DNA of 64,000 nt, taken from positions 32,001-96,000 of the forward strand of contig CAVUWD010000018.1 of the NCBI GenBank assembly GCA_963745025.1, read 5' to 3'. Both the position numbers and the translations under genes were made by a program. The notes under the pieces are model-generated. The model was not told where the DNA came from. It saw only the letters and a program-made list of their open reading frames with translations, and searched no databases. Positions 1-64,000 of the stretch are shown piece after piece (positions within the stretch are counted from its first letter, which is position 1; each line of letters opens with the position of its first letter). This DNA is from an uncultured delta proteobacterium (lineage in GTDB: Bacteria > Desulfobacterota > Binatia > JACPRU01).

Positions 1-91
1 CGCCGACGCCCATGGCCAGGAAGATCCAGAGTGTCAGGTAGCGATCGAGGAACGAGAGGTTGCGGGCGATGCTGCTCGCGTTGGTCGTCAT
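1..91 (-). CDS. acr3: ACR3-family arsenite efflux transporter, N-terminus (runs off the window edge)
   Basis: Manual translation MTTNASSIARNLSFLDRYLTLWIFLAMGVG contains the ACR3 motif LSFLDRYLTLWI; downstream of arsM. Confidence 0.9.
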   Translation of the reverse strand, partial: MTTNASSIARNLSFLDRYLTLWIFLAMGVG

Positions 92-206
92 GTCGTCGTC
101 GGCCCTCCGAGCGGGAAAACGGGTGCCGAATCCATCCGTGCCGGTGACGTCACATGCGGCGCCGTGTGAAACCATCGTCGCCGCCCCTTTGGTCAAGCAC
201 GGGTGT

Positions 207-1034
207 TCAGCATCGGCTCGGCTTGCGTGCGCGGACGAACGCGCTCATGGACTTGCCGTCCACCAGGGGTGCCACAGTCTCCAGGTCCAAATCGGCCTTA
301 GCCAAGAACTCCCTGGCATCCGCCGCGCGGTAGATGCGCGTTGGCTCTAAGTCGACGGCTTCGAAGCCGGCGGCTTCAAGCTTCGCGCGGTACTCCGACT
401 CCTCTAGCGCGCCCGCGATACAGCCGCTCCAGAGTTCCACGCTGCGGCGGACCTTTGCCGGCATCGCTCCTCGGATCACGATGTCTGAGACCGCGAATCG
501 GCCTCCTGGCTTCAAAACCCGGAACGCTTCTCTCAGCACGCGGTCCTTGTCGCCGGAGAGATTGATCACGCAGTTCGAAATAATCACGTCGACCGACTCG
601 TCTGGGAGCGGGATGATCTCGATCTCGCCTTTGAGGAATTCGACGTTCGTCACTCCCGCTTTGCGCTGGTTTTCTCTGGCAAGCGCGAGCATCTCGTCGG
701 TCATGTCCAATCCATAAGCCTTGCCCAACGGACCCACGCGACGGGCCGACAACAGCACGTCGATTCCGCCGCCAGATCCCAAATCGAGTACGGTCTCGCC
801 CGGCTTCAGCTCAGCGAGCATGGTCGGGTTCCCGCATCCGAGCGACGCCGCGATTGCCTCGGCGGGTAGGCCACCTGTCTCGCCGTCCCCGTAGAGATTC
901 GACGTGATCGGATTGTCGCCAAGCGGCGCCGAGCCGCTTCCGCAGCAAGACGCCTGCGCAGCTTCGAGTACGCGCTTAGCCTCTCCCGCATACCTCTCCC
1001 TGACTTGCTCTCTGAGCGAAGAATCGTCCTTCAT
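207..1034 (-). CDS. arsM: Arsenite S-adenosylmethyltransferase
   Basis: SLGCGNP, VLDLGSGGGID, DVIISNCVINL and WSGCIAGA motifs; N-terminal CC. Confidence 0.95.
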   Translation of the reverse strand: MKDDSSLREQVRERYAGEAKRVLEAAQASCCGSGSAPLGDNPITSNLYGDGETGGLPAEAIAASLGCGNPTMLAELKPGETVLDLGSGGGIDVLLSARRVGPLGKAYGLDMTDEMLALARENQRKAGVTNVEFLKGEIEIIPLPDESVDVIISNCVINLSGDKDRVLREAFRVLKPGGRFAVSDIVIRGAMPAKVRRSVELWSGCIAGALEESEYRAKLEAAGFEAVDLEPTRIYRAADAREFLAKADLDLETVAPLVDGKSMSAFVRARKPSRC

Positions 1035-1065
1035 TCCAATCCTCCTTTCGCAGGTTCGGTCAGGG

Positions 1066-1536
1066 TCAAGCCGAGGGGCGGCAGCCGGTTCCGGCAGCCG
1101 CCGTGCCGCAGGAAGGCGAGCCCTTCTGGCTCAGAAAGTCCCGAAGCTTCGGATCATCGGCTGTGTCCGCTTCGACGTCGGCGAGGAGCGTATACATCTC
1201 CCACGCGATCTTGTCGGCGTCGACGACCCAGAACTTGTCCGCCTTCGCGTAGCAGCAGGTGACGCCCTCTTGCTGGATCATGTCCAGGCCTTGAGACTTT
1301 ACCCGGACGAGCTCCGAGGCCACTTCGCCGGTTCCTGGGTAACGGATACCGAGATGGCTGACGGTTCCCGGCTCGCCGCCGACGTTGAGCGAAAGGATCA
1401 CCGGCGGGTCCGCGAGCTCGAACTTCGCATATCCCGGCCGGACCTTCGCCGGAGCGATGCCGAGGATCTTTTGATACTCGGCAACTGCCGCATCAAGGTC
1501 CTTGACGTAGAGAGCGACGTGGAACGTGTTCGACAT
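1066..1536 (-). CDS. ArsI/CadI-family VOC metalloenzyme
   Basis: Likely start MSNTFHVAL after a GAGGAG RBS; KVRPGYAKFEL and TCCYAKADKFWV motifs. Confidence 0.9.
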   Translation of the reverse strand: MSNTFHVALYVKDLDAAVAEYQKILGIAPAKVRPGYAKFELADPPVILSLNVGGEPGTVSHLGIRYPGTGEVASELVRVKSQGLDMIQQEGVTCCYAKADKFWVVDADKIAWEMYTLLADVEADTADDPKLRDFLSQKGSPSCGTAAAGTGCRPSA

Positions 1537-1549
1537 GGCGTTCTCCTCC

Positions 1550-1888
1550 TCAGCAGCACTTCGCGTTCGCGCAGCACTGCGACATGAAGTTGCGAAATTG
1601 ATCGGCCAGACCCCGGCAGCACTTGGTGTCGAGACGATAAACGCGCTCACGGCCGTGGCGCTCCTGCACCAGAAGCCCAGCGCTCGAGAGAATTCGCAGA
1701 TGATGGGAGATCGCGGGCTGTGAAAGTGAGAAGCGTTCGGTGAGCTGCGTCACGTTGAGGCGTTCCCTCGAGAGCACGGCGACGATTTGTTGGCGGGTCG
1801 GATCGGAAAGGGCCGCCAACATTCGACGCAGGGCGTCGAAGTCGACGCCTTCAATGGCGGCCTTCCGATTTCGTGTTGATACATTCAT
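1550..1888 (-). CDS. arsR: ArsR/SmtB-family repressor
   Basis: ALSDPTR...SQPAISHHLRIL winged HTH; three C-terminal CC pairs; first gene of the ars operon. Confidence 0.9.
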   Translation of the reverse strand: MNVSTRNRKAAIEGVDFDALRRMLAALSDPTRQQIVAVLSRERLNVTQLTERFSLSQPAISHHLRILSSAGLLVQERHGRERVYRLDTKCCRGLADQFRNFMSQCCANAKCC

Positions 1889-1898
1889 ATGTTTAGAT

Positions 1899-1927
1899 TT
1901 ATTAACCTAAGGCCTTGTGAGAGTCAA
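1899..1927 (-). promoter_or_regulatory. Putative sigma70 promoter of the ars operon
   Basis: TTGACT-17 nt-TAATAA on the minus strand, in an AT-rich patch just upstream of arsR. Confidence 0.55.
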
Positions 1928-1963
1928 TGGGGAAGAAGGGACGGGGTCGTCGTGGTGGAAGAG

Positions 1964-2078
1964 ATGAAGACGCTTTCAGCCGCCGAAGCGCGTCGGACTT
2001 ACGATCGCATCGGCAAGACGCAGGATAGCCAAGCGTTCTACGAGGATCGCGCCACCGCCGAGCTGATCGCGCATCTGG
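1964..2078 (+). pseudogene. N-terminal fragment of a probable class I SAM methyltransferase
   Basis: MKTLSAAEARRTYDRIGKTQDSQAFYEDRATAELIAHL, then cut off by an IS110-like fragment. Confidence 0.5.
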
Positions 2079-2190
2079 TGAGCCGTACCTCGTGCGCGTC
2101 GACCACGATCGGATCGAGCCCGAGTCGACCGAGCTGACGGGCGACGAAGAACGCAACGGTCCCGGTCTCTCCGGCTGCGTCGATGAAGCC
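2078..2190 (-). mobile_element. IS110-family transposase remnant
   Basis: ETGTVAFFVARQLGRLGLDPIVVDAHEVRL resembles the DEDD domain segment E..G...VV.A..V(R/K). Confidence 0.55.
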
Positions 2191-2213
2191 GGGGCGGCCC
2201 CGGGCGCCCAGGA

Positions 2214-2242
2214 TTGTTCCCAAAATGGGAACATGTTATTGC
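2214..2242 (+). promoter_or_regulatory. higBA promoter with palindromic operator
   Basis: TTGTTC-17 nt-TATTGC overlapping the palindrome TGTTCCCA-aaa-TGGGAACA (2215-2233). Confidence 0.6.
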
Positions 2243-2247
2243 TCCTC

Positions 2248-2583
2248 ATGCGCATCATCTCCCGCCGAACGCTCCGGGAGTTTGTGGAGTCTAGAAAGGG
2301 GCGCAAGGATCACTCAGCTTTAAAGGCGGCGTTGGATGCTTGGTTCGACGAAGTAAAGAAAGCGCAGTGGACAAGCACCGCGAGCGTGAAGAGGCTCTAC
2401 GCGACGGCCAGCGTCGTGAGCGCCGAGAGAATCGTATTCAACATCAAAGGCAACGACTACCGACTCGTCATAGCCGTGGATTTCGAGAAGAGCATCGTTT
2501 GGATCAAGTGGATCGGCACCCATGCCGACTACGATCGAATCGATGTACGGGAGGTACAGCATGAACGCCGTAAAGCCGATTAG
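2248..2583 (+). CDS. higB: HigB-family toxin
   Basis: MRIISRRTLREF...RIVFNIKGNDYRL...IGTHADYDRID. Confidence 0.93.
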   Translation: MRIISRRTLREFVESRKGRKDHSALKAALDAWFDEVKKAQWTSTASVKRLYATASVVSAERIVFNIKGNDYRLVIAVDFEKSIVWIKWIGTHADYDRIDVREVQHERRKAD

Positions 2584-2941
2584 GACGCGCCGTGACTATG
2601 AATCGGCGATGAAGGCGATCGAGAGCCTCTGGGGCGCGCGCGCAGGAACACCAGAGGGAGATCGACTCGACGTGCTTGCAACGCTGGTCGACGCTTATGA
2701 AGCAAAGCACTATCCCATGGATCCCCCGGATCCGATCGAGGCGATCAAATTTCGGATGGAGCAGCAGGGACTCACCCGGAACGATCTCGCGAAGATCCTC
2801 GGAACTCGCACGCGAGTCAGCGAGATCTTGAATCGGCGGCGGAATCTATCGATCGGGATGATTCGCCAGCTTCATGAGAAGCTCGGAATCTCGGCGGAGG
2901 TTCTGATTCGACCCACACGGACGGGAAGGGCCGCTGCGTAA
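2561..2941 (+). CDS. higA: HigA-family HTH antitoxin
   Basis: KPIRT..DY...DPIEAIKFRMEQQGL...RVSEILNRRR; overlaps the toxin gene. Confidence 0.93.
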   Translation: MNAVKPIRTRRDYESAMKAIESLWGARAGTPEGDRLDVLATLVDAYEAKHYPMDPPDPIEAIKFRMEQQGLTRNDLAKILGTRTRVSEILNRRRNLSIGMIRQLHEKLGISAEVLIRPTRTGRAAA

Positions 2942-3128
2942 TGTTTCGCGCGAGAGATTCACCCGCGTAGAGAGATCCCCAGGTCGCAAGTCCTCCTGTA
3001 TCGAACGGGAACCGATCTGTATCTCTTTTCGCTCGACACCCGCAAGCGCCTGGCCTCTTCATGAATCTCCGTTCGCGGGGATGCGGCGGGCACGATAGTT
3101 GCTCGACTAGCTCGCAAAGGGAAACTCC

Positions 3129-3686
3129 ATGAAGCACTTCCGCCTCGTCATGCCCCTGTTGGTCGCGCCGGTTTTCCTATGGCAGCTGCTTCGCCCGCAT
3201 GAATACCGCGACAAGGTCGTCGACCCGCGGGTCGACACGGATCCAAACGACCTTCTGAACGTCACCGTCGATCAAGCCGCGGAACTGATCCGGAGCGACC
3301 ACGGGAAGAAGCGCGTCCTCTTCCTCTACGCTGGATCGTGCGCTGCGTCGAACGACGTGTTTCCGGAGTTCGTGCGCGCTGCCCGCGAATGGCGATATAG
3401 CGGTATCGCCGTCCATGCGTTTTCCGTCGACGAGAGCGACGCAGCCTGGCGGCATTACCTCGGCTCTTCCTCGGTGCCGTTTGCGAAGCGCCGTCTTGCG
3501 CGGTGGCCCAGCGGTCGCCTGATCGCCGCCCTCGGGACCCTGGGGATCACGATCGCAGACACTTGGCATGTCCCGCTCCTCGCCGTCCTCGACGAGAACG
3601 GGCAGCTCCTCGGGCAAGCCGAAGGGGCCGACGACGTGGAGGAGGCCAAGCGGTGGCTGGCCTCCGCGCGTGCCGCGGCGCGGTGA
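3129..3686 (+). CDS. Membrane-anchored thioredoxin-fold protein with a single Cys (CAAS)
   Basis: N-terminal hydrophobic segment; LFLYAGSCAAS; VPLLAVLDENGQL cis-Pro strand. Confidence 0.6.
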   Translation: MKHFRLVMPLLVAPVFLWQLLRPHEYRDKVVDPRVDTDPNDLLNVTVDQAAELIRSDHGKKRVLFLYAGSCAASNDVFPEFVRAAREWRYSGIAVHAFSVDESDAAWRHYLGSSSVPFAKRRLARWPSGRLIAALGTLGITIADTWHVPLLAVLDENGQLLGQAEGADDVEEAKRWLASARAAAR

Positions 3687-3764
3687 CCGCCGCGACTCCG
3701 GAAGCGCCGACGGGAACCCATGGCGTCGCCGTCCGTGGCGCGGCCTCTTCGCGGCAGACGGAAA

Positions 3765-4440
3765 CTACTGCTGCAACACTTGCTGCAACACTCGCAGAAC
3801 GTCCGCTATCAACTCCTGCGCGTTCGGCTGCGAGCGTGGAACTCCGAACGAAAAATCACCCACCTGCCACCCGGCTTGGCCATCGACGAACTGGATCCGC
3901 AGACGTGCGTCCGGGACCTTCTCGAAACTAGCCGTGTAATCGACGTTCACGACGTACCGGAGTCCCTCCGGAGGCAGACCTCCGCCCACACCGACCGCGA
4001 GGACCTTGCCGGGATCTCGCACGGGGCGATACTCGCGGAGCTTGCCGATCCGTTGCGACAACAGCCGCAGGGAGGAGCTCGGGTCGCGGCGGGATTTTGC
4101 GAGCACGCTTCCCGTTTCGGACGCCGGATAGGCGAAGAGAAGGGCTGCTTCGTCGAATCGACCGGAGGCGAAAAGCTCCTAACAGATGGTCGGCGCTCGC
4201 CTGCAGTGCTCCGAGCGGGGGTCCCACGTCGGCGACGTGCGGCGTCGCACGATCGCCCGCCGGTTCCTCGCTAGCCGCTGATTCCGGTTCGTTCTCGATC
4301 CGCGTGCTGCCCGGAGGGGGGTGGTCCCCGAGGTAAGGCTGCCCACTCGGCGTCCGGTATTTCGGGATCGTGTCAGCGCACGGCTCGCCCAAAGGCCAGA
4401 GCAGAACTGCCGCGGCGCAGAGTGCGACCAACAGTCGGAT
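3765..4440 (-). pseudogene. DUF4124-like secreted protein, frameshifted and lacking a clear start
   Basis: Signal-like RLLVALCAAAVLL plus KYRTPSGQPYLGDHPPPG; removing one base from the A-run at 4171-4174 joins it to ORF 3765..4106. Confidence 0.55.
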
Positions 4441-4837
4441 TCCGCTGGTCGAACATCCACCCCGCGGGCGACTGCAAGGACTCACCGCCTGCGACCCCGG
4501 AGATGGCTGTTTTCTGGTCTTCGAGACGCCCAGCGCTGCGGTCTTGTTCGCGTTGCGGCTGCAGCAGGCGCACGGCGAGGAGCCCGACCTCCCCGGCGTG
4601 CGCACCGGCATCCACATGGGCGAGGTGAGTGAGCAGCCAGGGCCCGACGGCGATGTTGCACATCCCCGCGTCGAGGGTCTCGCCGTGGAACTTGCCGCCC
4701 GCATCTGCGGTCTCGCCAGACCGGCACAGGTCCTGATGTCGTCATCGGTGGCCGACAGCGCTCGCCAGCGCCTCGACAGCCACGCCTTCGGCCAGCCGAT
4801 CCGCTGGCCGACACACGGCAGCTATTCACTGAACTAA
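4440..4837 (+). pseudogene. Class III adenylate/guanylate cyclase fragment
   Basis: GDGCFLVF...VRTGIHMGEV...VELAARICGLARPAQVLMS; no N-terminus, premature stop. Confidence 0.75.
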
Positions 4838-4954
4838 AGAGAGGTGCCCGCAGATCCGTGAGGGCATTCCCTGCGTTCGCGAGGCTCGGTGTCCACTTTC
4901 CCGGAAAGGTCAGAAGCCTCTTGAAGCATGCAGAGGGTATGTGCTCCAGACTCC

Positions 4955-5140
4955 GGGCGCGAACATGAAGTGGTAGACGATCAGCTGGCGACGCCCCTCG
5001 AACAGATCGAGCAGGCTCGCCTCGCCGTTGGGACCCTCGAACACGTACTTCTTGTCGATGCGGACCATCGGCTGGCGCCGCCGCTCGGCGGCCAGGGCGT
5101 CGCGGTCGCGGGTGGCGGCCTTTTCCTTCGCTTGAATGCA
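4955..5140 (-). pseudogene. DUF899 (thioredoxin-like) fragment
   Basis: [56 protein letters not shown] read on the minus strand. Confidence 0.75.
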
Positions 5141-5231
5141 GGGGCCGCGGCCAGCCCCTGGCGCTTTCGCACACCACGCGGCATATGCTTCCTGCGCTCA
5201 CCAGACACGAGATCCCCATAAGGCGGACCAG

Positions 5232-6320
5232 ATGAGAAGCCACACGATATCCAACCTCGGGCTATGCACCGCGCTCGCTCTCATTGCCTGCTCCCAGAAC
5301 CCCGACCGCGATCGGCAGGACGCGGCTCGCAGGCCGGCAGCGGGGGCGGCGCCCGCGAAGCCGGCGCCCTTCGATAAGGGCCCGGTGAAGATCGCCCTGG
5401 TCCAGTACAGCGGCGCGGGCGATTACTTCCAGCTCTGGACCAAGGGCGCCCGTCAGCAAGCCGACTCCATCGGATTCGAGATGCAGCTCTACGACGCGCA
5501 GGCGGATGATGCCAGACAGGCCGCCGACATGAAAGCCGCGATAGCGTCCCGCGTCGCCGGCATCATTGTGGACCATGGCCGAGCCAACACCATGTGCCCG
5601 CTGATCAACCAGGCGACCGATGCCGGCATCGCGGTCGTGGTGTACGACGTCAAGGTGGCCGACTGTGCCCCCAAGGCCGTCGAGACGGCGCAGAACGACG
5701 TCGATCTCGCCAGCCTGGTTCTTACTCAGATGGCCAAGGATATCGGCGATGGCGTTGCTGTCGGCTATGTGAACCCGTTCGTCATCGCCCCGCTCGAGCG
5801 GCGCGACGTCGTTTGGAAGAAGTTCGTCGCCGACCATAAATGGAAGCAGAAGTTTGCCGTCGGGAAGTTCAGCCATGCCGTAGCGACCGACAACGCGAAG
5901 CTCGCCGACCGCGCGCTCAAGGCCAACCCCGGCGTGAAGGCGATCTTCGCCCCCTACGACGAGTTGACCAAGGGCACCGTCTCGGCCATCGAACAAAACC
6001 ACCTGGGCGCCAAGGTGGCCGCGTACGGGATCGATATCTCGAATGCCGACATCGAGCTGATGACCAAGAAGGACAGCCCCTGGAAGGCGACCGCCACCAC
6101 GGACCCGAGCGCGGTCGGAGCCGCTGTCACCCGCACCCTGGCCATTCAGCTGGCCGGCCAGCTCGGCAGCAAGGAAGTCGTGTTCCCAGGCGTTCTGGTC
6201 ACCCAGTCCTTCCTGGTGGAGCACCAGATCAAGAACATGGACGACCTGCGGGCCAAGCTGCCCGATCTGAATCTTGGCAAGATCGCTTCGGCTCCCTGGA
6301 TTCGGTCGATCACGTTCTGA
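5232..6320 (+). CDS. Sugar ABC transporter substrate-binding lipoprotein (RbsB-like)
   Basis: Lipobox LIAC; periplasmic binding protein type 1 motifs (AIFAPYDEL, YGIDIS). Confidence 0.85.
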   Translation: MRSHTISNLGLCTALALIACSQNPDRDRQDAARRPAAGAAPAKPAPFDKGPVKIALVQYSGAGDYFQLWTKGARQQADSIGFEMQLYDAQADDARQAADMKAAIASRVAGIIVDHGRANTMCPLINQATDAGIAVVVYDVKVADCAPKAVETAQNDVDLASLVLTQMAKDIGDGVAVGYVNPFVIAPLERRDVVWKKFVADHKWKQKFAVGKFSHAVATDNAKLADRALKANPGVKAIFAPYDELTKGTVSAIEQNHLGAKVAAYGIDISNADIELMTKKDSPWKATATTDPSAVGAAVTRTLAIQLAGQLGSKEVVFPGVLVTQSFLVEHQIKNMDDLRAKLPDLNLGKIASAPWIRSITF

Positions 6321-6586
6321 CCAGGGCGGCGCCCCTGCGCGGGCGGCACAATCGTGATCCAAGCCACGGCCCGCCGCCCCGTCGTTCGGCACGATACAGG
6401 TGTTCAGGGCTGCAAGTCGCCCTCGCATCAGCAATTGCATAGGAGGACCCATGCGGGACAAAGAGACCATCGAGCGCGCCCAGGAAGACGCTGACGCCGG
6501 ACATCGGAGGAACTGAAATGAATGATCGTGCGGTCCTTGCGGGCATCGGCATGGGGGCTCTTCAAAAACCGGCCACAGCGACCCGT

Positions 6587-6671
6587 GAGGATAGCCGGCA
6601 TAAGTGGCCGATGTCGGCATAAGGCCCGTTCTCGAACGCCCGGCTTCCCGCTTTGACGGGGCGCACAAAGC
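6587..6671. repeat. 85-bp direct repeat, copy 1
   Basis: Matches 7993-8077 with one mismatch; contains CGGCATAAG twice. Confidence 0.95.
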
Positions 6672-6761
6672 ACTCGATCGTGTGTGCGCGCGGTGGGCTT
6701 GTAAGCGATGACACGAACGCCTACGATTGGCTTCGGACTTCTACGGACGGGGGACAAGGCC

Positions 6762-7298
6762 ATGCGCTTCACGAAGCTCGTGCTCGCAGGAGCCGTTCTC
6801 TCACTGACGACGCTGGCTGCGAGCTCAGTCGCGGCGGCCGACTCGGCCCAGCGAAAGGTGTGCACGACGGGGGACGCTCTCTCGAACTTTGAAGCGCCGC
6901 TTCAGCACATCATCGGTGACTTTTCCTGCCAGTACCGCCTCTTCCTTGACGGAAGGACCTTCACCTACTGCGAGGACGACGTGATCCTGGGCGGAATCAA
7001 TCCGCTCGCCGAGTACAAGGCACTGGGCTGGTCCCGCGAAGAGGGAATTGCTGATCTCGAGCGCACTGCCGACCGGGTATGGGTCGATGGCGTCGAGCAG
7101 CCACTCATGCGCACGGCCTACAAGGACGGCCAGCACCCCGTCTTCGGCCACAGTGTGTACCAACACCGCGCCTTCATAACCCAGCTTGCGGTCGGCGACC
7201 ACGTCAGCTACTGGGAGGAGACCCTCGACGGGTCAGTGGACGCTACCGCGACCGTCTATCTCCGCATCCTCCCGCGCACGGACGCGTTCTGTAGCTGA
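6762..7298 (+). CDS. Secreted hypothetical protein
   Basis: Signal peptide MRFTKLVLAGAVLSLTTLAASSVAA; natural-looking composition. Confidence 0.65.
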   Translation: MRFTKLVLAGAVLSLTTLAASSVAAADSAQRKVCTTGDALSNFEAPLQHIIGDFSCQYRLFLDGRTFTYCEDDVILGGINPLAEYKALGWSREEGIADLERTADRVWVDGVEQPLMRTAYKDGQHPVFGHSVYQHRAFITQLAVGDHVSYWEETLDGSVDATATVYLRILPRTDAFCS

Positions 7299-7309
7299 GG
7301 TTGGCAGTC

Positions 7310-7380
7310 TGTTGGTAAGCGCGCTCGTGACGACGCTGGCCGGCATGGTCGCGTTCTTCCGCTGGAAGCGCTGGTTCTGA
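7310..7380 (+). pseudogene. CorA-like C-terminal remnant
   Basis: LAGMVAFFRWKRWF-stop resembles the last helix of CorA. Confidence 0.4.
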
Positions 7381-7654
7381 CGGAAAATTCCTTGACGGGG
7401 GGCGGGTCAGGGAACGCGGCTCGCGTGGTGAGGCGTGTATGTATCTCGCTCATGGAGTCCGGTGGCTATTCACTGCAGTGGATCGTTCCATCTCGAGCTT
7501 CCGCAAGCCCGGGGGGGTCGCCTGAACTGCTACCACTTTGCTACCGGAAGCAGCCGAGGTGAGCAGGACCAGGAAGAGCCGGGTAGGTGAAAATCCCCGG
7601 CTCTTCCTCACTCACGTGACATGACGTGAGCCGACATGATGTCCCCCGTCATTA

Positions 7655-7696
7655 TTCCTAATCGTGGGGTCGCGCATTCGAGTCGCGCCGGGGGCA
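7655..7696 (+). tRNA. 3' half of tRNA-Arg(CCT); probable att-site duplication, not a full gene
   Basis: TTCCTAA loop, TCGTG, GGGTC, GCGCA-TTCGAGT-CGCGC T-arm (one mismatch), CGGGGGC-A; 5' half absent. Confidence 0.8.
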
Positions 7697-7704
7697 TAAC
7701 GAGA

Positions 7705-7992
7705 TCAGGCACTTGCGTCCTTCTTTGCCGAGTCGATTGCTACCACCTGCCCCATTCTTACCGTATTCGGGCTGAAGGTCACGCGCTCAGCGGCTCGGCG
7801 CAGATCGTCCTCGGACACGATGTTGTAGCGCTCGAAGACGCTTCGGGTCTTCCACCCCCCGATCTTCATGATCACGTCCTCGGCCTCACCGCTTCTGCGG
7901 TAGTTCCTGGCCATCGTCCTTCGGAAGTCGTGCGGCCTTCTGCCGGGGATCTTGGCTCGCTTGCAGGCTGATCGCCATGCCTTGTACGGGAA
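7705..7992 (-). pseudogene. Tyrosine integrase C-terminal remnant
   Basis: PHDFRRT (HxxR) and IGGWKTRSVFERYNIV (catalytic W/Y); ends beside the tRNA fragment. Confidence 0.88.
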
Positions 7993-8077
7993 GAGGATAG
8001 CCGGCATAAGTGGCCGATGTCGGCATAAGGCCCGTTCTCGGACGCCCGGCTTCCCGCTTTGACGGGGCGCACAAAGC
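7993..8077. repeat. 85-bp direct repeat, copy 2
   Basis: Matches 6587-6671; abuts the integrase truncation point. Confidence 0.95.
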
Positions 8078-8109
8078 GCAGACTGAGCCAGGCGGTACCG
8101 GGGGCACCG

Positions 8110-8385
8110 CAGACGGGCCGGGACGGTCTTGAAGTCGATGCCGAACGCGGGATGCGGCAGGTATTGCCGTTGACAAGCGTGCCGATCCGCGCCCGCTTCG
8201 TCGCCTGAGCGAGGGCGGCGAGCGTGGTCCAGCCCTCGAGGCACGGCCCTTCGGGAGACACGAGGATCGGGTAGAAGTGATCGAAGTTCCAAAGGAGTCG
8301 TAGTCCCAGCGGTCGCCCTTCTGCCGAAGTCGAGCATCTGCGGCGATTCGACGAGCTGCTGGCGTGTCTGGATGCCGAACCGCAT
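8110..8385 (-). pseudogene. LLM-class (F420-dependent) oxidoreductase N-terminal remnant
   Basis: MRFGIQT...WNFDHFYPI...CLEGWTTLAALAQATKRARIGTLVNGN spread over shifted frames. Confidence 0.8.
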
Positions 8386-8410
8386 CGGGCGCGTTGCCAT
8401 GCGTGCCTTT

Positions 8411-9613
8411 CTAAATTTCTCCGAAAAAGCGCTGGCGCGTCGTCTCGTCCGACGGTGCTTCCGGCCCGCTCATCGGGCAATCGGCAACCCGCCGCGCGTC
8501 CTGCGCGATCAGCGGCAGGGCGCGGGCCCGGCGCGCGTCGGCCTCCGGGCCGAGTTCCATGAAGAGGTCGGCGAACCAGCCGTCGACCCTGCGGCAGGTC
8601 GCGTAGTGGCGATCGTGCTCGGCGGCATAGGCGTGCCCCGCCGCGTCCCAGTCCGATTCCGCGAGCAGGCAATCGCGGAGCACGCGAACGTCGCGCGTGG
8701 TGAGCGACATCCCCTGTCCCCACGTGGGGTCGCTCGTCGCGGCGGCATCTCCGATCAGCGCGACGCCGTCCCGATAGGGATGATCGACCCACGAGTCGGC
8801 GCCGTCGAAGGTCGCCAGTGGTCCGGCGGGCTTCGCCTGCGCAAGCATGTCGGCGGGAGCCCCGATCGCCACGAGAGACTCGCGGAATCGCGGAATCGCG
8901 CTGGCACCCTGAAGCCGCTCGATCTGCCGGTCCTTGTGAAAGCCGTAGTAGGCGCGCACGCGCCCGTTGCCTTGCGGGAAAAAATAGCCGACGAGACCGA
9001 GCGGAGGGGCGGCGAAGTGATGGAACGTATCGGCTGCGACGGCGAGATCGTCGAGGAGGACTCCGCAAAAGAGCAGACGCGGTGGGTCTTGCCTCGCGGT
9101 GAACCCCGCCCATCGACGCACCGCCGAGCCGCGTCCGTCGCCCGCTACGACGAGCCGCGCGGACGCTTCCTCGGTCTTGCCCGCCTGCGCGATCGTGACC
9201 CGAGGCGGCTTTCCCGGCTCCACGTGCCGAACGTGCGCCCCGCGCCTCACCTCCGCCCCAGCACTCACCGCGGCTTCGAGAGCGAGTTCCTGCATCCTGG
9301 GGTGATAGAAGGTGAGAAAGCCGCTACTCTGAGGCGTGGTCGCCGGGAGGTCGCGCCGGAGCATCTCCACCCCGCCGACGCGGACGCTCCACCAGCGGAG
9401 GATGTTGCCGCAGCTCTGTCTCAGCGTTTCGTAGAGCCCGAGCTGCTTCAGGTTCTCGACGCCCCACGGTGCCAACGCCTCGCCGCGCACGCGGTCCTTG
9501 AAATGGACCTCGCGCTCGACTACCAGCACGCGGGCACCGCGCTCGGCCATGACCTTGGCGAGCGCCGATCCACCGAGCCCGCCACCCACGGTGATGATGT
9601 CGTAATTCCGCAT
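8411..9613 (-). CDS. FAD-dependent monooxygenase/oxidoreductase
   Basis: GGGLGG, DG motif, LIGDAA...DPTWGQGM. Confidence 0.88.
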   Translation of the reverse strand: MRNYDIITVGGGLGGSALAKVMAERGARVLVVEREVHFKDRVRGEALAPWGVENLKQLGLYETLRQSCGNILRWWSVRVGGVEMLRRDLPATTPQSSGFLTFYHPRMQELALEAAVSAGAEVRRGAHVRHVEPGKPPRVTIAQAGKTEEASARLVVAGDGRGSAVRRWAGFTARQDPPRLLFCGVLLDDLAVAADTFHHFAAPPLGLVGYFFPQGNGRVRAYYGFHKDRQIERLQGASAIPRFRESLVAIGAPADMLAQAKPAGPLATFDGADSWVDHPYRDGVALIGDAAATSDPTWGQGMSLTTRDVRVLRDCLLAESDWDAAGHAYAAEHDRHYATCRRVDGWFADLFMELGPEADARRARALPLIAQDARRVADCPMSGPEAPSDETTRQRFFGEI

Positions 9614-9677
9614 CGAGACCTCCCGATGATTCGAGCGCGCGAGCCCCGGCTATAGATTGGAAGGCACGGGAAAGTCG

Positions 9678-10670
9678 ATGACGTTTTGGCGGCGGCACTG
9701 GTTCCTGGTCGGTCTCGCGCTGGTCAGCGCCGGCGCATTTGCGTTTCCCGAAGGCGGAGCGGCGCTGCGCCGAACGGGCTGGGCGCTGCCGCTGCTCACC
9801 GCGACGAGCCTCTTCCTCTCCGGGATCACGCTCGAGACCGCCGGGCTTCGCGAGGGCGTCGACGTGCGCGGGCTCGCGCTCGGGCTGTCCTCCACCTACG
9901 TCGTGGCCCCCGTGCTCGCCATCGTCTTCGTGCGACTCTGGGGACCCGCGAATGGCGGCGCGGGATCCGAGGGGTATTTCTTCTTCGAGGCGATGATGAT
10001 CGTCGCGGCGCAGGCGAGCACCATCGCCTCCGCGCCCGCGCTGACGCTCGTTGCGGGCGGGAATCAGGCGCTCGCGCTGCTGATCACACTGTCGTCGAAC
10101 CTGATGACCTCGCTCGTCACGCCGCTCCTCCTGCGCTGGACGGTCGGCACCGTGGTCGCGTTTCCGGTCGGGCGGATGATGATGGAGGACGCGATGGTCG
10201 TGCTGCTGCCGGTCGTCGTTGGACAAGCCGCCCACCGCCTCTTCTGGTCGCGGCTGCGGATCTTCATGCCGGCGATCGTGCGGCTCGCACAGGCGATCAT
10301 CCTTCTCTTCGTCTACACGGGGGTCGCCGCGGCGGCCGGCCGCCTTTCCGAGCGGCCGGCGCTGATCCTCGCCTTCGTGGCAACCGCCGCATCGCTTCAC
10401 ATCGCGCTGCTCGTCTGGAACTACCGAACCGCGACCTGGCTCGGCCTCTCACCGGCAAACCGAGTGGCGGTCGTTTTCTGCGGCTCGCAGAAGACCCTGC
10501 CGAACGGCATCTACCTCTGGGACACGTTCTTCCCGTGGAACCCGCACGGCGCGCTCGCCCTCGTCTGCTACCACGTGTTCCAGCTGGTTCTCGACAGCCT
10601 CCTCGTCCCCTCGCTGTCCCCGCGGCCGGCTGCCGTCGCGGAGGTGGAGGACGTCGCCGATGGGGCGTGA
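9678..10670 (+). CDS. Bile acid:sodium symporter family transporter
   Basis: Multiple TM helices; STIASA...AGGN and FCGSQKTL motifs. Confidence 0.85.
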   Translation: MTFWRRHWFLVGLALVSAGAFAFPEGGAALRRTGWALPLLTATSLFLSGITLETAGLREGVDVRGLALGLSSTYVVAPVLAIVFVRLWGPANGGAGSEGYFFFEAMMIVAAQASTIASAPALTLVAGGNQALALLITLSSNLMTSLVTPLLLRWTVGTVVAFPVGRMMMEDAMVVLLPVVVGQAAHRLFWSRLRIFMPAIVRLAQAIILLFVYTGVAAAAGRLSERPALILAFVATAASLHIALLVWNYRTATWLGLSPANRVAVVFCGSQKTLPNGIYLWDTFFPWNPHGALALVCYHVFQLVLDSLLVPSLSPRPAAVAEVEDVADGA

Positions 10671-10857
10671 CCTGGAACAAGAGCGGCGGAGCGTCGGACT
10701 CTGCTCCGACTGTCGATTCGCCAAGCGGATCGACAGCGGGAAAGGATCCCGCTTCTTTTTCTGCCGACGCTCGGAGAGCGATCCCGGCTATCCGCGTTAC
10801 CCCCGATTGCCGGTCTTGAGCTGTGCCGGCCACGAGGCGGGCGAGGACGCCTCGTGA
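10660..10857 (+). CDS. Small Cys-rich hypothetical protein
   Basis: GLCSDC...FFFCRRS..DP.YPRYPRLPVLSC; overlaps the upstream stop. Confidence 0.65.
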   Translation: MGRDLEQERRSVGLCSDCRFAKRIDSGKGSRFFFCRRSESDPGYPRYPRLPVLSCAGHEAGEDAS

Positions 10858-10982
10858 CGCCTGGAGAGCCGGCGCCTGGTCGAGCGTTCATGGCTCGACG
10901 TCGCTGGCGGTGCCGGGCCTGCCGTTGCAGAATCCGTCCCACTGCTGATTCGACCCTCGTTCTGTGCCAAACTGAGTAGACT

Positions 10983-14667
<3,685 letters not shown>

Positions 14668-14698
14668 GAAAGGGGGATCGGCGTAGGGCCGCTGCGTC

Positions 14699-14914
14699 CG
14701 CCTCGAATGCTTCGGACGGCGAGCAACGCGGTCGGTTGTGGTCGGCCCGTACTCGGGGCGATCACAACCGACCGCAACGGCGCGGAGCGCGGAGGCAGTA
14801 ACCCGCGACCTGGTCTATTGCTTCCGCGCTTCGCGCGGTGGCTGGATCTGCCGGTCGACCCGAGTACGGGCCGGCCGGCAGATCCAGCGCTTCACGGATC
14901 TCCGACGCGTGTGG
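14699..14914. repeat. ~220-bp palindromic three-hairpin element, copy 1
   Basis: Colinear similarity to 43722-43942; long inverted repeats. Confidence 0.9.
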
Positions 14915-14981
14915 CGATGACTTCGGGATACGTCCCTTGTCCGCTTTTCTCGCGGCGTGGGTTGAAGTAGGGATCGTTCCC

Positions 14982-15449
14982 ATGTCCCACGTCGATCCGC
15001 CGCCGAGCCTCGGGGCGCTCGGGTTTCTGGTGGGTCGCTTTCGCGGGGAAGGCACGCTGCAACGCGGCGCGACGTTCGAGAAGGACGTCGTCGGTCGCTG
15101 GGAAGTCGCGGGCCATTTCTTGTCGCTTTCAATGAGCGCGTCGTACCGGGTGAACGATCGGGTGATGGACGTTCATCACGCGATGGCGCTCGTCGGCGTC
15201 GAGCGCGGTAGCGGAGCGTTCCAGGCGCACGTCTTCACCGACGGCGGAGAGATCCTCGAGCACCGTCTCATCGTCGAGGCCGGCCGTATCAGCTTCGGCG
15301 ACCGGGTACCTCACGAGAGCCGCGCACGTGTCGCTCGCAAGATCCTGCTGCGCACATCGTACGGATACGACGAGACTCTCGAGATCGACCGCGACGGCGG
15401 AGGCTTCGAGACCTACTCGTTCGTGCGGCTCGAGCGTATGGCCGAGTAG
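14982..15449 (+). CDS. Beta-barrel hypothetical protein (FABP/THAP4-like)
   Basis: LGFLVGRFRGEG N-terminal motif, beta-rich. Confidence 0.55.
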   Translation: MSHVDPPPSLGALGFLVGRFRGEGTLQRGATFEKDVVGRWEVAGHFLSLSMSASYRVNDRVMDVHHAMALVGVERGSGAFQAHVFTDGGEILEHRLIVEAGRISFGDRVPHESRARVARKILLRTSYGYDETLEIDRDGGGFETYSFVRLERMAE

Positions 15450-15459
15450 CGAGATTCGA

Positions 15460-15843
15460 TCAGTTGAGGACGCCGGGGATCGCCAGCGTGAACGGCGCGA
15501 TGCGAGCGTCGAAGGTCTCGCCGCCGTCGGTGACCATGCGGTAGCTCCCGTGCATGGAGCCGATCTGCGTGGCGAGCGGGCAGGCACTGGTGTATTCGAA
15601 GGCTTCGCCGGGACGCAGGCGCGGCTGTTTGCCGACTACGCCCGGCCCCTTGACCTCTTGCTCCTTGCCCATGCCGTCGGTGATGATCCAGTGGCGGGAC
15701 AGAAGCTTCACGCACTGCTCTCCGTGGTTCTCGATCGTCACGTGATACGCGAAGAAGAACTCGCCGTTGTGCGGGTCGGAACGCTCCGGCACGAACTCCG
15801 ACTCGACCTTCACTCGGATCCCGCGCGTGATCGCTTCTGACAT
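15460..15843 (-). CDS. apaG: ApaG protein
   Basis: LLSRHWIITD...GPGVVGKQP...FEYTSACPL..GSMHG. Confidence 0.95.
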   Translation of the reverse strand: MSEAITRGIRVKVESEFVPERSDPHNGEFFFAYHVTIENHGEQCVKLLSRHWIITDGMGKEQEVKGPGVVGKQPRLRPGEAFEYTSACPLATQIGSMHGSYRMVTDGGETFDARIAPFTLAIPGVLN

Positions 15844-15983
15844 CCCTGGCCTCCGGGGCCATTCCCTACCTTCCTCGAGCGGATTGCGCCAGCCCGATGC
15901 GGCGGCTCCATCCGCTGGACGGGAGGCGCGGCTTCGATCGCCGCAGTCAGAGCGAAGAGAATGACGCGCAAGAACTTTTGCGC

Positions 15984-17210
15984 ATGACGACACCCGCCCT
16001 CTCGCTCTACTGGTTTCTCTACCTCGGGGCGCTCGGCGTCCTGCTGCCGTTCTTCAGCCTTTATCTGAGCGACAATGCCGGGCTGAACGCGACCGAAGTG
16101 GGCGCGGTGGTGACGATGTCTCCGCTCGTCGCGCTGATCGCTCCGACCGCGTGGGGGCGGATCGCCGATCGCTCGGGCTCGCCGATACGCGTGCTGGCGG
16201 CCGCCACGCTCGGCGCCGCCGTCTTCACGGCGATGTTCCCCTGGCTCGAGGGCTTCTGGCTGCTCGCCGCGGGCGCAGCCGCGCTTGCGCTCTTCGCGAC
16301 GGGCGTGATCCCGCTCGTCATCTCGGTGACGCTCGCGGCGCTCGGCGAGAGCGCGCTCTCGGCGTTCGGGCGGGTCCGCGTGTGGGGCACGGTCGGCTTC
16401 CTGGTCCTCGTCGTTCTGTTCCCGGTGGCGCTGCACGCGTTCGCGGCGGGCCGCGTTCCTCCGTCGCGACCGGCTGGACCGTCGGAGCCGTACCTGTGGG
16501 TGATGTTCCCGGCGGCCTCGTCGTTGATCCTCCTCTCCGCGCTGCTCGCCTGGCGCATTCCCGAGACGAGGCAGCTGCAACGCCACGCGCGTCGGAGCGG
16601 CTGGCTCGAGCTTCGCCGCCACGTGCCGTTCGTTCGTTTGCTCGTGCTGTCGGTCGGCACGTACCTGTTTTTCCAGGGCCCGATGAGTCTCTTTCCGCTC
16701 TATCTTCGCGGTCACGGGCGCGGGCTCGAGACGCTCAGTCAGATGTGGATTCTCATGCTGCTGCTGGAGATCCCGCTCATCGCCTTCTCCGGCACGGCAT
16801 TGCGCCACCTCGGCCCGCGCGGACTGCTCGGCGCCGGCCTGGCCGCGGGCGGCCTCCGCTGGCTGGTCTGCGGCCTGGTTCACGATCTTCGCGCGGTCTA
16901 CGCGGTGCAGCTGCTGCACGGCGTGACCGTGGCGGGAGTCGGAGTGGGCTCCGCGCTGTACGTCGAAGCGTCCGTTCCCGCGCGGCTGCGTTCGACCGGT
17001 CAGGGGCTGAACGCCACGGCCGGCGTCGGGATCGGTTCGATCCTCTCGAACGTCGCGGCCGGCTGGCTGATGGACCACGTCGGCGTGAACGCTCCCTTCG
17101 TGGTCGGCGGTAGCGGCGCGCTGCTGCTCGCGATGATGATTCCGCTTTGGTTGCCGCCGCCGAGCCAGCTCGCGCGGAGCGAGCCGGCGCTCGAGTCAGC
17201 GCCGCAGTAG
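15984..17210 (+). CDS. MFS transporter (MFS_1-like)
   Basis: About 12 TM helices; WGRIADR, FGRVRVWGTVGF, QLLHG. Confidence 0.88.
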   Translation: MTTPALSLYWFLYLGALGVLLPFFSLYLSDNAGLNATEVGAVVTMSPLVALIAPTAWGRIADRSGSPIRVLAAATLGAAVFTAMFPWLEGFWLLAAGAAALALFATGVIPLVISVTLAALGESALSAFGRVRVWGTVGFLVLVVLFPVALHAFAAGRVPPSRPAGPSEPYLWVMFPAASSLILLSALLAWRIPETRQLQRHARRSGWLELRRHVPFVRLLVLSVGTYLFFQGPMSLFPLYLRGHGRGLETLSQMWILMLLLEIPLIAFSGTALRHLGPRGLLGAGLAAGGLRWLVCGLVHDLRAVYAVQLLHGVTVAGVGVGSALYVEASVPARLRSTGQGLNATAGVGIGSILSNVAAGWLMDHVGVNAPFVVGGSGALLLAMMIPLWLPPPSQLARSEPALESAPQ

Positions 17211-17327
17211 GAGGCCGCGCCACAGATCGCCCCCGTTGGTCGCGAACCGGCTCCGGCCAGGCAGCTTACCGAGTTAGCCTCGAGCCAGCAGTTTCGCCGA
17301 CGTTGCTGGCGCCGAAAGTTTCGCTCT

Positions 17328-18059
17328 TCATGCCAGACTTCCGGAAGACGCCGGAGCCCGCTCCGGGACAACCATCGGCAGAAGCCGCCGCCGACGGGTC
17401 CGCTTCAGCTCTTCGAGCTGCGAGCGGGCGGCCGCATCGGCCTCCGCGGCGCGGATCTTGCCGAGCCGCCTTTCGAGATCGCTGTCTCCGAGATCGCGGG
17501 TCATCTTCGCCTCCTCGACGAGCCGGTTGACGTGGTCGCGGACCGCGTCGAGCGCACGGATGTCGGCGTCGGGTGACAGCCCGGAGAGCGTTTCCTGAAA
17601 TCTCAGCCGTGCATGCGCGTTGGCCAGCCGTGCCAGCATGCGTACCTTCTCGTCGCGCAGGCGCGCGATCTCTCCTTGGAACGTCGAAAGATTCTTCTTC
17701 GCGGTCTCCGCCTCTTCGTCGAGCTCGTGAAGCTCGCCGGCGAGGCGCTCGACTTCCTGCGACAGGCCGTCACGCCGGCCGATCAATACCAGCGCCGCGT
17801 CGTCGTCGTCACCATCGATGGCGAGCTCGAGCTGCCGGCGAACGCGGGCGAGCTCGGCGGATTTCTGCCCGAGCTCGCGGCCGAGCTTCGTCCGCATGTA
17901 GAGAATACCGGCGGCGGCCGTGCGGAGCTTGCCGTACTGATCGAGCCGCTCCTGGATCGCGGCCTCGTAGACCGCGCCGGGGTTTCGGTGCTCGCGACCG
18001 AGGATCCATTGATTGAGGATCCCGCGTACGAGATTGGTCAGTCGAGAAAAGAAGCGCAT
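17328..18059 (-). CDS. PspA/IM30-family protein
   Basis: FFSRLTNLVRG N-terminal amphipathic helix, NP..VYE..I, long coiled coil, ARSQLEELK. Confidence 0.85.
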   Translation of the reverse strand: MRFFSRLTNLVRGILNQWILGREHRNPGAVYEAAIQERLDQYGKLRTAAAGILYMRTKLGRELGQKSAELARVRRQLELAIDGDDDDAALVLIGRRDGLSQEVERLAGELHELDEEAETAKKNLSTFQGEIARLRDEKVRMLARLANAHARLRFQETLSGLSPDADIRALDAVRDHVNRLVEEAKMTRDLGDSDLERRLGKIRAAEADAAARSQLEELKRTRRRRLLPMVVPERAPASSGSLA

Positions 18060-18166
18060 CTGTTCCTCCCTGGATGGAAAGCGAGCTTCAGCTCCGCACT
18101 CGCGGGCCGATCGCGTAGAAGCCGATGAAGTAGACGCGCAGCGCGCCCGCCATCCGAAACCCTCCG

Positions 18167-19558
18167 CTACGGCTCCGCGTCCTCGGCGGTGATGCCGAGC
18201 TCGCGCATCTTCTGCTGGAAGTTCTGGCGATACATGCCGATCTCTTCGGCCGCCTTGGTGATGTTGCCGCCGTTTCGTCGCAACGCCTGGACCAGGAACG
18301 CGCGCTCGAAATCCGCCACGGCGCGGTCCTTTGCCTCGCGAAACGATACCGGCATCTCCGGCGCGGCCGTAGGGGCCGCCGGAGTCGGCGCCGCGGTCTT
18401 GTCGCCGAGCAGATCCGCCTCGGTGATCTCCGCTGCCGGGGCGAGGAGCAGAGCCTGCTCGACAGCCGAGCGGAGCTCACGCACATTGCCTTTCCAGCGG
18501 TGCGCCACGCAGGCGCGCATCGCGTCGGCGGTCAACGGCTTGGCGGGGCGGTTGAAGCGTGCCGCGGCTTCCTTGAGGAAGTGATCGACGAGGAGTGGAA
18601 CGTCCTCACGCCGCTCGGCGAGCGGAGGAATCACCAGCTCGACGACGCGCAGCCGGTAGTAGAGGTCTTCGCGAAATCGGCCAGCCCGCACCTGCGCCTC
18701 GAGATCCTGGTTCGTGGCGGCGATCACGCGTACGTCGACCCGAATCGGCTGATTGCCTCCGACGCGCTCGAATTCTTTTTCCTGGAGCGCGCGCAGAAGC
18801 TTCGCCTGGGTCTCGAGCGGCATGTCGCCGACCTCGTCGAGAAAGAGGGTGCCGCCGTCCGCGGCCTCGAATTTTCCCTCGCGGCGGGCGATCGCGCCGG
18901 TGAACGCGCCCTTCTCGTGACCGAAGAGCTCGCTCTCGACGAGCTCCCGTGAGAGCGCGGCGCAGTTCATCTTCACGAGCGGCCTCCCGCGCCGCGGGCT
19001 GCGGTAGTGGAGCGCGCTCACGACGAGCTCCTTGCCGGTGCCGCTCTCGCCGCGAACTAGGACGGTGACGTCCGTGTCGGCGACCTTGTCGATGGTTTCG
19101 AACACGCGGCGCATCGCGGGGCTCCGCCCGACGATCTGCCCGGCAAACGCATCCTGGACCTGCTCGAGGAGGCGTCGGTGGTCGCGCCGGAGAAGCGCGG
19201 TCTCCATCACCCGGCGGACGAGCACGCGGAGCTCGTCGTTGTCGAAGGGCTTCGGCAGATAATCGGCGGCGCCGTTCTTCATCGCCGCCACGGCGATCTT
19301 CTCGGAGCCGTAGGCGGTGATCATGACGACCGCCGCATCCGGATCGACGCGCCGCGTGTGCTCGAGCACCGCCATACCATCGGTGTCCTTCAGCGAGAGA
19401 TCCGTGATCACCACGTGAAAGCTTCCCGGCTCGATGCGCGTGAGCGCCTCTTCGCCGCTCTCGACCGTGTCGACCTCGTATCCTTCCTTGGCGAGTAGGC
19501 TCCGCAGCGCGAGCCGCATGCCCTTCTCGTCGTCGACGATGAGAACGCGTCCGGGCAT
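18167..19558 (-). CDS. Sigma54-dependent response regulator (NtrC family)
   Basis: Receiver domain, GESGTGKE, GAFTGA, FREDLYYRL, Fis-type HTH. Confidence 0.95.
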   Translation of the reverse strand: MPGRVLIVDDEKGMRLALRSLLAKEGYEVDTVESGEEALTRIEPGSFHVVITDLSLKDTDGMAVLEHTRRVDPDAAVVMITAYGSEKIAVAAMKNGAADYLPKPFDNDELRVLVRRVMETALLRRDHRRLLEQVQDAFAGQIVGRSPAMRRVFETIDKVADTDVTVLVRGESGTGKELVVSALHYRSPRRGRPLVKMNCAALSRELVESELFGHEKGAFTGAIARREGKFEAADGGTLFLDEVGDMPLETQAKLLRALQEKEFERVGGNQPIRVDVRVIAATNQDLEAQVRAGRFREDLYYRLRVVELVIPPLAERREDVPLLVDHFLKEAAARFNRPAKPLTADAMRACVAHRWKGNVRELRSAVEQALLLAPAAEITEADLLGDKTAAPTPAAPTAAPEMPVSFREAKDRAVADFERAFLVQALRRNGGNITKAAEEIGMYRQNFQQKMRELGITAEDAEP

Positions 19559-19561
19559 CGG

Positions 19562-20725
19562 TCAGGCCTTCGCGGGGAGCGGCAGGCGGATCGTGAACTC
19601 GGTGCCACGGCCGACCTCGCTCGCCACCTCGATCGTCCCTTCGTGAGCCTCGACGATCTTCCGGGAGATCGCCATGCCGAGGCCCGTGCCCTTTTCCTTG
19701 GTCGTGAAGAACGGATTGAAGATGCGTCCGATCTTGTCCTCGGGGATGCCGCACCCGTTGTCGCGAATGCGCACGGTGGCCTGGTCGGGACGGCCGTTGT
19801 CGATGAACAGCTCGAGGCTTCGTCCCTCCGCGACCGGCGCGAGCGCATCGATCGAGTTGTCGAGGATGTTCGTGAACACCTGCTTCAGCTTCTCCGTATC
19901 GGCCAGCACGGTGGGACCCGTGATGTAGTTCCGCGCCACGCGCACGTGCGCGTCGTCGATCTTGGCGCGCATCTGCGTGAGCGCCGAGTCGACGATCGTG
20001 GCGAGATTCACGCGCGCCGGCGCGTAGTCTTCCTCCTTCGCATACTTGAGCAGGTGCGAGATCCGCCGCTCGACGCGCTCGAGCTCCTCGAGCGCGACCT
20101 TGCCGTACTCGACGTTCTCGGGAGAGGTCGGGTCCTCGCCCATCTGCTGGACCAAGCTCTTCGCGGCGGCGATCGGGTTACGGATCTCGTGGGCGATGGT
20201 CGACGAAAGCTCGTCGATCGACGCCTGCTTCTCCGACGTCATGGCAGCCTTTTCCCGCCGCACCTCGCGCTCGACGACTGGATCGAAATAGCGCTCCTTC
20301 AGCTGATGCGATCCGAAGACCCCCATGTAGTGCGCGAAGACGCCGACGCCCCAGCCACCCGCAGGCCATAGGAACCATGGAATCCAAGGGGAAGTGAGCA
20401 GGTTGATCAATGCCAGAAGAGAGATGACGCCGAGATAGCTGACGAGATGGACATAGAAGCCGAACTGCGCAGCAGCCCGGCGGCGAGTGCGGCGAACGGT
20501 GTTGTCGCCGCTCACATCGTCCTGCTCGGTCGCGGAGCGAGATCGGTCGCGAAGGTCCTCCTCCCAGTACCGGCGTCGATGACGATGCCAATGCGGGCGC
20601 CGAGCTCTCCTCCATTCGTCGCCGCATTGGGTCACCGCGGCGGCGGTGTTCCCGCGGTACCACCGAAGCTTGCGCCTGAAGTGGCAAAACGCCCAGAAGG
20701 CGATGAGAAACCCGAAGAAGGCCAT
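19562..20725 (-). CDS. Sensor histidine kinase with a 2TM-like membrane domain
   Basis: FYVHLVSY...WFLWPAGGWGVG; HEIRNP, DNGCGI, FNPFFTTK, GTGLG. Confidence 0.92.
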   Translation of the reverse strand: MAFFGFLIAFWAFCHFRRKLRWYRGNTAAAVTQCGDEWRRARRPHWHRHRRRYWEEDLRDRSRSATEQDDVSGDNTVRRTRRRAAAQFGFYVHLVSYLGVISLLALINLLTSPWIPWFLWPAGGWGVGVFAHYMGVFGSHQLKERYFDPVVEREVRREKAAMTSEKQASIDELSSTIAHEIRNPIAAAKSLVQQMGEDPTSPENVEYGKVALEELERVERRISHLLKYAKEEDYAPARVNLATIVDSALTQMRAKIDDAHVRVARNYITGPTVLADTEKLKQVFTNILDNSIDALAPVAEGRSLELFIDNGRPDQATVRIRDNGCGIPEDKIGRIFNPFFTTKEKGTGLGMAISRKIVEAHEGTIEVASEVGRGTEFTIRLPLPAKA

Positions 20726-20741
20726 GTCCTCGCTCAGTGAC

Positions 20742-20756
20742 GCAACCTGCGTGCCA
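20742..20756 (-). promoter_or_regulatory. Sigma54 -24/-12 promoter
   Basis: TGGCAC-GCAGG-TTGC on the minus strand, an exact consensus match. Confidence 0.75.
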
Positions 20757-21021
20757 AATTCTAGTCCCAATGGAAGACTTGAGAAAACAGGCGCGCGTGC
20801 GCCGGCCCGCATGCGCGAAGCTGCGGGATCGTGCGGCCGGCCGCAGTCCGGTCACTGCGTCGCTCGGCGGTTGTATCGGCGCCGATTCTTCTCGGATACT
20901 CAGCGGCCGGTGCCGGCGGCGCGGGACAGGACCTCGGCCCCGGTGGGGATTTCGTCGGCTCGCTTCATGTGTTGGATCCTGGCGCCCGGTACCTGCTCGA
21001 CGACGCAGAGCGGGGCCGCCG

Positions 21022-22564
21022 CTACGGCGTTTCGAGCGCCGGAGTCGGGCCCTCGGGCGGCAGATTCTGTGTCGGCCGCGCGGCGCCCCGCGGCGTCGGG
21101 CCGGCGATCTGGTACGGGATCCCGAGGACCCGTTTCATCGCCATCCTCGTGCGCCACGACAGGTAGCAGCTCAAGTAACTGAGGGCCGCCGTTGGGTCGA
21201 GGATCGGGTTCTTGATGCCCTCGAGCTGGGCGAGGGCGAGCACCTGTTCGCTGACGCTCACCGGGCAGCCCTCGAGCCGGATCACCTGCGCGCTCCGCGA
21301 GGCGCGGAGCTTCTTCGTGACCGTGACGAACTTGACGAAGATGTCGGCGTTCTTCGCCTCGCGCGGGTTTTTCTGCGAGCGATCGACGTAGAGGCTGTTC
21401 ACCTGGAGCGGGCTGCCGGCGACGCTTCCGTGAAACGTCGCGCAGTCGCCGATGAAGACGATCTTCTCGCCCGGCTTGGCGTCGATCTCTCCGTCGTAGG
21501 CGCCGAACACGATATGCAGGCGTGGGCGGCTGCGCAGCTTGTCGTCGCAGGCGCGGTCGAACTGGCGCAGAATCTCGATGGCCTCCTCCATCGCGCCCGG
21601 GCAGCCGCCCCAGCAATAGTCTGGCCCCGACCCGCCCGGCGGGGGCCCGGAGTAGGCCTTGACGTTCGTGCCCGCAAAGTACGTCTTCGACGCGGACGAG
21701 CCCCGTGCGAAACCCCCTTGCGCGCGCCTGCGCCTGCGCGAGCGTGACGTCGCCTTCGACGTCGATGTCGTCGAGATCGATCGGGCCGAAGCCAAGCTCC
21801 CAGGCCAGGCGGATGTGGTCGACGCGTCTCGGGTCGAGGCCGATGATGCGGCAGCACACGGCGTCGAAGGCCACCTGGTTGTCACCCATGACGATGAGCT
21901 TCAGGTCGAAGGGAAGCGGTGTGAGCATCCGCCCCTCGCCGGCGACGATCGCGTCGATGGCGATGAACTGTGGCTGGATGACGTGCTGCAGATCGGCGAC
22001 CTTCTCGTTCAGCTTGTGATCGTGGTCGATCAGGCGATGCCGGTCGTCCTGGATACCGATGTAGTTCTTCATGCTGAACGTGACGGTCGTCCAGGGATGC
22101 GCCTTGAACTTGGGACAGTTGACGAAGAAGTCGGCCTTCGCCACCGGCTCGGGGGTGAAGAGCGCGTCGCGCAGGCGCCCCGGGTGATAGAGCGGGATCT
22201 CGACCTGCGGCACCTCCTCGAAGTGATACGCCTTCGTGCCGGTTCGCTCGAGCACGGGATAGAAGCCGGCATGGCGGAAGGCGAAGCGGGTCGGCACGGT
22301 GATCCCGCAGCGCTCGCCGACGGCGAGCTCCTCGAGATCAGGACGCGCGCGGCTGCGAAGCGCGCGCAGCACGCCCTCGAGAAACTCCGGCCGGGTGTGC
22401 GCGTGCGGGAACTGCGGGCCCGAGGCCACGCAATTCGGCTTCACGAGCGTCCGACCGTGCGGTCGAAGATCCAGAGCCTCGAGGCCTTCGCGGACGATCG
22501 TCTGGATTCGATCGACGTCGTAGTCCGGGCAGGAGCGGATGATGATTCGGGGTCGTCTCATCAC
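21022..22564 (-). CDS. DUF362-domain protein with a +1 frameshift at about 21682
   Basis: LVKPN, HTRPEF, PKFKAH...TFSMKNYIG; C-terminal CWGGC/IGDC/GCP portion in another frame. Confidence 0.85.
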
Positions 22565-22622
22565 ACTTCTCCTTCGGCGCCGCTCGGGCTGACGCCGCTG
22601 ATGGGTCGCGCAAACCGTGCCG

Positions 22623-23312
22623 CTAGAACGGCACCACCCAGCGCAGCATGAACACGAAGTGCGAGATGCTGCCGCCGAGCACGAAGAGGTGGAAGATCTC
22701 GTGGAAGCCGAAGACCCGCGGGAAGGGATTCGGCCGGCGCGTCGCGTAGATCACTGCTCCCGCCGTGTAGAGGAGACCGCCCGCGAGGAGCCAGAGAAGC
22801 GCCGGCACCGGGAGGGCGTGGACCAGCGGCACGGCAGCGACCACGGCGGTCCATCCCATCGCCAGGTAGATCGACGCCGAGATCCAGCGCGGCAGCGAGC
22901 GAAAGCAGAGCTTGAGGATCGTGCCCCCGAACGCCACTCCCCATACCACCGCGAACACGCTCCAGCCCCACCCGCCGCGCAGAGTCACCAGGCAAACGGG
23001 TGTGTAGGTGCCGGCGATCAACAGGAAGATCGCCGCGTGATCGATGCGGTTCAGCCACTTCCGCTGCGCGATCGGAAGCAGCAGCCAGTGGTAGACCGTG
23101 CTCGCGAGGTACAGCAGGATGAGGCTCGTACCGTAGATGGAGAAGGCGACGACGCGCCAGGGATCATCGCGCGAAAGCCCGAGCAGAACCACCAGACCGC
23201 AGATTGCCAGCAAGGCTCCGACGAGATGCGAGTAGCAGTTGAAGGGCTCGATGGCGCGCCAGCGCGTTCGAGCTGGGCGCGTCCGGCGCGTAGCGCTCAA
23301 GCGTTCACCCAC
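22623..23312 (-). CDS. Hemolysin III / PAQR-family membrane protein
   Basis: [31 protein letters not shown]. Confidence 0.93.
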
Positions 23313-23530
23313 TGCATCAGCGCCTGCGGAACGCGCTGGCCGGCGGCGATGCCCTCGGGGATGATTTCGTCGGCGGTGTCGAGAAAATCGATGCCGAGCT
23401 CGAGCGCGCGATGGATGGTCGCGATCGACTCGTCGTCATCCCGAGAGCCGTAGAACTCGGACATTCCCACACGGCCGAGTCCGACGGCCGAAACGACAGG
23501 ACCGCCTCTACCGAGCTTCCGCGTTTTCAC
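23297..23530 (-). pseudogene. Aldo/keto reductase with an in-frame internal deletion
   Basis: AKR N-terminus up to FLDTAD joined directly to the C-terminal AAGQR.P...VNA. Confidence 0.85.
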
Positions 23531-23880
23531 GAACGCGGAGTCTACTCGACGTGCACCTCGTTCGCTACCCCAGGTGCGATCGGAGCGATCGGCGGCGCGT
23601 CGAGCGTGAACCGCGCGGTTCGGCCAGACGGCACGTGAAGCGGTCGGAAGCTCCAGCGGACGGCGCCGCTGCCGATCTTGAGACGCGCCTCGCGGAGCTC
23701 CGTCGTGTTGCCGTGGATGCAGGGCTCGAGGAACTTCCTGCCGCCGCTTTCGAGCGTCATCGTCGAGACGATGTCGAGGTCGGCTGCGGCCACGGCCGTG
23801 GTACGACGAACCGCCAGAGCCGCGAGGGTTCCCAAGGGAGGCGAAACCGGCGATTCACTGGTAGGCACTTGTAGCGGGCG

Positions 23881-25059
23881 ATGGGGGTGGAACGATTTTT
23901 CGATGTCGTGGTGATCGGCGGCGGGGCCGCGGGGCTCTTCTGCGCGATCGAGGCCGGGCGGCGCGGCCGACGCGTCGTCGTGCTCGAGCGCAATGCGCGG
24001 CTCGGAGAGAAAATTGCCATCTCGGGCGGGGGCCGCTGCAACTTCACGAACCTCTTCACGCGCCCGGAGAATTTCTTGTCGGAAAACCCCGACTTCTGCC
24101 GCTCGGCGCTCGCCCGCTTCACGCCGCAGGACTTCATCGCACGCGTCGAGCAACACGGCATCTCCCATCACGAGAAGAAGCTCGGGCAACTCTTCTGCGA
24201 CGGCAGCGCGCGGCAGGTGGTCGAGATGCTGCGGGCCGATTGTCAGCAGGCGGGCGTGGAGATCCGCGCCGGTTGCGAGATCTCCGAAATCGTCCAGTCG
24301 GCGGACTTTCGCGTGCGGAGCGCCACCGGCGCGTTCGTAGCACCGTCGGTCGTGCTCGCCAGTGGCGGCCTGTCGATCCCGAAGCTCGGAGCCTCGAACT
24401 TCGCCTACCGAGTCGCGCGCCAGTTTGGCCTGCGTGTGATCGAGCCCCGCCCCGGGCTCGTGCCGCTGACGCTCGACCCGGCGGTGCTCGCGCCGTGGCG
24501 GGAGCTCGCAGGGGTTTCGTTCGTGGCGGGGGTACGCTCGAACGGCGCCACCTTTCGGGACAGCGTCCTCTTCACGCATCGTGGCCTGTCGGGTCCCGCG
24601 ATCCTGCAGGTCTCCTCCTACTGGCGCCCGGGGAACGCGATTCATCTCGATTTGCTTCCCGACGCGCCGGGCGAAGAGGTCTTCGAAGGGAAGCGCCAGA
24701 GCGCCATGGAGCTCTCGACCGTGCTCGCGGAGCGTCTGCCAAGACGGTTGGCGCAGACGTGGTGCGCGCTTCACGCATCCTCGCGACCGATGAATCAATA
24801 CTCGGCACGCGACCTTGCCGAAGTGGCACGACGCCTCCACGATCGGCCGATCGTGCCCTCGGGGACCGAGGGCTTCGCGAAGGCGGAGGTCACCGCCGGG
24901 GGCATCGACACCGCCGAGCTGTCGTCGAAGACGATGGAAGCGAAGCGGGCGCCCGGCCTCTATTGCATCGGCGAGGCCGTCGACGTGACCGGCCATCTCG
25001 GCGGCTTCAACTTTCAGTGGGCGTGGGCTTCCGCGTATGCGGCCGGGCAGTACGCCTAA
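23881..25059 (+). CDS. HI0933/BaiN-family flavoprotein
   Basis: GGGAAG, SGGGRCNFTN, LFTHRGLSGPAIL, GGFNFQWAWAS. Confidence 0.95.
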   Translation: MGVERFFDVVVIGGGAAGLFCAIEAGRRGRRVVVLERNARLGEKIAISGGGRCNFTNLFTRPENFLSENPDFCRSALARFTPQDFIARVEQHGISHHEKKLGQLFCDGSARQVVEMLRADCQQAGVEIRAGCEISEIVQSADFRVRSATGAFVAPSVVLASGGLSIPKLGASNFAYRVARQFGLRVIEPRPGLVPLTLDPAVLAPWRELAGVSFVAGVRSNGATFRDSVLFTHRGLSGPAILQVSSYWRPGNAIHLDLLPDAPGEEVFEGKRQSAMELSTVLAERLPRRLAQTWCALHASSRPMNQYSARDLAEVARRLHDRPIVPSGTEGFAKAEVTAGGIDTAELSSKTMEAKRAPGLYCIGEAVDVTGHLGGFNFQWAWASAYAAGQYA

Positions 25060-25123
25060 GGAGCCCGTCCGAGTAATCGCTCTCATCGGCTCGGTCCGGA
25101 TTACTCGGACGGACTCCTAGGCG
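25054..25123. repeat. Inverted-repeat mini-element (MITE-like or terminator)
   Basis: CTAAGGAGCCCGTCCGAGTAATC...GATTACTCGGACGGACTCCTAG. Confidence 0.7.
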
Positions 25124-25267
25124 ACGCAGTCGGTCTCAGGCGTTGACACCCTGCCGGTCGGCGTTACTTTCTAGCCCCACGCGAGGCATGGTGCCCGCGG
25201 GTGGGAGTCCGCGGTGAGCGGGCTCCTCGTAGCCGTCGGGAGCGAGAGCCCCGACAGGAGAAAATCC

Positions 25268-25756
25268 ATGACGTACCCAGGCTTTCACTGGTGGAGAGCC
25301 CGCCATGGCGCCGATTTCGGCGCGTGGGCGGGGCCCTGCGGCTTCGGTCCATCCTTCGTGGAACGTGTCTGGGCCGAGCGGCGAGCGAGCGCGGAACGCT
25401 TCGGAGAGTTCGGCGGCGCCTTCGGGGTCCGCCGCCCGCTTCGATACCTGGCCTTCAAGCTCGATCTCGACGAGCGGCAGGTCGCCGAGCTGGCCAGCAT
25501 CCTCTCCGAGCTGAAGACCGAGCGCGCCCAGGCCGAGGTCGATTCGCGCCGCACGCTCTCCGCGTTCGCGGACGCGGTTGCGGGGGAGCAGTTCGACGAG
25601 AACCGGGCAAAGGAGGGCGGCACGCTGCGAGTCGGGAGCGCGGAGCGGCTGCGCGACGCGGTGATCCGGGCGCTCGGCAAGATCCATGCAACCCTCGACG
25701 CCGAGCAACGGGAGCGTCTGGCGTATCTCATCCGCACCGGGACACTGACCGTCTGA
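25268..25756 (+). CDS. Spy/CpxP-like helical protein
   Basis: KLDLDERQ and ATLDAEQR (LTxxQ-like) motifs; AGGAG RBS. Confidence 0.7.
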   Translation: MTYPGFHWWRARHGADFGAWAGPCGFGPSFVERVWAERRASAERFGEFGGAFGVRRPLRYLAFKLDLDERQVAELASILSELKTERAQAEVDSRRTLSAFADAVAGEQFDENRAKEGGTLRVGSAERLRDAVIRALGKIHATLDAEQRERLAYLIRTGTLTV

Positions 25757-26081
25757 CGCCGAACGCGGAGGGCCGCCCGGCCGCGCGGTCCTCCGCAAAG
25801 CCATTCCCGAGCCTGGAAGCGACGCCTGTTCACGTATCCGAACGCGCCGAGTCCGCGCCCGGCTGGGTCGCCACGAGCTTCCTTCACGGGGCCGTGAATT
25901 CCTGCCAAGCACGGCATCGCGAAGAATCTGACGCTCGCGACGCGGCTGCGCCAGGCGCGGACTCGACGGGCTCGGAGCCTTCGATTGGTTCCGCTTCGAG
26001 GCGAGTCACCCGTGGCGGCGGGTCGCGGTTCCCCTCTTCGTGGCCGGCTGTTATAGTGGCGGCTTTTCCGGGGAATCGATC

Positions 26082-27896
26082 TTGGGAGAGATCCGCAGCG
26101 ACATCCGCAACATCGCCATCATCGCGCACGTCGATCACGGCAAGACCACGCTCGTCGATGCCATGCTCCACCAGAGCGGGATCTTTCGGGTGAACGAGCA
26201 GGTGATGGACCGGGTAATGGACTCCTTCCCGCTCGAGCGCGAGCGCGGAATCACGATCCTCGCCAAGAATACGGCGATCGAGTACGGCGGAGTGAAGATC
26301 AACATCGTCGACACGCCCGGACATGCCGACTTCGGCGGCGAGGTCGAGCGGGCGCTCGCCATGGTCGATGGCGTCATGCTGCTGGTCGATGCTTCGGAAG
26401 GGCCGCTGCCGCAGACCCGCTTTGTGCTCAAGAAGGCGCTCGAGGCCGGGCTGCCGCCGATCGTCTGCATCAACAAGATCGACCGGCCCGACGCACGCAT
26501 CGCGGCCGTGCTCGACGAGATCTACGGCTTGTTCATCGATCTCGACGCCACCGAGGCGCAGCTCGAGTTTCCGGTCGTCTACACCAACGCCCGCGCTGGC
26601 GTCGCCAAGCGGAGCCTCGACGACTCCTCCGACGATCTGCACCCGCTCTTCGAGCTCATTCTCGCGCTCCCCGGTCCGTGGGTCGAGCCGGCTGCACCGC
26701 CGCAGTTTCAATGCAACAACCTCGATTACGACAACTACGTCGGCCGGCTGGCCATCGGCCGGGTGAAGAACGGCGTGCTCCACACCGCCGGGACGTATGC
26801 GTGGCTTCGCGCCGACGGGTCGTCCACCACGGTCAAGATCAATCAGATCTACGCATGGCGGGGGCTGAAGCGCGTCGAAGTGGAGCGCGGTACGGCGGGT
26901 GACGTCGTGGCGATCGCCGGCATCGAGGACGTCCACATCGGCGATACCATCGCCGACCTCGAGCGGCCGAAAGCGCTTCCACCGATCCGCATCGACGAGC
27001 CGACGATCGCGATGCTCTTTTGCGTGAACAATGCCCCGTGGGCCGGCCGCGAGGGCGACTACGTGACCTCCCGCAAGCTCCGCGAGCGCCTCGAGCTGGA
27101 GTGGCGCCGTAACGTGAGCATCCGCGTCGAGGACACCGATTCGCCGGACTTGATTCGGGTCACCGGGCGCGGGGAGCTCCAGCTCGGCATCCTGATCGAG
27201 ACCATGCGCCGTGAAGGCTACGAGCTCGCGGTGTCGAAGCCGACCGTGGTGACCCGGCAGGTCGACGGCCACGTGCACGAGCCGGTCGAGCTGCTCGTCA
27301 TCGACGTCCCCGAAGAGCACATCGGCGTGGTGTCGCAGCTTCTCGCCGTGCGACGCGGGAAGATGGTGAAGATGAATCACGCCGGCTCGGGGCGGGTGCG
27401 CCTGGAGTTCGCCGTCCCTTCGCGAGGGCTCATCGGCTTCCGCTCGCATTTTCTCACGCATACGCGAGGAACCGGCGTCATGAACGCGCTCTTCGACGGG
27501 TGGGCCCCTTGGCACGGTCCGATCCAGGCGCGCATCAACGGCGCCATGGTCGCCGATCGCGAAGGGACCGCGACCCCGTACGCGATCTTCAACTTGCAGG
27601 AGCGGGGGGTCCTCTTCGTGGCGCCGGGCACGAGGGTCTACGAGGGGATGGTTGTTGGCGAATACAGTCGCGACAACGATCTCAACGTGAACATCTGCCG
27701 CGAGAAGAAGCTCACCAACATTCGTGCCGCCGGCCGCGACGAGAACATCATCATCACGCCGCACCGTGAGATGGGCCTCGAGGCCGCGGTCGAGTGGATC
27801 GGTGACGACGAGCTCGTCGAGGTGACGCCGCAGTCCGTGCGGCTGCGGAAGAAGATCCTCAAGCAGATCGAGCGGCCGAAACGGCGGGTGGCATAG
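26082..27896 (+). CDS. typA: Translational GTPase TypA/BipA
   Basis: [40 protein letters not shown]. Confidence 0.97.
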
Positions 27897-27971
27897 GGGC
27901 AGGGGGAAGTCGGGCGGGGACATTTCACGTTGCTCCGGAGCGTCGGTTTCAGGCTATGATGCGCGGCCAAG

Positions 27972-28325
27972 ATGACCGCGCGGCGTCGCACGGCGGAACT
28001 GGTTCTGCGCTTGAAGCTCGGCGACGGAATCCTCGGCCCGGGCAAGATCGATCTGCTCGAGCGCATCGAGCGCCTCGGCTCGATCTCGGCCGCGGCGCGC
28101 GACATGAGCATGTCGTACCGCCAGGCGTGGCTGCTCGTCGCGACGATGAATCAGAAGTTCCGCGAGCCGCTGGTGACGACGAGCCAGGGTGGCCGGCGCG
28201 GCGGTGGCACGCGGCTCACGGCGGCCGGGCGCAAGGTCGTCGACTGCTACCGCTCGCTCGTCTCGCGCGTCGAGGGGCTCGTCGCGCGAGAGCTCCGCAC
28301 GATCGCCGCGATGACGGAGAAATGA
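27972..28325 (+). CDS. modE: ModE-family transcriptional regulator (HTH only)
   Basis: GPGKIDLL...GSISAAAR..MSYRQAW...GGRRGGG. Confidence 0.9.
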   Translation: MTARRRTAELVLRLKLGDGILGPGKIDLLERIERLGSISAAARDMSMSYRQAWLLVATMNQKFREPLVTTSQGGRRGGGTRLTAAGRKVVDCYRSLVSRVEGLVARELRTIAAMTEK

Positions 28326-28368
28326 CCTAGCTCTCGCGTATCCCTGCGAAGTCCGACGCCGGGGACGA

Positions 28369-29094
28369 TCAGCCGATCAGCTCGAGGATCTCGGGGATCC
28401 TGCGGATCACGTGATGAGGCTTCTCTCGGTCGACGGGAGGCTCGCGATCCCCGCGATGCCAGAGCAGCACCGAGCGGAGCCCGGCGCGGTTCGCTCCGGC
28501 GATGTCCTGTGAGAGCGAATCGCCGACGAACAGCGCTTCGTCGGCCCGGCATTCCGCGCGGCGAAGCGCTTCGGCGAAGATCTTCGAATCGGGCTTGCAG
28601 GAGCCCGCCCGCTCGCTCGACAGCAGCCAGTCGAAGTAACGCTCGAGTCCCGCGAGTTCGCCCAGATGCTCGAGCTGTTCTTGGTCGATGTTGCTGACGA
28701 TTCCGAGGCGGAGGCCGCAACGGCGGAGCTCCGTGAGCGTTTCGGGCACGCCCTCTCGCAGGCGGAAGTCGCGACGATGGAGCTCCCACTGCGAGCGACG
28801 GTAGCGCTCGAGATGATCGGGGTTCGCCTCGGAACCGAGCTCGCGTAGCATCTCGATCGCGGCGTCGCGAAACATGTCGCGGTGGAGGTAGAAGCTTCGC
28901 TCGAGGTACATGCGAAACACGCGCCGCAGAGCATTGCGGTACGCGAGCTGGACGGAGCCCGCGTCCGCCGCGCAGCCGGCCAGCTCGGCGAGCATCTGCA
29001 AGCTTTCGCGGTCGCCGGGCGCGAGCGTGTCGTAGTCGTAGAGCGTGCCGCCGAAGTCGAAGAGGACGGCGCGAAGGGGCCGCGTCGGCGTCAT
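28369..29094 (-). CDS. HAD-family hydrolase
   Basis: FDFGGTL, VSN, KPD, VGDSLSQDIAGA. Confidence 0.9.
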   Translation of the reverse strand: MTPTRPLRAVLFDFGGTLYDYDTLAPGDRESLQMLAELAGCAADAGSVQLAYRNALRRVFRMYLERSFYLHRDMFRDAAIEMLRELGSEANPDHLERYRRSQWELHRRDFRLREGVPETLTELRRCGLRLGIVSNIDQEQLEHLGELAGLERYFDWLLSSERAGSCKPDSKIFAEALRRAECRADEALFVGDSLSQDIAGANRAGLRSVLLWHRGDREPPVDREKPHHVIRRIPEILELIG

Positions 29095-29678
29095 CCCCCC
29101 GCCCCGAAGTAGGCAGGGGCGTTGCCCGGCTTCCACTTGATGTTGCAGCCGATGCTCGGCCGCTGGTCCGCGGAGGCCGGTTTCCCGGCGAGCGCGGCGT
29201 CGCAGGCGGCGCGAAGATCCTTGCCGGTCACGGGGATGCCGTTCTCCGGCCGGCTGTCGTCGAACTGGCCGCGATAGACGAGACGTCGTGCGCGATCGAA
29301 CAGGAAAAAATCGGGCGTGCACGCGGCCGCGTAGGCTTTCGCGACCGACTGCGAGTCGTCAAAGAGGTACGGAAATGTATAGCCCGCTGCCACGACTTCT
29401 TCGGCCATTTTCGCGGGGCTATCGTCGGGATGACTCGCGACGTCGTTGGCGTTGATGGCGACGACCGCCAGCCCATTCTTCTGGTACTCGCGCGCAAAGG
29501 CCGCGAGCCCCCGACGAATGTGCTTCACGAAGGGACAATGATTGCAGATGAACATCACCAGCAGCGCGGGCGCCGCCGTGAAGTCGTCGCGCGCGACGAG
29601 CCGCCCCTTCGTGTCGGGCAGGCGAAAGTCCGCGGCTGGCGTGCCGAGCTCGAGCATGGTGGAAGGAGTCTTTGCCAC
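29091..29678 (-). CDS. AhpC/TSA thioredoxin-family protein
   Basis: FICNHCPFV, ACTPDFFLFD, PSIGCNIKWK. Confidence 0.93.
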   Translation of the reverse strand: MAKTPSTMLELGTPAADFRLPDTKGRLVARDDFTAAPALLVMFICNHCPFVKHIRRGLAAFAREYQKNGLAVVAINANDVASHPDDSPAKMAEEVVAAGYTFPYLFDDSQSVAKAYAAACTPDFFLFDRARRLVYRGQFDDSRPENGIPVTGKDLRAACDAALAGKPASADQRPSIGCNIKWKPGNAPAYFGAGG

Positions 29679-29850
29679 GGCTTGATTCTTCCTGCTTTGC
29701 GAGGACTGCTCAATCCCCGGGTCGGGACCGTCGGTCGGAGAGTGGCGCCGGGCGGGCCGAGTCGGACTGTTCATCCAGGCGTTGAAGCGGGGCGGCCGGG
29801 CCCTGGCGGGGCTCCTTTCTCTCGGCGGTCGATTCCTCTAGTTACTGCCC

Positions 29851-30756
29851 ATGAGCGAGAGCGCTACCACCGAGGACCGGCGGATCGGTCCCCACGTCAC
29901 GGTTCTCGGCGGCATACGCAACGGCAAGTACCCCCACGGCAATTCGCTGCTCGTCGAAGGCCTCGAAGAATCGCTCGTCATCGATCCGTCGCTCTCGCTC
30001 TCCGCCCGCGGCTCCCTGCCGCGGATCGACCGCGTGATCAACAGCCATTCCCACGAGGACCACATCGCCGGCAACCACCTGTTCCCGTCGGCGCCCTGGC
30101 TCGTGCACGAGCTTGACCTCGTCGGCCTGCGCTCGCTCGACGGCATGATGGAGATCTACGGCTACCCGGGGCCCATCGAAGAGTATTTTCGCAAGGTTCT
30201 CGTCGAGGAGTTCCACTATCGTCCCCGCGCCGACGCCGGGGGATTCGCGGACGCGCGGGTATTCGATCTCGGCGGTGTGACCGTGCGGGTGATCCACGCG
30301 CCCGGTCATACCCGTGGGCACTGCTGTCTCGCGATCGAGCCCGACGGCGTTCTCTATCTCGGCGACATCGATCTCACGAGCTTCGGCCCCTATTACGGTG
30401 ATGCGTGGTCTTCCTTGCCGGCTTTCGAGCACACGCTCGCCGCGGTCCGGAATCTCCAAGCGCGCCACTACGCGACGTTCCATCACATCGGCGTGATCGG
30501 CGACCGCGAGGCCTTTCGCTCGCGCCTCGATCGCTTCAGCGCCGTGATTCAAGCGCGCGAGCAGCGCCTCGTCGAGTTCCTGGCCGAGCCGCGCACGCTC
30601 GACGAGATCGTCGCGCATCGCTTCGTCTATCGCCCGGGTGACGCCGTCCTCTACGCCGACGCCGTCGAGCTGCGCAGCATGAGCCAGCACCTCGAGCGGC
30701 TGATCGACGGTGGCCGGGTGCGCGAGGTCGAGGCCCGCCGCTATCTGGCGAGCTAG
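29851..30756 (+). CDS. MBL-fold metallo-hydrolase
   Basis: SHSHEDH, PGHTRGH, GDID. Confidence 0.9.
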   Translation: MSESATTEDRRIGPHVTVLGGIRNGKYPHGNSLLVEGLEESLVIDPSLSLSARGSLPRIDRVINSHSHEDHIAGNHLFPSAPWLVHELDLVGLRSLDGMMEIYGYPGPIEEYFRKVLVEEFHYRPRADAGGFADARVFDLGGVTVRVIHAPGHTRGHCCLAIEPDGVLYLGDIDLTSFGPYYGDAWSSLPAFEHTLAAVRNLQARHYATFHHIGVIGDREAFRSRLDRFSAVIQAREQRLVEFLAEPRTLDEIVAHRFVYRPGDAVLYADAVELRSMSQHLERLIDGGRVREVEARRYLAS

Positions 30757-31238
30757 GCGTGAGCTCGGGGCAGACTCCTAAGCCTTGGCCTTGTCGTAGG
30801 AGTCGCCGACGCACGCCGCCCTCGGCCAACGCGGTCACTGACTTTGCTGCGCCCCAAGTGGCTCAGCGATCCGGAGCTTGAGGAAGCGGTCGTACAGGGC
30901 TCAGCCAGAGCCCCGAGCAGCACGAGAGCGGTCGTGGCGGTCATGCGGGAAGCACCTGAATTTATTGTGTTTTTACTGAACCTACAATAATCGCCCATGC
31001 GCGGGCCCGACCCCGGCCGGCGCGAGGCGGGACGGGACGTCTACGGTCGATTCCGGGGGTGCCCCATGGCCGGTTCGGGATTGTGCGCGGGCCGACGTGC
31101 GGGCGATCACCGGCCCCCGCGCACCCGTGGCGCGACGATCGGCCCCTACCGATCCGGCGCGCGTCTAGAAATGCTTGCGCCGATGCGTTGCGCGACCCTA
31201 GTCTGCCGCTCCAGGAACGCAGGCGGGAGGGCTCAACG

Positions 31239-31931
31239 ATGATTCACGTTCACTACTTCATCACCCGCAAACCCGAGATGGACGAGGTCGCGTTCCACCG
31301 CTACTGGCGCGAAGTCCACGCCCCGATCGTCGTGAAGATTCCGCAGTTGCGCCGCTACGTGCAGAGCCATCGCATCGACACGGCTCGCAGCAACTCGGCC
31401 TACGATGAAAATTTGTCGCCTTACGACGGAGTGGCCGAAGTGCTCCTCGAAGGGCTCGATGCATTCGCCGCTCTGCGCGAGAGCTCGGAGTACCTCGAGG
31501 GAGCTCTGGCAGACGAGCGCAACTTCATCGATCTGACCCGCGTCGAATGGATGGTCGCGGAGGACCACGTCATCCTGGACGGCCCAACCGGCGGCAGCTT
31601 GGTGAAGGGCGTTTGGCAGCTCAAGCGGAAGCCCGGGATGACGCTTGCGGACTTTCGCAACTACTGGATCGACGTCCACGGCGCGTTGGCGATCGAGCTG
31701 CCGGGGGTTCGGCGCTACGTCCAATCGCACCTGATCGATGAAGCCTACCTCTACGCCGAGCCGTGCCACGACGGTGTCGCGCAGCTCTGGTTCGACAGCG
31801 CCGCGGGGCTCGCCGCGGCCTTCGACTCACCCGCAGGTAAGGAGCTGCAAACCGACGGCCCGAAGATGTTCGACATGCACCTGCTGCGATTCTTCCTCGC
31901 TCAGGAGCACGTGGTGATCGCGTCACGCTGA
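31239..31931 (+). CDS. Tandem EthD-domain protein
   Basis: Two repeats of RKP.M...F..YW..VH...P..RRYVQSH...DGVA. Confidence 0.88.
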   Translation: MIHVHYFITRKPEMDEVAFHRYWREVHAPIVVKIPQLRRYVQSHRIDTARSNSAYDENLSPYDGVAEVLLEGLDAFAALRESSEYLEGALADERNFIDLTRVEWMVAEDHVILDGPTGGSLVKGVWQLKRKPGMTLADFRNYWIDVHGALAIELPGVRRYVQSHLIDEAYLYAEPCHDGVAQLWFDSAAGLAAAFDSPAGKELQTDGPKMFDMHLLRFFLAQEHVVIASR

Positions 31932-32046
31932 GGCAAGAGCGGGCTTCACCGCGCTTAGGGATTGGCCGGCGGCTGCGCGGCCCTTGTCTCACAAGGGTTT
32001 GCGGGGTTTTTGGAACGGAAACTAGTCAGGCCGAGCGAATATCGCG

Positions 32047-32259
32047 ATGAAGGACCTTTACATCCCTGAGGCGGACTGGACGCTCATTTCAGAGGCACGA
32101 AGCGAACCCGTGATCGCCGTTCGATCGAACAGCGAGTCGGGCTTTTTCAAGATTCGACGCAGTGCGAACGGCTGGACCGCCGAATTCTGTCGCAATTTCG
32201 ATGTCCTCTCACTCGCGCCGCGGCGCCGATCGCCCAAAACGACCTACTACCCGTCTTGA
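32047..32259 (+). CDS. Small hypothetical protein
   Basis: 70-aa ORF with non-shadow composition; no motif recognised. Confidence 0.3.
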   Translation: MKDLYIPEADWTLISEARSEPVIAVRSNSESGFFKIRRSANGWTAEFCRNFDVLSLAPRRRSPKTTYYPS

Positions 32260-32285
32260 CGGTACGACTGCAGTCATACCATACT
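32256..32285 (+). promoter_or_regulatory. TA promoter with palindromic operator
   Basis: TTGACG-18 nt-CATACT containing GGTACGACTGCAGTCATACC. Confidence 0.7.
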
Positions 32286-32291
32286 CCTACC

Positions 32292-32552
32292 ATGGCTCGA
32301 ACTGCCGCGAAGATCGCTCTGAGCCTTCCTGAAGAGTTGTTCCGCGAAATCGAACGCGTGCGCAAGAAGCGCGGTACGACGCGCAGTGCGCTCGTACAGC
32401 ACGCGCTGCGATCTTGGCTGCGCCAGCAGAGCGAAGCTACCCTCGCGCGTGAGTGGGAGGAGGGATATCGGCGGATGCCCGAGAACTCGGGCGAGGTGTC
32501 CGGGGCAGAAATGACCGCGCGCTTCGCTTTTGATCCCGAAGACGAATGGTGA
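32292..32552 (+). CDS. Ribbon-helix-helix (CopG/MazE-like) antitoxin
   Basis: KIALSLPEEL...RSALVQHAL; EEGYRRMPE; directly upstream of the toxin. Confidence 0.85.
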   Translation: MARTAAKIALSLPEELFREIERVRKKRGTTRSALVQHALRSWLRQQSEATLAREWEEGYRRMPENSGEVSGAEMTARFAFDPEDEW

Positions 32553-32872
32553 TGCGCCGGGGGGAGGTATGGTGGGCCGTGCTTCCAGCGCCTGTCGGGC
32601 GGCGCCCGGTCGTGCTGCTGTCTCGGAACGCTGCCTACCGAGTACGCGAGCTCATCACCGTAGCGCCCGTCACAACGCGCGTGCGCGGCATACCGTCAGA
32701 GGTCCCTCTGGGAAGGGAACAGGGTCTTTCCAGATCCTGCGCGGCCAATCTCGATTCGATCACGACGATCCCGAAGCGCTCGCTCGCGGCGCGCGTTGCC
32801 ATGCTTTCGCAAGCTAAGCTCGTCGAGGTCGAACGGGCGCTGCACTTCTCGCTCGGTCTTCGATGCGCCTGA
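32552..32872 (+). CDS. mazF: PemK/MazF-family toxin
   Basis: MRRGEVWW...RRPVVLLSR...VAPVTT...NLDSITT. Confidence 0.92.
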   Translation: MRRGEVWWAVLPAPVGRRPVVLLSRNAAYRVRELITVAPVTTRVRGIPSEVPLGREQGLSRSCAANLDSITTIPKRSLAARVAMLSQAKLVEVERALHFSLGLRCA

Positions 32873-32999
32873 CGCAACAGGGTTCTTCGCCATGAGGGGG
32901 CGTGCTCTCCTGGCTGGAGCCAGCCCACTTCCGTTTTGCTTCGCGTTGGTCTTAGGTCATCGCTGCCCCGAGAGGAGCCCGCGCCATGCTCGAGACCCG

Positions 33000-33134
33000 G
33001 CCCGCGACCACGTCGAGGCGATGGCGCGCTACGCGGGACAGTCGGCGGGCGCCGTCGAGGACGTGACTCCTGCCGCCGACGTGGCGCGCGAGATCGCCGA
33101 GGGCGCCGTGAGATTGCTTCGTGCCGGGTCCTGA
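33000..33134 (+). pseudogene. Nitronate monooxygenase C-terminal remnant
   Basis: EAMARYAGQSAGAVEDVTPAADVAREI. Confidence 0.65.
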
Positions 33135-33552
33135 GCCACGCGGATCGACGGCCGTGATCGCTCTTCTCTGGTCGAGCGCGGCGGTGACGATCCTCTATTG
33201 GGTGGTGTTCTTCACCGGGGGAGAGGTGCAGTCGAGCGAAGCGGAATGCTATCTCGTCTTCGAGCGCGCGTTCCCGGCCGCCGATCTCTGGCTCGCGGCG
33301 ACGTCGATCGCCGCGGCCGAAGGGCTTCGACGGCGGCGCGAGTGGGCGGTCCTCTTCGGCATCGCCGCCGGCAGCGCGGCCATCTATCTCGGCTGCATGG
33401 ACGTTCTCTACAACCTAGAGAACGGCACGTACGCCCGCTGGAGCGGGCCGGTTGCGGGCGAGGCGGTCATCAACCTCTTTTGCTTCACCTTCGGTCCCTT
33501 CCTCCTCTGGTACTTCTGGAAGAACCGCCGCTTTGCGGGGAGCGTCGCGTGA
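33121..33552 (+). CDS. Membrane hypothetical protein
   Basis: Four hydrophobic segments; FERAFPAAD; coupled to tag. Confidence 0.75.
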   Translation: MPGPEPRGSTAVIALLWSSAAVTILYWVVFFTGGEVQSSEAECYLVFERAFPAADLWLAATSIAAAEGLRRRREWAVLFGIAAGSAAIYLGCMDVLYNLENGTYARWSGPVAGEAVINLFCFTFGPFLLWYFWKNRRFAGSVA

Positions 33553-34127
33553 GCGATCGGCGCCGCTGCCCCTGGGGCGAATCGCATCCGCTCTACGTCC
33601 CCTACCACGACCGGGAGTGGGGAAAGCCGCTCCACGACGACCACCGGTTCTTCGAGCTCCTCGTTCTCGAGGGTGCGCAGGCCGGCCTTTCCTGGCTGAC
33701 GATCCTCAAGAAGCGAGACGCGTACCGCAAGGCGTTCGACGGGTTCGATCCGCGCAAGGTCGCGCGCTACGACGCGAAGAAGGTGGCGCGGCTGCTCGCC
33801 GACGACGGCATCATTCGCAACCGTCTGAAGATCGAGGCGGCGATCACCAACGCCCACGCCTTTCTCGCCGTGCAGCGCGAGTTTGGCAGCTTCGACGCGT
33901 ACGTCTGGCGGTTCGTCGGCGGCAAGCCCATTCACAACCGCCGGCGGAGCGTGAAGGAGGTGCCGGCGCGCTCGGCGGAGTCGGACGCGATGAGCGAGGA
34001 ACTGCGGAGGAGGGGATTCCGTTTCGTCGGCTCGACGATCTGCTACGCGTTCATGCAGGCGGCGGGCATGGTCAACGACCACCTGGTCACCTGCTTTCGG
34101 CACCGCGAGGTCCGCGGCGACGGGTGA
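33549..34127 (+). CDS. tag: DNA-3-methyladenine glycosylase I
   Basis: RCPW, YHDREWG, LEGAQAGLSW, GMVNDHLVTC. Confidence 0.96.
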   Translation: MSDRRRCPWGESHPLYVPYHDREWGKPLHDDHRFFELLVLEGAQAGLSWLTILKKRDAYRKAFDGFDPRKVARYDAKKVARLLADDGIIRNRLKIEAAITNAHAFLAVQREFGSFDAYVWRFVGGKPIHNRRRSVKEVPARSAESDAMSEELRRRGFRFVGSTICYAFMQAAGMVNDHLVTCFRHREVRGDG

Positions 34128-34178
34128 GCTTCGTGCCGTGTTCTCGTCGAGGAAACGGTGGGCGGCTCAGCGCGCGGC

Positions 34179-34817
34179 TCAACGACCGCCGCTCGTCGCG
34201 AGCAGAAGCTGCGCGACGTAGTAGAGGGGAAGCCCCCAGGCGCGATTGACGAAGCTCGCGGCCACGAACCGGTCGCGGGCAACCGAGAGATCGGAGAGAA
34301 AGAAGGCGAGCGCTCCGGCGGGAATCATCAGGGCCGGTCGCGCGCCGGCCGTTCCGATCGCGCAGGCGACCATCAGCGACATCACGCCGACGTACGCGGT
34401 GACCGGCCGGCGCATGCCGGCCGGCAGGTGAGGACGCAGCCACGAGAGCGTGATCGACGCGAGCGCGGCGACGACGACGAGCGCGACGATCGCGAAACCC
34501 GCGTCGATGCCGCGGATCAGGAACGCCAATGAGAACGCGAGATGGCCGCCGAGGAAGCTCAGCACGCCGACGCGGAAAGCGCGCGCGTCGTCGGGGATGA
34601 GGAGAACGTCCCCCAACCCGCACAGGCAAAGGGCAAGAACGATGACGCGGCCGTACGCGTCATGGAGTGCGCCGGCCGCCACGGCGGTCGCGAGAAACCC
34701 GCTCGACGCGAGCGGCTTCCAGATCCAGACGCCGCGCCGCGAGCCGCGATGCTCCGCGACCAGCAGCCCCGCGACGGCGAGCAGGGTGAGGGCGGCCGAT
34801 CCCCCCATTCCCGTCAC
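34179..34817 (-). CDS. YhhN / lysoplasmalogenase-family membrane protein
   Basis: KPL, GDVLL, FFLSDL, YYVAQ. Confidence 0.88.
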   Translation of the reverse strand: MTGMGGSAALTLLAVAGLLVAEHRGSRRGVWIWKPLASSGFLATAVAAGALHDAYGRVIVLALCLCGLGDVLLIPDDARAFRVGVLSFLGGHLAFSLAFLIRGIDAGFAIVALVVVAALASITLSWLRPHLPAGMRRPVTAYVGVMSLMVACAIGTAGARPALMIPAGALAFFLSDLSVARDRFVAASFVNRAWGLPLYYVAQLLLATSGGR

Positions 34818-35578
34818 AGCCGCAGACACGCCTCGGCGGCGGCCCAGAACAGGCGATCGCGCGCCTCGGCGAGCTTCACCCAGTCGCGGTGGTCGTGATC
34901 CTCGCCGCCGACGTCGTCGCCCGCGTACACCACCTGGCCGATCGTCACGCCGCGAAAGCGAGCCACCGCGAAGAAGGCGGCCGCCTCCATCTCGACGACG
35001 AGACAGCCTTCCTCGCGCCGCAGGCGAACCTTGTCGCGCGTTTCGCGGAAGATCGCGTCGGTGGTCCAGCTCCGGCCGACGAGATAGGGCTCGCCGCGCG
35101 CGCGGAGCACACCTTCGAGCGCGGCGGTCGCGGCGGGCGACGCCTCGACGGTCCGGCTCGGCGGCAGATAATGATAGGAGGTTCCCTCGTCGCGAACCGC
35201 GCTCGACAGCACGACCGTGTGGCCGGCGATGATCGACGAGTCGAGCACGCCGGCCCCGCCGCAGACGATGAACTTACGGCAGCCGCGGGCGATCACGCTT
35301 TCGAAGAGCGCCGCCGCAAGCGGCGCTCCCACGCCGGGGTGGACGAGCGCCAGCCGGCGCCCGTCGACCGTGATCTCGTAGAGCGCGTGCCTGCCGATCT
35401 CGGTGGGGATCGACTTCACGAGTCGAAGCCGGCTTTCGGCGGCTAGCCGGTCGATCACCTCTTTGAAGAACGTGATCACGCAGTGCTCGGCGACGTCGAT
35501 GGCGCGATTGTAGCGCGATGGCTCGAGCACGGCGGATGCCGAGGCATCGAACTCGAGGATCGGGAATTCCCGCTTCAC
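34814..35578 (-). CDS. Nucleoside phosphorylase (PNP/UDP family)
   Basis: RDEGTSYHY, WTTDAIFRET, VEMEAA. Confidence 0.9.
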   Translation of the reverse strand: MKREFPILEFDASASAVLEPSRYNRAIDVAEHCVITFFKEVIDRLAAESRLRLVKSIPTEIGRHALYEITVDGRRLALVHPGVGAPLAAALFESVIARGCRKFIVCGGAGVLDSSIIAGHTVVLSSAVRDEGTSYHYLPPSRTVEASPAATAALEGVLRARGEPYLVGRSWTTDAIFRETRDKVRLRREEGCLVVEMEAAAFFAVARFRGVTIGQVVYAGDDVGGEDHDHRDWVKLAEARDRLFWAAAEACLRL

Positions 35579-35964
35579 TCGATCCGCACGCGGGCGAGCG
35601 CCTTCACGTTCGTGCAGCGATCGACGGCGCCGACGTTACACTCTTCGAGGTCGGGGATGAGGAAGCGAACGGGACCGCCCTTGTCGACCGGCAGCGGCCG
35701 GTCGCCGAGGCGGTAGACGAGGACGGCCGACTCGAGAGCGGCGAGCGGCGCTTGCTGCGAGAACTTGCCGTCCGCCGACTCGAGCGTCACGCGCGTCGCT
35801 GCGGCCGAGACGCCGACCGCGTCGAGCAGCGATCGCAAGGCGACGGCGCCGCCCTCGCGGCCGGGGACGAGCGAGGCGACGTCGGCGACCTGCCTGGGAA
35901 GCGCAGCGAGATCCGCGAAGCCGAATTCGCGGGGTGTTCGAACCTGACCCTCGATGCGAACCAT
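35575..35964 (-). CDS. Molybdopterin-oxidoreductase-like small protein
   Basis: IEGQV...PLPVDKGGPVR...NVK. Confidence 0.75.
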   Translation of the reverse strand: MVRIEGQVRTPREFGFADLAALPRQVADVASLVPGREGGAVALRSLLDAVGVSAAATRVTLESADGKFSQQAPLAALESAVLVYRLGDRPLPVDKGGPVRFLIPDLEECNVGAVDRCTNVKALARVRIE

Positions 35965-36145
35965 CTCGCCCTCGACACTCTAGACGCGGTCCGCAGACGA
36001 TGAGCGATTCACCCGTTCGAAGAGCTTGGTCATCGGCAATTTCTAGAGAATCGGGCGAGCCTTGGGAATAGTCCGAGGGAACTCTGGAGCGGAGGGCAGG
36101 GTTCCGCTAGGAGGCAGGCCCAGCTTTCGGGGATGGGAGGATAGG

Positions 36146-37786
36146 ATGGAGTTTCGGAGAGTTCCGGTGGCCCTCGGTGCGGCGCTTCTACTCACGGCCG
36201 CCTCCATCGGCGCGGACCAAACGCCGCCGCCGGTCAAGCCGGCCACGCTGTTTCCCGGGCTCGGCCACCATCACCATCCGATCAAGACACGCAGCCGCGA
36301 GGCGCAGAAGTTCTTCGACCAGGGTCTGACGCTCGTCTACGGCTTCAACCACGACGAGGCGATTCGCTCGTTTCGGCGCGCCGCCGAGATCGATCCCGAC
36401 GCCGCCATGCCGCTCTGGGGGATCGCCTACGCGCTCGGACCGAACATCAATCTAGACGTCGACCCCGAGCGCGAGAAGGCGGCCTTCGAGGCCACCGCGA
36501 AGGCGTTGAAGCTCGCCAAGAGCGCTCCCGAGAACGAGCGCGCTTACGTCGAGGCCCTCGCCCAGCGCTATTCCGACGATCCGCAGGCCGATCTCAAGAA
36601 GCTCGCCGCGGACTTCGCCGAGGCCATGCGCGCGCTCTCGGCGCGCTACCCCGACGACCTCGATGCGGCGACGCTCTACGCCGAGAGCCTGATGGACCTC
36701 GATCCGTGGAAGCTCTGGAGCGCCGACGGCACGCCGGCCGAGCACACGCAGGAGATCGTCGCCGTCCTCGAATCCGTGCTGCGGCGGAACCCGAATCACG
36801 TCGGCGCGAATCACTACTACATCCACGCGGTGGAGGCGTCGCCCCATCCGGAGCGCGCGCTGCCGTCGGCCGAACGTCTCCCGAAGCTCGTGCCGAGCGC
36901 CGGGCATCTCGTGCACATGCCGGCGCACATCTACATGCGCACCGGCGACTACGAGGCGTCGGCGCAGGCGAACGCGGATGCAGCCCGGGTCGACGAAGCC
37001 TACATCAAGGCGAACGACGTCCGCGGGGTCTACCCGGTCATGTACTACAACCACAATCTGGATTTCCTCGCCGCGGCCGCATCGATGGCGGGTCGTTACG
37101 GCGACGCGAAGCGGGCTTCGCTGAAAGCCGCGGCCAATGCCGCCGCCGTGGTGAAGGACATGCCGATGGCCGAGTTCCTGGTGCCGCGGCCATTTTTGGT
37201 CGACGTGCGGTTTCAGCGTTGGCAGGCGGTGTTGCAGGCTCCCGAGCCGCCCGAAAGCATGCCGACGACACGCGCCGTCTGGCACTACGCCCGGGGCGTA
37301 GCGCTTGCTGCCAAAGGTGATGTCGCGGGCGCCGAAGAGGAGCGATGGAGCCTCGAGGACGAGGTGATGAAAGTCCCGAATGACGCGATCTGGGGGTTGA
37401 ATCAGACCAAGGCGGTGCTCGCTATTGCTCGGTCTTCGCTCGACGCGCGCATTGACGCCGCCAAGAAGGACAGCCGAGCGGCGATTTCCGCTTGGAGGGT
37501 AGCGGTGGCTGTCCAGGACAGCCTCGCCTACGACGAGCCGCCGCCGTGGTACTACCCGGTGCGCGAGTCGCTCGGCGCGGCGCTCTTCCTGGATGGGCAG
37601 AAGGAGGAGGCGGAAAAGACGTTCCGCGAGGACTTGGATCGCAATCCGCGCAATCCGCGCTCGCTCTTCGGCCTGTGGGAGTGCCTCAAGGCTCAGAAGA
37701 AGACGGCCGACGCGGAGTGGATCCGCAACGCCTTTCAGGACGCGTGGAAGAGCTCCGAGGTCGACGTTCGGATGGAGGATCTCTAG
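36146..37786 (+). CDS. Secreted TPR-repeat protein
   Basis: Signal peptide; FNHDEA, HYYIHAVE, GHLVHMPAHIY. Confidence 0.85.
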   Translation: MEFRRVPVALGAALLLTAASIGADQTPPPVKPATLFPGLGHHHHPIKTRSREAQKFFDQGLTLVYGFNHDEAIRSFRRAAEIDPDAAMPLWGIAYALGPNINLDVDPEREKAAFEATAKALKLAKSAPENERAYVEALAQRYSDDPQADLKKLAADFAEAMRALSARYPDDLDAATLYAESLMDLDPWKLWSADGTPAEHTQEIVAVLESVLRRNPNHVGANHYYIHAVEASPHPERALPSAERLPKLVPSAGHLVHMPAHIYMRTGDYEASAQANADAARVDEAYIKANDVRGVYPVMYYNHNLDFLAAAASMAGRYGDAKRASLKAAANAAAVVKDMPMAEFLVPRPFLVDVRFQRWQAVLQAPEPPESMPTTRAVWHYARGVALAAKGDVAGAEEERWSLEDEVMKVPNDAIWGLNQTKAVLAIARSSLDARIDAAKKDSRAAISAWRVAVAVQDSLAYDEPPPWYYPVRESLGAALFLDGQKEEAEKTFREDLDRNPRNPRSLFGLWECLKAQKKTADAEWIRNAFQDAWKSSEVDVRMEDL

Positions 37787-37789
37787 CGG

Positions 37790-38536
37790 CTAGGCCAGGC
37801 CGATCCGCATGCCGGCGATCGTCACCTGGTCCTCGCCGATCGTGGCGCCGCGCTCGCGTGCCGATCGCACGAGCGCGCGGCGGTCGTTCGCGTGGATGTC
37901 GAAGCCGGCGAGACCCTCACCGCGACCGTCCGTGTCCTCGACGAAGCGAAGCCGGCTGCGTTCGAGAGGGATCTCGAATCGGCCAGCGGAGATCTCGCGT
38001 GCGGGGCGGTCGAGAATCTCCCCCCACCGGCGGGCGAGCCCACCGGGATCGCCAGACTGGAGCTCCGCCGCGGTGATCGCCTCGACGACGTCGCGCCGCA
38101 CGTGACGCTTCCACTCGGGCCCGGCCCAGTGCCACGACTCGGGCGGTGTCGCGTCATCGAGCGAGAGCAGCGTGCCGCCGGTGTCCTTCGGATGGAGATG
38201 CGTGCCGCGGATCGCCGCCAGATCGGCCTTCCACACCGTGCGCACGCCGATCGACCTGAGGCGCTCGCGGTCGCGATCGAGATCGTCACACTGGATGATC
38301 AACATGTAGCCGCCGTCACCCCGTCGCCGCTCGAGGTAGCGATTGGCCGTCGCATTGGGGTCGACCGGCGAGACGACTTCGAGGAACGTGTCGCCGAGCG
38401 GCATGACGGCGTTTCGCAGCCCGAACTCTCGAACCGACGGATCGTTGAACGCCACCTCGATGCCGAGAACGGCCGTCAAATCGCTGACGAGCTTTTCGAG
38501 ATCCCGCGCGACGACGACGACTTGTCGGATTCTCAC
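37790..38536 (-). CDS. VOC/glyoxalase-family protein
   Basis: RIRQVVVVARDL...FLEVVSP...GDGGYM...LHPKDTGG. Confidence 0.85.
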   Translation of the reverse strand: MRIRQVVVVARDLEKLVSDLTAVLGIEVAFNDPSVREFGLRNAVMPLGDTFLEVVSPVDPNATANRYLERRRGDGGYMLIIQCDDLDRDRERLRSIGVRTVWKADLAAIRGTHLHPKDTGGTLLSLDDATPPESWHWAGPEWKRHVRRDVVEAITAAELQSGDPGGLARRWGEILDRPAREISAGRFEIPLERSRLRFVEDTDGRGEGLAGFDIHANDRRALVRSARERGATIGEDQVTIAGMRIGLA

Positions 38537-39708
38537 GGCGAGCCTCCTTGCGGGCGATCGGCGAGCCCTTCTCGGCGCAGGTATCCGAAAACCAGGTTCG
38601 CCATCAACTGCTGGCCCTCGCGATCGTAGTGCCGATCGCACGCGAAGCTGAGAAACGGATAGGCGAGATGGTGCTCGGCGATGTACGCCTGCGTCTCCGG
38701 ATACATGTCGTAGTAGCGGATGCCGAGCTTGCGGCAGATTCCTCCGAGCCGTTCGTTCGGATGAGTGGGCGACAGCGCCGTGCGTTCGCGGAGCGAGGCG
38801 AGCCGGATCCAGTTCGGGTCGAGCTGGTAGGGATCGGCGACGTCCACGACGACGAGCGTCGCTCCCTGACCGCGCGTGATATCGAGCAGGCGGCGAAGCG
38901 ACGTCTCGACGATGGCCCACGCATGCCGCATCTCGTCGTCCTCGATCGGCAGATACGGGCGCGCCAGCTCGTGGCGAAAGTCCCAGCGCAGGTGGAGCGC
39001 GATTTGCAGCCGCTGAAGGAACGTCCGTTGGGTGGAGGCGAGAAAGCGAATCAAGCACCAGCCGCCGGCCGGCGGGGTCGGTGACTCCGTAATCCGCTGC
39101 TGCCGCACGGTAGCGGCGACCTCGCGAACGTCGCGAACGCGTGGATAGACGAGATTCAGGTTGTGATCGATGAGCTTTTCCTTTCCAGGATTGAGAAGGT
39201 CTTCGAGGTCGTTGTAGTTGAGGAAGAACAGCAGCACGACTTCGGGATCGAAGAACTTCGCGAAATCGTCATAGAGCACGAGCTCATCGATCGTCGAGAA
39301 GAATCCGGAAACGCCGAAGTTGAGCACCTGGTATTCCGACCCGAGCAGGCGCTCGAGCGAGTGCGCGGCGGTCGCCTCGTTGTCGTGGCCGAATCCCTCG
39401 ATGAACGAATCACCGAGGAGCGCGATCCGCCTCGCTCCGGTTCGGACCGGGTCGCCCTTCATGCCGAGCTCGTTCGTGGTGTAGTGAGCCGTGAAGCACG
39501 GCTTGCGGTGCTCCACCTCGTTGTTCGGGAAATGCCAGGTCCCCCAGTAGGGGTTCGGGCTGAGGAACGGCTTGCTCTGGTACTCGTAGGACGCGGCCGA
39601 AGAGTCGCACCACGAGAGCCGCAGCGCCACCTCGGCCCCCGCGAGGGCGACGACGACTCCCGCCGCTGCCAAGCCGAGCCTCGCCGCGGCCCGGCCGAGC
39701 CTCGTCAT
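38533..39708 (-). CDS. SGNH/GDSL hydrolase-family membrane protein
   Basis: LGDSF..G, NFGVSG, ND, DRH. Confidence 0.82.
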   Translation of the reverse strand: MTRLGRAAARLGLAAAGVVVALAGAEVALRLSWCDSSAASYEYQSKPFLSPNPYWGTWHFPNNEVEHRKPCFTAHYTTNELGMKGDPVRTGARRIALLGDSFIEGFGHDNEATAAHSLERLLGSEYQVLNFGVSGFFSTIDELVLYDDFAKFFDPEVVLLFFLNYNDLEDLLNPGKEKLIDHNLNLVYPRVRDVREVAATVRQQRITESPTPPAGGWCLIRFLASTQRTFLQRLQIALHLRWDFRHELARPYLPIEDDEMRHAWAIVETSLRRLLDITRGQGATLVVVDVADPYQLDPNWIRLASLRERTALSPTHPNERLGGICRKLGIRYYDMYPETQAYIAEHHLAYPFLSFACDRHYDREGQQLMANLVFGYLRREGLADRPQGGSP

Positions 39709-40859
39709 CCGCCGAGTCCGAGACGCCGCGCGATGATCACCTTCATGATCTCGTTCGAGCCGGCGTAGATCGACTGCACGGCTGCATCGGCGTAGTCGCC
39801 GGCGATCGCGTATTCCATCATGAAGCCGTAGCCGCCGTGGAGCTGCAGGCACTGACTGGTGAGGCGCTTCTGGAGCTCCGTCATCCACCACTTCGCCATG
39901 CTCACCTCGGTGACGATGTCCTCGCCGCGTACGTGCGCCGCGAGCAGCTTGTCGACGAAGGACTGGCCGATTTCCGTTTCCGTGGCGAGCTCGGCGAGCT
40001 TGAACTGGGTATTCTGAAACTGCGCGATCGGTTTTCCGAAGGCCTGCCGCTCGCTCACGTATTTCATGGTGTCCTCGAGCGAGCGCCGTGAGGAAGCGAT
40101 CGACCCGACTGCGACCACCAAACGCTCCTGCTGCAGCTTCTGCATCAGCTGCTTGAAGCCGAGCCCCTCCGCGGGTCCGAGCAGGTTCGAGGCGGGTACG
40201 CGGCAGTCCTCGAAGAAGAGCTCGCTCGTGTCCTGCCCGCGCAGGCCGAGCTTGTCGAGCTTGCGGCCACGCACGAAGCCCGGTCTGTCGGCCTCGACGA
40301 GAATCAAGCTGATGCCTCTGTACGGCGGGTTGGCCTTGGGGTCGGTCTTGGCGACGACGATGAACAGATCGCCGATCTGACCGTTGGAAATGAACATCTT
40401 CGAGCCGTTCAGCACGTAGTGATCGCCGTCACGCCGCGCCGCGGTCTGGATGGCCGACAGATCCGAACCAGCTCCCGGCTCGGTCATGGCGATGCCGAGG
40501 ATGACTTCACCGCGGATCGCGCCCGGCACCCATTTCCGTTTCTGCGCTTCGGACCCGAAGCTCGCGATGTACGGTAGACAGATGTCGGAATGCAACGACA
40601 GCGCGAGCGCGTGTGCGCGAACGCGAGCGAGCTCCTCGATGAGGATCGCGTCGTAGAGAAAGTCCCCGCCCGCGCCACCGTATTCGACCGGCTGGTTGGT
40701 CCCGAGCAGCCCTTCCTCCCCGAGCCGCCTCCAGATCTCCCGATCCGTCATCCCCCGCTCGTTCCACTCGGGGACTTTGGGCTCGACTTCCCTCTCGACG
40801 AACCGGCGCACCTGGCTGCGGAAGAGATCGTGCTCCTCACCGAAGATCTCTCGCCTCAT
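39705..40859 (-). CDS. Acyl-CoA dehydrogenase
   Basis: IAMTEPGAGSDL, LQLHGGYG, IYAGSNEIM. Confidence 0.95.
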   Translation of the reverse strand: MRREIFGEEHDLFRSQVRRFVEREVEPKVPEWNERGMTDREIWRRLGEEGLLGTNQPVEYGGAGGDFLYDAILIEELARVRAHALALSLHSDICLPYIASFGSEAQKRKWVPGAIRGEVILGIAMTEPGAGSDLSAIQTAARRDGDHYVLNGSKMFISNGQIGDLFIVVAKTDPKANPPYRGISLILVEADRPGFVRGRKLDKLGLRGQDTSELFFEDCRVPASNLLGPAEGLGFKQLMQKLQQERLVVAVGSIASSRRSLEDTMKYVSERQAFGKPIAQFQNTQFKLAELATETEIGQSFVDKLLAAHVRGEDIVTEVSMAKWWMTELQKRLTSQCLQLHGGYGFMMEYAIAGDYADAAVQSIYAGSNEIMKVIIARRLGLGG

Positions 40860-40959
40860 AACCCTCTCATCCCTTGCAGGGTGGTTCGAACTCCCGCCAT
40901 AAGGGTGCAAAGGCTCCCATGGTCGCTGGGCGCTGTCAATTTGCGATGGTCAGGAGATC

Positions 40960-42378
40960 GTGAGCGACGAGCGGTCGTTCGACCTGGTGGTGATCGGCTC
41001 CGGACCCGCCGGCGAGAAGGGCGCGGCGCAGGCGGCCTATTTCGGCAAGCGCGTCGCCGTGGTCGAACGCCAGCCCGCCTTCGGCGGCGCAGCCGCGAAC
41101 ACCGGCACGCTGCCGTCGAAGACGCTGCGCGAGACCTCGCTGACGCTTTCGGGCTTTCGCAATCGCGGTCTCTACGGGGTCGACCTGTCGCTGCGCCGCC
41201 AGGCGACGGTCCGCGACCTGATGCGGCGCGAGGCGGTGATGGTTGCGACCGAGCGCGAGCGCATTCGCAAGAACCTCGAGCGCCATCAAGTCGAGGTCTT
41301 TCGCGGCGAGGCCTCGTTCGTCGATGCTCACACCGTGCGGGTGTCGCGCCCGAGCGATGCGCCAATCGACCTTCACGCCGAAATCGTGCTGATCGCCACG
41401 GGCTCGAGCCCGCGTCGAGTGAGCCTCTTCCCCTTCGACGATCCTCGGGTCTTCGACTCGGACGAGATCCTCAAGCTCGAGCGCGTACCGCGCTCGCTCG
41501 CGGTGGTCGGCGGCGGAGTGATCGGCGCGGAGTACGCCTCGACGTTCGCGGCGCTCGGGGTGGACGTCACGCTGATCGAGAGCCGCGACCGGCTGCTGCC
41601 GTTTCTCGACGGCGAGATCGCGGCGGCCCTGAAGCGGGGCATGGAGAACCTCGGCATCCAATTCCGCATGCCGAGGAGCGTGGCCGGTTGTGACCCCGGC
41701 GCGGATTCGGTGACGTTGCGGCTCGAAGGCGGGGAGACGGTGGACGCCGACGCGGTCCTGGTGTCCGCGGGGCGCGTCAGCAATACGGCGTCGCTGAATC
41801 TCGAGGCGGCGGGAATCCGCTGCGGGGCGTATGGTCTCCTCGAAGTGGACGAACACTTCCGCACGTCGGCGCCGAGCGTCTACGCGGCGGGTGACGTCAT
41901 CGGCTTTCCCGCGCTGGCGTCGACGTCGATGGAACAAGCGCGATTGGCGATGGTCCACGCCTTCGACCTCGGGTACAAGAAGGCCCTGGCGGTGGTCTTG
42001 CCCTACGGCATCTACACGATTCCGGAAGTGTCGATGGCCGGGGACACCGAAGAATCGCTGGCAGGAAAGGGGATCGACTACGTGGTCGGCCGCGCGACCT
42101 ACCAGCAGAATGCGCGCGGGCAGATCATCGGCGACCCCGAGGGCATGCTGAAGCTCTTGTTCGCGCAGAAGGACATGAGGCTCCTCGGCGTGCACGTGAT
42201 CGGCGAGCAAGCTACGGAGCTCGTCCACGTCGGGCTCACGGTGATCCTCGCCGGCGCCGGCAACGATCTCTTCATCCAAACGTGCTACAATTATCCAACG
42301 CTCACCGAGATGTACAAATACGCCACCTACGATGCGATGGGGAAGCAAGACGCGGCCGCCGCGCTGAGCCGCGCCTGA
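40960..42378 (+). CDS. sthA: Soluble pyridine nucleotide transhydrogenase
   Basis: GSGPAG, NTGTLPSKTLRE without redox Cys, NYPTLTEMYK. Confidence 0.9.
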   Translation: MSDERSFDLVVIGSGPAGEKGAAQAAYFGKRVAVVERQPAFGGAAANTGTLPSKTLRETSLTLSGFRNRGLYGVDLSLRRQATVRDLMRREAVMVATERERIRKNLERHQVEVFRGEASFVDAHTVRVSRPSDAPIDLHAEIVLIATGSSPRRVSLFPFDDPRVFDSDEILKLERVPRSLAVVGGGVIGAEYASTFAALGVDVTLIESRDRLLPFLDGEIAAALKRGMENLGIQFRMPRSVAGCDPGADSVTLRLEGGETVDADAVLVSAGRVSNTASLNLEAAGIRCGAYGLLEVDEHFRTSAPSVYAAGDVIGFPALASTSMEQARLAMVHAFDLGYKKALAVVLPYGIYTIPEVSMAGDTEESLAGKGIDYVVGRATYQQNARGQIIGDPEGMLKLLFAQKDMRLLGVHVIGEQATELVHVGLTVILAGAGNDLFIQTCYNYPTLTEMYKYATYDAMGKQDAAAALSRA

Positions 42379-42402
42379 CGGAATTTCTTCGAGACCAGGC
42401 GA

Positions 42403-42966
42403 ATGGCACGACTGCCGTACGTGACGCCCGAGAAGGCCTCTTCTCCTGAAGTCAAACAGACCTTCGCGCAGCTGCCGACGGTGCTGAACGTCTTCAAGAT
42501 GATGGCGCACGCCGAGACTACGTTCCGCCCGCTCGTACGGCTCGGCAGCGCGATCCTCGCGCAGCAGAAGCTCTCGGCGAAGATCCGCGAGCTGGCGATC
42601 CTCCGGGTCGCCGGTCTATCCGGCTGCCGCTACGAGTGGGTGCAGCATCTCTCGCTCGCTATGCTGATGGGCGCCACGCGCCTGCAGGTCGACGCGATCG
42701 AGAAGGGGGAGATTCACGCATCGTGCTTCGACGAGAGCGAGCAGCTTGCGCTCGAGCTTGCGACGGAGCTCACGCACGGCGTGCGGGGCTCCGACACCAC
42801 CTTCGCACGGCTGCGCGAGTGCTTCTCGCCGCAGGAGATCGTCGAGCTGGTGCTCGCGATCGGGTATTACATGATGATCGTGCGGTTGATCGAGACGACG
42901 GGTGTCGAGATCGAGCCCCCCTCGGAGCAGGTCGCCAAGCAGGCCCGCGACTGGCGGCCGAAGTAG
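42403..42966 (+). CDS. Carboxymuconolactone decarboxylase (AhpD-like) family protein
   Basis: RELAILRVA...YEWVQH. Confidence 0.88.
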   Translation: MARLPYVTPEKASSPEVKQTFAQLPTVLNVFKMMAHAETTFRPLVRLGSAILAQQKLSAKIRELAILRVAGLSGCRYEWVQHLSLAMLMGATRLQVDAIEKGEIHASCFDESEQLALELATELTHGVRGSDTTFARLRECFSPQEIVELVLAIGYYMMIVRLIETTGVEIEPPSEQVAKQARDWRPK

Positions 42967-43000
42967 CGATTCCTACTCGGGACGACGAAGGCGTGCCGTT

Positions 43001-43654
43001 TCACTTCCCGTCGAACTTCTCGAAGAAGAGGCACTCGTCGATCGGGCGCCGAGCGGGCCTGCCGTATTTTCCGATCGGCCAGCCGATCGGCAGCAGCGCG
43101 CAAGTCGGACAGCCCGGCGGAAGGCCGAGCCACTCGTCCACCTCCTTTCCGAACGCGAGGTGGAGCGTGGTGAGCGAGGCGCCGAGCCCGACCGCGCGGC
43201 AGGCGAGCAGCACGTTCTGGACCGCGGGGAAGAGCGCCTGAAGCTGCGGCCGACCGCGGCGGGTCCAGCCGGCGACGAACAGGTGAACCGGCGCTTCGTG
43301 GAGACGATCCGCCAGGTGGATCGCCGCCCGTATGTTGCGCCGCTTGGCTTCGGGATACGAGGGGTCTTTCGCCGCCTCGAGCACCGGCTGAATGTAGGCG
43401 TGAAACGTCGGACGATAGCGATCGGCGACCCATCGCCTCCGTTCGGGGTCCGTCACGGCGATGAAGAACCAAGGCTGGCGGTTGCCGCCGCTCGGCGCGC
43501 AGGTTCCCGCCGCGCACACCTTGCGAATGAGCTCCCGCGGTACCGGATCGGGTCTCAGCCGCCGGATCGCGCGGGTCGTGCGGATGCCCTCGAGCAGCGG
43601 GACGTCCTCGCCGAGAGCGGCGACATCCACCATCAGGGTTTGGGGCTCACTCAT
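43001..43654 (-). CDS. Nitroreductase-family protein
   Basis: TTRAIRR, APSGGNRQPW, AVQNVLLA. Confidence 0.92.
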   Translation of the reverse strand: MSEPQTLMVDVAALGEDVPLLEGIRTTRAIRRLRPDPVPRELIRKVCAAGTCAPSGGNRQPWFFIAVTDPERRRWVADRYRPTFHAYIQPVLEAAKDPSYPEAKRRNIRAAIHLADRLHEAPVHLFVAGWTRRGRPQLQALFPAVQNVLLACRAVGLGASLTTLHLAFGKEVDEWLGLPPGCPTCALLPIGWPIGKYGRPARRPIDECLFFEKFDGK

Positions 43655-43721
43655 GTCTTCGACTCGGCGCGTGCTCGAGATGGATAGCCCATTCGGCGCG
43701 CCCCGTCACCGCTCGTGTCTT

Positions 43722-43942
43722 CGCCTCGAATGCTTCGGAACGACGAAGAGCGCGGTCGGTTGTGATCGGCCCGTACTCGGGTCGATCACAACCGACCGCA
43801 ACCGCGCGGAGCGCGGATGCCGATAACCCACGAGATGGTCTATTGCTCTCCGCGCTTGCGCGCGGTGGCTGGATCCTCCGGTCGACCCGAGCACGGGCCG
43901 ACCGGAAGATCCAGCGCTTCAGGAATTTCCAGCGCGTGTGGC
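43722..43942. repeat. ~220-bp palindromic three-hairpin element, copy 2
   Basis: Colinear similarity to 14699-14914. Confidence 0.9.
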
Positions 43943-43975
43943 CAAGACTGAGGCAGTACCCCGAAGCCCTGATTC

Positions 43976-44269
43976 CTAGCGCTTCCACCAGGCGGGATAG
44001 GGGCGGGCGTGCAGATGGTAGTGCTCGGGGATCTGGCGCATGTGGTCGTCGAAAAACCATCCGCGCGGATACTTCGTGTCGGCGACCTTCCCCAGCTCAC
44101 GCTCGAGAACCTCCCGTTCCGCCTGGGTGGTGGACTTGCGGTGCACGCCGAGCACGGCCATCGGCACGTCGCACGAGTCGCAATCGAGGATGACGAAACG
44201 AACGGGCTCGTCGAATTCCGCGTACCACGTCGTGGTGCGGGCCAGCTGGCAGAGCTCGCAGTCGGCCAT
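43976..44269 (-). CDS. Small HIT-like zinc-binding protein
   Basis: MADCELC...CDSC...IPEHYHLHAR; start overlaps the upstream stop. Confidence 0.8.
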   Translation of the reverse strand: MADCELCQLARTTTWYAEFDEPVRFVILDCDSCDVPMAVLGVHRKSTTQAEREVLERELGKVADTKYPRGWFFDDHMRQIPEHYHLHARPYPAWWKR

Positions 44270-45063
44270 CACCTTGCGCGCTGAGTGAGCAGACGCTCGC
44301 GAAACCGCGCCAACACCCGTTCGAGGGCCTCGTGCGTCGGGTGACCGCTGCGGTCGACCAGATCGACCGTCAACACCGAGTGCGCGCTTCGCGGGATGCC
44401 GTGGGGGTTTCCCGGGCCGGAGTCGATCTCGATCGCTTCGAAGCCGCTGCCGAGCTCCCGGCGCAACGTCTCGAAGCGCTCGCGCGGGCACATGCGATCG
44501 TGAGTGAAGCGCAGGCCGAGCACACTGACTCCCTCGCTCGCCCGCCGCTTGACGATCGCCAGCTCGGCGGGCGACAGGTCGATCGCCGCGCGATGCCAGG
44601 AGGTGAGGGGAAACGGACACGACGGCTGGCTCACCACCGGCGCCATCACGGACGGGTCGACCATCAACGCGAGCGCGTAACCGCCGGTCAGGCACATGCC
44701 GATCGCACCCACGCCCGGACCACGGCACTCGGAGTGCATCTGCCTGCAGAGCGCGCGCAGCCAGTCGGTGATCGGGCTCGATTGGCCGAGCGCGAACGTC
44801 GTGAACTCCTTGCGGATGCAGACCCACGCGACCTGCTCGAGCAGGTAGTCCGTCGAGAGCGGCTTGCCCGGCGTGCCGAACATCACCGGCAGGACCGCGG
44901 TCAGCCCCGTGGCCGCCACCCGCTGCGCGAAGGCCGCGACCTGCGGCGTGATACCGGGAACCTCGTGCATGATGATGACGGCCGGGCCGTGACCGCGGCG
45001 GTAGACTGCCCGCCTGACGCCCCGGTCCGTGAAGCTCGACTCTTCGAATCCCTCGAGGCTCAT
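44269..45063 (-). CDS. Dienelactone hydrolase-family protein
   Basis: HEVPG, GMCLTGG nucleophile elbow, AHSVLT. Confidence 0.88.
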   Translation of the reverse strand: MSLEGFEESSFTDRGVRRAVYRRGHGPAVIIMHEVPGITPQVAAFAQRVAATGLTAVLPVMFGTPGKPLSTDYLLEQVAWVCIRKEFTTFALGQSSPITDWLRALCRQMHSECRGPGVGAIGMCLTGGYALALMVDPSVMAPVVSQPSCPFPLTSWHRAAIDLSPAELAIVKRRASEGVSVLGLRFTHDRMCPRERFETLRRELGSGFEAIEIDSGPGNPHGIPRSAHSVLTVDLVDRSGHPTHEALERVLARFRERLLTQRAR

Positions 45064-45172
45064 GCGGTCCCTTCTCGTTGCGTCCCTTCCTCTTGTCGTG
45101 ATCGGACGAGAGCCGCAAGTGGGTGTTCGCCGCAGGTCGACATCGCCACGGCGCGGCGCTAAGGGGGAAAAG

Positions 45173-45997
45173 ATGTCTACCGAGGCGACCAAGCGCCTTG
45201 CCGCCATCGCCAGCGCGCCGGGCGGGCGGATTCCCCTTGCCGAAGCGGCGCTGTGGATCGCCGCCGAGGAGTACCCCGCTCTCGACGTGGAGGCGTATCT
45301 CGATCGCCTCGATGAGCTCGCCGAAAAGGCTCGTCGGCGGCTCGCTCCCTATCCCCCCGCCGAGACGATCGTGCGCTTCAATCATTTCCTGTTTCGCGAG
45401 CTCCGCTTCGCCGGGAACACCGAGAGTTACGATGACCCGCGGAACAGCTTCCTGAACGAGGTCCTCGACCGAAGGGTCGGGATTCCGATCACGCTCGCGT
45501 TGATCTACACGGAGATCGGCGCACGGATCGGTATGCCTGTCGTGGGCGTCGGCTTTCCGGGGCACTTCCTCGTCAGGTGGATGGGCGAGCGAGAAGTTCT
45601 GATCGATCCGTTCCTCGGCAAGGTGATCACGCGCGAGCAATGCGAGGAGAAGCTGCGCTCGAGCTACGGCCCCGAAGCGCGGATGGACGACAGCCTGCTG
45701 GCGCCTGCCACGCCGCGAGAGACCTTGGCGCGAATGCTCCGCAACCTGAAGCTCAACTATCTCGGCAGGGGGGACCTCGAGCGCGCGCTCTCGGCGGTCG
45801 ACCGCATTCTCGTCGTCACACCGGACGATGCGGGCGAGCTTCGCGACCGCGGGATCCTCTACTTCCGGCTCGAGTGCTTCGCGGCGGCACTCGAGGATTT
45901 CGAGCGCTACCTGGCGCTCGCTCCGCAAGATGCGATGGCGGAGGAGATTCGCGCACGTCTGCCGGACCTTCGCCGCGAGGCGGCGCGCCTGCAGTGA
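45173..45997 (+). CDS. SirB1 / transglutaminase-like TPR protein
   Basis: YDDPRNSFLN..GIPITL..GFPGHF..IDPF. Confidence 0.9.
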   Translation: MSTEATKRLAAIASAPGGRIPLAEAALWIAAEEYPALDVEAYLDRLDELAEKARRRLAPYPPAETIVRFNHFLFRELRFAGNTESYDDPRNSFLNEVLDRRVGIPITLALIYTEIGARIGMPVVGVGFPGHFLVRWMGEREVLIDPFLGKVITREQCEEKLRSSYGPEARMDDSLLAPATPRETLARMLRNLKLNYLGRGDLERALSAVDRILVVTPDDAGELRDRGILYFRLECFAAALEDFERYLALAPQDAMAEEIRARLPDLRREAARLQ

Positions 45998-46404
45998 GTG
46001 ATCCGGTCCGGGTAGTCGCCGGAGTCGCGGTGCGCGACGGCAACGTGCTCGTCTGCAAGCGCTCCGCCGGCAGACCGCACGCGGGGAAATGGGAGTTCCC
46101 CGGCGGCAAAGTGGGGCCGGGCGAGACGCTTGCCGAGGCGCTGCGCCGTGAGCTCCGCGAGGAGCTCGGGATCGTGGCGGAGGTCGGCGGGGAGCTCTGG
46201 CGAACGCAGCACGACTACGGCCGCGGCGAGCTCGTCGACCTTCACTTTATCACGGTCGTGGACTTCGACGGCGCGCTCGGCGGCGACGATCATTTCGCCG
46301 AGGTTCGCTGGCAAGCGCTCGATCGGCTTGCCGATCTCGATTTTCTCGAGGCGGATCTTGAGCTGGTGGGCGAGCTCGTGAAGCGCGGAGCGCTCGCGAG
46401 TTGA
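45994..46404 (+). CDS. NUDIX hydrolase (MutT-like)
   Basis: WEFPGGKV..GE....ALRRELREELG. Confidence 0.92.
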   Translation: MSDPVRVVAGVAVRDGNVLVCKRSAGRPHAGKWEFPGGKVGPGETLAEALRRELREELGIVAEVGGELWRTQHDYGRGELVDLHFITVVDFDGALGGDDHFAEVRWQALDRLADLDFLEADLELVGELVKRGALAS

Positions 46405-46431
46405 TCGAGTGGCGATCGGAGAGCGCGCGGC

Positions 46432-47910
46432 TCACTCGCTGCGGCGAAACGAGTCGAGCGATACCGCGGGAAGATACAGGCCTTGTGGCGCTCGCTTCCA
46501 CCAATCCCCCGTTGTGCGCCGCTCCGCGAGGCTCGTGAACGTGTACTGATAGAGCGCGGCGCGGATGTATTTGGGGGCATGGTCGGGGAACGGATCTCGC
46601 GCGAGCAGCGCCGTGACGTCCTTCGAGCCCTCGAGGAGGCGCAGCACGAAGGCGAGAAACCACGGATTCTGCTCGTAGCGGCCGAGCGCCGCGAACCACA
46701 TCTGCCAGTCGAGCCGCGGCTGGTGGGGCTCGACGAACGACGGCGCTCGCGAGAGATCACCGGCCTTCCACTTGAACTCGTACGGGCGCCATTCGCTCCG
46801 ATCGTCGCTTCCCTCGACGATGATCTCGGGGCGGGTCGTCGTCATCACCGCGAAGAGGCCGTAGCCGTTGACGAGACGGAGCGGAGCCGCCACACGGCGA
46901 AACCAGAGAAGCGGCTTCGGCCAATCGAGCCCGAACGGCGAGAGCGTGAACATCTGCAGCACGCCGAGCAGGAGGACGGTGGAGGCGACGGGTGCGACGA
47001 TCCATCGCGGCCACGCGATTCCGATCGACGTGCCGCCGGCGATTCTCCAGCGGCGAATGCGCTGCGGCCACGCGGGGTCATCGAGCAGCAGCACGCAGAG
47101 CGCGATCGTCAACAGGTTGAAGAAGCAGTAGTTGCCGGTCGCGAGGATCAGCAGCTGCAGCGCGACGAACGCCGCGAACGCGAGCAGACGTGGGCCGCTC
47201 CCGCCCCAGATCAAACAAGGCGCGCCCAGCTCGATCGCGAACATCAACGCGCAGGAGATCTCCTGGAGCCAGGCGGGCTGGAGATTCGCGTACCAGCCGA
47301 TCCACGTGGGGAGAGGTTGCGTCCAGTAGTGGTACTCCAGCGCCGTCAGGTTGCGCCACGCCGCGTCGCCGGAGAGGAGCTTCACCGCGCCGGAGCCGAA
47401 CATCAGCCGGAAGAGTAGCCATCGGAAGAGCCAGACGATCGCCAAGGGCGGCGCCGCCTCGCGTGTCAGGCTCGGCCGGAGCTGGAGCGGCGCCAGGAAG
47501 ATCGCGAGAAAGCCGGTCTCGAGAAGCAGGATGTCCCATTGGAAGGAGAGGAAGTCCTGGCCGATCGTCTCGAGCGAGAGGTAGGCGAGCCAAAGCCCTG
47601 CGAGGCAGGGAACGGGAGCGATGCCGGCGATGAGTAGCACCGCCAGCGCCGAGCCGGTGGCGCAGAGCGCATGCAGCATGCCATCGGTCGGATGGAGCCA
47701 GAAGAGCGTCGGCAGCCACCAGTAGCGCGACCGCCCGACGACGCCCGCCACTTCCTCGAGGTACGCACGCGCCGGCAGGATGCCGCCCGCGCCCACCAGA
47801 CCGTCGACCTGTACCCAAAACGAGACGAACGCGATCAGGTAGATCGCGCCGAGAAGCCGCAGAAACAGCCAGCGGCCGAGGAGCTGTGAGGGCGCGCCCG
47901 GATCCTCTAT
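46432..47910 (-). CDS. Lipase maturation factor family protein (probable AUA start)
   Basis: WLFLRLLG, FQWDILLLETGF, NGYGLFA, PHQPRLDWQMWFAAL. Confidence 0.9.
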   Translation of the reverse strand: MEDPGAPSQLLGRWLFLRLLGAIYLIAFVSFWVQVDGLVGAGGILPARAYLEEVAGVVGRSRYWWLPTLFWLHPTDGMLHALCATGSALAVLLIAGIAPVPCLAGLWLAYLSLETIGQDFLSFQWDILLLETGFLAIFLAPLQLRPSLTREAAPPLAIVWLFRWLLFRLMFGSGAVKLLSGDAAWRNLTALEYHYWTQPLPTWIGWYANLQPAWLQEISCALMFAIELGAPCLIWGGSGPRLLAFAAFVALQLLILATGNYCFFNLLTIALCVLLLDDPAWPQRIRRWRIAGGTSIGIAWPRWIVAPVASTVLLLGVLQMFTLSPFGLDWPKPLLWFRRVAAPLRLVNGYGLFAVMTTTRPEIIVEGSDDRSEWRPYEFKWKAGDLSRAPSFVEPHQPRLDWQMWFAALGRYEQNPWFLAFVLRLLEGSKDVTALLARDPFPDHAPKYIRAALYQYTFTSLAERRTTGDWWKRAPQGLYLPAVSLDSFRRSE

Positions 47911-49058
47911 TTCAGAATCTCCTTGGCGATGGTGTTCAGCTGCATGTTCGAGGTGCCTTCGTAGATCTTGCCGATCTTCGCGTCGCGATAGAACTTCTCG
48001 ACCGGGAAGTCCTTGGTGAAGCCGACGCCGCCGAAGACTTCCACCGCCATCGAGGCCACGCGCTCGGCGACCTGCGACGAGTAGTACTTCGCCATCGCCG
48101 CTTCCTTGAGGAACGGCAGGTCGGCCTCACGCAGGCGCGCCGCGTTGTAGACCATCAAGCGCGCCGACTCGACCTCGATCGCCATGCGCGCGAGGTCGTG
48201 CTGCACCGCCTGGAAATGGGAGATCAATTGTCCGAACTGCTTTCGCTCGTTGGCATAGCTCCGCGCGGCCTCGTACGCACCGCGCGCTAGGCCGATCATC
48301 TGGGCACCGATGCCGATCCGTCCTTCGTTCAGCGTCTCGATCGCGACCTTGTAGCCTTGCCCCACCTGGCCGAGCACGTTGGCTCGTGGCACGCGGCAAT
48401 CCTCGAGCAGGAGCTCGCACGTCGAGCTCGCGCGGATGCCGAGCTTGTCCTCCTTCTTGCCGACCGAGAAGCCGGGGAAGGAGCGCTCGACGAGAAACGT
48501 GGTGATGCCCCGGTAGCCCTTGGCCGGGTCCACGGTCGCGTGCAGTACGAAGAGGCCGGCCTCGGCGCCGTTGGTGATCCAGAGCTTGCGCCCGTTCAGC
48601 CGGTACGAGTCGCCGTCGAGCGTGGCGCGCGTAGCGAGCGCGAACGCGTCGCTGCCCGATCCGGCCTCGGAGAGCGCGTACGCCCCGACCGTGTCGCGCG
48701 CCAGCTTCGGCAGGTATTGCCGCTTCTGTTCATCGGTCGCCCAGCGCAGCAGCGCGTTGTTGACGAGCGTATTCTGCACGTCGACGAAAGCGCTGACCGA
48801 GGGATCGACGCGCGAGAGCTCCTCGATGGCGAGGATCGACATGAAGAACGACGCGCCGGCTCCGCCGTGCTCCTCCGGAATCTCGATCCCCATGACGCCG
48901 ATGTCGAAGATCTCTTTGATCAGCGCGCGATCGAGCGAGCCGTCACGATCCATCTTCTCGACCCGCGGGCGCACCTTCTCTTCAGCGAACCCCCGCACCA
49001 TCTCCTGGAACTGACACTCCTCCTCGCCGAGCGTCGTCAGCGCCTTCGTGGAGCTCAT
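47907..49058 (-). CDS. Acyl-CoA dehydrogenase (short/branched-chain type)
   Basis: ALSEAGSGSDA, RDAKIGKIYEGTSN. Confidence 0.95.
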   Translation of the reverse strand: MSSTKALTTLGEEECQFQEMVRGFAEEKVRPRVEKMDRDGSLDRALIKEIFDIGVMGIEIPEEHGGAGASFFMSILAIEELSRVDPSVSAFVDVQNTLVNNALLRWATDEQKRQYLPKLARDTVGAYALSEAGSGSDAFALATRATLDGDSYRLNGRKLWITNGAEAGLFVLHATVDPAKGYRGITTFLVERSFPGFSVGKKEDKLGIRASSTCELLLEDCRVPRANVLGQVGQGYKVAIETLNEGRIGIGAQMIGLARGAYEAARSYANERKQFGQLISHFQAVQHDLARMAIEVESARLMVYNAARLREADLPFLKEAAMAKYYSSQVAERVASMAVEVFGGVGFTKDFPVEKFYRDAKIGKIYEGTSNMQLNTIAKEILK

Positions 49059-49199
49059 TTCGTTCCTCTCTCCTTCTTCGGCATTCGGCTCTCGGCCATC
49101 GGCCAGGACGTCGCGGTGCCGAACGCCGACAGCCGATCGCCGATAACCTCCTATCGAATCCGCCGCGCGCGCGCCACCGCGAGCCCGGGGCTTCGTCGG

Positions 49200-49427
49200 C
49201 TAGAGGCCGAGCAGCGCTTCGAGCTTCGGCCGATCGAAGCCGACGACCGGCTGCTCGTCGACCAGGATCACCGGCGTAGCGCGGAAGCCCATGTCGAGAA
49301 GCTCCTTCCGCGCCGCAGGATCCGTCGCGACCACTCGCTCGGTGAAGGCGATTCCTTTTTGCGAAAGAAACTCTTTCGCTTGCTTGCAGGGAGCTCAGCC
49401 GGGGTTCGTGTAGACGACGACGTTCAT
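49200..49427 (-). CDS. Glutaredoxin/NrdH-like selenoprotein (UxxC)
   Basis: MNVVVYTNPG-UGA-APCKQAKEFL...ATPVILVD...VGFD...LLGL; GGAGG RBS; hairpin 3' of the UGA. Confidence 0.9.
49361..49379 (-). promoter_or_regulatory. Putative bacterial SECIS hairpin
   Basis: GCGAAAGA-GTT-TCTTTCGC beginning 15 nt after the UGA. Confidence 0.7.
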
Positions 49428-49493
49428 GACTTCCTCCCGTCTTCAGGATATGGGCGCAAACGTATAGACGGAAGGGGCACGGAGGTGACGCCA

Positions 49494-50699
49494 ATGGGAC
49501 CGCTTTCGGGAATCAAGGTCGTGGAGATGGGGATCTTCGTCGCCGGCCCGGCCACCGCGGCGGTGCTCGGCGACTGGGGCGCCGACGTCGTCAAGATCGA
49601 GAACCCGGCCGGCGGCGACCCGATCCGAGCGCTCGTGTCGCTCGGCCTAGTGCCGGTCGAGCCCGACGTCAACAGCGCCCTCGAGCTCGAGAACCGCAAC
49701 AAGCGAAGCGTCGCCGTCGACATCACCAAGCCCGAGGGTCGCGACGTCGTGCTCCGCCTGCTCCGCGACGCGGATGTCTTCGTGAGCAACCTCCGTGCCG
49801 GGGCGCTGGAGCGCGCCGGGCTCGCCTACGAGGACGTCAAGAACGTCAATCCGCGCATCATCTATGCGACGCTCAGCGGCTACGGCACCCGCGGCCCCGA
49901 CAAGGATCGCGCGGCCTTCGACTACGCGGCCTTCTGGGCGCGGACGGGCGCGATGGCAGCGCTCGCCGAGCCCGATCGGCCGCCGCCCACGCAACGCCCG
50001 GCGATGGGCGATCATCCAGCCGGCCTCCAGCTCGCGGGCGCGGTGTCCGCCGCGCTCTTCCACCGTGAGCGCACCGGCGAAGGCCAGGCGATCCATCTCT
50101 CGCTCTTTCAGTCGGGCCTGTGGATGATGGCGAGCGACATCGAGATCGCGCTCGTCATGGGAGTCGGCCACTCGCCGACCGGACGGCTGGTACCGAACCC
50201 GCTGTGGAACCACTACCAGGCGAAGGACGGGAAGTGGTTCCATCTGGTGATGATCCAGGCGGATCGCTTCTGGCCGAAGTTCTGCGCGGCGATCGGGGAG
50301 CCGGAGCTCGCCGAGGACGAGCGGTACGACGGCGTCGTCAAGCGGGGACGCCACGCGCAGGCACTGATCGACAAGCTCGATCGCGTGTTCGCGACGAAGA
50401 ACCGGGACGAGTGGGCCGCGATTTTCGACCGCTACGAGCTCATCTGGGCGCCCGTGCAAACCGTGCTCGAGGCGTCACGCGATCCGCAAGCGCTCGCGCT
50501 CGGGATGTACGAGACGCTGCAGCATCGGAGCGGTCGCGAGATCTCTCTGGTGCGAACGCCGGTGGAGTTCGGGGCCACGCCCGCCACCATCCGCTGCGGC
50601 GCGCCGGAGCTCGGCGAGCATACCGAGGAGGTGCTACTCGCTCACGGCTACGGCTGGGAGGACATCGCCAATCTGCGGGAGAAGGGAGTGTTCGGGTGA
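49494..50699 (+). CDS. CaiB/BaiF family III CoA transferase
   Basis: AGP..LGDWGADVVKIE, NRNKRS, APELGEHT. Confidence 0.94.
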   Translation: MGPLSGIKVVEMGIFVAGPATAAVLGDWGADVVKIENPAGGDPIRALVSLGLVPVEPDVNSALELENRNKRSVAVDITKPEGRDVVLRLLRDADVFVSNLRAGALERAGLAYEDVKNVNPRIIYATLSGYGTRGPDKDRAAFDYAAFWARTGAMAALAEPDRPPPTQRPAMGDHPAGLQLAGAVSAALFHRERTGEGQAIHLSLFQSGLWMMASDIEIALVMGVGHSPTGRLVPNPLWNHYQAKDGKWFHLVMIQADRFWPKFCAAIGEPELAEDERYDGVVKRGRHAQALIDKLDRVFATKNRDEWAAIFDRYELIWAPVQTVLEASRDPQALALGMYETLQHRSGREISLVRTPVEFGATPATIRCGAPELGEHTEEVLLAHGYGWEDIANLREKGVFG

Positions 50700-51619
50700 G
50701 CGACGGGCACGGGACTGCCCTGGTGTTCCCCGGCCAAGGCTCGCAGCGCGCCGGCATGGCGAAGGATTTCTACGAGGAGTTTTCCGTCGCGCGCGCGGCG
50801 TTCGCCGAGGCTTCCGATGCTTGCGGCGCCGATCTCGGCGCAATTTCCTTTGGCGACGACGAGCGGCTGAATCTGACCGAGTTCACGCAGCCCTGCATTC
50901 TCACCGCGGAGATCGCGATGCTCGCGGTGCTGCGCCAGGAGTTCGGCCTCGAAGCGCAGTGGTTCGCCGGCCACAGTCTCGGCGAGTACACGGCGCTGGT
51001 CGCCGCCGGTGTGCTCGGCCTCGGTGAGGTGGCGCGGCTCGTCCGGCGGCGCGGCGCGCTGATGCAGCAAGCCGTGCCGGCGGGACAAGGGGCCATGCTC
51101 GCGGTCATCGGCCGCGGCCTCGATCTCGGCGAGCTCCGTGCGGCGCTCGAAGGCCTCGAGGTCGATGCGGCGAACCACAATTCCTCGTCGCAGATCGTCG
51201 TCAGCGGGTCGGCGGCCGACGTCGACAAGGCGAAGGAGCGGCTCGGCGGCAGGGGACGGCGGCTCATCCCGCTGAACGTCAGCGCCCCCTTCCACTCGCG
51301 CTTCATGCGCGAGGTCGAGCCGGCATTCGCCGCCGCGCTCGCCGCGGCGGAGCTCGACGCGGCGAATGCTCCACTCGTCGCGTCCAACTACACGGGTACG
51401 TTTCATAGCGCCGATGCCGACGCCGTGCGTGACGCGCTCGTCAAACAGATCAGCGGTACGGTCCGCTGGGTCGACAACATGCGCGCGATCGCCGAGCGCG
51501 CGCCGCGAATCCTCGAGATCGGCCCCGGCAAGCCGCTCTCGGGGTTCTTCAAGGACGTCGGCGTGACGGTGCCGGCGATCACGGATCTCAGCGGCGCGCG
51601 GCAGACCCTAGGGCGGTAG
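50696..51619 (+). CDS. fabD: Malonyl-CoA:ACP transacylase
   Basis: FPGQGSQ, GHSLGEY, VSAPFHS. Confidence 0.93.
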   Translation: MSDGHGTALVFPGQGSQRAGMAKDFYEEFSVARAAFAEASDACGADLGAISFGDDERLNLTEFTQPCILTAEIAMLAVLRQEFGLEAQWFAGHSLGEYTALVAAGVLGLGEVARLVRRRGALMQQAVPAGQGAMLAVIGRGLDLGELRAALEGLEVDAANHNSSSQIVVSGSAADVDKAKERLGGRGRRLIPLNVSAPFHSRFMREVEPAFAAALAAAELDAANAPLVASNYTGTFHSADADAVRDALVKQISGTVRWVDNMRAIAERAPRILEIGPGKPLSGFFKDVGVTVPAITDLSGARQTLGR

Positions 51620-51669
51620 GATGCTCGGCCGGAGCGACGGACACGAACGGTGACGCAGGAGAAGGGCTC

Positions 51670-52395
51670 ATGAGTGAACGACCGATCGCGCTCGTCACCG
51701 GCGGCGCCGGCGGTATCGGCGCCGCTTGCTGTCGCGCGCTCGCGCAGGAAGGCATTTGCGTCGGCGTCGGCTACCGCTCGAGCGCGGATGCCGCACGGAA
51801 GCTCTGCGAGGAGATCGACGGCTTCCCCGTCCCGGGAGACATCGCGGTGGTCGAGGACGTCGAGCGGATGATCGCGACGATCAAGGAGACGGCGGGCCGG
51901 CTCGACGTGCTGGTGAACAACGCGGCGCTCAACGTCAACGGCGCGTTCATGATGATGGCGCTCGAGGACATCGATCGGGTGCGGGCGGTGACGCGCGGTA
52001 CGATTCTCCTCACCAAGCTCGCCATCCGCCGCTTCATGTTCCGCCAAAAGAGCGGGCGGATCATCAACATCTCGAGCGTCGTCGGCCACCAGGGAAACGC
52101 GGGCCAGGTTCCCTATACGATGGAGAAGGCCGGTCTCGATGCGATGACTCGCTCGCTCGCGCTCGAGCTCACGGACCGCGGAATCCTCGTCAATTCGGTG
52201 GCGCCGGGCTTCATCGATACCGCCATGACCGCCGAGCTGCCGGCCGAGATCAAGGAGACGATCCTCAAGCAGATCCCGCTTGGACGGATGGGCAAGCCCG
52301 AGGAGGTCGCGGAGGTCGTGGCGTTCCTCGCCACCAAGGGATCGTACGTGACCGGGACCGTGATCCACGTGAACGGCGGGCTCTATCGAAGCTGA
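51670..52395 (+). CDS. fabG: 3-oxoacyl-ACP reductase (SDR)
   Basis: TGGAGGIG, GNAGQVPYTMEK, APGFIDT. Confidence 0.85.
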   Translation: MSERPIALVTGGAGGIGAACCRALAQEGICVGVGYRSSADAARKLCEEIDGFPVPGDIAVVEDVERMIATIKETAGRLDVLVNNAALNVNGAFMMMALEDIDRVRAVTRGTILLTKLAIRRFMFRQKSGRIINISSVVGHQGNAGQVPYTMEKAGLDAMTRSLALELTDRGILVNSVAPGFIDTAMTAELPAEIKETILKQIPLGRMGKPEEVAEVVAFLATKGSYVTGTVIHVNGGLYRS

Positions 52396-52588
52396 GGCCG
52401 CTTCACCGCCGCGTGCCCAATTGGATCAAAAGCCGCCCGCCTTCGGACATCCCGGCATTCGACGCCGAGGTCACCGCCCTCTTCGGGGAGCATCGCCGCC
52501 ACCCGCCAAAGCCCGCCGGCGAAGGCATCGCACCGTGCGTCGGCCGGTAGCCAGCGCGGGGATCCTCGAAGCTAGGTCGGCCGCAATC

Positions 52589-52876
52589 TCACGCAACGCC
52601 CAGCTTGATGCGCTTGGAGTCGCTCTCGTCGTGCTCGTTCGGGCCGCCGGCGCACGCTTCCGAGATCCAACGGCTGGTGATCGCGTCCTGCAGCGCCGGG
52701 AAGCTTCGCCCCTTGCCGACCGCCCATGTTCGACGCGCCGTGGAGTCGAACTTGAACCTCCTACCGCAGTTCCGGCACACGAACAGCTGCCCGGGCTGGC
52801 CACCGTTCACGAGAACTCCGTCGTCGAAGTCGTGTGTGCGTAGCGGGCTGTAGGATTTCCACGGATATTTACCCAT
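52589..52876 (-). CDS. Small hypothetical protein with CxxC
   Basis: GAGGAG RBS; FVCRNCGRRF. Confidence 0.6.
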   Translation of the reverse strand: MGKYPWKSYSPLRTHDFDDGVLVNGGQPGQLFVCRNCGRRFKFDSTARRTWAVGKGRSFPALQDAITSRWISEACAGGPNEHDESDSKRIKLGVA

Positions 52877-52888
52877 CTTCGTTTCTCC

Positions 52889-53179
52889 TCACATCCAGGT
52901 CCCGAGCGGCGCGTGATGCATCGGCGTGCTGCAGCGAGGACACGGAACGGCGGTCGATAGACCCTCGAGGATCGTCAGAGGGGCGTTGCAGTTGCCGCAT
53001 CGACGCTCGCTCCGGTCTAGATTTCTCTCGGTGAGATCGACGACGCCGAGCGTCTTGCACGGGTTGCAGGAAGCCAGCGCGCCCCAAAAACTCTGGCGGC
53101 CAGCTTTTCCCCAGCCTACGGAGAGCTGCCCGCTGGTGAATGCGCACGCGGCGCAGCGATATTCGACTACCGATCCCAT
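52889..53179 (-). CDS. Zinc-ribbon protein with four CxxC motifs
   Basis: GGAGG RBS; CAAC, CNPC, CGNC, CPRC. Confidence 0.7.
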   Translation of the reverse strand: MGSVVEYRCAACAFTSGQLSVGWGKAGRQSFWGALASCNPCKTLGVVDLTERNLDRSERRCGNCNAPLTILEGLSTAVPCPRCSTPMHHAPLGTWM

Positions 53180-53230
53180 GATGCCCTCCTAGTGGCGGTC
53201 AACGTAGCGGGAGCTCTTCGGTGCCCGCGC

Positions 53231-53434
53231 TCATGAGGGTCGACGACCCGAGCCTGCGAACCTCGTGCCTCCGAAGCGCGCGACCAGTTGCTCGAGTCTG
53301 CGGCGCACGTCGATTGGAGCCTGGCCCGAGGCCAGCCATATGCGCATCTTCCCCACATAGTCGTTGCAGGCTCTTGGGTTCTCCGCTCGACGCAGCACAC
53401 TCTCGATCTTCGTTAGCTCGTTGATCGACACCAT
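53231..53434 (-). CDS. Small hypothetical protein
   Basis: MVSINELTKIESVLRRAE..., protein-like composition. Confidence 0.4.
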   Translation of the reverse strand: MVSINELTKIESVLRRAENPRACNDYVGKMRIWLASGQAPIDVRRRLEQLVARFGGTRFAGSGRRPS

Positions 53435-53775
53435 CCGCGTTTTCCTTCCCGACCGTGACGAGATCGCATTCTGCGTCGATCTGCCGTCGAACAGCCGCAA
53501 GCGCGTAGAAACAAATCCACTCCCTATCGGGCGGGCGCTCCGTCCGATATTCAGGTTGGTTTCTTCCAGCAACGGCACCTGTGACCGTTACCGAGACTTC
53601 CTGAGAGTGGGGTGCGGGAGTGCGGGTTCCGTCGAGTCTGAATTCTCGCGCCGGACAGTCAGGTATAGTATGTCAACGTACCACCGATCGGGCGTAGGTG
53701 CAATTGGACGGCGCGGTCCATAACTCCGCCTTTAGGGCCAGTACGCCGAGCCCGGAGGAGTCGGCTGCTCTCTAG

Positions 53776-54129
53776 CTATGCGGCTCGCTTCCGGCTCCTA
53801 GCGGCTTCGCGGAACTCAACCCTGATCTCCGCCCCGAGTGCGACCGCCGCGCGCACCAGGGTCCGCAGCTCGATGTTCCGCGGCGTCGTCGACTCGAGCT
53901 GCGCGATGAGCGGCTGGCTCACGCCCATGAGATTCGCGAGCTGCTTCTGAGTGATCCCGCGCTTCTCGCGAAGACGGATCAGGTCGTTCCGGATGAGGAT
54001 CCTCGCCAGCATCTCGTCGACTCGTCGTCGGGCCGCAGCATTGTCCTTGGTGGCGAGCGCGTCGAGCCGCTGGATCACGTCGCCGGCGGTCCGAGCCTTC
54101 GTTCGGGAAGATCGCTTCTTGTTCGTCAT
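53776..54129 (-). CDS. XRE/Cro HTH antitoxin
   Basis: REKRGITQKQLANLMGVSQPLIAQLES; GAGG RBS. Confidence 0.88.
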   Translation of the reverse strand: MTNKKRSSRTKARTAGDVIQRLDALATKDNAAARRRVDEMLARILIRNDLIRLREKRGITQKQLANLMGVSQPLIAQLESTTPRNIELRTLVRAAVALGAEIRVEFREAARSRKRAA

Positions 54130-54140
54130 GGTGTTTCCTC

Positions 54141-54509
54141 TCACTCGACGCTGTCCATGCGGCGTCGCACTCGTTTCAGCACATCGGCCGGGATGTCCAT
54201 CCGCTTTTTCATGATGCCCTCGAGGAGCACGATCCGACGACCTCGGAAGCAGTAGAAAATTCGTATCTGCGCCCCACGAAGCTCGTAGAGGCCTCCGCCG
54301 AGGTTCTTCGCGTTCGGCATCCCCAGGTCCGCGCCGCGCTCACCCAGCGCCCTCACCAGCACCGCCGCTTCCTCCCGGTCGCGTTGGGCGAGCTCCGCAG
54401 CAAACGTCGTGATCGCGAGGTCGCCACGGGCGCTCTGAAATTCCTCAACCGTCCAGGATTCGCGCTCCTTCTCCGCCGCCTTCTTCTTGTCCCGGCGTCC
54501 CTTCGCCAC
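54141..54509 (-). CDS. RelE/ParE (Gp49-like) toxin
   Basis: LGMPNAKNLGGGLYELR..IRIFYCF..IVLL.GIMKK. Confidence 0.88.
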   Translation of the reverse strand: MAKGRRDKKKAAEKERESWTVEEFQSARGDLAITTFAAELAQRDREEAAVLVRALGERGADLGMPNAKNLGGGLYELRGAQIRIFYCFRGRRIVLLEGIMKKRMDIPADVLKRVRRRMDSVE

Positions 54510-54516
54510 TCCCGGA

Positions 54517-54546
54517 AGAATAAGTCTAGGCTAATGCAGAAGTCAA
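54517..54546 (-). promoter_or_regulatory. Sigma70 promoter of the TA operon
   Basis: TTGACT-18 nt-TATTCT, 7 nt before the GTG start. Confidence 0.6.
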
Positions 54547-54913
54547 TACGATAGACCTTATACCGTTCAGCTTCCCCTATGAACGTCGAGGGCGAGGCGG
54601 CTTGGGAATCACCCGGCCGGCCGTCGATTCCGCCCGCACCTACTTCCGGCGAGGCTGCGTATGTCTTGGCAGAAGAGACCCAGCGCCAGTCCGACCTCGA
54701 TGAGCCGCTCGGAAGGTCTGCTTTGGGGAACACTTGAAAAGAGGGCGTCTCGTAAGGAGGCGGAGAGGTAGCAGCGGACGATTGGTTTGCGATGTCGGCT
54801 CGTTCGACGCGGTCCGGGCAACGCCTTGGCACCGTTCGCCGTTTGATCGGCGATCGGCGTCTCCTATACGCTCCGGCCACAGCCCTTGGCCAAGGGTACG
54901 GGAGAGATGAACA

Positions 54914-55234
54914 ATGCCGATACGGAGCGCCGCCGTCGGTACGAGCATCGAGCCGGCGCGACTAGAAGTAAGCACGCGCCTCACTCAGGCGTACGCAGCT
55001 GGGCTCGCCGACTGTAGCCCGCGCTATCTCGACGACGCCGGAGAGCTCGGCGTGATCGCGCCTCCGCCCTTCTGCGTCTCGGTCGAGTGGCCGGTGTTCC
55101 TGGCACTGAGCGAGATGGAGGTGCTCGGCGCCAACCGCGAGGATCGCCTGCGCGGCGTGCACGCGCTGCAGGATTCGACGTTCCGGCGCCCGATCCGTCC
55201 GGGCGATGTTCTCGTCACCACGGCGAAAATCGTC
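54914..55234 (+). pseudogene. MaoC/hotdog dehydratase N-terminal fragment
   Basis: APPPFCVSVEWP...GVHALQDSTFRRPIRPGD; continues into the antisense of another gene. Confidence 0.75.
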
Positions 55235-55669
55235 GTAGACGTGCGGCGCCTGCGCCCCGGAATTGAATATGATCTCGTTGTCCCACGTATCCCGGATTGT
55301 CAGATGGGCGATCGTGGTGTTTCGCGAGTTCGACCAGATGCCGAACGGCACGCTCGCACTGGACGTATCCATTCCCTTTCCCGCCAGAACGACGCCGGTG
55401 CATCCCGAGGTGCCGCGGATCGTGACGTTGTCCTTCCCGTTGATGTAGAGCGAGCTCGCGAGGTTGTACGTGCCGTCGGCGATCAGGACCGTATCTCCGG
55501 GTTGAAGATTGTTCATCGCGGCTTGCAGAGCCGGCTCAGTCGCGACGTTGACGACACGAGTGCCTGCTAGAGGTAGCGCCGGCGCGTTACACGCGGTCTG
55601 GGCAAAACCGACTCCAAGAGGCTGAAGACTCGCGATCGACGTCACGAACAGCGCGGCCGCATACTTCAT
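55235..55669 (-). pseudogene. Secreted right-handed beta-helix (pectin-lyase-like) protein, truncated
   Basis: Signal peptide; LQAAMNNLQPGDTVLIADGTY, NVTIRG, TIAHLTI. Confidence 0.75.
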
Positions 55670-55826
55670 CCAGAGTATGGTACGTTACCGCGTCGCTGTT
55701 TCACCAGCGGTACGGGGAGAGCCGGAAGGAATTGAGGAAGATCGCGCCATGCGTGGACGGCCCGGGTGAGCTCCGCCATCTTCCGTTGATGATCGACCGC
55801 GGCCTTGGCTCCGGCGGTCTTGGTGA

Positions 55827-57050
<1,224 letters not shown>

Positions 57051-57156
57051 GTAATTCTGCTCGCCGACCTGCTCGGTCAGCTGCGACAGGAGCCAAAAAG
57101 ACCGAACCAGATCCAAGGAAATGGCAGTGCCGGTATCCGAGATCCAACTTCGGGCG

Positions 57157-57355
57157 CTAGGAGCCTGTCGGAGAAAAATCCACGGGGCGTGGATAGGTCA
57201 AGGGTGTGAAGAGTGGTAGAAGGGGCGCCGAGCGGAGGTGGGGAGGATGGAGAGGACGTACCGCCCGTACGAAGTGAACCAGCGGCTCTTGTTGCCGCCG
57301 GACCTGCGGGAGTGGGTGCCCGAAGGGCACTTGGCTCTGTTCATCCTGAACATCC
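57157..57355 (+). mobile_element. IS1182-like left end with truncated transposase
   Basis: CTAG-GAGCCTGTCGGA end; YRPYEVNQRLLLPPDLREWVPEGHLALFI. Confidence 0.8.
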
Positions 57356-57440
57356 TGGCGACCTCGAGTAGGTTGGCCCGGATCCCGATATCCCTGCCAG
57401 CGCAGGCGTGCCCGGCCCGCCCTCGGCCCAGTTCGCCAGC

Positions 57441-58787
57441 ATGAGCGAGCGACGGCGCCGGCTCGTGGACGTCACCCTACCCCCGTGGCGCAAGGTCGCG
57501 GCCGGGCTTTGGAACCTCCTCCCGCTGCCCTTCGAGCGGATGGCCGTGCGGATCGAGGACGCGGATAGTGCCCAGACACCCACGGAGGATCCGGCCCTCA
57601 ACAAGATCTGTGATCGCAGCGACTGGGACCATCCCGCCTGGCGTCAGGCGTTGAAGGACCTCGGCTACGTCCCCGATCCGGCTCGTCTCCATCGGAAGGA
57701 GTGGGAGTTCGCTCACGCGGTGTACGGTCTGCGGAGGCTTCGGTGTCTCTCCCCGGACGCCACCGCCCTCGGCCTCGGCGCGGGGACCGAGCCGATCATC
57801 TTCTTCCTGGCCGGCCGCCTGCGGCACGTGGTGGCCACCGACGTCTACGCCGGGGCCTTCAGCGGGCAAGAAGCCGATCCGCGTATGCTCCGGGATCCGG
57901 AGGCGTTCGCGCTTGTCTCCTACCATCGTGATCGGCTCGAGGTGCGCCGGATGGACGCGACGGCGATCGACTATCCACCGGAGTCGTTCGACTTGGTTTT
58001 CTCGTTCTCCTCGTTCGAGCACTTCGGCTCTAGGCGGGCGCAACGGGCGTGCCTGGCCGCGATCCACCGGGTCCTCCGCCCCGGAGGCGTGGCCGTGCTG
58101 ACGACCGAGGTGATCCTTAATGTCTGGGGGCGCCACGGCGACTACTTCCACCGAGCAGAGCTACTCGACGACCTCATTCCGCGTGCCGGCTTCCGCCTCG
58201 CCGACGGCGACTTTCGCTTCGCCACCAGCCGGGCGACCTTCGAAGGTCTGGTCCAGCTGCCGAGCGAGATCGAACGGCGGCCCCACCTGGTCCTGCGCCG
58301 CTGGCGCACCTACTTCACGTCGGCCGCCTTTTTCCTGGAGAAACCCGTCTCCCCGGGAACCCCGAAGACGCGCTGCGCGGCGCGCGGCGAGGAGGTCGCG
58401 GTCGGCCTGCCACCCCTCCTGTGTGCGCGGCTCACGCCGACAACGACGCAGACGTCCGTCTCTCGCTCGGCCCGGTACACGCTGACGTGCCGCGTCGAAA
58501 ATACTGGGCACGCGACGTGGCCGCAGTCGTCGCCGGATGGCTTCGGGATGGTTCGCCTGGGCGCCCACCTCGTCACCCCCGAGGGCGCGTCCTTCATCCA
58601 GGACTATGGCCGGGCCGATCTTCCTCGGGATCTCGCGCCGGGTGCCTCGGCGGTCATCACCATCGAGCTCCGTTCGCCAGGCGAGCCCGGGCACTACCAG
58701 GTGGAGCTGGACATGGTCCGGGAGAGAGTCGCCTGGTTCTCGAGCCGCGAGCCATCGAGCGCCACGGTGTCGCTGACGGTGACGTGA
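57441..58787 (+). CDS. Class I SAM methyltransferase with C-terminal Ig-like domain
   Basis: HRKEWE, LGLGAG, FDLVFSFSSFEHFG; VENTG...PGEPGHYQVELDMVRE. Confidence 0.85.
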   Translation: MSERRRRLVDVTLPPWRKVAAGLWNLLPLPFERMAVRIEDADSAQTPTEDPALNKICDRSDWDHPAWRQALKDLGYVPDPARLHRKEWEFAHAVYGLRRLRCLSPDATALGLGAGTEPIIFFLAGRLRHVVATDVYAGAFSGQEADPRMLRDPEAFALVSYHRDRLEVRRMDATAIDYPPESFDLVFSFSSFEHFGSRRAQRACLAAIHRVLRPGGVAVLTTEVILNVWGRHGDYFHRAELLDDLIPRAGFRLADGDFRFATSRATFEGLVQLPSEIERRPHLVLRRWRTYFTSAAFFLEKPVSPGTPKTRCAARGEEVAVGLPPLLCARLTPTTTQTSVSRSARYTLTCRVENTGHATWPQSSPDGFGMVRLGAHLVTPEGASFIQDYGRADLPRDLAPGASAVITIELRSPGEPGHYQVELDMVRERVAWFSSREPSSATVSLTVT

Positions 58788-59220
58788 CCCCGTCGGTCGC
58801 CTGCTAGCGCTCGGCTGGGTGTGCGGCCCTTACGCCAGGCTGACATGGTGCAAGATCCGGACTACCCATGGACCTCACCGGGGCTGCCCTGAGCTTTGAC
58901 CGTGTCGCGCATCGGGCAGCCGACGCGTCCCAACGGCGGGGCTGTTGCGGTGCCGGTCGCGGGCACGCTATTGTCCACCTCCGCCTGGCACCCGCCGGTC
59001 ACCGTGTGAATGTGAACGATCCCTCGCGTCTGCCTCATCTCCGGACGCCATCGATGAGAACGTCCGCCGATCACTCATTTCCACACCTCCTCACACCTCG
59101 ATCGACCGATCGTTCTCTACCAGAATCGATCAAGTTGTGCAGAGGTTCACTAGAGTGACGTTCTCCGTCTCGCAAGGGGTGACCAGCCGCGCGTCAGGTC
59201 CGTCGTTCGCCGCCTTCACA

Positions 59221-59991
59221 ATGATAGCGGCCCTCGTGCGCCACCGCTCGCTCGTGCTTGCGCTGCTTGAGCGTGAGCTGAAGGTTCGCTACCGCGGGTC
59301 GATACTCGGCTTCGTATGGACCTTCCTGAACCCTTTGTTGTTGATGGCGGTCTACGCCCTGGTGTTTCGCTACTACATGCGGATCGCGGTGCCGAATTAC
59401 GCGCTCTTCTTGCTTGCCGGCTTGCTGCCGTGGACGTGGTTCGCGTCTTCGCTCGCCGGTGGCACCAACGCCATCGTCGGCGGCAGCTCCCTCGTCACCA
59501 AATCGATGTTTCCCAGTGAGATCCTGCCCGCCGTGGTCGTGTTCTCCAACATGGTGAACTTCGCCCTGAGCATCCCGCTTCTAGCCCTCGTTGGCTGGGC
59601 CTACGGCGTCTCGTTCAGCCCGGTCGCCTGGCTGTGGCTATTGCCGGTGATGGTACTCCAATGTGTGTTCACGCTCGGCCTCGTGCTGTCACTCGCCGCC
59701 CTGAACGTGCTCTATCGGGATGTGCAGCACGTGGTGACAAATGTGCTCCTGTTGTGGTTTTTCCTGACTCCGATCGTCTACCCTGCCTCGCAAGTTCCGG
59801 AGCGGCTGCATCCGCTCCTCTGGATGAACCCTGTGGCGCTGTGCACCGAAATCTACCGGGACATTTTCGTCACCCCGGCATGGCCGGACCTCAGAGCCAT
59901 CGGCTTGATGACGATCTACGCGCTCGCCTCGATCCTCGTGGGGGCGAAGATCTTCGATGGCTACCGCGACACCTTTCCCGAACTCGTCTGA
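59221..59991 (+). CDS. ABC-2 polysaccharide export permease (Wzm-like)
   Basis: ELKVRYRGSILGFVWTFLNPL, YRDVQH, TPIVYP. Confidence 0.92.
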   Translation: MIAALVRHRSLVLALLERELKVRYRGSILGFVWTFLNPLLLMAVYALVFRYYMRIAVPNYALFLLAGLLPWTWFASSLAGGTNAIVGGSSLVTKSMFPSEILPAVVVFSNMVNFALSIPLLALVGWAYGVSFSPVAWLWLLPVMVLQCVFTLGLVLSLAALNVLYRDVQHVVTNVLLLWFFLTPIVYPASQVPERLHPLLWMNPVALCTEIYRDIFVTPAWPDLRAIGLMTIYALASILVGAKIFDGYRDTFPELV

Positions 59992-60232
59992 CGCCGGTTG
60001 CCCAGACTCTGGAGCTCTCCGGGCGGACCATCACGGCGCCGGCGACGAGCACGCGAGCAGCCAGGACGGCCAACCTGGTGCTCTGCAGGCGCACGAAGTG
60101 GCGACGCCGCGAGACCTCCCGGCGGGGAACGTGGACGATCAAGCGCAGGGCTCTCTATGGCACGAAGCGCTATCTCGGTGACTCAGCCTCACCGATCAGG
60201 ACTGCTGAGGGGCGGTCCAAGGGGAGTGGCTC

Positions 60233-61060
60233 TCACGGTTCTTGTTTCGTCCGAGGCGCTCCAGCATGCGCGGGTGCGCGAGACTCTCGAGGCGGCGAGT
60301 ATCGTGGATCGGCGCAGAGATCTGGCTGCGCGACGTAGGGATTGAATCGCACGCGCTCGGGATCCCAGAATCCCTTCCGGGCGTCGAAGTCCTGGAGGAA
60401 CTGACCTGTCCACCAAGCGTAAGAAGAAACGTAGACCGTTGGCCCGGGGTGGAGGCTGTAATCGTCGGAGGAACTCTCGTAGTACTTTCCGCCCGCCATC
60501 GTTGTCGTATCTGATCGTTCTGCTTCGTTCGGGCCCGTCTTCAGAAGGCCACCCGCGGCGTTCCTTCGCCAGTATGTTGTGCACGCCCAGTTGAGGCGAT
60601 TGAGGACCTTGCAGTTCTCAAGCGTCCGCCATTCCCTGGGATGTGGGGCGATCCAACCGTGGTCAAACGTGATCCAGACTTGCTGCCGCTTCACATCGGC
60701 GAAAAAGGTTTCGGGGTCGAGCGGTACGCCGAGCTTCCCGCAGCATTGGCCGTTGAGTGATCGCCCGTCACATAGGACAAGATACACGCGTACCTGATTG
60801 ATCAGCGGACCAACGACGCTGTTGAAGAGCAGGTCTTCGAACATTTCCCATGCGGCGGTCGATAAAGGTACGAGAATCGGCAACGCCACAAGCGCGGCCC
60901 ATGCGAGGCGCCTTCGCTTCTTCCATAGCGTCGCAAAGGCAACGATCGCGGCGACAAGGACTAGGAAGAAGGCCAAGAGATGCCGAACAACGCCGATGAC
61001 GCCGATCCAGAACAGCCCAGAAGCCAGTGTGAGCAAGTCTCTCAACGTCTCAGTCATCCA
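60233..61060 (-). CDS. Membrane-anchored hypothetical protein
   Basis: Three N-terminal TM segments followed by a soluble domain; lower GC. Confidence 0.55.
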   Translation of the reverse strand, partial: WMTETLRDLLTLASGLFWIGVIGVVRHLLAFFLVLVAAIVAFATLWKKRRRLAWAALVALPILVPLSTAAWEMFEDLLFNSVVGPLINQVRVYLVLCDGRSLNGQCCGKLGVPLDPETFFADVKRQQVWITFDHGWIAPHPREWRTLENCKVLNRLNWACTTYWRRNAAGGLLKTGPNEAERSDTTTMAGGKYYESSSDDYSLHPGPTVYVSSYAWWTGQFLQDFDARKGFWDPERVRFNPYVAQPDLCADPRYSPPRESRAPAHAGAPRTKQEP

Positions 61061-61369
61061 CGGTGACCCGCTCAATCGAAGGCATGGACAAAGCCGGACT
61101 CGTCAAGGAAGACTTATTAATAGGTGACTTTTGCCCGCATGGGTCAGGGCGTGGCTGTGACCTCCGGCTAACACCTCCATGCCGAAACGGGCAGATCCCC
61201 GCAAGCCTTGCGGGCAGAAGGGCTCGCGAGCATCCCCCGCCGGTTTAGTGGCGAGAAGATAGCTGCGAGCAACCTGCGACGCGACTGGAGAGTCCCGCGA
61301 GCGAAGCTACGCGGGGGTCTTGAGAGTTCTTGCGCTTGGGATAGGAGCGGTGGATCGGGAGTCGAATGA

Positions 61370-62503
61370 ATGTTCACGCCTCTGCGGAAATGGCTTACGA
61401 ACATTGCCCTCATCGCCGTCTCGTTGCTCCTCGTTTTGGTCCTAGTCGAGTTCTGTGTTCGACGCGCACGTACCCTCGAAAGTCTGTTCGATCCGCTCAG
61501 ATATGAGCCCGAAGCCGCTTCGATGGGCTGGAAGCGCTGCTTCGTGCGTGACTATGCAAAACTCAAAAGGAAGGGGCGTATTGGAGACGACCTCGGCGGA
61601 TATGTCTACGACCCCGACCTTGGATGGGACACTCCGCAGCATGTCCACGGACTTCATGAATACCATGTCGATAAGCCGTCCGGCGTGTTTCGGGTGGTCG
61701 TGACTGGCGACTCCTACACGTACGGCGCCGAAGTCCGCGACGACGAGACCTACCCGTGTCGTCTTGAAACGCTTGTGCGAAACGGAGAGGTCGTGAATCT
61801 GGGCGTCCGCGCGTATGGCATAGATCAGGCGGTCCTCAAGTACTTAAAGTATGGCCGCGCCTACAGCCCGGATTTGCTGATTGTCGCGATCTGGGGACCC
61901 GACTATTTGCGAGTACCCCTTACATTCTATCGCTTCGCCAAACCCGCTTACGTCATCGATCCCAAAACACACGCGCTTACCCTGACCAACATACCGATCC
62001 CTCCACCGGAAGAAACCTACCGGAAGCTAAAGGGCGAGCTCGGACCATTTTCCTATGCGTATGCCCTGCTACGAGAAGCATATCGGCTGAAGTTCGGTGA
62101 AGACCGTGGCCTCGAGACTTACTACGAAAAGTGGGATCCAGTCATCGAAGCAATCCTTGATCACCTGGTCGATGTAGCCAAACAGGATGGTACGCCGGTT
62201 CTCTTTGTTCTGATTGAGAGCGGCGAGGAGTTCCGAAGCGACGAAGCGATCGCCAACAAATGCTGCGAGCGCGAACACCTGCTGAAAATCTTCCAGCGCC
62301 TGCCAGTCGCCGCGATCGATTTAGGAGACGCGCTTCTGAAGCGCTATCCTCGAAATGTCGTGTACAAAGACATGTATATCTATCATGACGGCATCCCGAA
62401 GGGGCACTTTACACCGTTCGGCAACGAAGCCGTCGCACGGGTGATCGGCGACTATATCCATCAAGAGTTCGGGGTCGAGATTGCCGGCGCACCTCCAACT
62501 TGA
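61370..62503 (+). CDS. SGNH/GDSL hydrolase-family protein
   Basis: TGDSYTYG, NLGVRAYG, GHFTPFGN. Confidence 0.85.
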   Translation: MFTPLRKWLTNIALIAVSLLLVLVLVEFCVRRARTLESLFDPLRYEPEAASMGWKRCFVRDYAKLKRKGRIGDDLGGYVYDPDLGWDTPQHVHGLHEYHVDKPSGVFRVVVTGDSYTYGAEVRDDETYPCRLETLVRNGEVVNLGVRAYGIDQAVLKYLKYGRAYSPDLLIVAIWGPDYLRVPLTFYRFAKPAYVIDPKTHALTLTNIPIPPPEETYRKLKGELGPFSYAYALLREAYRLKFGEDRGLETYYEKWDPVIEAILDHLVDVAKQDGTPVLFVLIESGEEFRSDEAIANKCCEREHLLKIFQRLPVAAIDLGDALLKRYPRNVVYKDMYIYHDGIPKGHFTPFGNEAVARVIGDYIHQEFGVEIAGAPPT

Positions 62504-62559
62504 TTTTGTTGCTCGTCGGTCTCGCATTGGCCTTCACCTGAAGGGAGTCACGCCGTCGC

Positions 62560-63744
62560 TCAGTGCAGAAGGAGGTCGCGCACGATGTCGATGTACGCGC
62601 TGCCGTATCCCTCGTACGCATAGCCCTGTGTCAGGAGATGTCGCCCGCTCGCGTCGTCGGCCGTGGGGGGAGCGGGAGAGAGCGGCTCGATCGCGGTATC
62701 CTCGTTCCACTCGTTCCACGACGTGATCAGAATCGCGTGCAGCCTCGGGTCCGCCAGCGGCTTGCCGATCCGCTCGATTGCCTCCGTGAAGAACGATCCT
62801 TCGGAAGCCCCGGCGGTCCAACGGCGGGGAATGACGAAGTGATCCAGTCGAGGCCGTACGGCGCGGTCGTTGAAGCCGGGAATTACCCCTGGGACGATGG
62901 GGATTCCGGCGACGTTGCGGTAGCGGCGGTAGAGCTTCACGCTGTCCTCCACGAAGTGGCTCGCGGATCCATATCCGCGATGCCGCTCCGACCCCACGTA
63001 GAGGTTGTACGCGGTGATGGCGTCGAAGAGCCGGATCCGCGAGAGCTGCGGTTCGCCGGTCACGCGGGCCGCCGCGTCGGGATCCTCGGCCGCCTCGACG
63101 ACGGCCCAGAAGATCTCGTCGCCGATGACGAACGGATCGTAGCCTTCGGCGGCCATCGCCCGCCTCATCTCGCGCATCGCTTGCGGGAAGAGCCCCCGCA
63201 TCTGGCGAGTGACGTACAGCACGAGCGTCGGACGGCCATCGATCCGCAGATAGCTCGGATGCCCAAAATAGCGGCGAGCGATCGTCATCAGATCGGACAC
63301 GAAGCGGTCTTTTGTGGCCGCGTCGAAGACGATGTCGTTTTCGTCCGCTGAGCGGCCGAGATCCTTCGATTCATAAAAGATGCAAAAGCGGATCTCGTCG
63401 ATGTTCGCCGCGCGCAGAAACCCGGATTCGATCGCAGCATTCTGCGCGGGGCGATTCGGCCACCAGTCGAGGGAGAAGAAGTCGATGGCGTGGGACACAG
63501 CGAGGGCGATGTGCTGCTCGGCGATCGACGCGCTGCGCGAGTCGTATTCGCCGAGGGCCGGTGCCTGCGCTGGCCGCAGAGCACTGCGCAGGTAGCCGTT
63601 CGCAAAATTGTCGGGATACCAGACGTAGTAGTGCGCGCCGACGAGGTAGCGCACGCCATCCCCGCTGCCGCCAGGGGCGAAGAGCGAGAGCGCGAAGAGG
63701 AGGACGCAGGCGAGCGCTGGCCGCGACGGCGCGAGGCGACTCAC
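62560..63744 (-). CDS. Glycoside hydrolase family 99-like protein
   Basis: AHYYVWY, LGEYDS, IDGRP, PGFND, ITSWNEWNEDTAIEP. Confidence 0.85.
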   Translation of the reverse strand: MSRLAPSRPALACVLLFALSLFAPGGSGDGVRYLVGAHYYVWYPDNFANGYLRSALRPAQAPALGEYDSRSASIAEQHIALAVSHAIDFFSLDWWPNRPAQNAAIESGFLRAANIDEIRFCIFYESKDLGRSADENDIVFDAATKDRFVSDLMTIARRYFGHPSYLRIDGRPTLVLYVTRQMRGLFPQAMREMRRAMAAEGYDPFVIGDEIFWAVVEAAEDPDAAARVTGEPQLSRIRLFDAITAYNLYVGSERHRGYGSASHFVEDSVKLYRRYRNVAGIPIVPGVIPGFNDRAVRPRLDHFVIPRRWTAGASEGSFFTEAIERIGKPLADPRLHAILITSWNEWNEDTAIEPLSPAPPTADDASGRHLLTQGYAYEGYGSAYIDIVRDLLLH

Positions 63745-64000
63745 GTGAGCGCCCAGACCCGCCAGTTGCCGGCGCACCATTCGAGGGCCGCGACGGAGCC
63801 GAGCGGCGGGCTGGCGAGAAACGCGTATCCCGTGAGGTCCGGGATCTCGGCCACGGACCGCAAGGCGAGGAGCAGCGCGAGCGACGTAACCCGCGCGTGG
63901 GCCGCGGCGTCCCGCCAAGCCGCGTTCCCGAAAATGAGCACGAACAGCGAGACGACAAGGCCGGTGAGCAAGGTCTCGACGTCGCGCTTCGCGCTCTGGC
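63741..64000 (-). CDS. Membrane protein C-terminus (partial)
   Basis: Hydrophobic frame whose stop overlaps the GH start. Confidence 0.55.
   Translation of the reverse strand, partial: QSAKRDVETLLTGLVVSLFVLIFGNAAWRDAAAHARVTSLALLLALRSVAEIPDLTGYAFLASPPLGSVAALEWCAGNWRVWALT

Follow-up and report, generated by a model that had tools for sequence, protein, structure and literature searches.

A conserved two-component operon with a sigma-54 type promoter and PspA as its probable output in an uncultured bacterium

Gene content and organization of the locus

The window, which is the whole 64-kb stretch of DNA that was analyzed, comes from an uncultured bacterium of soil and sediment. On its minus strand it carries, in this order, genes for a histidine kinase (20725..19562), an NtrC-type response regulator (19558..18167), and a PspA/IM30 family protein (18059..17328). 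A sigma-54 type -24/-12 promoter motif, TGGCAC-N5-TTGC (TGGCACGCAGGTTGC; 20742..20756, minus strand), stands ahead of the kinase gene. An earlier note on this DNA had claimed an exact motif ahead of three co-directional genes, and both the motif and the genes are placed as it said. Three nucleotides separate the kinase stop from the regulator start, a 107-nt spacer with a GGAGG ribosome-binding site (18060..18166, minus strand) separates the regulator from pspA, and no further gene was found in the window between the promoter and the pspA stop. The arrangement suggests that the three genes are co-transcribed in the host organism.

Because the maximal open reading frame of the kinase (20812..19562) contains the sigma-54 motif, translation must in truth begin farther downstream. 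Relatives back a start at the ATG at 20725, from which the gene has 388 codons including the stop. Only 17 nt lie between the GC of the -12 box and this ATG, and transcription would begin at about position 20730, with a kinase leader of about 5 nt. Leaders this short are uncommon, and three close relatives have a longer one and lack the N-terminal helix of the kinase.

Of the RNA runs found, a single metatranscriptome contained organism-specific pieces, namely two 151-nt contigs on 20414..20688 (1 difference and 3 differences, respectively), which may stem from DNA carry-over. The remaining RNA and DNA pieces, on 18560..19060, were set aside as short stretches of other organisms that match in the conserved AAA+ core. 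Because all runs were contigs, they are uninformative on transcription start, strand, and level.

Features of the three proteins

The kinase (19562..20725, minus strand) was characterized by Pfam searches, its translation, alignments of 12 and 50 sequences, hydropathy, linker composition, and an AF2 model. Pfam detects a 2TM domain (PF13239; 65.1 bits against a cut-off of 24.8), HisKA, and HATPase_c. From the N-terminus, the protein consists of a hydrophobic helix (hydrophobic stretch at residues 1–17), an Arg/His/Trp-rich linker, a 2TM hairpin, a DHp domain with the phosphoacceptor-box residue His179, and an ATP-binding domain; the H-box His179 and the N, G1, and G2 boxes are all retained. 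The linker (residues 17–86) has 20 Arg, 3 His, and 4 Trp among its 70 residues, and over 50 sequences it is long and conserved in character (19.7 per cent Arg and 4.9 per cent Trp). The 2TM match, hydropathy, and composition thus bear out the earlier description of a kinase with a short transmembrane segment, an Arg/His/Trp-rich linker, and a 2TM-like domain.

In intramembrane-sensing histidine kinases, by definition, the input part consists entirely of membrane helices with a very short loop on the outside, and PAS, HAMP, and GAF domains are lacking. In the AF2 model of our kinase (mean pLDDT of 79.3), helices 55–111 and 119–197 are connected by a loop of about seven residues (112–118), a single helix (119–197) joins the last membrane helix to the H-box (DHp) helix, and no sensory domain (HAMP, PAS) was found in the kinase by Pfam. 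On the model and the Pfam matches, the proposed assignment to the intramembrane type holds, with the 70-residue charged cytoplasmic linker as an extra relative to the class. The 2TM part carries a signature, GFY.H ... WF.WP..GWG.G...H, that is shared with stand-alone 2TM proteins of 88–98 residues; His93 and His132 of the kinase are invariant. In the neighborhoods of 10 stand-alone 2TM genes of the same phylum, the 33 flanking ORFs scanned (from nine of the ten loci) revealed neither PspA nor a two-component system, nor any shared theme. The kinase family comprises 480 cluster representatives at E-values of 1e-5 or better.

The regulator (18167..19558, minus strand), examined through its translation and Pfam, NCBIfam, and PDB matches, has Response_reg (100.8 bits), Sigma54_activat (250.3 bits), AAA_lid_14, and HTH_8 domains, an intact GAFTGA motif, and the receiver Asp within VITDLS. 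It therefore has every feature expected of a response-regulator enhancer-binding protein of the NtrC family (receiver Asp, AAA+ domain with GAFTGA, and Fis-type HTH), as claimed at the outset. Its best NCBIfam matches are AtoC and NtrC, both under their cut-offs, and its best solved relatives are NtrC1 and NtrX. The genome encodes at least 22 sigma-54 activators, judging by 22 full-length Sigma54_activat matches.

The third gene (17328..18059, minus strand) encodes a 243-aa protein that belongs to PspA_IM30 (PF04012; 70.3 bits against a cut-off of 33.9) over its whole length, with residues 4–221 on positions 3–217 of the 220-position profile, in agreement with the identity first proposed for it. 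Residues 2–206 align with solved Vipp1/PspA chains. Among 20 aligned operon PspAs, the N-terminal helix is conserved, as is a basic tail at the C-terminus (ELKR.RR..L.P). In nine relatives, the operon PspA is the sole PF04012 match in the genome.

Promoter and upstream palindrome

The exact -24/-12 motif occurs once in 64 kb when both strands are scanned (shuffle mean of 0.08; 8 of 100 shuffles had a match), and rpoN was found in the genome. We compared the locus with 28 related loci, which are kin and not independent samples. In all 28, a site matching at least 8 of 10 positions lies upstream of the kinase. With the window counted, the 29 sites are exact in 9 cases and match at 9/10 in 11 and at 8/10 in 9, and GG and GC are retained in every one; the relatives' sites were chosen by a motif scan, which makes the information content of the positions scored circular in part. 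The flanks outside the motif are low in information (mean per position of 0.22 bits upstream and 0.17 bits downstream). Sites of at least 9/10 are found at 20 of the 29 loci, and the genome background of sites of that quality with GG and GC is 214 on both strands of 5.65 Mb.

A sigma-70-like match, TTCTCA-16-TAGAAT (20758..20785, minus strand), abuts the -24 box and is the sole match of its type in 17000..21000 (shuffle mean of 0.2). A TAnnAT-like hexamer ending 2 nt before TGGCAC is present at seven of the 29 loci (the window, L025, L026, L027, L036, L037, and L038), and the sigma-70-like site may serve basal expression.

Farther upstream lies a palindrome (CGCAGTGACCGGACTGCG; 20842..20859, minus strand) that begins 103 bp upstream of the -24 box and is a 10/12 match to TGCAGT-N6-ACTGCA. 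A match of at least 9/12 is situated 60–115 bp upstream of the promoter at every one of the 29 loci, the window included, whereas the genome background of such matches is 0.27 per kb. The palindrome is likely the binding site of the operon's own activator, and the adjacent regulator would be the protein that uses it; the suggestion that the system is probably autoregulated gains support from this conservation. A weaker palindrome-like element, CGCAGC-N6-CATGCG (20808..20825, minus strand; 7/12), was picked out by eye at 34 bp from the first, center to center, and strings resembling CCGCAG..CATGCGG were seen, likewise by eye, in L025, L026, L027, L029, and L036. Elsewhere in the genome, a promoter-like site combined with a 10/12 palindrome occurs in one place only (C8:79504), which we took for chance because no convincing gene was recognized among the downstream ORFs.

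Conservation of the operon among relatives

The kinase and the regulator adjoin in 28 of 28 relatives. Of the 22 loci where the sequence extends far enough, 20 have PspA next, in the same orientation, and two (L037 and L052) have no PspA downstream. The earlier note had proposed synteny and motif conservation as checks, and on both counts its reading stands; conservation over 28 related loci indicates that the arrangement is more than chance.

Among public sequences, the nearest relatives bear the titles Candidatus Binataceae or Binatus. Palindrome, promoter, and regulator also co-occur at loci whose kinases are 41–46 per cent identical to that of the window. One of these, L049 (titled Myxococcota), resembles the window in its 2TM type of kinase, NtrC-type activator, PspA, sigma-54 promoter, and palindrome (here 91 bp upstream of the promoter), but it has two tandem kinases ahead of the regulator and PspA, whereas the window has a single kinase. 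The three genes and the palindrome thus occur in lineages as distant as those titled Binataceae and Myxococcota.

Some loci depart from the basic gene set. One sublineage carries two additions, a PEMT (phospholipid methyltransferase) gene inserted after the regulator and ahead of pspA, and a small ORF that resembles a lipoprotein gene; at one locus, a D-Ala-D-Ala carboxypeptidase replaces PspA. The PEMT insertion and the carboxypeptidase swap fit an envelope theme. Locus L068 (titled Aminicenantes), which has a 2TM-like kinase (35 per cent identity) and an activator without PspA, was judged to be a different system; its two exact -24/-12 motifs are both ahead of other genes.

Comparison with known systems

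The enterobacterial Psp system, in which pspF is divergent from pspABCDE, likewise combines a PspA-family effector, a sigma-54 promoter, and an upstream activator site, and at the level of the motif a sigma-54 promoter also precedes the pspA-containing operon here. Over its AAA+ and HTH portions, the regulator shares 38 per cent identity with Escherichia coli PspF. Unlike PspF, which is free of receiver or sensor domains, the activator includes a receiver, and its cognate kinase is encoded co-directionally in the same operon. On the phageshock_pspF profile, the activator scores 278.2 against a cut-off of 443.55. An Arg is aligned with W56 of PspF, which we take to be the contact through which PspA holds PspF off. 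The operon PspA is 21 per cent identical to E. coli PspA and falls far short of the gammaproteobacterial PspA equivalog TIGR02977 (48.7 bits against a cut-off of 242.95). The genome, at 92.65 per cent completeness, gave no match to PspB or PspC (PF06667 and PF04024); the E. coli controls matched.

LiaS-type kinases have HAMP plus HisKA_3, and the Lia regulator is of the NarL type. By Pfam, the kinase of the window has HisKA (PF00512) without HAMP or HisKA_3, and its regulator, with Sigma54_activat and HTH_8, is of the NtrC type; no LiaF or LiaI gene was found between the promoter and the pspA stop. What the operon has in common with LiaFSR-LiaIH of Bacillus is a two-component system with an intramembrane-type kinase that induces, or here would induce, a PspA homologue and itself; the Lia features are drawn in part from PMC11237479. 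The label 'Psp/Lia hybrid' used in the earlier note is therefore apt as an analogy of shared logic, but it fails as a statement of membership, since nothing beyond PspA is homologous to LiaFSR and the regulator lacks the marks of PspF.

The nearest named profiles are those of the E. coli AtoSC and ZraPSR systems, AtoS and ZraS for the kinase and AtoC, NtrC, and ZraR for the regulator. ZraPSR is an envelope-stress system of the same logic. All scores are far below the NCBIfam equivalog cut-offs, both for the kinase (AtoS, 200.8 against 646; ZraS, 152.4 against 479) and for the regulator (AtoC, 459.7 against 714; ZraR, 395.7 against 760). The AtoSC/ZraSR matches span the catalytic core only, and neither the sensor part (2TM) nor the output (PspA) is the same here.

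In the literature searched, which included passages of PMC11237479, PMC9239133, PMC4641369, and PMC3162934, we found no account of a pspA operon that combines a kinase with a receiver-bearing sigma-54 activator, nor any account of PF13239.

Proposed mechanism and alternative explanations

We propose that the three genes form a self-activating sigma-54 two-component envelope-stress operon with PspA as its output, and we put the probability of this reading at roughly 0.7. The architecture on which it builds and which the earlier note had pointed out, an intramembrane-type kinase and a receiver-bearing sigma-54 activator together with PspA behind a -24/-12 promoter, is real and conserved. In the proposed mechanism, the kinase, which lacks an outer sensor domain, would read some property of the membrane via its 2TM hairpin; its membrane part is predicted to comprise an N-terminal anchor, the charged cytoplasmic linker, and the two-helix hairpin, the last helix of which is modeled as continuous with the DHp helix. 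The kinase would phosphorylate the adjacent regulator, which would bind the TGCAGT-N6-ACTGCA palindrome about 100 bp upstream and spend ATP to open the sigma-54 promoter ahead of the kinase gene. A single transcript would then raise kinase, regulator, and PspA together, with PspA doing the work at the membrane. A positive loop of this kind requires some basal expression, which the sigma-70-like promoter may provide in the sublineage of the window.

A variant of this scheme, which we regard as tentative and on balance unlikely, makes PspA an input as well as an output: free PspA would restrain the kinase or the regulator until membrane damage draws it off, by analogy with PspA and PspF in enterobacteria. 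Some brake is required on a positive loop, and apart from the kinase and the regulator only PspA is conserved in the operon; its conserved basic tail and N-terminal helix, and the long Arg/Trp-rich cytoplasmic linker of the kinase, would suit such a role. Against it, the regulator has Arg at the position of PspF W56, and some close relatives are missing the N-terminal helix and much of the linker. Predictions of a complex between kinase residues 1–175 and PspA, made with two alignments, scored 0.00 and 0.00 and carry no weight for or against the variant.

The spacer between the regulator and pspA raises the question of whether pspA is merely adjacent, with a promoter of its own, to a two-component system that activates only itself or distant targets. 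With a length of 107 nt in the window, and of 131 nt in L025 from the same genus, the spacer has room for a separate promoter, it contains a weak GG-N10-GC string (TGGCGGGCGCGCTGC; 7/10), and a ribosome-binding site precedes each pspA. The spacer sequence is, however, unconserved even within the genus, and no site of at least 8/10 was found in the spacer of either the window or L025. No terminator-like site was found in the spacer of the window, its RNA has no Rfam match and folds no better than shuffles (z of 0.53), and a 21-codon ORF within it was taken as spurious, not being conserved in L025. In four other lineages, the gap between regulator and pspA shrinks to -4 nt (L028), 17 nt (L030), 18 nt (L031), and 1 nt (L032), which leaves no room for a promoter and argues for a single transcript. 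Considering also that PspA follows the regulator at nearly all loci where it could be seen, and that the genome search turned up no other credible target, we consider an independent pspA promoter improbable.

Finally, half sites of the TGCA type are frequent in the sites of NtrC-family proteins and the genome has many other sigma-54 activators, but it is very improbable that one of those serves the motif and the palindrome while the adjacent regulator acts elsewhere, because palindrome, promoter, and regulator travel together even where the kinases have diverged widely, and no other promoter with the palindrome was found in the genome.

Implications for membrane-stress control

PspA/IM30 proteins are bacterial relatives of ESCRT-III and a main defence of the inner membrane. 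To our knowledge, induction of PspA is understood in detail in a few models only, namely PspF/PspBC, LiaFSR, and mycobacterial ClgR. The self-activating operon proposed here would represent a third logic, in which a kinase that is almost wholly membrane helices acts on a sigma-54 activator, and it has been kept with its promoter and enhancer across an uncultured, widespread group. A wider and more speculative reading, to which we give only limited credence, is that three genes and their cis sites make up a portable, self-contained membrane-repair circuit, with PspA as both effector and sensor and with a kinase that reads the state of the bilayer or of the proton-motive force via the invariant His/Trp/Gly residues of the 2TM signature, and PspA on its Arg/Trp-rich linker. 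If true, the PspA-titration logic of enterobacteria would be joined here to phosphorelay control. As a compact three-gene system with defined DNA sites, the operon could be rebuilt in E. coli to probe the physical membrane signal to which a minimal kinase responds, and the rebuilt system would bring a first function for the uncharacterized Pfam 2TM domain.

Organization of the operon

In the window, three genes run in one direction on the minus strand and encode a histidine kinase, an NtrC-type regulator, and a PspA/IM30 protein. The exact TGGCAC-N5-TTGC motif that the earlier note had placed ahead of this set is indeed there (TGGCACGCAGGTTGC at 20756..20742), the only such occurrence in 64 kb, where 0.08 would be expected, and the Pfam domains agree with the note's gene assignments. 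Because the maximal kinase ORF (20812..19562, minus strand) contains TGGCACGCAGGTTGC, the translation start of the kinase must lie downstream of the motif. The first ATG past the motif, at 20725, opens an N-terminus (MAFFGFLIAFWAFCHF) that matches those of distant relatives. Sigma-54 transcripts usually start 11–13 nt after the GC, and with such a start the leader ahead of the kinase ATG would be about 5 nt long; the promoter-to-start spacing is the same in three relatives (L026, L028, and L030) and amounts to 38–114 nt in other lineages.

The kinase matches the 2TM domain PF13239 (65.1 bits), HisKA, and HATPase_c in Pfam. The regulator (19558..18167, minus strand; Pfam and translation) begins 3 nt after the kinase stop and consists of a receiver, a Sigma54_activat domain with GAFTGA, an AAA lid, and a Fis-type HTH. 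A spacer of 107 nt with a GGAGG site separates it from the PspA/IM30 gene (18059..17328, minus strand; 243 residues; Pfam score 70.3 bits, cut-off 33.9). The window's 5.65-Mb genome contains rpoN and 22 full-length sigma-54 activator matches, and a profile search returned one 2TM match and two PspA matches. Kinase, regulator, and pspA are intact; other window genes appear frame-broken, so single-base errors are possible in the assembly. One of these is a methionine-synthase-like ORF (10983..14801, plus strand; 1272 codons), whose last quarter is Arg/Ala-rich nonsense and whose plausible C-terminal part is found in another frame (ORF 13918..14667), likely owing to a frame break or assembly indel near 13900–14100. 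Organism-specific RNA-library pieces were confined to 20414..20688 and could derive from DNA.

Conservation of gene order

Relatives were collected in two sets. Of 40 relatives, 13 had a kinase match that reached the 2TM part (E-values <=1.3e-74), and 12 of them (L025–L036) were taken, G005 being omitted because its contig ends within the gene. Scanning one genome per species for the pattern yielded 80 loci, 16 of which (L037–L052) match across the 2TM part; their titles include Candidatus Binataceae, Candidatus Binatus, and 'delta proteobacterium', and one (L049) is titled Myxococcota. The two sets share no duplicate loci, and the highest identity between them is 93.8%.

The synteny check proposed in the earlier note came out in its favor: among these relatives, which are kin of the window's organism, kinase and regulator are adjacent at 28/28 loci, and a same-strand PspA gene follows the regulator at 20/22 loci of sufficient extent (10/10 and 10/12 in the two sets), six loci being too short to judge (L026, L027, L044, L045, L048, and L051). 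PspA is missing at L037 and L052. At L052 ('Deltaproteobacteria' MAG; 7297-8470), the place where PspA would be expected is taken by a coiled-coil ORF of 113 aa and a gene for a Peptidase_S11 protein, a D-Ala-D-Ala carboxypeptidase. In nine relatives, the operon PspA is the sole PF04012 match of the whole genome. The regulator–pspA gap measures -4 (L028), 1 (L032), 17 (L030), 18 (L031), 78 (L029), and 131 nt (L025), and widens to about 550–570 nt at loci with an inserted PEMT-family gene.

This inserted gene of about 160 aa characterizes a Binatus-like sublineage (L033–L035, L039–L043, and L046), and both copies scanned (L039 and L042) encode a PEMT-family phospholipid methyltransferase. At six loci (L033, L039, L041–L043, and L047), pspA is followed by an ORF of about 120 aa whose N-terminus is lipoprotein-like and which lacks a Pfam match. 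L049 has a twin-kinase form of the operon, and the window, from another lineage, the single-kinase form. At L036 (G006:C3:165905-174714), kinase, regulator, and PspA of the orthologous operon are full of frame breaks, which points to decay of this copy or to a poor assembly.

Promoter and palindrome

Under the criterion of GG-N10-GC with at least 8 of 10 fixed letters matched, a -24/-12 site lies ahead of the kinase in 28/28 relatives, which bears out the expected conservation of the motif. Among the 29 loci including the window, the site is exact in 9; in 11 it has one mismatch among the 10 letters, and in 9 it has two. The high information at the scored letters is partly circular, since the scan itself chose the sites; in the flanks of the 29 site-anchored loci, the information per position is 0.22 bits upstream and 0.17 bits downstream. 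Genome-wide, 214 sites on both strands match at least 9 of 10 letters with GG and GC.

All 29 loci also carry, 60–115 bp upstream of the promoter, a palindrome matching TGCAGT-N6-ACTGCA at 9 or more of 12 letters, against a genome background of 0.27 such matches per kb. This putative enhancer frequently occurs twice, at -104 and -90 (14 bp apart). The window copy is CGCAGTGACCGGACTGCG (20859..20842, minus strand), and a weaker palindrome-like element lies 34 bp beyond it. The palindrome provides support that is independent of the motif scan. It is retained where kinase identity to the window's is only 41–46%, L049 included; therefore, promoter, enhancer, and regulator travel together, which is the main argument for the sites serving the operon's own regulator. 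Only one promoter-like site elsewhere in the genome has such a palindrome, and its downstream ORFs include no convincing gene.

Abutting the -24 box is a sigma-70-like match, TTCTCA-16-TAGAAT (20785..20758, minus strand), the only one in 4 kb (0.2 in shuffles). A TAnnAT-like hexamer ending 2 nt ahead of TGGCAC occurs at 7/29 loci, all of the window's sublineage. A positive loop needs some basal expression, which such an element could supply. Between palindrome and promoter, a GC stem of 5 bp followed by a T-rich stretch (20790..20803, minus strand) could mark the end of the upstream DUF362 transcript; terminator-like stem matches are no commoner than in shuffles (3 found vs 2.4 expected). The DUF362 gene itself (20900..22564, minus strand; 554 codons) matches Pfam over residues 40–239 only, and the protein-like C-terminal part lies in another frame (overlapping ORF 21022..21885), so that a frame break near 21900 is likely.

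The kinase and its 2TM domain

The predicted kinase build, a short N-terminal membrane helix, an Arg/His/Trp-rich linker, and a 2TM domain, was recovered: residues 1–17 are hydrophobic, residues 17–86 include 20 Arg, 3 His, and 4 Trp among 70, and PF13239 follows. Across 50 family members, the linker is 29–122 residues long and contains 19.7% Arg, 10.4% Glu, 5.2% His, and 4.9% Trp. An AlphaFold2 model (50 input sequences; mean pLDDT of 79.3, with low confidence at residues 42–70) has helices at 2–41 and 55–111, a loop at 112–118, and a single unbroken helix at 119–197, in which the last membrane helix continues into the H-box helix bearing His179. Pfam found no HAMP, PAS, or GAF domain in the kinase. 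Given this helix model and the lack of those domains, the input part is modeled as membrane helices plus a charged cytoplasmic linker. Intramembrane-sensing kinases are built in this way.

The N-terminal hydrophobic helix is present in 42/50 sequences and missing from L025, L027, and L036, close relatives of which one belongs to the window's genus; hence, it is dispensable in part of the family. In these three, the kinase begins at a TTG or GTG codon preceded by AAGGAG, some 30 nt past the promoter.

Invariant positions in the 50-sequence alignment include R79, R83, F90, H93, Y97, W117, F118, P121, W125, G126, G128, and H132. The signature GFY.H ... WF.WP..GWG.G...H also occurs in stand-alone 2TM proteins (88–98 residues) elsewhere in the phylum, and thus is a property of the 2TM domain and not of the fusion. 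The basic helix and the His/Trp/Gly signature of the kinase recur in the stand-alone proteins at L118–L126 (88–129 aa), one of which (L126) contains the 2TM unit twice in tandem; the neighbors of these genes have no common theme. In a 301-genome sample of the phylum, 23 genomes have a 2TM match, and in only 5 of these, all from the window's class (10 genomes sampled), does it lie in a kinase-length frame (407–559 aa); the other matches are in frames of 59–146 aa. A search of a large protein collection with kinase residues 70–175 gave 480 of 554 candidates at E-value <=1e-5, and among the matches listed, 119/120 combine 2TM with HisKA and HATPase_c, their names being generic throughout.

An Aminicenantes-titled locus (L068:5001-10542) encodes a 2TM-like kinase (35% identity) next to an activator whose GAFTGA motif reads GAFTDA. 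Two exact TGGCAC-N5-TTGC motifs (7393 and 8835) precede a single-receiver gene and other genes there, and no PspA is present at the locus.

Proposed mechanism

Most likely, a membrane signal passes through kinase, regulator, and sigma-54 promoter to PspA. The kinase would sense a membrane property and phosphorylate the regulator, which would bind the palindrome and open the promoter; kinase, regulator, and PspA would then rise together, and PspA would act at the membrane. An envelope theme is supported by what relatives add to the operon: PEMT, Peptidase_S11 (L052), and the small lipoprotein-like ORF behind pspA. PspA itself is a candidate brake on the loop. Among the operon PspAs, an N-terminal helix and a basic C-terminal tail are conserved.

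Relationship to known systems

E. coli PspF is 38% identical to the AAA+ and HTH parts of the regulator, but unlike PspF, the operon regulator has a receiver. The position of PspF W56, the residue that contacts PspA, is occupied by Arg. Neither PspB nor PspC was found in the window genome (92.65% complete). The closest counterparts are AtoS and ZraS for the kinase core and AtoC, NtrC, and NtrX for the regulator, all far below equivalog cut-offs. The operon PspA has 21% identity to E. coli PspA and aligns best, among solved chains, with Vipp1. The second PspA-like gene of the genome (195 aa), at locus L002 (C11:561654..568736), shares its strand with three neighbors, in the order vWA-like protein, PspA-like gene, membrane protein, and activator. 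By sequence reading, the first neighbor is vWA-like and the activator is of the GAF + sigma-54 AAA+ type, so both PspA genes of the genome adjoin a sigma-54 activator; no convincing -24/-12 site was found upstream.

In the literature searched and the text covered of PMC11237479, PMC9239133, PMC4641369, and PMC3162934, we found no description of a kinase and receiver-bearing sigma-54 activator with pspA, or of PF13239. In the part covered, the two-component contexts of PMC11237479 are receivers fused to an HTH domain, and regulators are treated without a systematic search; that of PMC9239133 reports HTH regulators close to pspA in Acidobacteriota.

Classified by membership, the operon is an NtrC-family two-component system that has a 2TM-type kinase and, under it, a PspA/IM30 gene. 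The label 'Psp/Lia hybrid' of the earlier note thus holds for the logic but not for membership, PspA being the only part that the operon shares with LiaFSR-LiaIH: the operon works like Psp in its use of sigma-54 and like Lia in its control by a kinase, and belongs to neither.

Follow-up and report, generated by a model that had tools for sequence, protein, structure and literature searches.

We analysed a stretch of 64,000 nucleotides from an uncultured delta proteobacterium (the window), on the minus strand of which a frame running from 49427 to 49200 is broken only once, by a TGA at codon 11. With this TGA read as selenocysteine (Sec, U), the translation is MNVVVYTNPG-U-APCKQAKEFLSQKG...LEALLGL, a product of 75 residues. 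The coding sequence was delimited from the sequence and its translation, a Pfam match and the dN/dS ratio, and the start and stop codons were read from the sequence. The features of the gene are as follows:

49433..49437, minus strand: Shine-Dalgarno sequence GGAGG, with a 5-nt spacer to the ATG
49200..49427, minus strand: coding sequence (CDS) of the predicted Sec-containing glutaredoxin-like redoxin, 75 residues
49427-49425, minus strand: start codon ATG
49395..49397, minus strand: predicted Sec codon TGA (codon 11), which opens the motif U-A-P-C
49386..49388, minus strand: TGC codon of the putative resolving cysteine, Cys14, invariant in relatives
49361..49379, minus strand: predicted bacterial SECIS hairpin, with an 8-bp stem (49379-49372 with 49368-49361) and a GUU loop (49371-49369)
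49202-49200, minus strand: stop codon TAG

An earlier note on this DNA had described most of these features, and they were found as placed: the GGAGG ribosome-binding site and the ATG at 49427 on the minus strand, the TGA at the first Cys of a CxxC motif, a stem of 8 bp with a G-led loop beginning 15 nt past the TGA, and a 75-residue product, to which our read-through translation is identical. The note's statement that the gene is absent from the ORF track also holds, the table-11 ORF list containing only a 44-aa fragment of the redoxin frame with a GTG start (49200..49334). A 780-codon plus-strand ORF (48357..50699) overlaps the redoxin gene. Its family match, to CoA-transferase III, is confined to residues 383-756, which leaves the first half of this ORF as a shadow frame of 66%-GC DNA, antisense to the acyl-CoA dehydrogenase (ACAD) gene and the redoxin; the ORF is real from about codon 383. 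Scans of 48900-49700 gave no promoter-like site and one plus-strand terminator-like site, which lies inside the CDS and is within shuffle expectation.

The read-through protein matched the Pfam family PF00462 (Glutaredoxin) with an E value of 2.3e-15 and 57 bits, passing the gathering threshold of 22.9, and residues 3-59 of the query aligned with positions 1-58 of the 60-position profile, in agreement with the glutaredoxin membership claimed for it before. No NCBIfam model attained its curated cut-off for the window protein. The best match was the YruB-family glutaredoxin-like model (TIGR02196; 73.6 bits against a cut-off of 88.55), which aligned residues 3-73 with positions 2-73 of its 74; the others were NrdH-redoxin (TIGR02194; 56.6 against 85.75), the Uxx-star models NF041212 (52.6 against 66), NF041114 (26.7 against 72) and NF041211 (43.7 against 100), and the glutaredoxin 3 model (48.2 bits, under its cut-off). 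The window protein is a small glutaredoxin/NrdH-like redoxin that lies outside every NCBI naming model. Among solved structures, the best match was PDB 7c10/7c12, titled 'Glutaredoxin' (E 1.9e-21; residues 2-75 against 4-77). A hand count found 41 of the 74 aligned positions to be identical (~55% identity), and residue 11 of the query, encoded by the TGA, aligns with residue 13 of the 7c10/7c12 chain.

The TGA is conserved well beyond the window. Of the 12 best matches in 61 related genomes, the window gene among them, 11 carry exactly one TGA. Thirty loci were compared at the column of codon 11, where 11 have TGA and 19 have TGC or TGT. In 10 of the 11 TGA loci, inspection by eye revealed a purine-rich Shine-Dalgarno sequence ahead of a start codon that stands 10-12 codons before the TGA; the feature is not clear in L018. 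One genome per species was then scanned with alignment A1, and the best 80 loci of 154 relatives came from metagenome-assembled genomes (MAGs) titled Binatia, Methylomirabilota/NC10, Rokubacteria, Syntrophobacterales, Chloroflexota, Acidobacteria and Clostridia. The Sec column is TGA in 73 of these 80 loci, a share that leans towards Sec forms because the peptide overlapping the hairpin served as one of two search patterns. The remaining seven read TGC (2), TGT (2), TTA (1), TGG (1) and GGA (1), the GGA codon of L085 being extrapolated from a match that spans only query residues 12-75. TGA at the homologous column was found in 83 loci from several phyla. Cys14 is invariant in alignment A1, and codon +3 encodes Cys in 83/83 TGA loci.

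The nucleotides on both sides of the TGA carry a coding signature. Summed entropies at codon positions 1, 2 and 3 are 6.17, 4.70 and 12.62 over the eight codons upstream of the TGA, and 31.8, 28.7 and 52.4, the same pattern, over the 39 codons downstream; the codons before the TGA thus evolve as coding sequence. The dN/dS ratio against the 80%-identical ortholog of genome G005 is 0.27. Furthermore, a different study yielded a 1428-nt contig that spans 49196-49700 and shows seven differences, none of them at the TGA. The two changes inside the CDS, at Ala12 (GCT to GCC) and Gln59 (CAG to CAA), are both synonymous. A 210-nt contig of X2 is identical over 49227-49436; it possibly derives from the source sample and was not counted as independent. 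None of the public runs contains more than 0.46 of the sampled words.

The predicted hairpin, GCGAAAGA-GTT-TCTTTCGC (49379-49361), has the RNA form GCGAAAGA-GUU-UCUUUCGC and places its loop 23 nt from the UGA. The bacterial SECIS model, as laid out in the excerpted text of a 2026 review (PMC13188914), allows 3-9 nt in the apical loop and 4-16 bp in the upper stem. It further asks for a G within the first two positions of the loop, with G or U as the usual next base, for 16-37 nt from UGA to loop, and for a minimum free energy of at most -7.5 kcal/mol. With its GUU loop of 3 nt, stem of 8 bp, distance of 23 nt and energy of -8.6 kcal/mol, the window hairpin agrees with all four criteria in this text, so that the SECIS-like geometry asserted earlier is borne out by published values. 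Folded alone, the hairpin has a z score of -3.29, and 4 of 200 shuffles fold as well; in a 61-nt context folding is not significant (z -0.98; 31 of 200 shuffles as good). Searching 48800-49800 against Rfam (E up to 10) gave five chance-level matches, the best at E 2 and none at the hairpin.

The real support for the predicted hairpin is comparative. Across the 76 distinct 48-mers of the 83 TGA loci, each stem position forms a pair in 69-76 sequences; 61 have GTT as the loop and 15 have GTA. In alignment A2 (83 rows, 75 distinct), standard pairs occupy 98.0% of 600 cells; sliding the partner by 1-3 columns lowers this share to 36.8-78.5%. Compensatory changes on both sides affect three of the eight pairs (AU/CG 51:22; AU/UA 59:12; one AU to CG; 36 cells), and 0 of 500 shuffles reach any of the pairing measures. 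All of these counts are inflated, since the structure was itself derived from this same set of related sequences. The hairpin nucleotides also encode a conserved peptide, KEFLSQ, and part of their conservation is therefore at the protein level. Third codon positions inside the stem-loop are nearly frozen across the 83 TGA loci, and the Glu codon that contributes its third base as the loop G reads GAG in 83/83. In distant Cys-type glutaredoxins (L019-L037), only 1-5 of the eight hairpin positions pair. Together, the frozen third positions and the poor pairing in Cys-type relatives separate RNA constraint from protein constraint.

Three close homologs have another codon at the Sec column (near 4028-4030) and still keep all eight hairpin pairs, namely L072 (TGC), L112 (TTA) and L113 (TGG). 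The first may be a recent Sec-to-Cys conversion with a 'fossil' SECIS, and the other two, with Leu and Trp, may be inactivations or assembly errors with such a fossil. L016 (TGC) retains seven of the eight pairs.

The genome encodes the machinery for Sec. The assembly is a bin, 92.65% complete with 7.6% contamination, and in it we identified selA (501 bits), the wing domain of selB (70 bits) and selD (385 bits), which lie adjacent to each other on one strand of contig C20 (L001-L003; G000:C20:20417-24790). Among 52 tRNAs, Aragorn detected one tRNA-SeC (anticodon tca) on contig C15. Both contigs match the window's contig, C18, in GC content, and their tetranucleotide profiles correlate with it at r 0.995 (C15) and 0.998 (C20). 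The selD gene has one in-frame TGA of its own, and SelD is therefore a selenoprotein here too. SelA is also present in both nearest relatives, G001 and G005. The genome can thus decode UGA as Sec. TGA is at the same time the commonest stop codon, ending 1151 of the 1767 frames of at least 500 codons, and it also terminates the neighbouring LMF1 and CoA-transferase genes. A genome-wide reassignment of TGA to Trp was rejected, since TGA is the main ordinary stop.

Taken together, these results argue for an intact selenoprotein gene with predicted Sec insertion at UGA codon 11, a reading to which we assign a probability of about 0.9 from the sequence evidence. The earlier note had offered Sec insertion as an inference and had named things that would bear on it, among them genes for selA, selB, selC and selD, of which all are present, selA, selB and selD on C20 and the tRNA-SeC on C15; homologs with TGA or Cys at the same column, which the 11 TGA loci of 30 and the 73 of the best 80 provide; and reads with TGC or TGT in place of TGA, on which the independent 1428-nt contig bears by retaining the TGA. 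Machinery, SECIS geometry, homologs and the independent contig all support that inference.

Under this model, translation would begin at the ATG at 49427, and at UGA codon 11 the hairpin located 15 nt downstream, within the CDS, would recruit SelB carrying Sec-tRNA(Sec), leading to insertion of selenocysteine. The product would be a thioredoxin-fold redoxin of 75 residues with a U-A-P-C site, belonging to the glutaredoxin / YruB / NrdH-like group. By analogy with the clostridial selenoprotein cGrx1, the closest relative that has been characterised, Sec11 would act as the nucleophile in the reduction of client-protein disulfides or sulfenic acids; the mixed selenenylsulfide formed would be resolved by Cys14, and glutathione or thioredoxin reductase would then recycle the oxidised redoxin. 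The anatomy of the gene, the conserved TGA, the hairpin, the Sec machinery and the homology are results of the analysis, from which we infer that Sec is inserted and what the cycle, client proteins and reductant would be. Both candidate recycling systems are encoded in the genome, as a glutathione synthetase (384 bits) and a thioredoxin reductase (395 bits), each above its cut-off. A classical CSFC glutaredoxin is encoded at C16:940843-941037.

The gene lies 141 nt upstream of the ACAD gene and in the same orientation, and from this setting the earlier note had drawn a selenium-dependent link to acyl/lipid metabolism. In one form, the proposal makes the Sec-redoxin the dedicated partner of the adjacent ACAD, lipase-maturation-factor and CoA-transferase genes; in a second form, the redoxin would be co-transcribed with the downstream ACAD and lipase-maturation-factor genes and serve as their dedicated selenium-dependent reductant. 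Between the redoxin and the ACAD gene, the scan found no terminator-like site on the minus strand. In G001, a genome of the same genus, the ACAD and CoA-transferase flanks also adjoin each other and are kept at 90% and 85% identity. If the second form were true, a general Sec-glutaredoxin would have been recruited into acyl/lipid metabolism in this lineage specifically. On the comparisons that follow, the proposed link is not supported, and we consider both forms improbable.

Against a dedicated partnership stands the variety of neighbours elsewhere. When ORFs of at least 100 aa around the 83 TGA loci were clustered, the commonest neighbour was a divergent M28 peptidase with a PDZ domain (25/83), followed by an SDR (19), an unnamed protein (12), a GST (11), a molybdenum hydroxylase (9) and an isochorismatase-family protein (8). 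Only two of the 83 loci, that of the window and L101, have an ACAD as neighbour. The window's other eight neighbouring ORFs, LMF1 and an acyltransferase included, cluster with no other locus, a comparison that is weaker for the CoA-transferase gene, which the ORF picker had split. The ortholog in G005 sits in a different context, with only the redoxin matching the window DNA (83% over 222 nt) and the flanks not. In G001 the flanks persist while the redoxin between them decays: a remnant (L129; G001:C24, about 28700-28900), syntenic with window 49100-49520, has a degraded Shine-Dalgarno sequence, a 1-nt deletion before the TGA and a ~145-nt deletion that removes roughly codons 26-75. The TGA and the SECIS hairpin are still recognisable in this remnant, which represents a recent selenoprotein gene loss. 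Because the redoxin has decayed between kept flanks in G001 and is placed elsewhere in G005, the neighbours and the redoxin do not need each other, and because it has decayed in G001, the gene is dispensable. The window gene most probably encodes a general-purpose, dispensable redoxin rather than a part of a lipid pathway. In six other loci (L062, L068 and others), a PF01451 low-molecular-weight phosphatase/ArsC-type gene lies convergent about 1 kb downstream of the Sec-redoxin, and its product could be a client in that sub-lineage.

The decay seen in G001 also raises the question of whether the window gene is itself a pseudogene, that is, a Cys-type glutaredoxin with a nonsense mutation at its catalytic cysteine, whose translation ends after 10 residues. 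This reading would suit the damage in the same-genus remnant (Shine-Dalgarno sequence and both deletions), the fact that the contigs of the one RNA run cover only 49493-49663, outside the redoxin gene, and the existence of a Cys-type paralog (C-A-P-C; G000:C12:101584-101799, minus strand), which is 46% identical and has no stop and no hairpin at the equivalent place. We nevertheless hold it to be very improbable. A chance nonsense mutation is hard to reconcile with the same TGA in 83 loci across several phyla, with an intact frame behind a Shine-Dalgarno sequence and an ATG, with a dN/dS ratio of 0.27 and a coding signature on both sides of the TGA, with a variant strain that differs by synonymous changes only, and with a full Sec machinery in the genome.

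In the database entries inspected for the family of the window protein, the sequence is truncated past the TGA or has Trp at the Sec position. The database holds 157 relatives at E up to 1e-8, and among the 120 of these that were listed, most are 58-66 aa long and cover 75-84% of the query. We inspected 14 entries. In ten, among them the 44-aa fragment from the window itself, the sequence starts only after the Sec column, and four (P0003, P0004, P0005 and P0007) are full length and have W at the Sec column, in the context …QPG-W-GPC…; Cys at this column occurs in none of the 14. The W entries are most simply explained as gene calls made under a TGA=Trp table, and such Trp-bearing entries mask the selenoprotein in sequence searches. 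Least probable of all is the reading that these entries would support, with 10/14 beginning past the Sec column (44-66 aa) and 4/14 bearing W, namely that the TGA terminates and an internal start yields a shorter protein or that the TGA is read as Trp. The short forms are without strand beta-1 and the catalytic residue and so would not be functional redoxins, the stretch ahead of the TGA shows the conservation of coding sequence, and the use of TGA as the main ordinary stop excludes a global TGA=Trp code.

Other arrangements of TGA-bearing redoxins were seen among the relatives. L025 (G029:C1:2624370-2624579) has a G-U-S-S-C motif followed by a similar hairpin and a C-terminal extension of ~170 residues; together with G040:C177, G008:C33 and G024:C10, it belongs to a set of TGA-bearing glutaredoxin-like domains that open frames of about 250-360 codons, and these long frames may represent a fused Sec-redoxin family. 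Three assemblies, two of them Methylomirabilota/NC10 and one titled 'uncultured bacterium', carry two different TGA-bearing copies each (L039/L053, L051/L070 and L075/L105). A Methylomirabilota MAG with 63 predicted selenoprotein genes is described in the excerpted text of PMC13188914.

On the selenoprotein reading, the genome gains one real gene and one selenoprotein that standard annotation had missed. The Sec-glutaredoxin clade is common in uncultured lineages of soil, sediment and groundwater (by MAG title Binatia, Methylomirabilota/NC10, Rokubacteria, Syntrophobacterales, Chloroflexota and Clostridia), and a dedicated model for it would repair many annotations. The nearly invariant hairpin lying over KEFLSQ offers a clean example of joint RNA and protein constraint, and the intact window gene set beside the G001 remnant provides a snapshot of selenoprotein loss. 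Our understanding of how Sec-glutaredoxins work is unchanged by the window gene.

The closest known system is cGrx1 of Clostridium oremlandii OhILAs (PDB 7c10, 7c12 and 7c13), which according to the consulted sections of PMC7642778 is natively a selenoprotein; its active site is U(or C)PXC, and Cys13 took the place of the catalytic Sec for the structures. The deposited 7c10 and 7c12 sequences read CPHC and CPHS, and on these sequences the two entries fit the dithiol and the C16S monothiol cGrx1 of those sections. Like cGrx1, the window protein is a small single-domain thioredoxin fold; its TGA position aligns with the native Sec of cGrx1, position 13 in the same account, and the clostridial loci L094, L104 and L109 read T-U-P-H-C, as cGrx1 does. 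Unlike cGrx1, it has the active site U-A-P-C rather than U-P-H-C, which falls outside the pattern U-P-X-C and within the general UxxC; its relatives have the motifs U-G-P-C, U-P-P-C or U-P-H-C. The consulted part of PMC4479559 reports work with 'Grx1 (U13C/C16S)' in which Grx, not thioredoxin, reduces the Sec-containing MsrA of C. oremlandii. That MsrA is a client of cGrx1, whereas both MsrA matches in the present genome are without an in-frame stop, and the 'tandem Sec' pairing of Clostridium is therefore not reproduced here. The absence of a Sec-containing MsrA bears on the client and not on the chemistry. The host lineage is also different from that of cGrx1, and high-GC.

Sec-glutaredoxins have been on lists of selenoprotein families since 2005. 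A Sargasso Sea survey reported ten such sequences with predicted SECIS elements (PMC1088965), a 2006 comparative study recorded them in Geobacter sulfurreducens, Alkaliphilus metalliredigenes and Moorella thermoacetica (PMC1794560), and the excerpted 2026 review tabulates the family as Grx, PF00462, UxxC (PMC13188914). The novelty implied by the earlier note was thus overstated, the family being already known from these sources and from the cGrx1 work (PMC7642778) to the extent consulted. Among the papers listed by our literature search there was no report on selenoproteins in Binatia, and the excerpted text of PMC13188914 is without the string 'binat'. The window protein resembles the surveyed Sec-glutaredoxins in its PF00462 match, its UxxC motif and its single Sec, membership of the same clade being shown for cGrx1 only.

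The remaining families resemble the window protein less closely. It shares near-full profile coverage with the YruB family (TIGR02196) and is unlike it in scoring under the cut-off, which makes it a non-member by the NCBI rule. It is like NrdH-redoxin (TIGR02194; PDB 4hs1, 1r7h and 1h75) in size and fold, the structures matching at E 2e-8 to 1e-4, and its C-terminal G-F-D-R-P presumably echoes the NrdH signature. NrdI is a marker of the NrdH/class Ib ribonucleotide reductase system. Unlike NrdH-redoxin, the window protein scores under the TIGR02194 cut-off and comes from a 92.65%-complete genome in which NrdI was not found. The Uxx-star families (NF041212, NF041114 and NF041211) are likewise glutaredoxin-like selenoproteins and gave weak matches over residues 3-65. 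In Uxx-star proteins, as the name has it, the Sec stands three residues from the C-terminus; the Sec predicted here is instead at the N-terminal CxxC position, and the scores are below all three cut-offs. The Sec-glutaredoxin family is thus known, with one member studied at the bench, and to it the window adds a new member that had gone unannotated.
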